56,944 bases of DNA from assembly GCA_018398765.1 (NCBI GenBank), contig JAHBMJ010000103.1:1-56944 (forward strand), given 5' to 3'. Shown here piece after piece: positions 1 through 56,944 of the stretch. Source of the stretch: Chromera velia. Lineage: Eukaryota. Each line of letters starts with the position of its first letter. Within the stretch, counting starts at the first letter, position 1. The notes beneath the pieces are model-generated. The model saw nothing but the letters and a program-made list of their open reading frames with translations, ran no database searches and had not been told where the DNA came from. The position numbers and the translations under genes are program-made.

Positions 1-69
1 TATATATACAGATACACACAGACACACACACTCATATTGAGTGTCATACACGTCTTACTGCTTGGTTAC

Positions 70-1069
70 CTTTGGCGTCGCAGAAGCCGTCAGCGCCACT
101 ACAGGCACGTCTTCGAGCTGCTCTTTCATCCATTTCAACTCTGCAAAATGAAAAGAGGCAGCAATAATCGGTCAGCTCTGATGCCATGCAATGTTAAAAT
201 ACACGTCAGAGTGCTAATACACCTTGCAGCGAGAACCCTGTGAGCGAGAGCGTTAGCGAGGACTCCATCTACTCTCACAATTGCTTATTTCCATTGCATC
301 TTACACAAGTACCGTGAGTCTTAGAAGGAGAAGACTTCATAAAATGTTTTGACTGACCCAAATATTTCGGGCGGAAGTCAGGCCCCCATGTGGAGATGCA
401 GTGCGCTTCATCGATGGCGATGAGGGTGAGCATCTTTCTCTTGGACAGTCCTTTCAGAATGTCCTTTACAGCCTTCCGCTGCACGCCCTCCGGCGTTAAG
501 TAAACCACTCTGAGAGACGGAGAGTCCTTTCTCAGCTCCCCTTCAACTCGCGCCCTCTGCAAACAACGGGCAAAAACATAATTGCATATTCATAAGCGCA
601 TGTGAGTGCAGGCACACTGACAGCGGGACGCCAATCTGAGTGGCGTCGGGATGGAACTGTGTGAGCTGACCTCTTCTGATGAAGTTTTGGATGAGAGCAC
701 TGCGGCCGCAATGTCTTTCTCTTTGAGTTTCTCCAACTGGTCTATCATCAGGCTGATCAGGGGGCTCACCACAACGACCACTTTCTTCAAGAGCACAGCA
801 GGCAATTGAAATATCAACGACTTCCCCCCGCCTGTCGGAAGTCGGACGACAACATCCTTTCTCGAGAGGATTGCGTTTATAGGACCTCTCTGCACATCTC
901 TGAGCCGATCAAAGCCAAAAGTCCGTTCCGTTGCCTCTTGGATCTCTTGTTCCCATCCAGTTATTTTTTGAACCCACTCACGAGTTCCTTCTTGATTGAG
1001 GACGGACGATTCAGAGAATGCGTTCTCTGCCGAAAAGTGATGGCTCGTTACCTGGAAATGCGAATCCAT
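70..1069 (-). CDS. RecQ-family DNA helicase, 5' part (continues beyond window start); exons 1069-671, 556-358, 140-70
   Basis: Spliced translation gives FGFDRLRDVQ, motif I LPTGGGKS, VVSPLISLMIDQ, YLTPE, motif II IDEAHCISTWGPDFRPKY and motif III ALTASAT. GT-AG junctions are phase-consistent. Confidence 0.93.
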
Positions 1070-1174
1070 GTCGCTGCCACTCACTGTCGAGCACGTCTCC
1101 TCTGTGGCTGTCTGAAGGTAACTGATGGTGCAGCAGCCGAGAAGACCGTTGGTGCATGAAAGAGCGGTTGGTGT

Positions 1175-1466
1175 AGAGAGCCGGGAACCTATGAAATGTA
1201 GAGAGCCGGGTAGGAGAGAGAAGAGAGCCGGTTTTTCCAGAAGAGAGACCCGGCTCTCTCCATGCATGCAAATGAATTTTATTAATTAATTGCATGCAAG
1301 AAGCTTTTTTTTTGCATGCATATGAAAACCCGGCTCTCTGCATATGCCTCGAGAGAGCCGGGCTCTCGCAGAGTGCCGGGGGCTCCCGCGTGCAGAGAGC
1401 CGGGCCAGGCTCACTCTAGACTTTCCGGGGCCAAGAAAGTGGCTCTTTCTTAAATAGAGAGCCGGG
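1175..1466. promoter_or_regulatory. Cluster of about 9 AGAGAGCCGG(G) motifs in both orientations, with TGCATGCA motifs, between divergent genes
   Basis: Copies at about 1175, 1200, 1222, 1249(rc), 1329(rc), 1352, 1370, 1395 and 1456. Lies between the RecQ start (-) and the next gene (+). Regulatory role is inferred. Confidence 0.45.
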
Positions 1467-1919
1467 TGTACAAATGACGTATCAAATTCGTACCAGCCCA
1501 AAGGTGTACGCGTGCGCAACCGATACGCATGCATGCAGTATCATTGAAACCTTCAATTAATGTGTATCAGAATTCATGTCCACATTTTTCTCTTTTGCGT
1601 ATAAGCTGTGTACATATATATATATAAGAAGTCTTTCACTGGCTCTCTGCAAGCACAGCCACTCAGGTCGACCCATTCCTGATCCTAAGCTTTGAAGTTG
1701 TTCGCAGCATTTGACCATTTCAAGATTTTGGCGTCCTGCATGCAATCACTGACTGATTCACAAACAAACAGAAACAAAGAAAGCATGTGCACCCCAAAGC
1801 CATTTGCACTCTTTGCGCTTTTGCACTTCATCCAGGTACTTGCTAACAAACGTTTCCCGTCCAGCTTACCTCGTCACAGTGCGCATTCGACGATCTCAAA
1901 CAGCACCAACACGACAAGC

Positions 1920-2520
1920 ATGCAACCAGCGACCACTGCAGTCTCCCACCTGCCCGTGCAGACGCCCTCTCCTACTTTGCCTCCAACCACGTTCACGACA
2001 GACAGATACAGAGAGGTGGGACCAGGGGAAAGCCCTCCCATATCTCTTGTTGAGGGAGGAAGACCGCCTTCAAAGAACTCGAAGAGGGTCTCTCACAAGA
2101 AGACCGCAGAGCACGAAAAAGAAACAAAACTGGCAAGGGCTCTGCGAGGTTACCTCAGAACAAATTTCGGAGAGAAAGAGTGGAAAAGCTTTCGAGCATT
2201 CTTTGAACACGAAAGACAGAAACTGACAGGTACGGTTACACGTTCGGGGAGCTGCTCCACTCAGTTTCGCCTTACTTTTTTGTGTGGTCTTTCTTGCCAG
2301 TGAGAGTGAAATGCTACACATGGACATGCAAGCGAATTAGCATAGCTTCCTCCGTCTCTCTCTCCTGGTCCCGCTCTGTCTCTCCATCTACCTATGTCTG
2401 TCTATCTATCTATCTGTCTGTCTCTGCCTCTCCCTTTCTCTCTCTCTCTCTCTCCCCCTTTCCCTCTCCCTCTCGTGTGTGCTCATGTGGTTGTGTGTGT
2501 GTGTGTGTGTAAGTGTGTAA

Positions 2521-2557
<37 letters not shown>

Positions 2558-3272
2558 TAAGCGCTCAATTGCTTGAGTGCGTGAGTGTGTGACTGTGATT
2601 GTACGACCGTACGACTCAACGACTGTGCACGTGCGTGAGCGTGAGAGAGAGACAGAGAGTATAGGAGTGCGTGTGTGTGTGTGCGCGCGCGCGCGTATTG
2701 ATGTCCGTGTGTTGCGCCTGCACAAATACGTCTCTATCTGTTTGTAAGTCTGTCTGTCTGCCAGTCTGAGTACTCCCGATGCCGTCCTCCAAGCCATTGT
2801 TCTGAGATGAGATCTCCTGGCGGAATGGTCCATGCATTTACGGATCATGTGTGCAGACTACGAGGTCAAAAGATTGACTTTCATCATCTACGGTCTTCTG
2901 GCCTCGTTTTTGATCACAGTCAGCCTGGCCTTTGCGTACTTGATGAGATCTCCACAGCCGAATCCAGGCCCGGCTTTGAGGAGCAGACAAAGGGACCTGC
3001 AGGCCGAACGAGAACGCAGAATGATCCTGAGAAAACTGATGAGAGGAAAGGGAAAAGAGACGCAAGGAGGGACTGGGCTCTCGAGAGCAAGGGCGGAGGC
3101 TTATGCAGCTCTGTGGCAGAGAGCCGGACAGTTTGCAGCAGACTCCCCCCCCGACTTCCGGCCCTCCCAGGATTTCTTTCAAAATCCGCCAGGGCCCTTG
3201 GGGTCCTTCGAGGACGCCCCCTTTTGCCAATTAGGGCCCCGGCATGCCCCGAGCCGAGCTCTGTGGTATTGA
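1920..3272 (+). CDS. Hypothetical single-pass membrane protein; exons 1920-2229, 2857-3272
   Basis: Phase-consistent GT-AG intron (ACA G|AC TAC). Hydrophobic segment LTFIIYGLLASFLITVSLAFAYLM. The intron carries (TG)n/(GA)n tracts. Confidence 0.65.
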
Positions 3273-3829
3273 ATCTGCGACAAGAGCACGTCGAACTAAA
3301 GTCATTGGAGATGAACGTATAAGGAGGCCGGCGGGAGGCCCTTCAAGAAAGTTTGAGCACTGACGGCCGTATACCATAAAAAACGAAGGAGGAAACACAT
3401 GTGCAATATTGAGCACCAGTGTTTGAGTGGCAGTGGAGGTACATGACGAAGGAAAAAATAAAGAAATTTCACTGAAGAGCCTCTGCAGCTCCCGCTTTGA
3501 TGCCTGCAGTGAATGCAGCCTTTGAGCGATCCTCAGCGCCCAACAAGTTTGAAAAAACAGAAAGGCCTGAGGAGCTAGCTGAGGAGCCAAAGACGCAAAA
3601 AACTAAGGGGTGTTCCACAATATGAGGAACGAAATGAAAAAAAAACTCAAAGTTACACCAATTCAATACAACACAGGCCGTGACTGTCGCCGATCGATGC
3701 ATTGCATGTAAGTGGATATACTCTATACGCCCGTGTAGCCGCCTGCGGAGCCGTTTGCACGGGGATGCGCGCCTAGCTTGGGCCACTTCATGCTGCGAAT
3801 CATACATAAGGTGTAATACGAGTTAAGGA

Positions 3830-4810
3830 GCCGCTAGAGGAGCCGGCGTAAAATTCCTAGTAAAACTTCTGCGCAGAGTCGTGCAAACTGCACTTACTCT
3901 AGCATTTACTTTGGACGACCAGAGAGAAACTGCTCGACCATGCCGCGATGCCAACATGATGGAGAAGGGCAAAAAGGGTCTTTATAAAGACCAGAGTGGC
4001 AGGTGAGCTAGCAGGTGAGGGAAAAGGCTAGCGATAACTGATTAAGGCCTTTAGTAATTCAAAGCGTCCGTACGTTACTCTAGCCGTTATTTTGGCTGAA
4101 GAGTCTTCTTATACCTAGTCTTATACAAGTTAGTATCTAGGTTGGTATAACCGTTATCATCCGTTTTAGGACCTTACCACCTTATAAAAGTCAGAATAAT
4201 TACCGGAGGCTTTAGGATCTTAAGCTTAACTTAGTTGCCGTAAATTGGTACCCCGAGATTACTCCGGGCGGTAACCTAGCCGGTAACTAAACTAAAAGAG
4301 TTACTTTTAACACCTCACCATGGTTTATAAGCTACTATACGAATTTGCAATTTATTGTTATAAACAATTAATGCTTTAGTAGGTATATCCTAGACTATAT
4401 GTCGATCATCAGGTTTATCATACTTTAAATTAAATAGACTAGGGGTATCACAAAAAAAAAGAGTAAATATAACTCTCTTTGTCAGGTATTATTTTTTTTG
4501 TGTATATGTAAAACAACTGTTGTTTAGCTGTTACACGGGTGTTACACAAGTGTTGTAAGGTGTTGCAGGCAAAAAAAAAGAAGAAAAAAGGTAGATATAA
4601 CTCGTTTTTCTAGAGACTTCTTTTTTTTTTTGCTCTGACATGCCTAGTAAATAGATAAATCACTAAGTTTATTATTCAATTTAATTATTTATGTTAAAAC
4701 CACGCGGTCCACGCCTATAGCAACGGTCATTCACTAGGTCACAGAGCAAGACGATTTCTCAAAAAGTTTTTGAAATATGCTTGTTAACCTAGATTTGACC
4801 TATATCTCAC
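3830..4810. other. AT-rich, TpA-rich island without long ORFs (decayed repeat/TE-like)
   Basis: Abrupt composition change; no ORF in the track; dense TA/TAG/CTA with few CA/TG. Confidence 0.7.
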
Positions 4811-6682
4811 ATTTTTCAGGAGTCATATCTAGGGTCACATTTATTTCTCCTCGCTCTAAGACTTCCATCTCCGGACACTTCCCTGTCTTCTTTTTTCGAG
4901 TCTTTTCTTCATCAGGCTGTTTTCAAATCTAAATTCAAGAGCTATGGCTCGTTCTGCCCGCTGGACTTTCTTCGATCCTTCCTCCCTTCCTCTCTTCCTT
5001 TCCTTCTCTCACATGCACAAGTCAATGAGAAAATTATCTTCCTTTTCTTCTGCCCCGGACCTTCAAGGAAGAACCGGGCCTCTTCTCTTCTTCTCAGAAA
5101 ACTTCACAGACGGTCACACCGACCCGTGCACGCATTCACAAAGGAGACAAACATTCATTTCTATACAAGAAAGGAAAGGGAAGGGAGGTGAAAGGGCTTC
5201 TCCCTCTTTTTCCAAACGAGACGTCTGTCTGATCGATCGCATCTTTGATCTTGTCGTTGCAAGAGCGCTGTGATCGAAAGGAAACAAGGCCCGGTAGCAG
5301 GAGTGGTTAGAGATCAAATAGAGGTTGTGCAGAGGCGAGGTCAGAGAGAGAGAAAAAAACACTCCAAGCTCTTTCCATCACCACCTGAAGGACAACGTCC
5401 GTCCGACCTCTTCCATACCCCCCCTCCTTCCTTCCTTTCTTCTCTCTCTCTGCTGCCTTCCTTCCCTGTTTCTTCCTCTCACATACATACACACAAAGAA
5501 ACAGGAGCGAAACAAAAAGCAAAGCCCAAAGGAGCGCATACATCAGATTCTTGCGGGAAGGATGAATCAAAGTTGGCGTACTGACATCGAAATTGTGGAA
5601 ATCATTCGAGAAAAAGGGGCAGACGACTGCAGTGTGCCACCCATGGGGGAAGAAAGATGATCATACGAAGACAAGTGGCGAGGCAAAGTTAAGCGTACCG
5701 AGATGAGAAGGAAGCAGAACAAAGAAAGAAAGGTCGAGAAATCCATGCAAAAGCGCCTCAATGTGGACAGAGAAAGCTTTTCTTTCTTCAACGGGAGGAA
5801 TCCTTTCTACGCCAGTGACTCCTCCAAATGTGGAGGAAAAGCCGTGTCTGTCTAAATCAGTAGCCTCGATAATAGGCTCGATTCCCGAACAAATGCACGC
5901 AATGAGTCGAAATAGAAGAAAAAGAAAATACGCAAAGGCCGGAGCCCTACATCCCCCGGGCGGTGAGGCAAAGGCTTTCGACAAAAGAGAGACAAAAGAC
6001 GGACATCAAGAGCAACTCTTTGGTTGCTTTCTTTCTGTTAGCATGCAGCCTTTCCTTCCTCTCTCTCACATGCACGAAGGGACGAACACGTCATTCTATG
6101 CAAGGGAAGCGTCGGCAAGGGAGGGGAAGGGAAGGCGCTTCTCGCTCTTTTCTTTTTCAAAACGTCGGGTCTCCCTTGTACGCTTTCCCGTCTCTCTTCC
6201 TTCTCTCTTCCGCACACACGCGAGTGACACGATCGACCCGAGAAGAGAAGACGGGGCTGGGTTAGATGAGGAGGGAGGGAGATGGGAAACGAATCCTCTG
6301 TCCGTCGCATTCAATCTTTTCTTTGTGCAGTCTCTCTCCTCTCCTCTTCTCTTCTCTCCTCTCACTGAGACCACCCTCCATCCTTCCAGCCCTCCTTCAT
6401 GATCATGATTATTCTGCAACCACCACAAAAGATGGGTCGGCCATTCACTTCTCTCTCTGAGAGCAGAGCCGTCACACACTGTCAGGAGAAATGGAGAAGC
6501 GGATGCGTGTGGAAAAGTGAATGCACATATATGCAGGCCTAGCTGAGTGTGCGTTGAGGGAGGAAAGAAAAGGCATAGGAGGGGAAGTGGAAGGACAATG
6601 TCCGGCCAAGCTTGACCACTCAGGGGGTATGCATACACAAGGAGGTTAGCATAGGCAGGGTGGTGTCATTAAGGTCAGCAGG

Positions 6683-7730
6683 GTGTGGTGGGTCTTCAAG
6701 GGTCCTTTGCGCACGGCCACAGAGCTTGACGAGGTTCCAGCACCATGTAAGCAGGAGAGAGGAGGGAGAGGAAGGGAGAGGAAACAACATTAAGCACGGC
6801 CACTCATTCTTTTCTTCCGCATCTCTCTCTCGTTCGAGTGAGTGTGGAGACGGATGCATCACAGTCGGGCAAAGAGAGCTTTGAAGCATGCATGGGTGGA
6901 AGATCTCTCGATCTGCCTTCAACTTCTTTGATCGATACTTCAAAGCAGAAAAAACAGAAGACTAACCGCACCTGTTCCCCAGGCAGGTCTTTCCAACTTA
7001 AATCCCGACGTATACACGCAAGAGGGTGCACGTGCTCGTATCTATGAAAGCAGCAGGCGCAAAATTATTGAATAAGCGCAAGCCACGAGTCAATTGTCAT
7101 CGACTCATGCCAACTTTCATAGAGCAGATCGAATCAGGGGAGATGAAAAAGAGAACGATACATCACTGACCGCGAAGGTCCCGAACCGAGACGCCGAGAT
7201 TCTACCACCACACCCGCTCGCTCCACGGTAGCGGGCGGAGTGTGCGGTAGCGGGCGGGGTGTGGTGGGTCTTCGAGGGTCCTTTGCGCACGGCGGTAAAA
7301 CGTGACGAGATCCCACCACCATGCAAGCAGGAGAGAGGAGGGAGAGGAAGGGAGGGGAAACAACATTAAGCACGGCCACTCATTCTTTTCTTCCGCATCT
7401 CTCTCTCGTTTGAGTGAGTGTGGAGACGGATGCATCACAGTCGGGCAAAGAGAGCTTTGAATCTCTCGATCTGCCTTCAACTTCTTCGATCGATACTTCA
7501 AAGCAGAAAAAACAGAAGACTAACCGCACCTGTTCCCCAGGCAGGTCTTTCCAACTTAAATCCCGACGTACACACGCAAGAGGGTGCACGTGCTCGTATC
7601 TATGAAAGCAGCAGGCGCAAAATTATTGAATAAGCGCAAGCCACGAGTCAATTGTCATCGACTCATGCCAACTTTCATAGAGCAGATCAAATCGGGGGAG
7701 ATGAAAAAGAGAACGATACATCACTGACCG
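6683..7730. repeat. Direct tandem duplication of about 480 bp (6683-7172 and 7259-7730)
   Basis: Near-identical copies, e.g. tctatgaaagcagcaggcgc at 7041 and 7599. Copy 2 lacks about 17 nt (gcatgcatgggtggaag). Confidence 0.9.
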
Positions 7731-8386
7731 TGGATCCGCCGAAGTTCCCACCAGAAGACTCCACCACCATACCCTGCTGGTTTTCTGCAAGTATACCTGT
7801 ACAAATACCGGCCGGCCGCATGCAGCAAGATGAGAAGAAGATACAGAGGGAAAGAACTGCATGATCGAGAGAGCGTGACGACCGACTCTTCTTCCTTGTG
7901 TTGGTGGGTACGTGGAAGCTGTTCTTTCCCTCCCGTTTCTTCACCGTGGCCTTCGCTCGATTGATGTGCAGCTGATTGCAGCTGCTGGAGTTGAAGTACC
8001 TCGGTCCACAGGTTGCAGACCTGCAGTTAGTCAGTCAGTCAGTCAGTCAGTCAGTCAGATGGAATCAAATGCACACATGCATGCAGGGATAAATCTTCGT
8101 TCGATCAGCCAGGCGTATCATCATCGCCACAGAAAACGAGAGCCAAGTTCTTACGTCAACGTTCCTACTCGTCAAACAAATAGATGGACAAACATCCTTC
8201 TCTCTCATAGAGAGGCAGTGCAAGTGATCGAAGCGACTGCATGACTGTTGCATCAGTTTGCCCTCAAAGGACTTCCTTAAAGTTTGGATTTTGCTGGGAA
8301 TCACTGTCTGTGAAGCGGCTTTCAGGGACGCCACAAAGATACCATGAAGAGAGGCAGTCTTCTGTCAAAGTTGTGTTGTCTTTTCA

Positions 8387-8425
<39 letters not shown>

Positions 8426-8916
8426 TCTTGAAATGAAAAACACTGATGCAATATACCCACCTAGCCCCCTCCTGGCCCCCCTCCCCCCCACACACAAACC
8501 CACCCTTACCATCTTCAGGAGATTGAGGAGGCATGCGTACTTCACTTTGCCCAGCTCCAGACTTTGAATGCTGCATCGACCCATCCATCCATACATACAT
8601 ACGTACATACATCTAGACTGCTGGTAAAAGAGATCTTAAACAGGCAGACAGGTGAGATCATAAACCGCATCCTCTCTCTCCTTTCTACATACCCTCACAC
8701 ACGCAGGGCAAGAACAGCGTCTCTCATGAGAGAGGGTTTCTCTTTGATTGAAGGGAACGCGAATAGACGAATCTCTGAACAAAGAACACACAGACGATCG
8801 CATCAGGCTAGAGTGCATAAAAAAAGGACAGACAACCCCAGTCCTTCCTTCAATGCAAAAGAAGAGATGCTTCACGATTTACCTGCCCCCTTTCTTCTCT
8901 CAATTCCACCCCGACA

Positions 8917-9406
8917 GACTCACTCATTCACTCACTCACTCACTCACGCACTCATTCACTCACTCACTCACTCATGCACTCATTCACTCACTCACTCACT
9001 CACGCACTCATTCACTCACTCACTCACTCATTCACTCACTCATTCACTCACTCACTCAAGCACTCACGCACTCACTCACTCACTCACTCACTCACCCACG
9101 CACTCACTCACTCATTCACTCACTCACTCACTCACGCACTCACTCACTCACTCACGCACTCACTCACTCACTCATTCACTCACTCACTCACTCACGCACT
9201 CATTCACTCACTCACTCACTCACGCACTCATTCACTCACTCACTCACTCACTCACTCATTCACTCACTCACTCACGCACTCACTCACTCACTCACGCACT
9301 CACTCACTCACTCACGCACTCACTCACTCACTCACTCACTCACTCACGCACTCACTCACTCACTCACTCACTCACTCACTCGCCCACTGACTGACTGACT
9401 GACTGA
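8917..9406. repeat. (CACT)n tetranucleotide satellite with CATT/CACG variants, ending in (GACT)n
   Basis: Directly visible. Confidence 0.97.
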
Positions 9407-9407
9407 C

Positions 9408-9538
9408 CAAGCCTTCATTTCAGGCTGAGCTCGGCACTTCTGGGAGATCAGGGACTTCAGCTGGGCCCTGCCCGACTCTCCGATCTGGATCTTCGCGAGG
9501 TCCTCGTCCGTCATTCCCGAACCGGTCAGAGCATCACC
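9408..9538 (-). CDS. Isolated exon-like segment (GDALTGSGMTDEDLAKIQIGESGRAQLKSLISQKCRAQPEMKAW); gene membership unresolved
   Basis: Pyrimidine tract plus CAG acceptor, GTCAGT donor, open protein-like frame. May be the former 3' part of the 10044-13737 gene. Confidence 0.4.
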
Positions 9539-10043
9539 CTGAACAGAAAGCAGTGAGGGAGAAAGAGAGGAGACAAGAGGAGACAGTCAGCCAGGGGAGA
9601 GAAGCGGATTAGAGGAGGGGAAAAAGACGGAGGGATTCAGGCCTTGACATGCCTTGACTCCCAGACTTCAAGTTGCTGTCAGACGTTTGCCCATTCATTA
9701 TTTTCTCTACTCCTCATCTCTCCTTTCCTCAGATCCCTGCTTCGGTTCCAGCCCCTCTCACCCACACGCGCACTGAAATGAAAAGGACACACGCAGACGA
9801 GACAGAAAAAAAGAAACGGTCAGACAGAGCATGCATGATCGAAATTTGCTCAGAAGGAAACCTCCCAAGGCGAACGACTCGATCGATCACGCAGGCACAA
9901 AAAGAACGAAGAGCGCGGCATACGCACAAAGAGGAAGCAAACAAAGAGACAGACCGGCACGTCTCTCGGTACATGTCTGCTTGCCTGGAGTCCGGCCCCC
10001 GCTGGCCTTTTCAGGTCTTTGCATCCCGTCTGCCGTGGCCGGT

Positions 10044-11804
10044 TCACGGGCGCTTCTCTCCCCCGTACTTCCGCTTCCCTCTCTTCTCTCGTTTACTCGA
10101 TGACACGAAGGCTTGTGCCCTGGCATCAAAATAAACCCCTCGCATGGGGTTTGTCAATGTAGTCTCGGGCCTGCTTGCACGTTGGGGGGAGGTAGGGGCG
10201 AGGAGATCTAGATTGGGGACAGGGATCGCAGAGAGGTCTAGCAGGGGTACGGGAGTATCATCTTCCGGGTATCTGAACGTATCAACTGAAGGGTTGCGGG
10301 GTTGTTGCTGATGGTCTCTGGTAGCGGTGTGTTGGGGGGGGAAGCGCGGGGGGAGGTCGGAGGCTGTTGCTGCAGGGCCGAATGCATCGGATGAGAGAGA
10401 GCATTGGTGCACAGGGGGGGGGGACACAGGAGGAGGTCGGATGATTTGAGAAGGGGCATGGGCTGGGGGAAAAGGAATAGTGCGGGGATCTGCGAGAGGG
10501 ATTAGCCTTCCCGTCTCACTCTGCAGGGGCACCTGACCGCGTCGGTACAAAGCTGGAGCATTGGGGTGGCCCCCGAAAGCTTGCTCTTCTTCCGTCTGAT
10601 ACGGAGATAGGCCAGCGGATGGGCGTGTGCGGGTGTCACGATAGGCAGCGGGGGTCGTGATCACAGTTGCAAGCACAGGAACGTCTCTGCGATTCGAATC
10701 AGTCCAGCCCCCTGGCGCTGCAGCAGTCGTTGCTGGTGACGTAGAAGGGGGGTACATGTCAACTTGGTCTGTGTTTGCTGGCAATGGAAACAGCACAGGG
10801 ACGGAGGCCTCCAAGTGCGCGGGAGCATCGACATGCTGAGAGACGGGTTCCCTCTGGAGCTCCTCTCGAACCTGCATCGGGGGGTTCTCTCTGGGCTCTC
10901 CCTCGGGCCTCTGCACCACGAGCCTTGTCTTCCTGGTGTGCCGGGGCGCTCCCTCGGGCCTCGCCATGGCCAGTTCACGAGCCTTGTATTCCCCCCACTT
11001 GGCAATCATGGCGCGGTTAATCTTGAAATTCGCGATGGGCTGGACCCTGCAAGCAAGCAAACGAAAAGAGCAAGAGGCACAACACACTTTTCATCTGTGT
11101 AGCGTACATAATTTTACCCATTCATTCACATATTCGCATCCATGTGATCTGAATGATAAAACTTTCTTCGTGCGTGAAGATGGAAAGACGACGTCTCGTA
11201 GAGCACGCACAGAGAGGCATGCAGACAGGCAGAGAGACAGAGAGGCCGACACGGACACGAGGGTCCGGGGAGGGGAGAGGAGAGGAAAGAAAAAGAAGGG
11301 AGAACGATTGCGCAGAGCCAAGCCAAAAACTTTAAGACAAGACTTGTGTCGTGAGGGTTTGTCTTTCTTCTCTGTCCATTCCACTCGTCTGCTACTCACT
11401 CACATGCGCGGGCAGCCTGCCATGCGGACAACCCATGCACACTCTCACCCTGTTCAGTCCTCCCTCCTTCATACAATCAGCAGGGGAATGCAGGGGAATT
11501 TCCTTACTTCCCTGACTTGCCCCTCGTTTGTTTCCTCTCTTTCCATCGCGTAGATGGAACACGGGTAAGGCACCGTACAAAGGATCTCTTGCATCCATAC
11601 AAACCCACAGAGAGATGGAGAGAGACAGAGGGAGACGGAGAGAGACAGAGAGTGACAGAGAGAGACAGAGAGGGACAGAGAGAGACAGAGAGAGACGGAG
11701 AGAGACAGAGAGAGACGGAGAGAGATGGAGAGAGACAGTCTGAGAGAGAGGCAGAGAGAGGCAGAGAGAAACAAAGAGAGACAGAGAAAAACAGAGAGAG
11801 AGAG

Positions 11805-11847
<43 letters not shown>

Positions 11848-12063
11848 GAGAGACAGAGAGGGACAGAGAGGGACAGAGAGAGACAGAGAGAGACGGACAG
11901 AGACGGAGAGAGACGGAGAGAGACGGAGAGAGATGGAGAGAGACGGAGAGACACGGAGAGAGACGGAGAGAGATGGAGAGAAACGGAGAGAGACAGAGAG
12001 AGGCAGAGAGAGGCAGAGAGAAACAAAGAGAGACAGAGAAAAACAGAGAGACAGACAGAGAGG

Positions 12064-12103
<40 letters not shown>

Positions 12104-13737
12104 GAGAGACAGAGAGAGACAGAGAGGGAGAGAGAGAGACAGAGAGAGACAGAGAGAGACAGAGAGAGACGAAGAGAGACGGAGAGAGACAGAGAGAGCG
12201 GAGACTGACTGCATGCGGATTTCAACGTCGTTCTTCATCCTCTCGCCGATGTCATTGAGGGTCTTCAGCTGGGACCGCCCGGTCTGATGGTCTCTGGCAG
12301 CGGTACGTTGGGGGGGAAAGTGCGGGGGGAGGTCGGAGGCTGTTGCTGCGGGGCCGAATGCGTCGGATGAGAGAGAGCGTTGGTGCACAAGGGGGGGGGA
12401 CACAGGAGGAGGTCGGATGACTTGAGAAGGGGCGTGGGCTGCAGCTGCCGTCTGGCCAGGGTCCTGCATGGGGGGGGGGGAGAAAAAGATAAGAAGGGAA
12501 AGGACAGGAGAGACAATTTCGTGCAATCTTCTGGCTGAAAGTCGGGGATTCGGGAAATGTAGGCGCGATGTGAGTTTATTCCTACACCTTTAGGCAAAGC
12601 TTTCTTTGCAAATCTGTGGCTTGCTTTCATAGATCTGGAAGAAAAAAAAGGGAGGAATGAAACACGTAAGGAGCAAATTGTGGGGAGTTTTTTTCTCTTG
12701 TTTTCTTTTCTTTTTGCTGACCTCCACCGAGGCTCTCCTCTCAGACTGGTTGAACTGATCGTATACGAGGGATCCTCTTCTGTCTCTTAGTTCTCCATTT
12801 CTGTCTCTCTCTTGAGTCGTTCCATCGCCCTCATCAAGGTCCGAGTTTCTCTCGTCTGTCGCCATCGTCCGGGCACGCAGGGGCGTGTCGGCCCCCCTTT
12901 CCAGCAGGTGTCCGGCAGTGAAGCCTCTGTGGAGATCCGTCGAGCCTTGACGCTGAAATTGAGGGGGGAGATCCCGTGCCCTCTGGGTGTGTTGCATGAT
13001 CGGCGGTCCGCCTGTGGGGAGGATCTGCACTCATTCATTCATTCATTTATTTCGATCTGAATGATTGAGTGCATGTGCTTGTCAAGGACGCAGTCAGTGG
13101 ATGCATCGACGGAGAGAGTGCATGGGAACCGCCCTTTGACTTCTGCATGTCTACCCTCTGAAGGCATGGGGAAAGACGGCAGAGGAAAAAGAAACGAGAA
13201 AAAGAAGACAAAGGGCAAAGCAAGGAGGTGGAAGCGCGACCTCGGAAGAAAAGGGAGGAACACTGACCGACATCAAAAGTGACAGGGATCGGGGGCACAG
13301 AAGTGAGAGAGAAATGTCAGATTTGTGCCCATCTGTCTCCAGCATAAAGTCTCTTTTTTCTCAGCCTTGTCCTCTGCTCTGAGTGCCTCTCTGAGTGCTT
13401 TAATGCCATCTTTCGTTCAAAATCCCACTCATTCAGCCTCTCTTTGGGTACCAACCTCATTGTAGAAGTTCTTGCTAGAGTTCTTGTTCACTTTTTCCAG
13501 TACTTCGCGAGACCAGTCAGGAGCACGAAGACCCTCAAAGCACTGATCGTCATGAAAAGCGCCCTGCTGCCCCTTGAAGTCTGCAGATGTTAATGAGTGC
13601 CAAAAGGGGGGGAAAGGGTCGGGGGGGGTTAAGGGGGGGTCTGTGTACTGTGGTTGGTGGAGGTTGAAACGGGGGCTGTTCTCCCCGACAGCAACTTTCC
13701 TCCCCCATCCCTGAGGACTGTTGTCGCCGACTTGCAT
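10044..13737 (-). CDS. Pro-rich protein with a C-terminal broken ApiAP2 domain (possibly pseudogenising); exons 13737-13456, 13024-12722, 12463-12210, 11046-10044
   Basis: Four exons with phase-consistent GT-AG junctions (0, 0, 2). The C-terminus [18 protein letters not shown]...GKRKY is clearly homologous to the AP2 domain at about 14185-14350. Confidence 0.6.
10306..12440. repeat. About 150-bp internal duplication (10306-10460 and 12284-12440) encoding [15 protein letters not shown]...RDHQ
   Basis: Near-identical DNA and peptide in two exons of the same gene. Confidence 0.85.
11609..12204. repeat. Compound (GA)n/AGAGAC/GGAGAGAGAC microsatellite (intronic)
   Basis: Directly visible. Confidence 0.95.
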
Positions 13738-13824
13738 AGCGGCTGAAGGTTGCTCAGTCTGGATATCTATATGGATATCTTAATTCGCATGCGCTTTTTT
13801 TTTTTTTTTTAATGAGCCACAAAT

Positions 13825-13870
13825 GGGCCACAAACGCCCATGCATGCACTGCGCGGCGGCGGCCCGTACA
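13825..13870. promoter_or_regulatory. Candidate bidirectional promoter core with CATGCATGCA and a GC-rich tract
   Basis: Lies between divergent ATGs at 13737(-) and 14015(+). TGCATGCA is an established ApiAP2-bound motif in apicomplexans. Confidence 0.4.
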
Positions 13871-14014
13871 CACGTTTGCTCGCGTCTGACAAGAGACTAT
13901 CACAAGCAAATGGAAGCAATACGAGTCTCCATCTGAGTCCATCAGCCGTCGACCCAGTCTGTCGAGCAGTTGGCTACAGCAGTCTCCACCCCACGTGCTT
14001 TACAAGCTGCCAGG

Positions 14015-14990
<976 letters not shown>

Positions 14991-15169
14991 CACGGAGATG
15001 ATGTCGGCAACTGCTTCCTCCGCTCAAAGAACGCTCTGCCAGGTGAGGAAGGTCCAGTCCGTGTCACAGCATCTGACGCCAGTTTGTGTCCGTCTGTGCG
15101 TCGTTCAGTCTCGGTCGTGGAGATCTTCTGTTCTGTACTTTTTCTTGCTTCCTCCCTGTACCTTCATAT

Positions 15170-16170
15170 GACCGTCTGCCTCTGTCGATCTATCTGTTTG
15201 CCTTCCTGTTTGAAGGTCTGTCTGCCTCCCTGCTTGCCTGTCTGCCTCTCTCGCCTTTCTGTCTGTCTGCCTGCCTGCCTGTCTGTTCAGTCTGCCTCTT
15301 TCGATGTCTGTCTGTCTTTCTGTCTGCCTGCCTGTCTGTTCAGTCTGCCTCTTTCGATGTCTGTCTGTCTTTCTTTCTGCCTGCCTGTCTGTCTGTTTGT
15401 CTGTCTGTCTGTTCAGTCCGCCTCTTTCGATGCCGGCATGTCTTTCTTCCTGTCTGCCCGCCTGCCGTTCCGTCTGTTCAGTTTGCTTCTTTCGATACCG
15501 GCATGTCTTTCTTCCTATCTGCCTGCTGCCTGTCTGACTGTTCAGTCTGCCTCTTTCGATGTCTGTCTGTCTTTCTGTCTGCCTGCCTGCCTGTCTGTCT
15601 GTTCAGTCCGCCTCTTTCGATGCCGGCATGTCTTTCTTCCTGTCTGCCCGCCTGCCGTTCCGTCTGTTCAGTTTGCTTCTTTCGATACCGGCATGTCTTT
15701 CTTCCTATCTGCCTGCTGCCTGTCTGACTGTTCAGTCTCCCCCTTTCGATGCCTGGATGTCTGTCTTTCTGTCTGCCTGCCTGCCTGCCTGCCTGTCAGT
15801 TTGCCCGTCTGCCTGTCTGTCTGCCTTCCTTTCTCTCTGCCTCCTGTCTGCCTTCCCGTCTCCCTGTCTTCCTGCCTTCCTTTCTCTCTGCCTGCCCGTC
15901 TGCCTGCCTGTCTGTCTGCCTCCCTTCCCGTCTGCCTTCCTTTCTCTCTGCCTCCTGTGTGCCTGCCCGTCTGCCTGTCTGTCTGCGTTCCTTTCTCTCT
16001 GCCTCCTGTGTGCCTGCCCGTCTGCCTGTCTGTCTGCGTTCCTTTCTCTCTGCCTCCTGTGTGCCTGCCCGTCTGCCTGTCTGTTTGCCTTCCTTTCTCT
16101 CTGTCTGTCTGTCTGCCTGTCTGTCTGCCTTCCTTTCTCTCTGCCTCCTGTGTGCCTGCCCGTCTGCCTG
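15170..16170. repeat. Degenerate CTGC/CTGT satellite with higher-order units (190-bp and about 50-bp periods)
   Basis: A block beginning gttcagtccgcctctttcgatgccggcatg occurs at 15411 and 15601; about 50-bp units from about 15940 to 16170. Confidence 0.9.
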
Positions 16171-16546
16171 CGGAAGAGAAATAAAGAATGGCATAGAGTC
16201 TGCTTGGCGGCCTGAAAACCTGTCGTCTGCCTGTCGGCCTGTCTGAATAACCAGTCGGGGGTTGAGAGGGAGGTGAAGAAAAAAGAGAAATAGATGCTGT
16301 CAATTTAGCCGGCGAAATAGATGCTGCGCGGCACCAAGTTAGAGGGAACGAAAACAGAAGAAAAGCAAGCATGATGCTGTGTGTCTCCGTTTGAGTGTCC
16401 TGGAGAAATGGAGAGTCTAGAGTTTTTGTGTCACACTCCGGCATAGTCTGTCGACCTCATGTGTTGCCTGCTGTGTCTCTGTAATCTGTGGTATCCTGAG
16501 TTCCTGCCCAATTTTCGATCCGTCGCCCCACGAAACTTTGCGATAG

Positions 16547-18473
<1,927 letters not shown>

Positions 18474-18619
18474 TCTAACCTTTACGTTTCGCGGACTCCA
18501 ATTTGTTGTGCTGTCCTTCCTGTGAGTCACACTGATTGCACTCAGTTGCTCACCTGTCTGACCTTCATGACCGTCTTACCCGCTTTCTCTCCCCCCCCCC
18601 CTCTCTCTCTGTTCCGATC

Positions 18620-18655
<36 letters not shown>

Positions 18656-18767
18656 AGTGTCCATTCTTTCTTTCGCCTCTGAAGATCGACTGAGCAAAGG
18701 GCTTGATGATGCTTGCTGCATGTTCATGATATTTCGGTGTTGAGAAGGCCATGCATGTTCATGATAT

Positions 18768-18832
18768 TTCGGTCTCTTCGCGGTAAGGGAGATTCTCCCC
18801 CAACACGAGATCGTGTACAGATGCGGGGGTGT
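18768..18832 (+). pseudogene. Relic second copy of the last SET exon with a 1-nt deletion
   Basis: ttcggtctcttcgcggtaagggagattctccccaac-acgagatcgtgtacagatgcgggggt reads [21 protein letters not shown], versus [21 protein letters not shown] at 18309. Confidence 0.75.
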
Positions 18833-20399
18833 TCCTCTCCCAGCCCCAGGTCCTTCAGCAAGGAATGAAGGGACAGGTTGCTCGTCAAGTTCGGTTCTGA
18901 GAAGGCCGTCTGGCTCCGCTGAGCGATCCACAAGGGGAAGCTGACTTCTCCTCCTACCTTTTGTTTTTGCTGTTGCATTGCTTGCGCACAGGTGCAAGTC
19001 TGTCTGACCTGCGTAACTGTCTGACAATCTGTATGTGTTTTCTTGCGGTGCTGAGCACAGGTGCAAAGGCCCTTCTGACACTCCGCAGCATCTTCATGAT
19101 ATTGCGATGCTGATGAGTGGGGTGCTTTCAGTTTCGAGACCACCCGGAGGAGAAATGGGGTGTTCCCAAGTCTTTTTCTTTTCTGCATGTTAGATTTGAT
19201 GTTAACGGAAACACCTTCCGCATGCTTGTTTGCATGCTAAATGTGTCGTTAGGCCTTTCAAGGGGAGGGGGTACTCGAGAGAAGAGGAGAACAAGTGGCC
19301 TGACCCCTCGTTTTTGATATTTGTTCATGGTAGACATATTTATTTGTGCACTCAAAACAATCAGTTTGTGCATATAGAATCCTGCAGCTGTGCGAGTTGC
19401 ACTCTCCTGCGTTCATTCATTCCCTGTTTTATTTCCAGTTCTTCCTGTTCGTTGTGTTCATCCCTCCTTTTCTCTTTTATTCCTTCGTCCCTCTGTGTTT
19501 GCTGGTTTGCTTGATCCTTTCCTCTTTTTTTGCTGCGTGCCTGTCTGCCTGCCTTCCTCCATTTTGTGTGTGTGTGCAAGTTCTGTCTTCCCACTACACC
19601 ATGCACGGTAGACTCCAATCAACACTCCACTCCTTGTTTGGACGGGAGGCAGAAGAAGAGAACCAGCAGGGAGAGAGGGGGGGGGTTTCTTGTTGTAACC
19701 TGTAACAGAAAGGGAACAAAGAGAAGGCCTTGTCGAGAAGAGACAGGATGTGGAAGGGCGGAGAGGCAACCCTACAGTAGACCTGAGATGCAGATGCAGA
19801 TGCACTCCGTTTCCTGCCAAAGCTTCAGCGCTTCTTCGTAATCAGAGCTGACATCTTCCAACATCTTCAGACGCCCATTCAGCGCATTTTCGAACACTGC
19901 TACACAGCTGCAGTACCCTCCCACTGAGATCGCGCCAGTGTAAGAACGAATCACTAAAAGGAAGGGGCGGAAGAAAGAGGGGGAGCTCTTCCGCCATCAC
20001 AGTGAAGAAAAATCTAGAAAAGAGAAAAGGAAGACAAAGAAATTAATACAGTCTGCAAGTCTTCGCTTTATCTTCTCTTCCCTGCTTCCCCCCTTGTTTG
20101 TTTGTTCGCTTTCTCTTTCTTTTCTTTTCATTGATTCCGATTATCTGAAGCACCTTTGCTTTGATGGGCATGCGATCTTCGATGGCGCCAAATTTTCTAC
20201 GCGATAGACAAAAACTGCAGTGACTGCATGAAGTGGGGCTGGGTGTTCAAAGGTCTCGGGTGTCTGCAGGGTTGTGAACGACTGAAGTGGGTCGATGACG
20301 GCTTGTTAGATTTGGCCCAATTTCTCCTAGAAGGTCTTCCGTTGGGGTATGCCGGGTTTCTGTGTGCTTGCATAGCGTGGCGTGTGCTTGCGTAAGCAT

Positions 20400-21010
20400 A
20401 TAAGTTGACATCTGCCTTTCTTAGTGCTTAAGAATCGTGATTTGGCCAGTACTCAAGGCGCATGAAATCTGGCACGAAATACAAATGTACCGTCACTGTA
20501 CACGTGCACACGTACACATAAATCTGACTATTCAAATACTATTAAATCATAGGCTCAAATATTAACAAATTTTTTAGCCCACCGCCAACCGGGAATTTAG
20601 AGTGAAAAGGTGAAGGTTAAACCATATGCAAGACATATCTTGGTAAAACCTATAGGAATGTAGACAGGTTCCAACTTGAATTAAGAGGAAATTAAAGGAA
20701 TTTATGATTAAGATTTATATGTTCCGGGTTCTTCCGTGGTCCACTGCCAGGAGTAGGCTTACACCGTTTGATGGTTTAAGCTTAATCTAAGCCTAGCCTT
20801 ACCATACAGGAATTAGTAACAGGATTCTAAAGGAATTTAAAAACAGGAATTTAGAGGAATTTAGCAATTTTTCTAGCCATTTTAGCTATAATTTTTCTAA
20901 ACTTGCAGGATACATGCAGTCTATATATAATGCAGGCATCGGTGACCGGTACCACCGGCCAGCTTCATTTTTATTCAAAAATTTCTGAACAAAGTCTGCT
21001 CAGTAACCTC
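20400..21010. other. AT/TpA-rich island with repeated (A)GGAATT(T) motifs
   Basis: No ORFs; GGAATT-like motif repeated at about 20592, 20687-20703 and 20809-20863. Confidence 0.6.
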
Positions 21011-21562
21011 AGTTACAAAGGTAATTAGACGGATGAACTCTAAGATGAACCGGCATGCAGATAAAAGCTCTTTGACTACAGCTCAAACGGTTTTTGAACT
21101 GCCAGTGATGACAGCCGATAATCAAGCTAGAAATGATACTTGTTCTACGTCGCACTCACTCCAGCATGAATTGCATCAAAACTGTGGGAATGCGTGGTAC
21201 GTGCATAACTCTTTTCGTCTCTGTGACGGACCAACTAAAACATGTCCTTTCCATTCATCATGTTCAATGACCGAAGCGAGGTGAATGCCGGGCTGTCCTG
21301 TTGGCCTCCACCCTTAAATTCACACGGCATGACTGCCTTGAGAATAAGGAGAGATCCGGTATTTACAGCCAGTACTGGTTTGTGTCGATGCCATTTGGGC
21401 GCAATTCACATTTGTAGTGTCAATTTGCAAACATGAATTCAGTGCAACCTGCCCAGAAAGGACTGTTGGCTTGCGGCATGCATACTGTTGAGGTTCTTCC
21501 ATGCAGACCGACATGAACCCTCTTCGACTAAACAAAACTTGAACGAAGAGACAAGCTCTCTC

Positions 21563-23872
21563 TTATCTCCCTCCCCCCCTCCCTCTCCCTCCCCGTGAAA
21601 ACCCCCCGCGAGAACCAGAACCTCCTCCGGAAAATCCCCCCCTACCCNNNNNNNNNNNNNNNNNNNNNNNNNNNNNNNNNNNNNNNNNNNNNNNNNNNNN
21701 NNNNNNNNNNNNNNNNNNNNNNNNNNNNNNNNNNNNNNNNNNNNNNNNNNNNNNNNNNNNNNNNNNNNNNNNNNNNNNNNNNNNNCATTACGGGGTCTCT
21801 TGGAAAAACCGCGGAACCCATCGTCCTCTGCCCCTCTTTTCATACCCCCACCGCGACCCGACCCACCCACTCGCCCAAAGCTCCCGCCCCCCCCTCCCCT
21901 TCCTCCTCTGCCCCTCATCCAGTTGGAACTTGAGGGATTGCGGCCTGACTTCAGGAGTCTCTGCTTCGTTGCCTCGTCCATCACGTCTCCTGGTCTGTCC
22001 CTCTGCTGATCCTTGTCGATCAGAGCCGGGAGCTCCGTCACGACTTCGATCACGTTGGGGGCCTGCAGGAAGGAAGGAGGGAAGGAAGGAAGGGAGGAAG
22101 GAAGGAAGGGAGGCCAATGGACGCGGAGGTCGTCACGTCAGTGCAGCATGTGACATGACACGGAGGGGAACTTCAGCAGGCGTTGACAGGTTCCTCCAGG
22201 CCATGCAAGACATACGAAGGGCATGCATGTATACATTTGTCGCGTCTGTCAGCATTCTCTGTCTTTCTCACTCGGTCTCAGCAAAAAAACGCAGTCGATC
22301 ACTTTCTTCTGCGAAGCGAAAGAGGAAAGAGAAAACAAGAAAGAGAGCATGACAGAATGGGAGCCGACTCATCAATTTTTCTTCTGTCTTAATTGAAGGA
22401 GGAGCATGAATGCAAGCAGGCTGGCTGATCTTTTTGACTCACAGCAGGGCTCTGATTGCCGAGTGCCTTCTCGATTGCGGCAACGAAATCCGGGCCGACG
22501 TCGAAGACGGCTCCTGATCGGTCAGCCATGATGCTCACGGCACTCAACTGAAAGTCATGCATACACAGGGGGGAAAGAAAGAACTGTCGCACGAACCTCA
22601 CATAAACCGTGAACTAAAAAGCAAGTTGGGGAATGATGGAAGGTCCGGAACGCGGTTTGGTGCACCAAAACGTCAATATCGAGATACAATAAGATCAATC
22701 TTTAGCAGTATTTTGCGATTTTAACAACTCAGCGAGGGACTTTGCATCAAACACGGAAGGGAAAGCACGACAAAAAAAAGAAGAAGAATACAGAGATGAA
22801 AAAGAAAGGAAAAAGGAGGTTTACAAGAGAGAGCAACTCGGTTTTCTTCTTTCTACAGGGAGGCATTGATTTGTTGGTTTCTCTGAGTGGTTCACTCACT
22901 GACCACCTGCGCGTTCTCCCTATCGAATCCTCCCAAGAGTCTGTCTACAGCGTTCCACACATACCCGGCAGCCCGCACCTCGGCACCGTTCTGCTTTCAA
23001 TTCAAGCGGGAAGAGGGGGGGCGTGGAGAAAGGGACCGAACGCACAGCCAGACAGATAAAGGGACTCTCAATGAAAATAGACAGATCACATACAAAACAC
23101 GAAGAGGCTGTGGAAGGACGGGAAAGATTCTGTGCAAACCTTTTCAGAAGTCACCCGAGGAATTTGTGCAACATGACCGCAATAGAAGCAAAACATTCAG
23201 GGATGTCGTCTTGCTCCTCATCCTCCCAGAGAGAGGAGAGGAGAGGGGAGGAGAGACTCACCCTCATTTTCATCTGGAAGGTCTTGAAGCCCTCCCTTCC
23301 AGTCAGAAGAGACCGAGCCTTCAGTTTAGAAGGATCGCTGTACCCGGCAAGTTCGCACAGACATCTTCGAAGTGCCCCATCGACACCTGTAAGGCAAGTA
23401 TAAGCACGATCAAATAGGGACTCACAATTGCAGAAATCTCCGTATGCGTACCGAACAAATAACGAGCACATGATCTCACTGTCCTGGTATGACGTGCAGA
23501 CAAGTCCCGTAGAGGACAATCTCCGAGACAAAGAGGTACACAGAACACGAGCAGATTTGCTCACTTCAGAGTGTCCCGCACTTTACGCTTTCTGCCTGTG
23601 TCTTTCCTCATGCCCCTGCACTGACCGTATTCGTCTGTGAGCATTTTGACTGCCGGATCGAACTTTGCCAGAGTCTCCTCAGGCAGATTGATTTCCTTCA
23701 AAGAGTCGACAACTGCAGCGGCGGTGCTTCCCATCAGCTGCTCTGGAAGAGGGGCGCCCACCCTCTCGAATCTCACACCCGTCTGGGCCTCGATGACTTC
23801 AAGAAAGAGAAGGTCCATATGGTTCACAAACGCTGCATGCATGCATGCTTGCATTCATCAGGCAGGCACACA

Positions 23873-23911
<39 letters not shown>

Positions 23912-24839
23912 TTTCATACACGTGTTGTTGATACTTGCTGCATGCATGCATGAATTCATCAGGCAGGCACACATACATGTATGTGTGTATTCATACACGT
24001 GTTGTTGATACATGCAGCCTTTCGAGGGAGCATAGATGTCAGTTTTCGTGTGCGCACGGGTTCCATCAAACCTCCCTCTGCATGTCGCAAACAACAGCCC
24101 CATGCAAACAGTGAATGACAGCAAAAAAACTGACTCAGGCAGGTTCCCTTCCTGAATGCTCTCCCCGTTCTTCCCGCTCTGTGCACGTATGTGTCCACAT
24201 CCTTCGGGGGTTTCAGTTGAATCACAAGCTCCACGTCGTCAACGTGCAGCCCTCTGGCAGCCACATCGGTGGCAACCAGGCAACGGAATCGGCCTTCTCT
24301 GCAAAGGAAGGAAAAAGACGGATGAGGACCAACCAATGCATTGGCAGACGGACAGAAAAAACGCACGCCCACAGAGAGCTACAGCCTCGTCTTCTTTCTC
24401 CATTTGCCTGGCTGAATAGCCCAGTAAAGTCTCCACTGTGAACACAAACTGGCATGAAACAGCTCATACGAGCTAAAAAAAAAAGAATTTGGGGGGGCAA
24501 TCGAGTAGCTCCTTGTGGCTATGCGAACGTAAAAGGCCGAAGCACAGCCAGACATGACTGAAAAAATGCGGTGAGGAAGACAATACCCGGAGTTGAACAG
24601 AAAGCAATGCTGACTTGAAGGCAGTCAGAGTTGTTTCACGTTGTGCTTGCGGAATGTCTCCGTGAAGAGCCTGGCAGTTGTCTCTGCACACAAGGGAAAA
24701 AAAGGGAAGGGAAGGGAAGGGAAGGGAAGGGAAGAAGTGAGAGATTTGAGGGAAAAGAATAATTTGAAACCGCGCCAGATGAAAGAACGAGGAGGGACTA
24801 GGAAAAGGGAACGCAGAAAAAGGACCCCCCCCACCCACC

Positions 24840-24918
<79 letters not shown>

Positions 24919-27900
24919 GGGGGGGGGGGGGGCCGGGGGGGGAGTGGCAACTCAACCCTGAGATCAAGGCAAACTTACTCCCTTTTTTCTCTGAATTTCC
25001 TGACCGAATAGATGAGAAGAGAGCAATGTCGTTTGCCTCCTGTTTCGTCTCTGTGAAGACAATGCAGCGTCCATGGAGACCTGCGTAGACCGTCAGGGCG
25101 TCCCCTAGAGTCTTCGCTCTCTCTGCGTAGGGAATCTGCAGCAAGAAGCAAACAAGACATCATGAGCGAAGCATCAATCAACCGCCAAGGAAAGCGTTGC
25201 CACCCGACCCTCTTTTTGCAATTTGCTTAATCGACGTCTCTCTGTTTGCTCACCTTCATTGCAAGGTGCTTGATCGAGGAGGATCCTCCCTTCGCGTTCT
25301 GTTCCCCAACCACGTCAATCGTCTTCATGTTGTCCTCCTTCATGAACCTGCATACACATGCAGGCATTCACACATGCACACACATGTATGCACATACGCG
25401 TAGGGGAGGTGAGGGGAAGACAGAGTCAGAGAGGCATCACAACAGAGAAGCAAACAGACACGCAGAGAGAAAGAGACAGGATAGAGAGCCACCCTCATAA
25501 GCAAGCAACCCACCGACCGAGAAGCGAGACCCTCAACCCAGTCAGGCAGGGTCGCGGTGAAGAGAAGAGTCTGGAACTCCTTTGCCCCCTTCTCGCCCTC
25601 CTCTTCCCCCTTCTCCTTCTCCCTTTCCTCCTGGATCCATCCGAAAATTTCCTCCACGTCCTCCTTGAAGCCCATGTCCAGCATCTGGTCGGCCTCGTCC
25701 AAAATCAACGCCCTCAACTTGCCAAACCTGCAGGGAGGCAGACACACACATACACAGTGAGGGAGCCATACGTAGTGAGAGTTGCCGGGAGATGATTCCT
25801 TTGCGTCCCCCCTGCAGACACGTACGTCCATACAGGGAATCGGAAGGAAAAACACCGAATTAAGCGCACTGTGCGAGGAAGAGTTGTTTTTGAATGACGG
25901 ATGTTTGTGTGTGTAAGTCAGGAGAGCATGCAAGGTTTCCAACAAAGGCAACACAGGAAGCGCAGGCGAGATCGGTCTGTCGTACTGACTTGAGGACTCC
26001 CTGCTCCCTCAAGTCCTTCACTCTCCCTGGAGTTCCCACAACGATGTCGATGCCGTCTCTGAGGGCCTGGCACTGCGGGCCCATGGCCGCTCCTCCGTAG
26101 ATGCAGAGCTGCTTGAAGCGGTCGACTGCGATGAGGTCAAATTCCTTGGAGACCTGCAAAGATCAGATGCCAGGCGAAAAGGAGAGAAAACGGTAGAAAC
26201 GGACGAAGATGGACGGACAGACAGACAGATGGACAGCCTGCAGAGAAAATGCCAGGAGAGAAAGAAAATAGGAAAGCGAAGAAAAGGAAGGGAAGGGAAA
26301 CGAACGCGCACGCACACGCACACACACCCCCACGCACACACTCTCACACGCACGGAAAGGGAGGGGGGGTGAAAGCCAGAGACGTCGACAGCCGCACCCC
26401 CCATCCAATCCCAGCCAGCCCAACCTACTCACCCACCCACCCACCTGCATTGCCAGCTCTCTTGTCGGCAGAAGGACAAGAACCTGAGGAGCCCTCCCCC
26501 TGAACGACGGAGGAGACACAGACAGGGAGAGAGAGGGGCAGGGAGGCAATCACAGGAATGAATCCGCAGATGGGCAGACCGATAAGAAAGCAAGTTAGGA
26601 GGCACGACGACAGAGCGGAAGGACGTTTTATTGCATGGTCCAAGAACACACGCACAATCCCTGCCTGCACCCCTTCCCCTCAAGGGCCGCCTCCATTCTT
26701 TCTCTTCCACGCTCTCCCTTCTCTTCCTCTCTGTTCTGTCCATCGCCCCTTCCCATCCCGGTCCCACACTCGACTGCCCACAGAGAGAGAGCTTGCATGA
26801 AAATTTCCCCATGTAACGACCATGCATCCCGACATGCACTAACCTCTTCCCCGTCTTGAACCTTCCTTTCGCGATCATCCGTTCCGCCAGAGGGAGAGCG
26901 AAGGACAGCGTCTGCAGAGGAGCAGGAAACCATGCAGAAGAGACGAGGCAAGGCGGGCAGAAGAAAGAAACATAAATGACGTGGAGGTACCTAAGTAAGG
27001 GAAAGTGGAAGGAAGGCACGCAGACATCCAAAAGAAGCGTGCAAAGGGGACAAAATGTACAAAGAAGGAGGGGTTCAGGAAAGAAAGCGTGACCGAGGCA
27101 CACCAATGACATCAGAGACAGGAAGCCACGAAGAGCCATGCCTCCGTCCCCGGAACAACTCCCGCCGCCCTCCGGTTCCTTCCCCCGCAGCCCCCCTTCC
27201 TCTACTTTCCTGCCGTCCCTTCAGATTGGACGCTCTCCTTAAAATTCCCTTCATCCCTCCCTCCAATCCTGTTCAGACCTCCTTTCTCGCACAGACCTTT
27301 CCAGTTCCTGCAAACAGACAGACCAGGAAACACACACAGGTTGAACAAAATACAGAATCAGCGAGTAGCTGTTGTTCGTGAACTCCAAATGGGACACCCG
27401 TCTACGTTCGGGATACACAAACGCATCTCTCATTCGTATCCAGACACCAGTTCGCCGCCCCTTTCACCCCATAAACACCGGATTTCCATTGAATCCCCTT
27501 CACTTGCACACCTGACCTGTACGGGCCCTCCCGATGACGTCATACTTGTCGTAGATGAGGTCAAAGGTCTTCTCCTGAATGGGGAAAAACCGCTCGATCC
27601 CTCTATCTGCAATCAGCAACACAGTGTGACGAATGCGAAGTGGCCCCTAGAATGAAAAAGCCGACAGTACACCCGGAGCAGCCGAGGCACTCACCTTTAA
27701 GCGCCTCCAGAGTTTCCGCGCTCACCTGCATATGACAGATAACAGGGAGAGAGTCAGAGACGCCTCTTTTCAGAGTGCCATTCAGAAGGGCAACACCGAT
27801 CCACCTACCCGGTAGTCTGCAATGAGGGGTCCGGCGCTGTCCTTCTTCTCCCCACTTGTTTCAGGCGCTTTCTTGGACTTCTTAATGGGGGAGCCTGCAG

Positions 27901-27952
27901 CTTTGGCAGGCTTTGACTCCTTCTTCACCTTCTTCGCTTCTTTGCTTGACAT
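21563..27952 (-). CDS. DDX21: DEAD-box RNA helicase of the DDX21/DDX50 (nucleolar RNA helicase 2) type with GUCT region and RGG tail; many exons; last exon spans the gap
   Basis: Q motif [98 protein letters not shown]. After the gap, [27 protein letters not shown] ends at 21563. Confidence 0.93.
21648..21785. other. Assembly gap (N run)
   Basis: Run of n. Confidence 1.
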
Positions 27953-28174
27953 GATGACAACGGGCAAAAAGGTCAGACACTTCACTCACGAACAACTGAG
28001 ACAGTCAATCAGGTATGGAAACCGTCACAGACAAAGAGGAAATGCAGTCTTTTCTTTTCCGTTCCAACCAAGACTCCAGTTGGACAGCTTCAATGGGGTG
28101 TGCGTGGAACTTCCTTGGTGGAGAAGTCAACATCGAACACAGAACAGAAGGCTGGAATCGGCTGGGTGCAGCGG

Positions 28175-28320
28175 GAACACGCGGCGGCGGGCCCGGGCAT
28201 GCCGGAGCTGCACACACGATGCCACCCCACAGCCGGGGCCCCAACCATGGATGCGGCCCCCATGCATGCGGCCAAATTCCAAATTTCTGGGCCATGCAAA
28301 ATTCTGGCTCCCCAGTAGCA
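28175..28320. promoter_or_regulatory. Candidate bidirectional promoter (GC-rich with GCATGC/CATGCATG motifs)
   Basis: Between divergent starts 27952(-) and 28547(+); same motif style as at 13830, 34100-34620 and 55800. Confidence 0.4.
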
Positions 28321-28546
28321 GTCGCTAGATGAAGCTAGCTAGAGGAATGGAAATGATGGATCCCCACACAAGACCGATTGTGTGAAGAAAACTGTGCGGA
28401 CCACCAGCAGTATTTCTTGATTCCGATTATTGTCGGGGTCTCAAGGATCTGGTCTTTTTTTTTGCTGGTTTTGGCGTCTCCTTTTCCCGTCTCGTCTCCT
28501 TAATTCCCTTCCTCCCGCTGCTCCCGTGTCCTCGCATCGTAGAAAG

Positions 28547-30450
28547 ATGAGACTCTTATCCCTGTTTGTTCCAATTGCTACTGTTCTAATTGGGTCATGT
28601 GCGAGCGTTCAAGAAGCGGCTTTGGTGGTTGAGACACCGAACTGTTTTTTTCTCGACTTCTCCTGCATCTCTGGAAAAATCGCAGAGAAAGGGGAGCAGC
28701 TGATCGACCATGCCAAGGAAGCATTCCTTCAGGCAATGGATGAAATATTCGATAAGCAGATCAAACCCCTTGTGTACGACTTGAAAGCTGCAATCGACAG
28801 AGCTGAAGACAAACTTGACGAAATTGTACAGAAGGCAATCGCCTCCTTTGCAGAGAAGGTCACTCATATCATCGATGTGGCTGCTGACCGAGCTGAACAC
28901 CTCGTTGACCACACCATTGAAGAGATCAAGAGCGAAATTCTCACCTACACCTTCGATCGTCTGGAGGAATTGGAGGACAAAACGATGCACGGCATCATGG
29001 GACTGCTTGACGAGGTCGCCCGCATTCTCCAGAAGGCCTCGTGCTACGAGCAGGCAATCATTGAGAGGATCGAGCAGGACCTCAAGAAGAACCTCTCGCC
29101 CTGGCCTGTGCCTTGGGACCATTGCCGCATTCAGATCTCAAAAATGTTTCCGGGACACGACCTGCAGGTCAGTGAGACGTGCTGTCAGGATTGGGTGTGT
29201 GGGAGGAAACGTCCTTCAAGTATATGTTTTCGCGTAGCCTGCCTTCACGGTCACGTCATTAATGTCTTTTTATGTTGTCTTCTTCTCTTGCGCAACTCTT
29301 GCCGCAGTGGAATGAAACGACCTTTTTTGGTGTTCTCCATGGCTCCGTGCTCCTCTTCTCCACACGTTCATTTAATTACAGAAAAATCTGTCGGGTTTAT
29401 TTTTCATTTCTTCTGCATTTCACGCAAAACTTTTCTCCCGCCCTCTCTGCACACGTACTGCAGTGGAAGCCTCTGAGTGCGTACGGAAATGACGAGCTGT
29501 ACGAGTTGAGGAAGTGCAAAGTGATGCAGCACATGCAGGAGACCACCCCTGTCCGGTCGGTTGCTCTCGCCCTGAGGGAGTGGGAAGAGCTCGCATGCAA
29601 CATGCGCTGTCTGTGCGCCTCCATCGGTGCAGTGACCTCCGAGAAGCATTACATAAAGGAAATGGGACACGTGCAGCAACTCTTAGAAGCGCTGCCCCCC
29701 GTGCTTGACTCCGAAGCATCTCCTCCCTCCCCTTCCCCTGAAGCAGAAGAGCAGACAGATCATGACACTCAGACTGCCCCGCTGTCCTCCATGGAAGGGC
29801 ACCTCCGCAAAGCCCTCCCCCCCCCACGTCATGATGACAGAGCACCCCCCTCCCCTGATGAAGATTGCGGCACCCCCGTTGAGTGTTACCTCCAGGCCAA
29901 ACACATGGCAGATGACGCACGCCGTCTCTACATGGACGCAGTCGCGCAGTTTGCGGACAAGAACGCGACCACCCAAGAGATTGCTGATTTGAAAAAGGCC
30001 CAATCCGATCTTGCTCAGGAAACAAAGAACAAAACAGCCGAGGCACTTGCGAAGGTTGAGACTGCCGCTCCCGGTGGGAGCATCAGTGTGTCGCCCTTCT
30101 TTGCCAAGAAGTGCCCACCCGGGTGGCTCCCTGCTGACGGCACGGAGGGGCGACCCGATCTCAGGGGTGTTTTCATCCGTGGGTTGATGGACTTCGGTAC
30201 TGGCGTCAGGGGTGACCAGCTAGGTGACCCTGACATCTTCCGTGCTCTCGGATCCCATCAGATAGACGGACTGGCCGCCCACACCCACACATATGAGGTC
30301 GGGAATGCGGTACAGGGCCACTCTGCGAAGACGGTGGGGGGGGAGTTCTGGAGTCCCTATGGTGCCTTCCCCACGAGGTCTACTTCCAGTGTCGGCATAG
30401 AGGAGACCCGTCCTCGGAATGTGGCCATGATTTTCTGCGTCAGAGCGTAG
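28547..30450 (+). CDS. Secreted protein (535 aa): signal peptide, amphipathic helical/Cys-containing region, C-terminal phage tail collar/tail-fibre-like domain; exons 28547-29167, 29464-30450
   Basis: Signal peptide MRLLSLFVPIATVLIGSCAS; phase-0 GT-AG intron. C-terminus CPPGWLPADG..PDLRGVFIRG..DPD..RALGSHQ.D...HTH...ETRPRNVAMIFCVRA matches the phage tail collar/MdpB-like pattern. Confidence 0.85.
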
Positions 30451-31559
30451 ACGTTCAGGGGGGGGGGCGCCGTTGAAAGTTTCGACACACACAAAGAGTT
30501 GAAGGGAATTAAAGGAAGCTAGAGCGAGATAAAGAGGGAAAAAATATTCTTCTGCCCCACCCTTCTTCTCCCCTCCTCTGCTTCTTTCTTGGTTCAGACT
30601 CGCAACAGAACGAGTTCTTAGAGAGTAAAGATGTCTCTCTCTCTTTGATGAGAAAAAAGAGTTCGAACATCATCAATTTGATTCATTTGTCTGTGTTTTC
30701 TCTGCTAACCGACGGAAGAAGGAGAGAGAAGAAAAAAGCCGGGGGCAAGGGGAGGAAAGAAGCCCATCCTTCCGACAGAAAAGAAGACCAAAAGAAAGAT
30801 TGTGGGAAACCCTCGGGGGGTCATTTTGAAGCAAGGCGTGCATGCATGGTTTCTTCCTTAATTCTCTTTGTTCATTCGCCTTTTCGCACGACTAGCCTTT
30901 TTTGAAGCCCAAAGCTCTTCAGCTCTCCAGAGAGTGAGCGCTCATTTGCCCGAGATGGATCTATTTCTTTCGGTGTTTCCGGCCATCTGTAAATTAGACT
31001 CTGTGTGCGTGCGTGCGTCTGCATCAGGGAGGGCTTGCTTCTGTGTGCACATCCCTGACAACGGCCTCTGTGTACGTGTATTTCTGTATATGTGTAAAAG
31101 AGATAAGGCGAGGTTCGAATGCTTTCCGATCTCTATGCATCCCTTTTTCTGCATACGTTCACAGTCTTCTCTCAGTTCGCGCGTGTGCGTCTGGAACCAC
31201 CTTGCCTGAACATGAAGACACACCGTTGGATTAAAATGAGACATGCAAGGGGCAGAAACAACAAAAACAAGATCGTTCGCCCACATGTTCGTGTGTCTGT
31301 AGCTGTGTCTATTTGTCTGTCTGTCTGTCTGTCAGGCTTCAAATGCCCGCTTGCTTCGTTTGCGCCGCCGGAGAAAGCTTTGAGAGAGGTTTTGACAAAG
31401 TATCTTACATAATCTTTTCGAGCAAGCTCTCGCGAGTCTCGCCTCATCATTGCAGAGTGGACTGGCTTCGCAGCTAGGATTGACTGACTGTTTCTCTCCG
31501 CCTGCACTGAGTCTGCAGCCGTGAGTGTGTTTTTGGCTCAGACAGACGTACGTCTGGTG

Positions 31560-32520
31560 TATATTTCAGTCTGAACGAAGAGTCCTCGTGAGAAAGCTTC
31601 ATACGTAAGTATCCATGGCTATCGTAGCCTATCGAAAAATATCGATCGTATCGATGTCGAATATCGATATTGAATATTGATTGGGCAGTTTCCTTTTAAG
31701 AAATATCGAGTGTTTCTGTTAGTTACGCATATAGAACACTCAATACTAGGCTCGGATTCAATATATATTATATTTCAGGTAAAACGCTAATATAATATAA
31801 TGTAATATAAACTTAATGTAATATGGGAGGATGAAGATCAAGTTGAAGACCAGGGATGAGTCAGAGAATGGAGATCCGTCCTGCAAAATCTAATGAGGAC
31901 GCGTCTCTTTGGTTGATGCATTTCAAAACGGTTTTTAAAAAGCATTTAGAGGCAAGTTGCTCTTTTCAGATGAATTAAGAAGGGAAAAAAGATAAGCACG
32001 GGCCTAGACACAGGCGGATTTATATAGATATTATATCATATTATATTATATTTATATTATTATGTTAGGAGAACCCTAAAGATATATATATGTATACATT
32101 GAATCCAAGTCTAGACTCAATAAATTTGATGTTTAACAATTTTTTTCTATAAAATTTTTCTAGAAATTTTTAGTATCAAAAAATCCTACAGAACAAACTT
32201 AACAACTAAGAATTCAGCTAGGAATCCAGAAGAGATACGATACGATTTCTGCCAGTTTTCTAGATACTGAATCGTACATTATCGATCGATTGATCGATAT
32301 TCAAAATTCAAAGTTCATACAATGGCTATCTCTATTTAAAAGTGCAAACGATAAGTTTGATCACTATTGCCCGAAAACTAGGAAAAAACTAACCTAAATT
32401 AAAAACACATTTAAATATAAATTTAGTGGGTTCTTCGTATGCAATGAATTCCTTACAAGTTTTCATGCTTTCAAGATAAGTGTTTACCGTTTACGTCTCG
32501 AATGCTAGGTGCAATGATTT
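31560..32520. other. AT-rich island containing a MITE-like element and ATCGAT-rich flanks
   Basis: Composition shift; no ORFs. Confidence 0.7.
31749..32111. mobile_element. MITE-like element A (363 bp), TA-flanked terminal inverted repeats
   Basis: Left end TA|ggctcggattcaatatata; right end reverse-complemented TA|gacttggattcaatgtata. Mismatches are transitions. Confidence 0.6.
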
Positions 32521-33304
32521 GAGAAGTGTATTTAATTAAGTGTATTCCCGGGAAATGTATGTTAACCACGCTCTCTATCGACACGCTCTTGACCCCAGCT
32601 ATCCCTCCCGTCAAGAACCGGCTTCTTGCCTCCCTTCAACATGATAAATGCACGAGGGTCATTTGTGAAAACCTCAGCTGCCTGAAGAGGAAGCAGACAG
32701 ATGTAGAACTAGATGTAGAACTTGAAGAATCAAGCAAATTGAATACTTCCCGCAAATTCCCGAAAGAAATGCTTTGCTTACGAAGTGGGCATGCAGATGT
32801 GACCGCCCTTCCAGCAGAACGGCAAGAAAATTTCATGCACTCTCTACAGTTTGGTGTCGCCTCCAGAAAGTCGGACTGGAATCCAGCAGCGCCTGGACAC
32901 CTGGCTCCCTCGTCTCGGCTTCGTGGAGAGTCTGCCCAACTGACAGGGTTCTGAAGTCCCATTTACGAAAAAAATATGAATTTTCGGCCGCTCTCTCTTT
33001 TTTGACTGTGTCTCACACCTCTCCTGACTTTCACCAGAGAGGGGAAACGGAGAAGGAAACATACCCCCCCCCCTCACTCTCAAGTCTTCTCTCAAGAGAT
33101 TGATCACCGAGCATGCATACTGGAAGACATGCAGGCAAGAAAACCATCACGCAGTTAACAGGAAAGGCGGAGGAAACCCAGAGAGGAAGATGGAAGTAGC
33201 CAGCTTGTCGAGCAAGCCAACCAGATCCGACCCCTCAGAAACCCTGGCATGCATTTCGATGCAGGTCAGTCACTTCGAGCTAGTTGCAGAGTCTTTGCGC
33301 CGAC

Positions 33305-33805
33305 TCAGGCGTCAGTCTTGCGTTCCACCATGAAGTAAATGCCCTTGTCTCCGATGTTCTTGTTCTTGTCTTGGCCCCAGTCGTACTGCGTGCAGTCGGT
33401 GTGGAACCAGCGGGACTTGGTTTGTCCGGCAACGGTGTAGTTTCTCTTCTCTGCGTTGTTGCAAATCTTAACGCGGGCGTTTCCAGTGCACTTGAAGGAA
33501 GAAATGGGCTCGTCGCAAGCCGAGACATTCACCCAGTTGATGTTGGCGCAGAAGCTGCTGCTGCACCCTGTGTACTTGTTGTATCCACCGCACTTGTCGC
33601 CCTCGTCGGTTTTGTCGTCACTCATAGTCTGTGTCTTGGAAGCACCCTTCGCCAGACCGTCGACCACCGCGTAGTGTCCATGTCTCTTCTTGTTGGAGAA
33701 GACCACGCAGCCGTTGTTGATGGACACTGAGCCAGCAGAAGCTCCAGGGAAGAGGCTAAAGGCGAAGAGGCCCAAAGCAAGCATCGAAAGGTAAGGAGTT
33801 CTCAT
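33305..33805 (-). CDS. Small secreted Cys-rich protein (166 aa), possibly beta/gamma-crystallin-like fold
   Basis: Intronless ORF with coding-like composition; signal peptide MRTPYLSMLALGLFAFSLFPGASA; 8 Cys; DEPISSFKC..VKIC resembles a Greek-key motif. Confidence 0.8.
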   Translation of the reverse strand: MRTPYLSMLALGLFAFSLFPGASAGSVSINNGCVVFSNKKRHGHYAVVDGLAKGASKTQTMSDDKTDEGDKCGGYNKYTGCSSSFCANINWVNVSACDEPISSFKCTGNARVKICNNAEKRNYTVAGQTKSRWFHTDCTQYDWGQDKNKNIGDKGIYFMVERKTDA

Positions 33806-34089
33806 ATTGTTGCAGAGTGTTGCTTAAGAGAGTAGTATACGATCAAATCGAATGCAAATGCTGCTTTTCGGTTGGAAACCTGATCGTGCTGAGGAGCAGT
33901 GAAACCCGACAGAGACACGTACTTGGAAGTCCAGCTGGCACACAGAAAGTTTCTGTTGTTTAGCCTGCTGTTGCAGTCTTTTGCCATACAGCTGTATATA
34001 GGTTGCGGAACGTTGCGATCGCGAATCGATCGATCGATGCATGGACTGAAAATCGGATAATCGGATCAGCATATATATATCGAATTAAT

Positions 34090-34625
34090 TACGGGATACA
34101 CCCAACCAGTTGGGTGAGTGCCTCGGGGGGCTATTTAGGGGTCCGCTGATTGATGCACACCATCGGGGGCTTGTGCTGCCATGGGGCGGGGGCCACGGCA
34201 GCGAAGTATGCTTTTCGGGACCGCGCGCGCGTCGTATATGCATGTGCAACTCCGTGCGAGTTACTTGAGGGGCATGCATGCGCAAAGTAATTATAAGGCA
34301 TGTGCGATCGCGGCTCCGTGCGAGTTGCTTGAGGGGCACATTTTGGAACTCGGGCGACGACAGAGACAGAACCGATCCCCCCCCCCCCAAAAAATGAAAA
34401 AATGCGTTATGCGAGTGCGTGCGATCTCAGGGCCTCTCGGCTGATCTCAGCAGAGCTGAGCTGCCCCCCGAGGCGAAGCGGCCGTCTACCTCGATCTGTG
34501 CATGCGCGTGCGTCAAATTCTTCATTCGGATTTAATTTGTGCCCCGGCCTGCATGCATGCATGCGCGTGCATGTCTCCATGCATGGCAGTCCATGCAATT
34601 TCACGACGGTGACTCACTGCATGGA
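34090..34625. promoter_or_regulatory. GC-rich intergenic region dense in (T)GCATGC(A) motifs
   Basis: Many GCATGC/TGCATG copies, e.g. tgcatgcatgcatgc at about 34550; upstream of the 33805(-) gene. Confidence 0.4.
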
Positions 34626-35067
34626 CTCAGACTCGAGTCCGGTTGAGGGGCAGCCTAGCTGACAGACTTGCTGCACGTACGTGCGCCTTCTTCTGCTTTT
34701 CTGCACTCCTTAGAATTACACGGTCCGAATCATGCTCACCGAAAACATACAGCCTCGAACAGTTTGCTGCAATTTTTCTGGAATCATGCAGTAGAATATA
34801 TATAAGATTGACAAAATGGAACCGTCTCTTTTTTTATACATATATATGTCTTGTGGATTTGACTTTGATTTGGGTTATGCAGTTTTTCTCTCGGCTACCC
34901 GGATTTTACACTCCAGGGCTCCTCCTGATCTTGTTGTTTCACAAGCTTGCGTCTGCACAACCGGGAGAAAACCATTCCATTTTCGTGTCGCTGCCGGAAG
35001 CCAAAACTTTCTTCACCTTTAGAAGCAAAGTCTGACTCATTCCCGCTTCCCCGCCTGACTTCCAAGC

Positions 35068-36060
35068 ATGGTAAGAAGATTCTCTGTCAAAAAGACAGGG
35101 AAACGTTCAAGGGCAGCCTTCGCCTCTGATTCCAAGGCAAAACTCCAACTTGAAAGCCTCCGCTTACATATATATCCCTTCAATGCATGTCTCCTCATCT
35201 GCATGCATGCACTGGCGTCCACCGTCCCCACATGCAGTTGGACTGCAGATGCCGTAACGGGTTCTCTACCAAGAGCAGCGGCGACTCAAATCGAAGGCGG
35301 TTTGCTCGCCACAGCGCCAACTGCTGACTCTGTCCGACCAAGTCCGGCTTCCGCGTGACCTCAACCAGACGCTGCATCGGGGAACCGGGGTACGTGGCCC
35401 GTATCCCGATAGAGGAGGTCTGCAATTCGCAAGGGTGTAAGGAGAATCACCCGATGAACATGTACGTCCTACTAGCTAGAGATTGATGAGCCCATTTTTG
35501 CATCCTCATCTTGGTCTTTCGCCTCAGACTGTAAGCTCTCTTCCTTTTAGATTCTGTTGGTCTCCTCCATCATCTCCATCTCTTCTATCCAGCCGCGAGC
35601 GTCTCTTTTTTTGTCTTTCCGGTGCCCCTAACTTTCTTCGTCTCTTCCCCATCACTCGACTGACCTTTCTATGCCACGTGTAGCCCTACAGTCTGCGTGC
35701 AAACAGGCGGAGGGTCATTTCCTCGTCAACCGGCCGGGCCCGACCAGACGCCATCCGGGCTCTGTGCACTTCTTCACCCGCACCATTCCTCAACGGTGCG
35801 GCGACGAGTACAAATTTAAAAAAAGCACGGGTAGATTCACGGAGGGACAGAGCTAGACCAAAGAGCCAGTAAATGGACTCAGCGGTGGAGAGCCAGAGAA
35901 ACTTGAAGTCAATGTCGCACACAGAAGACATAAGTGCCCTCGGGTGAGAGGATGAGGAGTGGACCCGACTCCAACGTGTGTACCATGTGTGTGCCGTCCG
36001 GGAGCAGTGGATAGGTGTGGCTCTGAAAGATTTGAAAGAAGGCTTTCAATGCACCCTCAG
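35068..36060 (+). pseudogene. Possible degraded gene (exon-like segments interrupted by stops)
   Basis: Protein-like frames (LDCRCRNGF...RFARHSANC*LCP; EDEEWTRLQRVYHVCAVREQW) and a strong CAG|GTGAGT donor at 36060; no intact model. Confidence 0.25.
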
Positions 36061-36459
36061 GTGAGTGGGGAACTGGATGAAGAAGGGAAGAAGACCGGCA
36101 CGAGCTAGGTGTCGTGATCCCACTCTATTTTCCCTTCGATGCAGTCTCTCGCTCCCTCCGAGGGGTCAGCTCGGCCCTCCCTGCTTTCTTCCGCTTTGTA
36201 GATCCTGGAATGTCGTGTCAGACGGGATTGACAAAAGGAAGGCGCTAAAGGAAGTGGGTACCATACTGAGCCAGCAATGAGCCAGCAAAGCAAAAATCGG
36301 AACCGTGAATCGTTTGTTTACTAGTTTGCTTAGTGGGTTTCGGTGAGAACGGTTGGGCCGCCGGGGCCGGAAGAGATCACTCAAGTCGCTCAATGTATGC
36401 AACTCACTGTAAAGGCCAACCTTCAAAGAGTTTTTTTCGTTAGAAACAGGTCTGAAATA

Positions 36460-37800
36460 TGAATCAATATGAATCACAATTTTTCAGGTTGGTGCTACCT
36501 AGCTTGGTGGAAAAAGCTAAATTCTAGGCTAAATTTCCCTTATTATGGGCCTTATATAATCTTTTTTTTTTTCAGTGAAAAAACCAAAAACAAAATTTGA
36601 AGTACAGATGTAGTCAATTATATGTACAATCATGTAGACGATCGTCTAGTTTTTAAGCATAATTGAGAGTCACATGGTTAACCCCCAGGTCATGCCCCCC
36701 AAGAAATTAGGAATACCTAATTTTTAATTATCATTTATATCTAGTAGGCGTGGTTTCAATATATATATATATATATATATTTATATTATATCATTGGTCC
36801 CATGATATAAATATATAATATAAGTACATCGATCACTATTCAAATTCTAATGTTATCGACTCACCGTAATTATGCTCATATTACACTTACATAATCGAAG
36901 CTGTGGCTAAGCATTTTCACTAGCAATTGCGACGTCTTTAGCATTTCAAGTTTCATCGATCCACAATCATGATCATTATCTAGCGCTCAGTAGTTCTTCT
37001 TTGCTCTGTTGAATGGCTCTATCTAGGGCTCTATTAGTCTCTCTAGATGACTTGTTTTTTCATTTAATATATGAGACTGAATTCGCTGTATATATCATGC
37101 ACTATCATACACCCTAGATGCACCTTAGATATATGAAACAACATTAAGTGAAATTATTTATATATATTTATATATATAAATATTATATCTCCAGAGTTGA
37201 GAAACTATAATATATATCGAAACCACACCTAGATTTATATAGTGTGTCCCCCAAAATTTAAGAAAAAAAGTTTATAATACGAGTAGCTTTTAACTAAACG
37301 GTCTTGATTTAGCTTGCATGTATATAAAAATTCAAGTGCTAACTTTATAATACTTTGCCCAAGTGGTATACTCACCGGCTTTATCTTTCATTCATTAATT
37401 CATTGTTAATTTCTATAAATTCCTATAGCTTAATTTGTATTTGATCTAGTATTTGACTCATTAATATGGGAACGTCCAATTTCAGAAATTCCGTGGGCAT
37501 TAAAATTCGGGAGTCCCGATTTTTTTGCCAAATTCGATGCTAAATAATGGCTCAAATGATATAGAGTTACTATAAAAAGGTATAATCGTATCTGATAGAA
37601 CTTGACAAACTTCTATCACTTTTTTATTGGGATTCCCAGAACATAAAATCCTATCGTATATTCGTAGAGCCTATACTAATATAATATTACTTTTCTAACA
37701 ACTTTTCTATAAATTCTATTATCCTATGTGATTTTTCTAACGTTTTCTGCCAGCAGTGCTACATATACAATCAGAAGAAAGAGTTATATCTTATGCAGTT
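36460..37800. other. AT/TpA-rich island containing a MITE-like element
   Basis: Composition shift; no ORFs. Confidence 0.7.
36747..37229. mobile_element. MITE-like element B (483 bp), TA-flanked terminal inverted repeats
   Basis: Left end TA|ggcgtggtttcaatatata; right end reverse-complemented TA|ggtgtggtttcgatatata. Both mismatches are transitions at CpG. Confidence 0.65.
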
Positions 37801-38588
37801 AATATTATTTGCTAGATCATTTATCATTTATGGGGCCCGGGGCAGAAAAGTCTTTGAATTAAGACGAAGAAACGCTGCAACAAACGATTTCATTCATGAG
37901 TTAATTTGCATGAAGACAGTATCACGAATGACGCGAAGTTCGGCGTTTTCTGGCACTGACCTCGGATCTCATAATCGATGCAGTCAAACGCATGGACGTT
38001 TCTCTTTGTCACGTGATTCACATGATCATTCCGTTATTCGTTTACTCTGACACTTCCACTCATTCAATCATTCTCGGACGATTCTCCCACTCAGTCTTTC
38101 TTCTTTTAATTCACTCAACGAATACTAATGAATTATTCCAAGACCATTGATCTCAATGATTTGGATGCAAATCTGGACTGTACTCCTTCACAACAAACAG
38201 CCTGAACAGACCTGCTCTCTATCTGCCTTTCTGGTCGACTCCCATCTGCCCACAACATCTACCTGTCTGCCTCGTGCTTTCTCCCCAGTAACAAATTTCA
38301 CTTGCTTTTCTTCCTCCAGTTCAAATTCCCCTCTTTCATTTTTCTTGTCAGCCGTGCCTGTCTCCTTTTGTACGTACGCCTCGAACTTGATTTTCTCACT
38401 GTCCTTCCTTCCTTCCTTCCTTCCTTCCTTCCTTTCAGTAACAGACCAGTCTCTCTCTTCCCTCACCCTCTTCGCATCAACTCGCAGCAATTCTACGAGC
38501 CAAGAAAAGAAAGCTCAAGAGGAATTGTCCCGATCTCACACACATACGCGGACACACAGAAAAACACCCCATGCACATGCATGTACAC

Positions 38589-39695
38589 TCATTGTGTGAG
38601 ACAACAACACACATCTGCTCCTTGCATCCCCCCTCCTCCTCCACCCCCTCCACCCCCACCCCCACCAGCACCCACGGGAAAGGGGTTACCTGCACTAGAC
38701 ACAGACGACACCATATGCGTCAAACGGGATCCTTCCGGGGCCCGTAGTACCACCTGACACTCCTGTACAAATCCAATCTTTTCATAAAACTCCGTTTTGT
38801 CCTCCGCAAACAAACTGACAAGTTCAACATCCTCACGCTCAAGCTCAGCGCGTGCAAGCGCCACGACTGCCTGCCCCCCAATTCCCTTCCGTCTCCTTTC
38901 ACTCGGTGTGAAGACGGGGGCTATTCTCGAAACTCCCGCAACTCGAGATGCAATTCCTACCATGCAGGCAGGCGGCTCTCCATACAGAAACACCCTGTCC
39001 CCCTTGCGTAATCGAAATCTCGCCTGATTCTCGTTTGGAAGCATGTGGCACTCCCTCGCAAAAGCAGACCACCACTTGAGCACGAGGTCCAAATCTGCAG
39101 AAGGATCTGCAGGACGCAAAGCCCACTCAGGGGGGGCCTGGCCTGTCTCGGCCAGGGTGCTATGGTGTGTTTTGCCCTCCTCTCTTCGGCGCTGTTCACA
39201 AACATTTGCAAGTTCGGGGTTGAACCTCATCACGCTCATTGAACGCGTAGTAACGAACCCTTGACGGTTTCCTGCCGCGTATATCCTTTCAAAGGCAGCA
39301 CAACATTCCTGGGGCCCTTGAAGCCGCAGCATCCCCTTCCTGAACTTGCGGTTTCTCGTGCTTGCCTCGATCTCGAGGTGTCGCATGTGGAGGGCTATAC
39401 TTGCTGCTGCAGCGGGAGTGGTCCCACTGGCAACCAGGAGGTCGTGGTGCGCCTGCGGAGAGAAGATTGCCGCGCCCTCCACGTTCTCTTCCGTCTCCTC
39501 TTGACCCCTGAAGACGGCAATGGAGATGAAGGAGTCAGTGTCCCTCCGTGAGCTTTCAGCTTCCTCAACCACCAACCCAATCACCAGAGCGTTACTGGCA
39601 GGATGTCCCAGGAGAAATCTGGTAGACAAGCGCAGGAACTCCGCAAGGTTCGGGATCTCAACCGCCCGACAAGAGACCTCGGATGTGACAGACAT
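38589..39695 (-). CDS. GNAT-family N-acetyltransferase (bacterial-like); 3' end uncertain, probable donor at 38690
   Basis: RIAPVFTPSERRRKGIG acetyl-CoA-binding motif A, LVSLFAE and FYEKIGF motif B, in one long exon. Confidence 0.85.
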   Translation of the reverse strand: MSVTSEVSCRAVEIPNLAEFLRLSTRFLLGHPASNALVIGLVVEEAESSRRDTDSFISIAVFRGQEETEENVEGAAIFSPQAHHDLLVASGTTPAAAASIALHMRHLEIEASTRNRKFRKGMLRLQGPQECCAAFERIYAAGNRQGFVTTRSMSVMRFNPELANVCEQRRREEGKTHHSTLAETGQAPPEWALRPADPSADLDLVLKWWSAFARECHMLPNENQARFRLRKGDRVFLYGEPPACMVGIASRVAGVSRIAPVFTPSERRRKGIGGQAVVALARAELEREDVELVSLFAEDKTEFYEKIGFVQECQVVLRAPEGSRLTHMVSSVSSAGNPFPVGAGGGGGGGGGGGGGMQGADVCCCLTQ

Positions 39696-40608
39696 CCCGA
39701 TCTCTCCCTCCCGTTTCTCTCAACACACACTCAGCCGTCACACAGATTCAGCGTCTCTGTTGCGGTCTCGACGGTCGTGCTCTCTCAACGTTTCGCACCC
39801 CAGTGAAGCAAAGCACTCCCCGTCTCCTTTTCACAATGAAGATAGAAAGCCTACTAAAAGAAACTCACGCGGCGCTGCGGCCGTCTTGGCACTCTCACTC
39901 ACGAATACGGGAAGAAGATTGACTGACAGCCTTGTAGTTCGCTGAATGGGTGAGAAAGAAGATATGAGGCTAGCTGTGCTGCTCGGCCGGTTCTGGCTAG
40001 CTCTGCTACGTACGTCATGCTACGTCTTAGACTGCATTTTCGGTTTCAGCTTGAAGTGCAAACTTGCCTTCCGGGGCCGCGTTGGCTGCCATTTTGGCCC
40101 CGCAAAGATGCGCTGCATGGATGATCCCGGAAAGAGTCAGATTTGGAAATTGAGTTGCCAGGCTACCACATGTATCGCACAATCGATACACTTTCGAAAC
40201 ACATTTGTATCTTCCTCGTCTTTTCATCTCTCACTGGCGCTGTTGTGTTGACTTTCACCCTTCCCAATCCTCCAAAGTAGATGCCCTGTGTAAAGAAACT
40301 GTCATTCTTGGATGGAAAGAGACTTGAGGCCTGGTAGACCGGCAAACAGCGTTTTTGGCTTTGCGCAACACTTCAGGTAGTATAGAGACCTCAACCTTGT
40401 TGGTCTCTCTTTGTGCCAGATAAAAAGTCCTTTTGCTGCTCTGCACCGCTCTTCCATTTCGATTGAGCACTAGAAGTGATCAAGTGGCTCAGGCGACTTT
40501 CCTCGTTGCTTTTTGGGAGGCACGCGGAACATCTTTCTTTTACAGGGAAGTAAAAACCTCTGTACAGAAATCAACCCAACAAAGAAGCAGCGAAAACAGA
40601 GAGCATAG

Positions 40609-42702
<2,094 letters not shown>

Positions 42703-42827
42703 TAGATTTCAGGGAGGAAGCTAGGCAGTGGATCTTTTTCCGGTGCCTGTTGTGCTGTTCTGAGTGCTTCCATTTCATAGGCGTACCTTGTAAGTTCTTC
42801 CTGGCATCCATCGGTCCTCTTTCACCT

Positions 42828-43035
42828 CATCTTTGCTTTTGGTTTCCGTCTGCCTTCATCTTTGCTTCTGGTTTCCGTCTGCCTTCATCTTTGCTTCTGG
42901 TTTCCGTCTGCCTTCATCTTTGCTTTTGGTTTCCGTCTGCCTTCATCTTTGCTTCTGGTTTCCGTCTGCCTTCATCTTTGCTTCTGGTTTCCGTCTGCCT
43001 TCATCTTTGCTTTTGGTTTCCGTCTGCCTTCATCT
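42828..43035. repeat. 29-bp minisatellite, about 7 copies (catctttgcttYtggtttccgtctgcctt)
   Basis: Directly visible head-to-tail copies with no spacers. Confidence 0.95.
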
Positions 43036-43526
43036 GTTGGCATCCTTGTGTATTCAATGCTTTTTGCTCATTTGCAAAAGTTGACGTCTTTTGTTAATTT
43101 CTGCAGGGGGGCAAGGAAAGGGAGAGGTCCCGATCGCGAGAGGCAGAGAGAACTCGGGACTCGGAGGTCTGTCTGTTCTTTCTCTTCGTTGTTTCTGTCT
43201 GCTTTTCTTTGTTTGTATATCCGTCCTTTTCTGCATGTTTCCTTTTCTGTCTATCTCTCTTTCTCGCGCGCTCTCTCTCCCTCTCTCTCTTCCCCCCCCT
43301 CTCTCTCTTCCCCCCCCTCTCTTAATTGTTCTGCGGCCTCCAATGCTCTTTCTTCGTTCTTCTTCTAGTTGTGGTCATGCCATTTTGTGGACCCACATCG
43401 TCACTTTTTGGTTTCCCCCCCCTTCGTTCATTTTCTTGAGGGCGCTTTCCGGGACGTAAGCTGTGTTTTTTTCTCTTCTCTACCCTTCTTCTCTGCTCTC
43501 TGTCATTCTCTCTGAGTAATTAATGA

Positions 43527-43715
<189 letters not shown>

Positions 43716-45249
43716 TAGCCAGCTAGTTTGTTGGTATGTGCACTTCTGGCCTGAACCCGCATAGATCCTCGAGACGCAGATGGATGCACTTTGTGAAGAT
43801 CGGTTCCCATGTTTTGTGCGTGCACATGGAGACGGCAGACGGAGAAGGTAGCTGACAGAGTGAACAGACTGAAGCAAGCGAATTAGTTTTTTGTTTTATT
43901 CTTCTGTAGGCTTGGTGCTTCTCGTGAATTTTCACAGAGGGCTGTCTCTCTTTGCATTCTTTCTCGGGTACGTGAGTGACACAGAGCGGCTCCCCCTCCG
44001 CCTGCTCTGAGGGAACGGTGAACTGGACTTATTTATAAGAGAAGGAAAAGAAGGGCGTTAGTTGTATGTCCATGAACCTGTTCTTCTCTCTTTGCCTTTC
44101 TCTTTTTGGTGTTCGAACTGCTCCTTGCAGGTCCGCCTTGTCAGGAAGAGACTCCCATGGCGGAAAGTTGAGCGAGGACCGATCGGCTGGGGTTCAGAGA
44201 TAGGAAATGCACCCACAGAGGGAGGGAAAAGGGGAGAGCAGGAGAGAGAGTCTCCAGTTGACTCTGGCTTTCTATTTCGCGTTCCTCTGTGCATTTCTGT
44301 TCTGTGTTTGTCTGTTTTCATCCGTCTCTTCCATTTGTTTATTTTTAAAACGACGGGGTGAGTGAAGGGAAATTCAAGTCTTTAGACGTTGCATGGTTAC
44401 TCCGTGGGCGAGTCGGTCGGTGGGTGGGTTCTCGACTGGCATTCTCACTCCCTCCCTTAAGTCCGAGGCGATGATGATGCAATGAAAGTTGTCTGCATGC
44501 ATGCCCAAAAAAGAGAACAAAACACGGAAACAAGAGAGCAGAGAAGCATGCAAAGCCGAAGGGGGAAGGGTGCAGAAAAGATCACTTGCTCGAATTCCAC
44601 TCGCGGACGAATTCGTTCCCGCGTATTTGTATTCTCTCTTCCTTTTCCATAGAGCCCTCACTCGCTTCCACCCTATGCCACTTCTCTCTCACGTACACAG
44701 TGAGAGCAAGAAAATAAGGGGGGTTGGTCCACCTCCGATAGACACTGCATGCCCCCCATTTTTATTCCTCTAACACACAGCTCCTCATGTCGAAACACAA
44801 GCGTCTTCTTTCACTAGACACACATGCAGTCTCTGTCACCCAAACTCCCGGGCAGTCCTGCCTGCTTGTCTCTCGACTGCACTTGCAGCATGCGACTGCC
44901 GGTCAGACACCGTTGAAGTGGAAGAAGAAAGAAGAACCTGCAGGAAGCGGGTCGAAAAAAGGTGTACATGATGCAATGACATGCATGCATGCAAGTCAGC
45001 CTGAGGGAAGACTGCATGAGAGGCCCGCCAGCCTTACGTTGCAGGCTTGTGCAGGCCCATCAGCAGCTCTCTTTGTTGCAAACTTCTTTCTCTGCCGATA
45101 GCGCAAAGGCGTCATTGTTTAATTAATTCAAGGCTGTTCTTCCATGCAGCGTGTAATTCAATCAGCATACTATGGCCTTTTTCCAGCATGCACCGGCCTG
45201 CTGTCGTTTTCTTGCTTCTTTCAAGAAGAAGAACATTCATTACTATTCA

Positions 45250-45520
45250 TATACAGTGTATGATACACTAGTTCATGCAGTACTACATGCACTTAAAAAC
45301 TTTATAAAATGCTGAATATAAAATATAAAAGTTAGAGATAGAAATAAATAGAAAGCTAAATAAAGCTATTCAATTTAATTTAATATCTAGTTTAATATAC
45401 ATAAAAATGATTTAATGATACTTTACATATAAATAAATTTAATAAGATATAGCTCATCCTCAACTACTCAACATATCTTTTCTCACTTTCACATTTTATA
45501 AACACGCGGCAGATATAACC
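45250..45520. other. Short AT-rich island upstream of the HNH gene
   Basis: Composition shift. Confidence 0.6.
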
Positions 45521-46068
45521 GTCACGGCTATTTTTCTGCACCTGTGCGGGACGGATCCCGACCGGCGACTTTGGTGCTACAAGTAGCCACAAAAGCCGAG
45601 CACGGGACTGTATTTGCAGTCGGATTAACTTGGATCTTAATTTCCGTCGCTTGAACGCACGGCTTCACTCCGCAGCCTAGGCTTTGCCTTCTCATGCAAC
45701 AGCACATGCAACACGCACTGTGCAACATGCAAATCAGATGAGGTGTTGTGGGGACCGTTACGAGTCTGCGACAGAATTGCGACGTACGCTAAACATGTAC
45801 AGCTCAATTTCCATACACGATGTCGAGACATGTGAGGCATTGTGAGCAATGTGAGGCAGACTTCAGTTCTTTACACATCTACTTATTCCACACAGGATCG
45901 ATTCGCGACTTGCTTGAGGTCATATATATAGACGTTCTTAATTGAGTTGGGAGTCCGACCTTTCCGAATCAGGTGTATATCATGTCTGAACTTGAAGCGA
46001 TTCAAGTGTTGCAGAGAAGATTTTCCGTGCCTGTCTGTTGACCTGCATCGACACACCGTGCTTTCAAG

Positions 46069-48675
46069 ATGAGACGCATTGCCACGGCGCTCTCTCGTCG
46101 TGCTTCAGGCCATTCTCTTCCATCTGCAGTGACTGTCTCCTCCCTTCTCCAGAGAACTTCTGCCTACTCCTCAGAACAGAATGAAAGGCAGAGAGGGATG
46201 CCGTCCATCATGAATGGAAGATGGGGGGCTCGGGCAACGACGAGGCAGACCAGTTGTCACAGTCTTGCCCCAGAAATCCGGAGACCCTCCATCACAAGAC
46301 ACCTCGAATGTTCCACAAACAGAGTGCCTCTGAAGACGCGGGGCGAAGGAGGACTGCGGAACCAGTCTCCTCCTCTCCCAGACTCCCGTCTGAGCCCTTT
46401 CGCTCCTCTGTTCAGCTACAGGGCTGCTGAGGGGAGGAGCCTTCACGTACCCCGTATCCAATCCGTCTACGCACTCCTTCATGCTCACAGGCAGGTCAGA
46501 ACGGCAAGTGCCGTCTCTGCTGCCTCTGTTCAACTAGGTGTTGTTACAGACGGGGCGCGGACATCCCTGCAGGGGGAGAAAAATGGGGGATGTTTTCATT
46601 TTTCGACTCTGCCTGTATCCCAGATTCAAAGGGTGGAGACAGGTGGGGACGCAGCGCTCGACAAGAGCTCTGCTTCTTGCTCTGATGCAGGCACAAAGCC
46701 CTCCAGCTGTGCTTCTCAGAAAGTTGTTCGTCGGCAGAACCCAATCTGCCCACATGGGAGGCGAAGATACCTCTGTAAAGATTGTGGGGGGAAGGGAATA
46801 TGCGAGCATGGGCGTCAGCGCAATCACTGCAAGGACTGCGGGAGGACGCAAATTTGCGTGCACGGACTTCAGCGCTCTTTTTGTAAAGAATGCAGAGGAA
46901 GCGGCATTTGCGAGCACAGACGCCGACGTCATAATTGCAGAGACTGTGGGGGGATCTCCATTTGCGTCCACGGGCGTCTGAAGTACACCTGCGTCGAGTG
47001 CGGAGGAGGTGGGGTTTGCGAACACGGTCGTCAACGCACTCAGTGCAAAGAGTGCGGAGGTGGTAGCATCTGCGAGCACGGACGCCAGCGAAGCTCCTGT
47101 GCAGAATGTCAGAAAGACAATCCTGCATTTGTAGAAAGGCGCGAGAGGCAAAAGAAGAGGTACAAGGATGACTGTGTGTATCGAGTAGCACAAACAATGA
47201 GGTCCTCGGTATGGAGATGCCTAAATGTTCTTCGGAAAGGCAAACTCTTGTGCAACATCAAACGCACCCACGAGTACCTCGGTTGTTCGTTTCCCGAACT
47301 CAAAGCCCACCTCGAGAAGGACGACTTCCACGGCAACCCCGGAATGTCGTGGGAGAATTATGGGAGTTTGTGGCACGTTGACCATATTGTGCCCTTGATG
47401 TATCGGGGAGCAGACGGACAGAAACCTGACATAGACATTCTGATCTCCCGCTTACATTTTTCTAATCTTCAACCAATGTGGTCGGAGGAGAATCTCAAGA
47501 AGGGAAATAGGTTCGTTGGCAGGCTGCAATCTCTCCCCCTTTCCCAACGTCCAGAACAAAGAAACCATAGTCCTCGTGAAAGCGAGCAAGCAACTGTCAG
47601 AAGCATAGAGAATTCTGCCCTCTGGATTCGTAAAAACATAACTTCAGGGGAAAGACGCTCTAAATGCCTTCATTCACTCTCTCTGGCAGGTTCTACTGTC
47701 GCTTTTAAATGCGACCCTGACGTTCCAGCTTACGAACGTCGCATGGTTGGGGTTTTTGGCCGTCAACGGTTTGGGTGGGCATTGGGGACAAGGTCGCTCT
47801 GTTCTCTACTGAAAATACAGAGCAGATATTTGTCTGTCTTTCTCCCCAGAGCCGAGGGGGGTGTTTCTTCTTCCAAGAGTCTTCTCAAGTCAATCAGTCA
47901 GTTTCAGTCGGATGACATTCCGGAAATTGGAGGGGCAAGAGAAGGACCGACCCCCACAAGGGAGAGCAGAGAGAGCCTTGAGAAAGAGGAAATTGGTCTC
48001 GGCTGGCAGATTCCTCCACGAGCGGTCAGGGTCAGAAGTCTTTGTCCCCACGGAAGGCAGCGATACGACTGCAAAGAATGCGGGGGGAAGGGTATTTGTA
48101 CGCATAACCGTATCAGGAGATTCTGCAAGGAGTGCAGAGGGTCCCAAATCTGCGAGCATGGTCGCACTCGGAGGCTGTGTAAGCAATGCGGTGGAAAGGG
48201 AATTTGTGAGCACGGCCGTCAGCGCAGCCACTGTCGAGACTGTCAAGGGAGTCAGATTTGTGAACACGACAGGCACAGGAGTGAGTGTGCAGAATGCCAA
48301 AAGGACAATCCTGCCTTTGCAGCCCGGAGGCAGCGGCAGAAAGAGCTCAAACGAATGCGTTACTCTATCGACCCCGTTTTTCGTCTCAGCCAAGTCACCC
48401 GCGTGAGCGTGAGGAAACGTCTGGCAGCTGTCAGAGACAGCAAAACCCCTCCATCTCTTCGTCAACGCACGCAGGAGTACCTCGGTTGTTTGTTCCCCGA
48501 TCTCAAAGCCCACCTCGAGAAGGACGACTTCCATGGTAACCCTGGGATGTCGTGGAAAAATTACGGGAGTTTGTGGCACGTTGATCATATTGTGCCTATT
48601 ATGTACGTCGGGTCTGACAGTCAGAGACCAGACACAGAGGTCCAAATTGCTCGTTTCCATTTTTCAAACCTTTAA
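46069..48675 (+). CDS. Intronless protein with two [CxHxxxxxxCxxC repeat array + HNH endonuclease] modules and a mitochondrial-type presequence; second HNH interrupted by TAA (homologous frame continues to 48747)
   Basis: 7 repeats from 46747 and 5 from 48043. HNH: YLGC.F.ELK.HLE...GMSW.NYG..WHVDHIVP...HFSNLQPMWSEENLKKGN. Confidence 0.88.
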   Translation: MRRIATALSRRASGHSLPSAVTVSSLLQRTSAYSSEQNERQRGMPSIMNGRWGARATTRQTSCHSLAPEIRRPSITRHLECSTNRVPLKTRGEGGLRNQSPPLPDSRLSPFAPLFSYRAAEGRSLHVPRIQSVYALLHAHRQVRTASAVSAASVQLGVVTDGARTSLQGEKNGGCFHFSTLPVSQIQRVETGGDAALDKSSASCSDAGTKPSSCASQKVVRRQNPICPHGRRRYLCKDCGGKGICEHGRQRNHCKDCGRTQICVHGLQRSFCKECRGSGICEHRRRRHNCRDCGGISICVHGRLKYTCVECGGGGVCEHGRQRTQCKECGGGSICEHGRQRSSCAECQKDNPAFVERRERQKKRYKDDCVYRVAQTMRSSVWRCLNVLRKGKLLCNIKRTHEYLGCSFPELKAHLEKDDFHGNPGMSWENYGSLWHVDHIVPLMYRGADGQKPDIDILISRLHFSNLQPMWSEENLKKGNRFVGRLQSLPLSQRPEQRNHSPRESEQATVRSIENSALWIRKNITSGERRSKCLHSLSLAGSTVAFKCDPDVPAYERRMVGVFGRQRFGWALGTRSLCSLLKIQSRYLSVFLPRAEGGVSSSKSLLKSISQFQSDDIPEIGGAREGPTPTRESRESLEKEEIGLGWQIPPRAVRVRSLCPHGRQRYDCKECGGKGICTHNRIRRFCKECRGSQICEHGRTRRLCKQCGGKGICEHGRQRSHCRDCQGSQICEHDRHRSECAECQKDNPAFAARRQRQKELKRMRYSIDPVFRLSQVTRVSVRKRLAAVRDSKTPPSLRQRTQEYLGCLFPDLKAHLEKDDFHGNPGMSWKNYGSLWHVDHIVPIMYVGSDSQRPDTEVQIARFHFSNL

Positions 48676-48779
48676 CCAATGTGGTCGGAGGAGAATCGGC
48701 GAAAAGGAAATCGATATATCGGGAAAACACCCAAATTTTCAGTCTGAAGCCTCTCTTCAAGCAGCGATTATCCTCTGGT

Positions 48780-49950
48780 TGATTTTTGCTTGGTATATTA
48801 ATATTGCTTATCTCACTGTGCCTATGATATTCATATAGTAGTAATTTCATACGAGCCGCCTCCCTAGCCGCCTCCTCCAAATTTAGGCTCCAATTTTTTT
48901 CATTATCAAATTTCATATAGAGAGCCTTGCTTTCTCTCAACTAACTATGGCCGTAAACGCGGCTTCTTTTAATGGTCAGCATTGAAAAAAAGGGAAAACC
49001 TAGAACAATAACATCTCTTCCGGGCCCTGTCTTCTTTGAGTCTTCATAGCGTAAAAGCTTGCATGCGTGTGATCAGTCGATCAGTTCAGATTTGAAGCCG
49101 TCTTCAAAAGTTATAGCTTTCAGTGTTCAGGGCTTCCAATTGGGCTTCCACTAAAACACGGTTCCCTGTCTCCCCAAAAAGCTAGTCGGAAAGGCTAAAA
49201 GCTGGCAAAAAAACACCCAACAGCTTCCACCTCCATGCAATCGATTCAATTTATATTTAAAAAAACAATGAAAAAGAAGGAAAAGAAAGCCGTTGTCGAG
49301 GCTGTTATAGAAGTCTGGATGTAACCCTCAAATCTAATCTCAAATCCGTTTAGATGTGTAAATCTATAGAGCCTGATTAAACCTTAAATCAAATCAAGTC
49401 AAATCAAATCAAATCCTATCAAATCAAATCTGGTCACTACATATACTGGGCCGTCCAGATACATCTACTAGTACATCTAAATAGTAGATATATACATAGT
49501 TTAATAATTATTATAGCACTCGATCTATTTTTTCAAGTTTGACCCGGCCCCATTTGACTCAAATGGGTGTATAATGATTTGATATCAGTTCTTAGTATGT
49601 CCGCCTCACTCTTGTTCTTCCACCTTTACGCAACATTGCACTCAGAAATCTATATAGTCAGAAATTCAAAAATTTTATTTATGCTAATTTATCAATCTAT
49701 GATATTCAATAGAAAATACAGTATATCTATAGCAGTACATCTAATTTTACGTCTATATATGATGAAAAATATCATTGATAAATGATTGAAAAAAAATACA
49801 AGTTATTTGTACACTCCCCAGGCTGTGACTAGTTGTAACACGATACCATGCAGGCTCGATGTGCATGTTTTCACTAGATGTTTTCAAGCCTAAAATTTTT
49901 GATCACTGAAAAAAAACTTCAAAATTTTTCTTCAATGACTTCCACTCCAG
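48780..49950. other. AT/TpA-rich island with an (AAATC)n tract at about 49330-49430
   Basis: Composition shift and short pentamer repeat. Confidence 0.65.
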
Positions 49951-50055
49951 CTCCCATTGCCGTGCAGTAGATACTTCTTAATTCGAGGTTCCGCTTAACA
50001 AATTGAACAAAGTCTCAATCAATCGTCTCGCATGCATGCCTTAATTTGCTTCTGC

Positions 50056-51083
50056 TTACAGTTCAACCCGAGAGTCTCCCTCTGCTTGTCCACTGCTCTT
50101 CCCCCCTTTCCCCCCAGGAGAACCTCCAAAGACCAGACCACGCCACCGAGACGCAATCCACTCGAGAGGACGTTCCCCTGAATGAATGCATAGATAAACA
50201 AACAACAGCAACGGGGCCGCAGGCAGGCAAGGATTCAATGGAAAGTTCGGAACCGAAAAAGCAGCCAGCAGAGTATCGGCGAAGGCTTGTGCCGTGCGGG
50301 GTGCCTTAATTGAGAGGCAACAGAGGACAGGCAGGGACGGACAGGTATGCGCCCAGATTGGATTCAAAATAGGAAGAAGAGCCGAAGACACAGCGAGACT
50401 CTCGAAGAACAGCGCCGGAAGTACTCGAATGCACATACAGAGAGAGTGAAAAGATCTAGATTCACGCAGTATTATCTTTAGACCTACCTACCTTTGCTGA
50501 ACCACCAGTGCACATAGCTCCCGTGATATCCTGAAAGGAGGGCGTAAGGGGCGCAAGAGAGAAACAAAGGGGGGTACTGAGAGAACCCTGGGGCGCAAAA
50601 AAGAGAAAATGAATCAAAAGAACGAATAGAGACCATGGCAAAACCCGCGCAGAAAAACAGGAGCTAGGCACAGAAACAGGAAGCAGCATTCACAAAGCAC
50701 CAGACAATCCACATGAGAAGAGGACACAAATCAAAACGAATGGATGAAGAAGTCCAGACACCCTCAAGGATTAATCGATCTACGAAGCGCCTACATGCCC
50801 CCTCTCTCCCGATCTTTTTCTCTTCGAGGCAGCCCGCTGTTTCTGTTTCTCGCTCTACTTTTTCTCTGCCTACCGACCCGTAAAAGCCTCCAAGTCCGCC
50901 TTATCCCCGATCTCTCTTTTGATTCTTTCGTGAAAAGCCACGCCCTCATCTAAGAGGGTGTCCCTCAGCATCACGGCTGCGCGCAGTCGACATTGACAGA
51001 AAAACTAGATGACCAAACACGTAGGATGGACACAGGGATACACAACCCTCAGGTGCCCTGGCATCGACGTCCTCGTAGCACGT

Positions 51084-51122
<39 letters not shown>

Positions 51123-52304
51123 TGAATACACCCATGCGTGGGGCTTCAGCAACGCCTAATGATGCCGGAGAGAAACTTCCGAACACGAACACACGATATC
51201 ACCAGAGCGGAGAGAAAAACAGATAAAACACTTGAAGACAGAGAGTCCACACCAGAAGAAAGAAAAGAAAGGTGAAGAGAATTCTCGTCCGACTCTTTCT
51301 TTCTCCTTTCCCAGCTCCGCTTTTGTGTTCTTTCCCGCTGGCACCGTTGCGTTCCACTCCCCTATGGTTCTCCCGCAGCACTACAAACATGTCGAGACCC
51401 ACCTGTGTAAGTTGGAGGGAACTCCCGAAGAATTCTCTTGGGAGTGAAAAGAGGCCAGGCTCTCCAGTCGGACAAGTCTCTTACCCCCCTATTGTACTGC
51501 ATTCGGTCGCAGGAAAGAAAGAGACAGGGAATGCAGGAGATCCACAGCGCTCCATAGAAACAGAGAGAAGAACATGCAGATTCAAAGGAGGATGAACTTC
51601 CTTCAATTAATGACAACAGTTGCGTGAATGGAACACAGGCAAAGAGATTAAAACAAATCGATGTGACAGAAAGAAAGAAAGAAAGAAAGAAACCGTTGAT
51701 TGTGACATCATACTCAAAGAGGAAGATTCACTCGAAAGAGGCCCATAAAGCAACGCCCTTCCTTTTATCTGTCACGTGATTGGCCTACCATATGAGCGTA
51801 GTACAGATCATCCTTTGTTGTTGCGAAACCTCTCTGGAATCTGCAGTGGCGGTTCAACCCATCCATTCAAGTGGATCCATCCTGGTCGTCCTTTCAATTG
51901 GAGTCGAACGATCTGTTTGCAGATGCGAAGAGAGAGAGAACCGTTTCGTCATCCATCCAGTACACGATTGTGATTACATGAAAGGAGAAAACGCCATGCG
52001 GGGATAGGAAAACAAAGACTGTGTAAGACTGAGGGGGTCAGAAGAGCCACCAGTTTTTGGGTTTCGTTTTTGGTTTCGATCCAGCGAGTTCCCCTGAATG
52101 TGACTGGAGGAGTGAGGGGATGAAACTAGGCTGCCCAGCCACACAAACGAAGAGAGGAGGATACGGAGACAACTGACGGTCTGAATTTTGTACTTGTCGG
52201 GCAATGAGCGCAAACAAACGGATATACAAGACCCAACCCCCCTATGTGACTCAAGAGCTCTGACGCTCCCTGGTCGCCCTTCTGTTTTCTGCACTTGCAG
52301 GCAC

Positions 52305-52353
<49 letters not shown>

Positions 52354-55300
52354 AGGGAGGGAGGGAGGGAGAGGGAGAGGGAAAGGGAGAGGGGAAAGGA
52401 GAGGGATTGAAAGAAGACAAGAAAGAAAGAACAACATGTACAGAGGACCTCCATGAACGAACAGAGCATCAATCCTGCAGACGGTGACACCTAGCGATGA
52501 CACACTGAGTGCGTAGTTTTGGCATTGACGGGGCGGGACTCGCCTTTGTGCGACTGAGATCCTCGAATTTGTTGCTATCGCTGAGTGCAAGTGGAGTAAA
52601 AAAAAACAAGCGTCTGAAGTCAGTCTGAGGTCAGTCTGAAGTAAGTCTGAAGTGAGTCTGAGGTCAGTCTGATGTCAGTTTGAAATGAGTCTGAAACCCA
52701 AGTATCGCAGAGAGCGAGGAAAAAGCACAGAACGTTCAACTCTACGCAACAGACAAACGAAGGCTCAGAGAGAGAAAGAGAGTCTCAGTCAAATAGTCCA
52801 CCCACGCACCGGCCCAAGCCCACGGCACTCGATGCGTTAATTGACTACCCACCCATGTTGCCCAACCGAGCGAGGGACTGACCTGTCGATCAACAGTCCC
52901 ACCGATGCAGCCGCCAAGTTCCCTCCAGCCGAATCTCCCATCACGAAAAAACTGAAGGAACGAAGACAACAACAACCAGAGAGAATATCGAAGTCAAGTA
53001 GAGGAGAGACGCGACACGAAATTTTCAAACAACCTCTATGAGGAAGAGAGCAAAGGAAAGAAACGAGACGACAACAGCTTCTTCTCCAGATCTCCCCTCA
53101 ATCAACCAGTCAGTCTCCAAAAACACTTAAGGAAACCGGACCGATGCATGTCAAAATCACGGTTGCTAGACATTTTCTGACAAGAACATTAGGTTGCTCC
53201 AGGCGGATACACAGAATGGCATGAGGACCGTCTTTCTGTCTGTCTCCCTGCCAGTCTGCTTGTCTTGGATGCAACATTGAGACTTCCCCACACAGCCCCT
53301 GATCAGACAGAGGCGTCCACTGTCGTGCAGTGGTCTCATCAAACCCGTCTACCCCCCTCCCCCCCTCTCTCTCTCTCACACACACACACGGCTCTACCCA
53401 CCCGTCCTCCCTGACTCCCCACTGCTTCGCCCTCTTTGCCACGAACTGGATGTTCTCAACGACGTCCAACAGGGGCACAGGGAACTTCCACAGGGGAGAC
53501 AATCTGCTTCCCTCCAGGCAGGCAAATTAATGGGCGGGCAGACAGAGAGACAGACAGACAGGCGAAGGGAGTCTTGCAACATGGAAAATCACTAACGCTA
53601 ATTGCGAATCTCGATCTCTAGAAAAACGCCAATCAATCTGCAGATCCCTCCCACGCACCTGAAGAGACCCGTTCCGTGTACCCTTCGTTTTCTTTTTTTT
53701 GTCTCTTCAGTCTGGAAATGTTGCGGCGAAGAGAGAGGGGGATCATCTTACTGAAGAGAAGGAAGGAATCGAGAGTAAGACGAGAGGGCGAACTGATCCA
53801 AGGAGGGGCCTACACGAAAAGGAACACGTGCACAAGAAGGAGGACGGAAGTGTGTCTCTTCCTCTGGCAACGAACCCCGAGTAAGCAATCCCCGCCCCTT
53901 TAAATTTCCCCTGACCCCACCCACCTGTAGTCTATTCCAAAAACGACAGAGTCTTTCATCACCATCGCGTGCCTGCCTGTCAGGTGTCCGTACGACTGCG
54001 CGGTCATCAACGCGTGTCCCCCCCCATGAATGTACAGGACCACTGCGGGCTTCTCTCCCCCACTGCTTTTGGCCCCTTCCTCTCCTTCCATACCAAGCAG
54101 AGAGGACTTCAGATAAGGATATTTGGTCAGCGTCTCCTGCGAGACTGTCACCGTCATGTTCAGAAAACCGGGGCCGGATCCTGAAAGCCTGAACTCGTGT
54201 GAACCAAGAAGCGAGGCCGCCTCCGGGCTCTTCACATCAGCAGAGGGTTCACGAACGCACCCCCCCGAGATGTCAGAACCTTCGCGTCTCTCAGCACAGC
54301 AAGAGGGGGTTACGCTGTTCGCTTTTTTATTCGCAGGAAGACGCTTTCCGGTGACGGCTCCAAAAAGTTCAGTTGCCAATTTGAAGACCCCCGTCTCTGA
54401 GAGGGCAGTTCCGGTGTCGGGTGTCTTCTCCCCCTTGACGTCCCTCTCTTCTGAGTAGAAGCCAAACAGACAGATGCCGTCGTCGTCCTCCCACCCCCAC
54501 TCGTCTGCATGAACGCTGCTGTCTGGGGCTGCTGGCACAGACAGGACCGTCCTTGACAGGTGGCGGTGCAAGAGGGGGTCTCCGGTCATTTGCATAACTC
54601 TGCAGGGAAGAACAAACAGACAGACAGACAGACAGACAAACAGAAAAACAGACACGCGGTTAGGATCTCAATAAACGAAGTGGAGAGTCATGATGAAGGG
54701 TAGAGGAACACAGGAAGACAGTTTGCAGCGTCCTTTGTTCCCCCGGTTCCCATGCAGTCGGCAACTGAGAGTCCACGGAGCTTCTCTCTCCATTCCCGCA
54801 GAGGCTTGCTATCCTCTCCTCTCTCTCTACGGCTGCATGGGGATGGAAGCTCATGCCGATGATGCATGGAGAGTCGGCAGACCGGAATCTGTGATCACTT
54901 TTTGTTTCTTACTCTCATGATACGGTCCAAGAAACCATTGCGTGGAGGTGCAGTGAGGGAGGGAGAGAGGCAGAATTCCCTCATGTAGACGGGCGCAAAG
55001 TCCTGAATGACTTTGGAAATGTATCGACGGTCATTGTTTTGTTCCATGCGGTTTTGGTTTCGTGTCTGTGTGACATCGAAAAATTCAACGCGCCAAAAAA
55101 TGGTACGGCAGAAGATCTGCACAGAGGTAAAGGAAGAGACTTACAGGCTGACTGATGAGTTCATGCGCATGTAGGCGTTTCCATCTGCTTGGTGGGTGAT
55201 GATCGTGGGACCCAGGAAGAAGTCGATCCCGAAAAGGACCACGTTGTCCACCTGAGAGAACCAAATACCATGTATCCAGGTACTTAATCATTCAAGATAC

Positions 55301-55453
55301 CCCCAGCAAGAGACAAAACGACGAGTAGGTTGAAGAGAGCTGAGGACAGGAGCAGGAAAGAAATAGACTGACAAATGACCATTCCGGCTCATAGTGGAGG
55401 ACCACGAAACCGATGAGAGGGAGGACTCCCAGCGTGACCAAACGAGAGAACAT
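50056..55453 (-). CDS. Alpha/beta hydrolase of the HSL/GDXG lipase-esterase family, multi-exon, with N-terminal hydrophobic anchor; both ends approximate
   Basis: VLYIHGGG oxyanion motif, IDYR|LSPLWKFPVPLLD, nucleophile MGDSAGGNLA, FPPT, and GYHG (candidate catalytic His). Likely start MFSRLVTLGVLPLIGFVVLH. Some exons not resolved. Confidence 0.85.
52612..52696. repeat. 11-bp tandem repeat (gtctgaRgtca), about 8 copies, intronic
   Basis: Directly visible. Confidence 0.9.
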
Positions 55454-56739
55454 GTTGAAGGGAGAAAGGTCGTCAAAAAGACCGGCCAGAAGAAAATTCC
55501 GTCAAGCACTCGCAAACTGAACTGGCCAAAAGTTGAAGTCGAAAGATATCGCGTGAGGAGACGCCGGGACACGGGAATGAAATCTTTCGCTTCAGGTTGG
55601 TTCAGAAACAGCGGAAATGACACCAGCTCAAGCGTATGTGGCCTTACAACATGAGAAACCGCTTGTCAAAAACGAGGAGGGTCTCTCCTTTCAGCATGAA
55701 TCTGGCAGTGAGAAGTGTTTTGTTAATATAAACTCGATATAAACTCGTCATCGATCGACAACCGTCCCATGCATCGACGATAGATCGATCGACAGAGGGC
55801 CCCGGCAATCCCCGGCATGCCCCGGCATTGGGGTCCCGCGACCGGGACTCTCCGCGGCCATGCATTGAGTGCATGCATGTTCAAAGCAGCGCCACAAAAT
55901 TTTGGAACGCGTCTTTAATTTGCTTTTCGGACGCTCAGGTCCGACATGGACCGACGTATTAATACGTACTTCCTTTCGAAGCGAGCTTTCCAGAGTGCGG
56001 CTTTGTCATTCGACGAATGAACACCCCGTTTGCTTCTGGTCGTCTGACATGTGAAGCACAGTGAAGGGTAGTTTCTCCAAGATAATCGACACTGTTCGAC
56101 TGAGCGCGTCTCGTTCTATTTCTCAGTGGGCCCTATCCTCCTCCTATTCTGCAGCGTTGCGGAAGCTAGGCGGACAAAAAATTGGGGATCCTGCCACCCT
56201 GCACTGTGCACCTCTCTGCACTGCCAGAGTGCCCTTCATAGTGGCTCACAACCGCAGAGCAACACTCCACCCGATCTCATAGTGAGACACAATGGCGAAC
56301 GACTATGAATCACTTCTTGCAACCGGTCGGTGAGTGCATGGACTTTCAAACCACAAAGTCCCAGCCAGGTCTCTTTTTTCAGCTGCTTGCAGTGAGTGTC
56401 ATTTTCTTGGATCGCGTAGACTCCCCCTTGCTTCTTGCACCGTGTCCCTCCCTTTGCAGTGATCCAATACGAAAGGGATCTGCGGGTCACCATGTCGGCG
56501 GCAGAGGGGCTCAGACAGGAACACCTGAAACTGAAACAAGTCGGTACTTGCTCAAATGCTTGGCTTTCTTCGATTTAGCTGGCACTCCCGAAGTTCCTTT
56601 CCTTTCCTTTCCTCCAGGCCCCCGAGGTTCAGCTTCCCCGTATCGCCTTCCAAGACGAGACGGACGGCTGCTTCCATTGTAGAGTCTCTCCGTCTCGTTG
56701 GGTAGTCTCCGTTCTCTCCTCCATCGGCGAGTGCGTGTT

Positions 56740-56944
56740 TTCATCGGCACCCCCCTCCCCCCCCTTCTTTTCGTTCATCGGCACCCCCCTCCCCCCCCTT
56801 CTTTTCGTTCATCGGCACCCCCCTCCCCCCCCTTCTTTTCGTTCATCGGCACCCCCCTCCCCCCCCTTCTTTTCGTTCATCGGCACCCCCCTCCCCCCCC
56901 TTCTTTTCGTTCATCGGCACCCCCCTCCCCCCCCTTCTTTTCGT
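56740..56944. repeat. 33-34-bp minisatellite (ttcatcggcac-Cn-t-Cn-ttcttttcg), about 6 copies, running off the window end
   Basis: Directly visible head-to-tail copies. Confidence 0.95.

What the first reader, a model, noticed from the sequence alone, without database searches (positions are those of the whole stretch)
46069..48747. Natural repeat-array nuclease: tandem [Cys/His repeat array + HNH] x2 in one intronless ORF
Seen: module 1 has 7 x 18-aa C-x-H-x6-C-x2-C repeats, a basic helix and an HNH domain (WHVDHIVP...HFSNLQPMWSEEN); module 2 has 5 repeats and a closely similar HNH. The gene has no introns and is flanked by AT-rich islands. Established: the LGC..EL..HLE..GMSW.NYG.WHxDH..P..NLQP.W..EN type of HNH occurs in giant DNA viruses and phages. 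Inference: a virus-derived, modular ZFN/TALEN-like enzyme in which array length and content set the target; two HNH heads could pair nicks into a double-strand break. It could be a selfish homing-type element or a domesticated defence or organelle nuclease.
Basis: partly seen in the sequence, partly recalled or inferred. Interest (0 to 1): 0.85.

Follow-up and report, generated by a model that had tools for sequence, protein, structure and literature searches.

The report
Viral zinc-repeat nuclease captured by alga
An algal gene holds two copies of a zinc-repeat array plus HNH nuclease, the second cut short by a stop codon, and likely came from mobile giant-virus and virophage nuclease genes whose repeats change fast at a few positions that likely choose the DNA target.

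Summary
The 7- and 5-repeat arrays and two HNH domains are real, but the frame ends at an in-frame TAA (48673-48675) inside HNH2, before its predicted metal ligand, so only head 1 is intact. The host is Chromera-like. 18 Chromera velia gene models share this HNH, 12 show signs of tandem modules, and all copies form one clade grouped with array-bearing HNHs of giant viruses and virophages. In viruses the gene is single-module and mobile: it is absent or present between 99%-identical genomes, flanked by direct repeats and, twice, by a duplicated 3' end of the neighbouring gene. The same array is fused to several nuclease types. Repeat positions 6, 8, 9 and 17 diverge far faster than synonymous sites, and same-locus alleles carry 4-13 different repeats. 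That is a PRDM9/TALE-like signature and indirect support for array-set specificity. No target or activity was shown. Verdict: a probably decaying host copy of an apparently undescribed, possibly programmable family of homing-type nucleases.

The parts
46069..48675 (+). Open reading frame, 868 aa, ending at a premature TAA inside the second HNH domain
46069..46746 (+). 226-aa N-terminal region without detectable homologues among Chromera paralogues; the first 30 aa are Arg/Ser/Ala-rich with no acidic residue (mitochondrial-presequence-like, weak)
46747..47109 (+). Array 1: seven 18-aa C-x-H-x6-C-x2-C repeats (predicted one zinc each); residues 6/8/9 = RYL QNH QSF RHN LYT QTQ QSS
47110..47523 (+). 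Basic helices plus HNH domain 1, intact: D438, H439 (47383), N466 (47464), N475 (47491)
47524..48042 (+). 173-codon open linker, not conserved among paralogues
48043..48297 (+). Array 2: five repeats; residues 6/8/9 = QYD IRF TRL QSH HSE
48298..48747 (+). Basic helices plus HNH domain 2, broken by TAA at 48673-48675; D839, H840 and N867 precede the stop, the helix Asn codon (48694) lies after it
45151..45550 (.). AT-rich intergenic island upstream (one of 8 in the window; not element-specific)
49251..49950 (.). AT-rich intergenic island downstream, with short TCAAA repeats

Best explanation
This is a chromerid algal gene with two tandem zinc-repeat-array-plus-HNH modules, likely captured once from a giant virus or virophage and amplified, in which each array likely reads DNA through a few variable residues per repeat and the HNH is predicted to cut it; the second HNH is broken by a stop codon, so this copy is likely decaying. 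Mechanism, step by step. (1, shown) Each 18-aa repeat keeps invariant C, H, C, C, while positions 6, 8, 9 and 17 vary. (2, predicted) One zinc per repeat gives a rigid, basic rod that lies along DNA, with the variable residues facing bases. (3, predicted from motif and fold) The D-H..N..N HNH nicks or cuts next to the bound site. (4, partly shown in viruses) Repair from the gene-bearing genome copies the gene into new sites, which leaves direct repeats or a duplicated 3' end of the neighbouring gene, as in intronless homing. (5, inferred) Targets erode by conversion to resistant alleles, which selects for new arrays and explains fast change at the variable positions. (6, shown and inferred) In the alga one lineage spread to about 19 or more loci, often as tandem modules. 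Its HNH stayed under purifying selection while it spread, and at this locus head 2 is now dead.
For: HNH: PHROG endonuclease VII E 8e-9. AF2 model pLDDT 87 with strand-strand-helix at the motif. Foldseek PDB rows are mostly HNH/beta-beta-alpha nucleases though none reaches E 0.001. BFVD hits include a Pithovirus protein (E 2e-23) and a Bodo saltans virus intron-encoded endonuclease (E 2e-7). D, N, N are invariant and H is at least 90% conserved in 135 homologues. Viral origin: array+HNH genes lie beside NCLDV capsid genes (L003) and on virophage contigs (L095). Chromera and window HNHs form one clade (99/99) grouped with mostly array-bearing viral/metagenomic HNHs (97/92) (same). The array pattern hits only 6 stretches among 185,579 prokaryote genomes, all MAGs. 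Neighbours in the window are host genes (DEAD helicase, AP2, GNAT). Mobility: L088 and L153 are 99% identical and L153 alone has the array+HNH gene, followed by a second copy of the TFIIS 3' end with 21 synonymous and 3 non-synonymous codon changes. A 90%-identical element sits at another gene, with a similar duplicate and a different 13-repeat array (L156). Flanking direct repeats occur at 8 of 76 array ORFs versus 2 of 650 other ORFs. Variable residues: among repeat pairs with no two-fold-site differences, held-out four-fold sites differ 0.18 but second bases of codons 6 and 9 differ 0.55-0.57. Codon 6 exceeds synonymous divergence in 95 of 98 arrays and codon 9 in 95 of 97. Homogenisation exceeds the local codon-bias expectation in 53 of 58 arrays. 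Same-locus alleles with 95-99% identical flanks carry 13, 4, 10 and 8 repeats with different residues. Selection in the host: HNH1 vs HNH2 dN 0.12, dS 1.04.
Against: No DNA target, binding or cleavage was shown, and no repeat-to-base code could be derived. The window's own repeats are not homogenised (mean pS 0.89; 0.53 and 0.62 by another measure), so the diversifying signature comes from viruses only. No flanking repeat or duplicated gene end surrounds this locus. The flanking-repeat signal comes mostly from one HNH clade (L153 group) that I enriched on purpose. That clade is not the Chromera sister group, and the 8 hits collapse to about 5-6 sites. Only 4 of 57 array loci showed a flanking duplication in the wider test, against 8 of 70 controls. 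23 of 25 paralogous HNH copies are intact, which fits function as well as recent selfish spread. The TAA may be an assembly error (no reads available). Many viral arrays have no nuclease or a degenerate one (H to E). The tree has few columns (118) and no true outgroup.
Confidence: 0.55

Rival explanations
1. Domesticated host nuclease: the alga keeps the family for its own use, for example anti-virus defence with many specificities or an organelle-targeted nuclease. The tandem two-array form works as a single-chain pair of heads, and the TAA is either an assembly error or leaves a one-head enzyme with a second DNA-binding arm.
For: dN/dS about 0.12 between modules; 23 of 25 paralogous HNH copies intact. 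The N-terminus (226 codons) and linker (173 codons) are open, against 3 and 5 of 20,000 shuffles. Tandem modules in 12 of 18 Chromera models versus 0 of 128 non-Chromera array+HNH sequences. Modules 1 and 2 are not sisters, and module 2 pairs with module 2 of another model. Presequence-like N-terminus, 4 of 590 ATG contexts as extreme.
Against: Linker and N-terminus have no significant match among paralogues (best E 0.31). Long stop-free frames are common in this genome (57 of 3567 are 170 codons or more). The N-terminal test used thresholds chosen after seeing the sequence. No close homologue outside Chromera velia appeared among named eukaryote hits. No expression data.
Confidence: 0.22
2. 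The array is a sequence-non-specific basic DNA clamp or spacer. Its variable positions are merely unconstrained, repeat number drifts by slippage, and any specificity comes from the helices and the HNH domain.
For: Repeats are strongly basic. The array joins unrelated nucleases freely and also occurs without one. Same-locus alleles tolerate wholly different arrays, 2 to 13 repeats, which is unexpected for a nuclease with one fixed homing site. Non-array members of the same HNH family are far more numerous (30,433 clusters at E<=0.001).
Against: Unconstrained sites should diverge at the synonymous rate, but codons 6 and 9 diverge about three times more than held-out four-fold sites in recently duplicated repeats, and 0.42-0.69 versus 0-0.24 between same-locus alleles. 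The residues used there (Q, R, S, T, N, K, Y, E) are typical base readers (own knowledge).
Confidence: 0.15
3. Not one protein: two adjacent single-module genes or pseudogenes of a tandem cluster (built by repeated insertion, like yeast WHO clusters), joined by a frame that is open by chance or interrupted by unseen introns.
For: All 128 non-Chromera array+HNH sequences are single-module. The linker is not conserved and differs in length among models. Candidate acceptor sites exist in the N-terminus and linker. Many Chromera models read the arrays in the wrong frame.
Against: 399 non-module codons are open in the same frame while each of the other five frames has 3-11 stops per region. The linker has one Met (residue 559) and no AT-rich gap. 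No GTRAG donor lies upstream of 48179.
Confidence: 0.08

Closest known systems
Free-standing and intron-encoded HNH homing endonucleases of phages and giant viruses (I-HmuI type, recalled; Bodo saltans virus intron endonucleases, PMC5871332, passages read; intronless Seg2/HNH of PLVs, 10.1101/2022.07.28.501842, passages read)
   Same: D-H..N..N HNH core; structural match to a BsV intron-encoded endonuclease; sporadic presence between close viral genomes; modular joining of DNA-binding and nuclease domains.
   Different: The DNA-binding part is a long, length-variable tandem array N-terminal to the nuclease, with hypervariable positions. No intron or intein here. The host copy is nuclear and tandem.
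Yeast WHO elements / HO (10.1101/2020.01.20.913210, abstract and passages read)
   Same: [quoted passage not shown]
   Different: WHO is a LAGLIDADG-intein fusion with one main target (FBA1). Here the nuclease is HNH (or PD-(D/E)xK), sites differ, and no duplicated gene end flanks the algal locus.
PRDM9 zinc-finger arrays and TAL effectors (recalled); engineered ZFN/TALEN (recalled)
   Same: Repeats homogenised in DNA except at a few hypervariable residues; alleles differ in repeat number; array joined to a nuclease.
   Different: Different repeat (18 aa, C-H-C-C); natural fusion to its own nuclease; no code or DNA contact demonstrated.
T4 endonuclease VII family / phrog_1035; 'Prasinovirus endonuclease VII' (a JGI name on one hit); 'DnaJ central domain protein' (automatic name of viral relatives)
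   Same: Sequence match to phrog_1035 over the HNH region (E 8e-9); the CxxCxG part recalls the DnaJ zinc motif.
   Different: No evidence of junction resolution or dimerisation. No J domain; the C-x-H half and the 18-aa period are not DnaJ features (own knowledge).
MIGE elements of Mimiviridae (10.1101/299784, first half read)
   Same: [quoted passage not shown]
   Different: No MIGE sequence was compared. As I recall, MIGE proteins carry C2H2-type fingers, like other ORFs next to L004 and L156, not this array.
STAR, MOON, pTERF DNA-binding tandem repeat proteins (PMC11417379, passages read)
   Same: Natural tandem repeats with variable residues that affect DNA preference.
   Different: The passages seen describe no zinc repeat; the main text has no occurrence of HNH, CxxC or Chromera. 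Supplements were not read and may list this repeat.

Membership tests
His-Me finger (HNH) nucleases | Catalytic His at the end of strand 1, preceded by an acidic ligand (PMC5714182, passages) | tested here: met
   D438-H439 and D839-H840; strand at model residues 214-218
His-Me finger (HNH) nucleases | Loop Asn and metal-binding Asn/His in the core helix (module 1) | tested here: met
   N466 and N475, invariant in 135 homologues; helix 251-257 of the model
His-Me finger (HNH) nucleases | Metal-binding helix present (module 2) | tested here: not met
   TAA 48673-48675 precedes strand 2 and the helix; an assembly error is not excluded
His-Me finger (HNH) nucleases | Beta-beta-alpha fold by structure comparison with solved proteins | tested here: inconclusive
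   PDB rows mostly HNH but best E 0.62; VIA-align Z 4.8 CAD, 4.6 PacI, below an unrelated row at 5.1; strong matches only to predicted viral HNHs
His-Me finger (HNH) nucleases | Metal-dependent nuclease activity | not testable with these tools
   needs an assay
Homing endonuclease genes | Optional presence at a locus between close relatives (viral members) | tested here: met
   L153 vs L088 (99% identical); L095, L100 and L155 at different slots
Homing endonuclease genes | Optional presence or insertion marks at this algal locus | tested here: inconclusive
   No flanking repeats; no second chromerid genome available
Homing endonuclease genes | Cuts the element-free allele and spares its own | not testable with these tools
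   target unknown
WHO-like elements | Gene lies between a host gene and a duplicate of its 3' end | tested here: inconclusive
   Met for viral L153/L228/L229 and L156; not seen at the algal locus or at most viral loci
WHO-like elements | LAGLIDADG intein-derived nuclease | tested here: not met
   No such Pfam hit; the nuclease is HNH
Programmable repeat arrays (TALE/PRDM9-like) | Homogenised repeats with hypervariable positions and allelic length variation | tested here: met
   In viral relatives; the window's repeats vary at the same positions but are not homogenised
Programmable repeat arrays (TALE/PRDM9-like) | Repeat-to-base code; swapping repeats changes the target | not testable with these tools
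   no targets known
Giant endogenous viral element or integrated virophage | Viral hallmark genes beside the locus | tested here: not met
   35 window ORFs scanned: DEAD, AP2, GNAT only; 35 of the 79 listed ORFs were given
MIGE | Sequence membership in the described MIGE ORF family | not tested
   no MIGE sequence at hand

The most novel reading that the evidence does not exclude
The 18-aa C-H-C-C repeat is a new programmable DNA-reading unit: positions 6, 8, 9 (and 17) specify bases by a simple code. Giant viruses and virophages use it as a natural ZFN/TALEN platform with interchangeable HNH and PD-(D/E)xK heads, locked in a PRDM9-like race with their own targets. Chromera has fused two arrays and two heads into single-chain paired nucleases.
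Probability: 0.3. Interest if true: 0.92.

Novelty: new variant of a known kind. Interest (0 to 1): 0.72.

Why it matters
If the variable residues form a code, an 18-aa repeat would be about half the size of a TALE repeat and a new natural class of modular DNA readers already joined to nucleases, with thousands of natural variants to learn from. It would also give a testable model for why nuclease genes turn over so fast in giant viruses and virophages, and a case of intronless homing with 3'-end duplication outside yeast. For the alga, it is a clear case of a viral selfish gene amplified in a eukaryote with a host-specific tandem architecture. This particular allele, with one dead head, is a poorer test object than its intact paralogues or the viral genes.

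Tried and rejected
No whole genome is held for the window and no sequencing runs were obtained, so copy number rests on protein gene models, and the TAA, splicing and expression are unverified. Pfam, NCBIfam and PDB sequence searches name neither the repeat nor this HNH. The first viral scan with exact 8-mers found no relative. No fold of the array alone was obtained, and the model of module 1 tested mainly residues 130-264, so whether the repeat has a known fold is open. The second Atlas query did not complete. AT islands as element borders: rejected (8 in the window, no similarity in self-BLAST). Terminal inverted or direct repeats around the ORF: none of note. Recent local duplication of module 1: rejected (dS about 1; not sisters). 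DnaJ zinc finger: rejected (no J domain). Codon bias alone as the cause of repeat similarity in viruses: rejected for most arrays. Adenine-specific diversity-generating retroelement mutagenesis: considered unlikely, because synonymous adenines of the framework stay unchanged in the alleles printed (by eye, no formal test). A repeat-to-base code was not attempted, as too few element-target pairs exist. The wider flanking-duplication test was not enriched over controls (4 of 57 vs 8 of 70); only the position-specific test was. Literature: 10 full-text searches found no description of this repeat-nuclease family. The library lacks most subscription papers and no supplements were read. Earlier findings of this scan: nothing.
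Full report
Observation. The frame from ATG 46069 runs 868 codons to TAA 48673-48675. It holds seven (46747-47109) and five (48043-48297) copies of C-x-H-x6-C-x2-C at 54-nt spacing, the only 12 matches of that pattern in six frames of the window. Each array is followed by basic helices and an HNH region; the two HNH regions are 81% identical over 248 nt. By the definition in PMC5714182 (passages read), the helix Asn is the main metal ligand. It is present in module 1 (N475) and lost from module 2. The AT-rich flanks are 2 of 8 such islands.

Host. No genome was held. The best named homologues of the HNH are all Chromera velia gene models, at 60-83% identity. Window neighbours with Pfam hits are DEAD helicase, AP2 and GNAT pieces (35 of the 79 listed ORFs scanned). 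I infer a chromerid, most likely C. velia. The exact ORF is not in the protein collection. Eighteen models carry 25 HNH copies, 23 with D-H..N..N intact and none with a stop at this position. Seven have two full HNHs, one has the start of a second, and four have array sequence (in or out of frame) after an HNH, so 12 of 18 look tandem. Many models read the array in the wrong frame, so they are unreliable for linkers and starts. In-frame arrays have 4, 5, 7 and 9 repeats with different variable residues.

Nuclease. The helix+HNH region matches phrog_1035, endonuclease VII, at E 8e-9; Pfam and NCBIfam give nothing significant. The AF2 model of module 1 has mean pLDDT 87 with a regular strand-turn-helix unit per repeat and strand, strand, helix at the HNH motif. 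Foldseek against PDB gives mostly HNH-type rows but none at E<=0.001; VIA-align gives only Z 4-5 (CAD, PacI). Predicted viral structures match strongly, among them a Pithovirus 'DnaJ central domain protein' (E 2e-23) and a Bodo saltans virus intron-encoded endonuclease (E 2e-7). BsV introns are described as carrying HNH and GIY-YIG homing endonucleases (PMC5871332, passages). The HNH family is huge (30,433 clusters at E<=0.001) and common in phages without the array (92 records). Between the two modules dN is 0.12 and dS 1.04 over 84 codons: purifying selection acted for most of their history.

Origin. Module 1 finds 2820 proteins at E<=0.001. Of the 120 listed, regular expressions class 42 as array+HNH, 44 as array+PD-(D/E)xK-like and 30 as array+other; 4 are Chromera models (the patterns under-call a few). 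In viral contigs the array is fused, by inspection, to this HNH, to a PD-(D/E)xK-like domain, to an H-to-E variant HNH and to three other HNH/EndoVII-like heads, or to nothing. Contexts are NCLDV (beside two major capsid genes in L003) and virophage (Sputnik-type capsid in L095). The array pattern hits about 230 viral stretches (estimate) but only 6 stretches in 185,579 prokaryote genomes, all MAGs, of which one is a single chance-like repeat. In trees of the HNH alone, Chromera and window copies are one clade (99 in FastTree, 230 rows; 99/99 in IQ-TREE, 68 chosen rows), grouped with mostly array-bearing environmental HNHs (98; 97/92). Columns are few, the root is a midpoint, and six truncated Chromera HNH copies were not in the trees. 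Modules 1 and 2 are not sisters. None of 128 non-Chromera array+HNH sequences has two HNH motifs; double HNHs without arrays exist (P0307, P0314).

Mobility in viruses. L088 and L153 are 99% identical. L153 alone has the array+HNH gene behind TFIIS, and L088 alone has a 2.7-kb insert with a DDE transposase and an array+PD-(D/E)xK gene, bounded by a roughly 27-bp duplication. In L153 and L229 the gene is followed by a second copy of the TFIIS 3' end with 21 synonymous and 3 non-synonymous changes; in L228 the sequenced part of that copy has no synonymous change. A 90%-identical element with the same ends lies at another gene in L156, again with a duplicated 3' end, and has 13 repeats instead of 6. 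Four different upstream contexts were seen for these ends. This resembles yeast WHO elements (10.1101/2020.01.20.913210, passages). Direct repeats starting at the stop codon and about 75-100 nt before the ATG occur at 8 of 76 array ORFs and 2 of 650 others (Fisher p 4e-7, 2e-5 after collapsing). Most belong to the clade I enriched, which is not the Chromera sister group. A broader duplication test was not enriched (4 of 57 vs 8 of 70). Virophage relatives in the sister group occupy three different slots (L095, L100, L155). The algal locus shows no such marks.

Does the array set the target? Over 1734 distinct units, C1, H3, C10, C13 (fixed by the search pattern) and G15 are constant; positions 6, 8, 9 and 17 are the most variable. 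In 58 viral arrays with enough local codon data, synonymous mismatch between repeats is below the codon-bias expectation in 53 and below half of it in 21. Among 488 repeat pairs identical at two-fold sites, held-out four-fold sites differ 0.18, while second bases of codons 6 and 9 differ 0.55 and 0.57, near the between-array ceiling of 0.65-0.68. Per array, codon 6 exceeds synonymous divergence in 95 of 98 and codon 9 in 95 of 97, in all nuclease types. That comparison includes two-fold sites, and arrays are not independent. Alleles at one locus, with flanks 95-99% identical and nuclease synonymous divergence 0.04-0.11, have 13, 4, 10 and 8 repeats; even the closest units differ at 0.42-0.69 of variable second bases versus 0-0.24 of framework synonymous sites. 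This is the pattern recalled for PRDM9 and TALE arrays and is hard to get from neutral slippage. It is not a code, and no target was identified. The window's repeats vary at the same positions but are old and not homogenised.

Reading. Most likely (0.55): a viral homing-type array nuclease, captured once and amplified in the alga, array-directed in specificity, with this copy half dead. Rivals: domestication (0.22; open linker and N-terminus, intact paralogues, weak presequence hint), a non-specific array (0.15), and two separate genes (0.08). Shown: anatomy, stop, paralogue family, viral kinship, viral mobility, accelerated change at a few positions. Inferred: zinc binding, DNA reading, cleavage, homing, decay.

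Novelty. Ten full-text searches found no description of this repeat-nuclease family; databases call it hypothetical or 'DnaJ central domain'. Papers seen: PMC11417379, PMC5871332, PMC12220804, PMC10222054, PMC5714182, PMC12085832, 10.1101/2022.07.28.501842 and 10.1101/2020.01.20.913210 as passages; 10.1101/299784 first half; the rest as search listings only. No supplements were read, and subscription papers are missing. I file it as a new variant of free-standing homing-type HNH nucleases. Interest 0.72 rests on the family rather than on this allele.

Noticed in passing
L088:4393-7120: Insert with a DDE_3 (IS630/Tc1-like) transposase and an array+PD-(D/E)xK gene, absent from the 99%-identical L153 and bounded by a roughly 27-bp duplication; the same transposase family lies beside array genes in L092 and L149.
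   Followed up: partly
L095:5673-6296 and L100:4074-4895: The same slot in related virophages (behind the A32-like ATPase gene) holds array genes with two different nuclease heads; the 5' part of the genes is alignable, suggesting head swapping.
   Followed up: partly
L102, L115, L129, L144; L106, L110, L111, L113, L150: Prasinovirus-like loci with array genes at fixed positions whose HNH has Glu in place of the catalytic His, with 6-11 repeats; possibly inactive or domesticated binders.
   Followed up: no
L156:2098-3264: Array built from a four-repeat block copied three times, a higher-order duplication.
   Followed up: no
L149:1302-2863; L179: Array+PD-(D/E)xK genes split by a frameshift inside the array.
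   Followed up: no
L312:2716-4692: 24-repeat array + PD-(D/E)xK gene on a 54% GC contig binned as a bacterium, probably eukaryotic or viral; longest array seen.
   Followed up: no
P0006, P0008, P0012, P0037, P0058, P0064, P0065, P0078-P0080: Proteins ending right after an 8-10 repeat array, with a basic NLS-like stretch before it and no nuclease: possible eukaryotic DNA-binding derivatives.
   Followed up: no
P0300: Chromera model Cvel_10217 joins an out-of-frame array plus HNH to an ORC winged-helix protein, probably a gene-model fusion or an insertion at the 5' end of that gene.
   Followed up: no
window 6678-7730; 15181-16170; 10308-10465 and 12284-12441; 42827-43035: Local duplications and tandem repeats (77-98% identical) unrelated to the finding.
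   Followed up: no
window 14340-14987, 593-1267, 25343-25831, 38592-39695: Host ORF pieces with AP2, DEAD-box helicase (twice) and GNAT domains.
   Followed up: no
window 49378-49447: Short TCAAA repeat tract in the downstream AT island.
   Followed up: no
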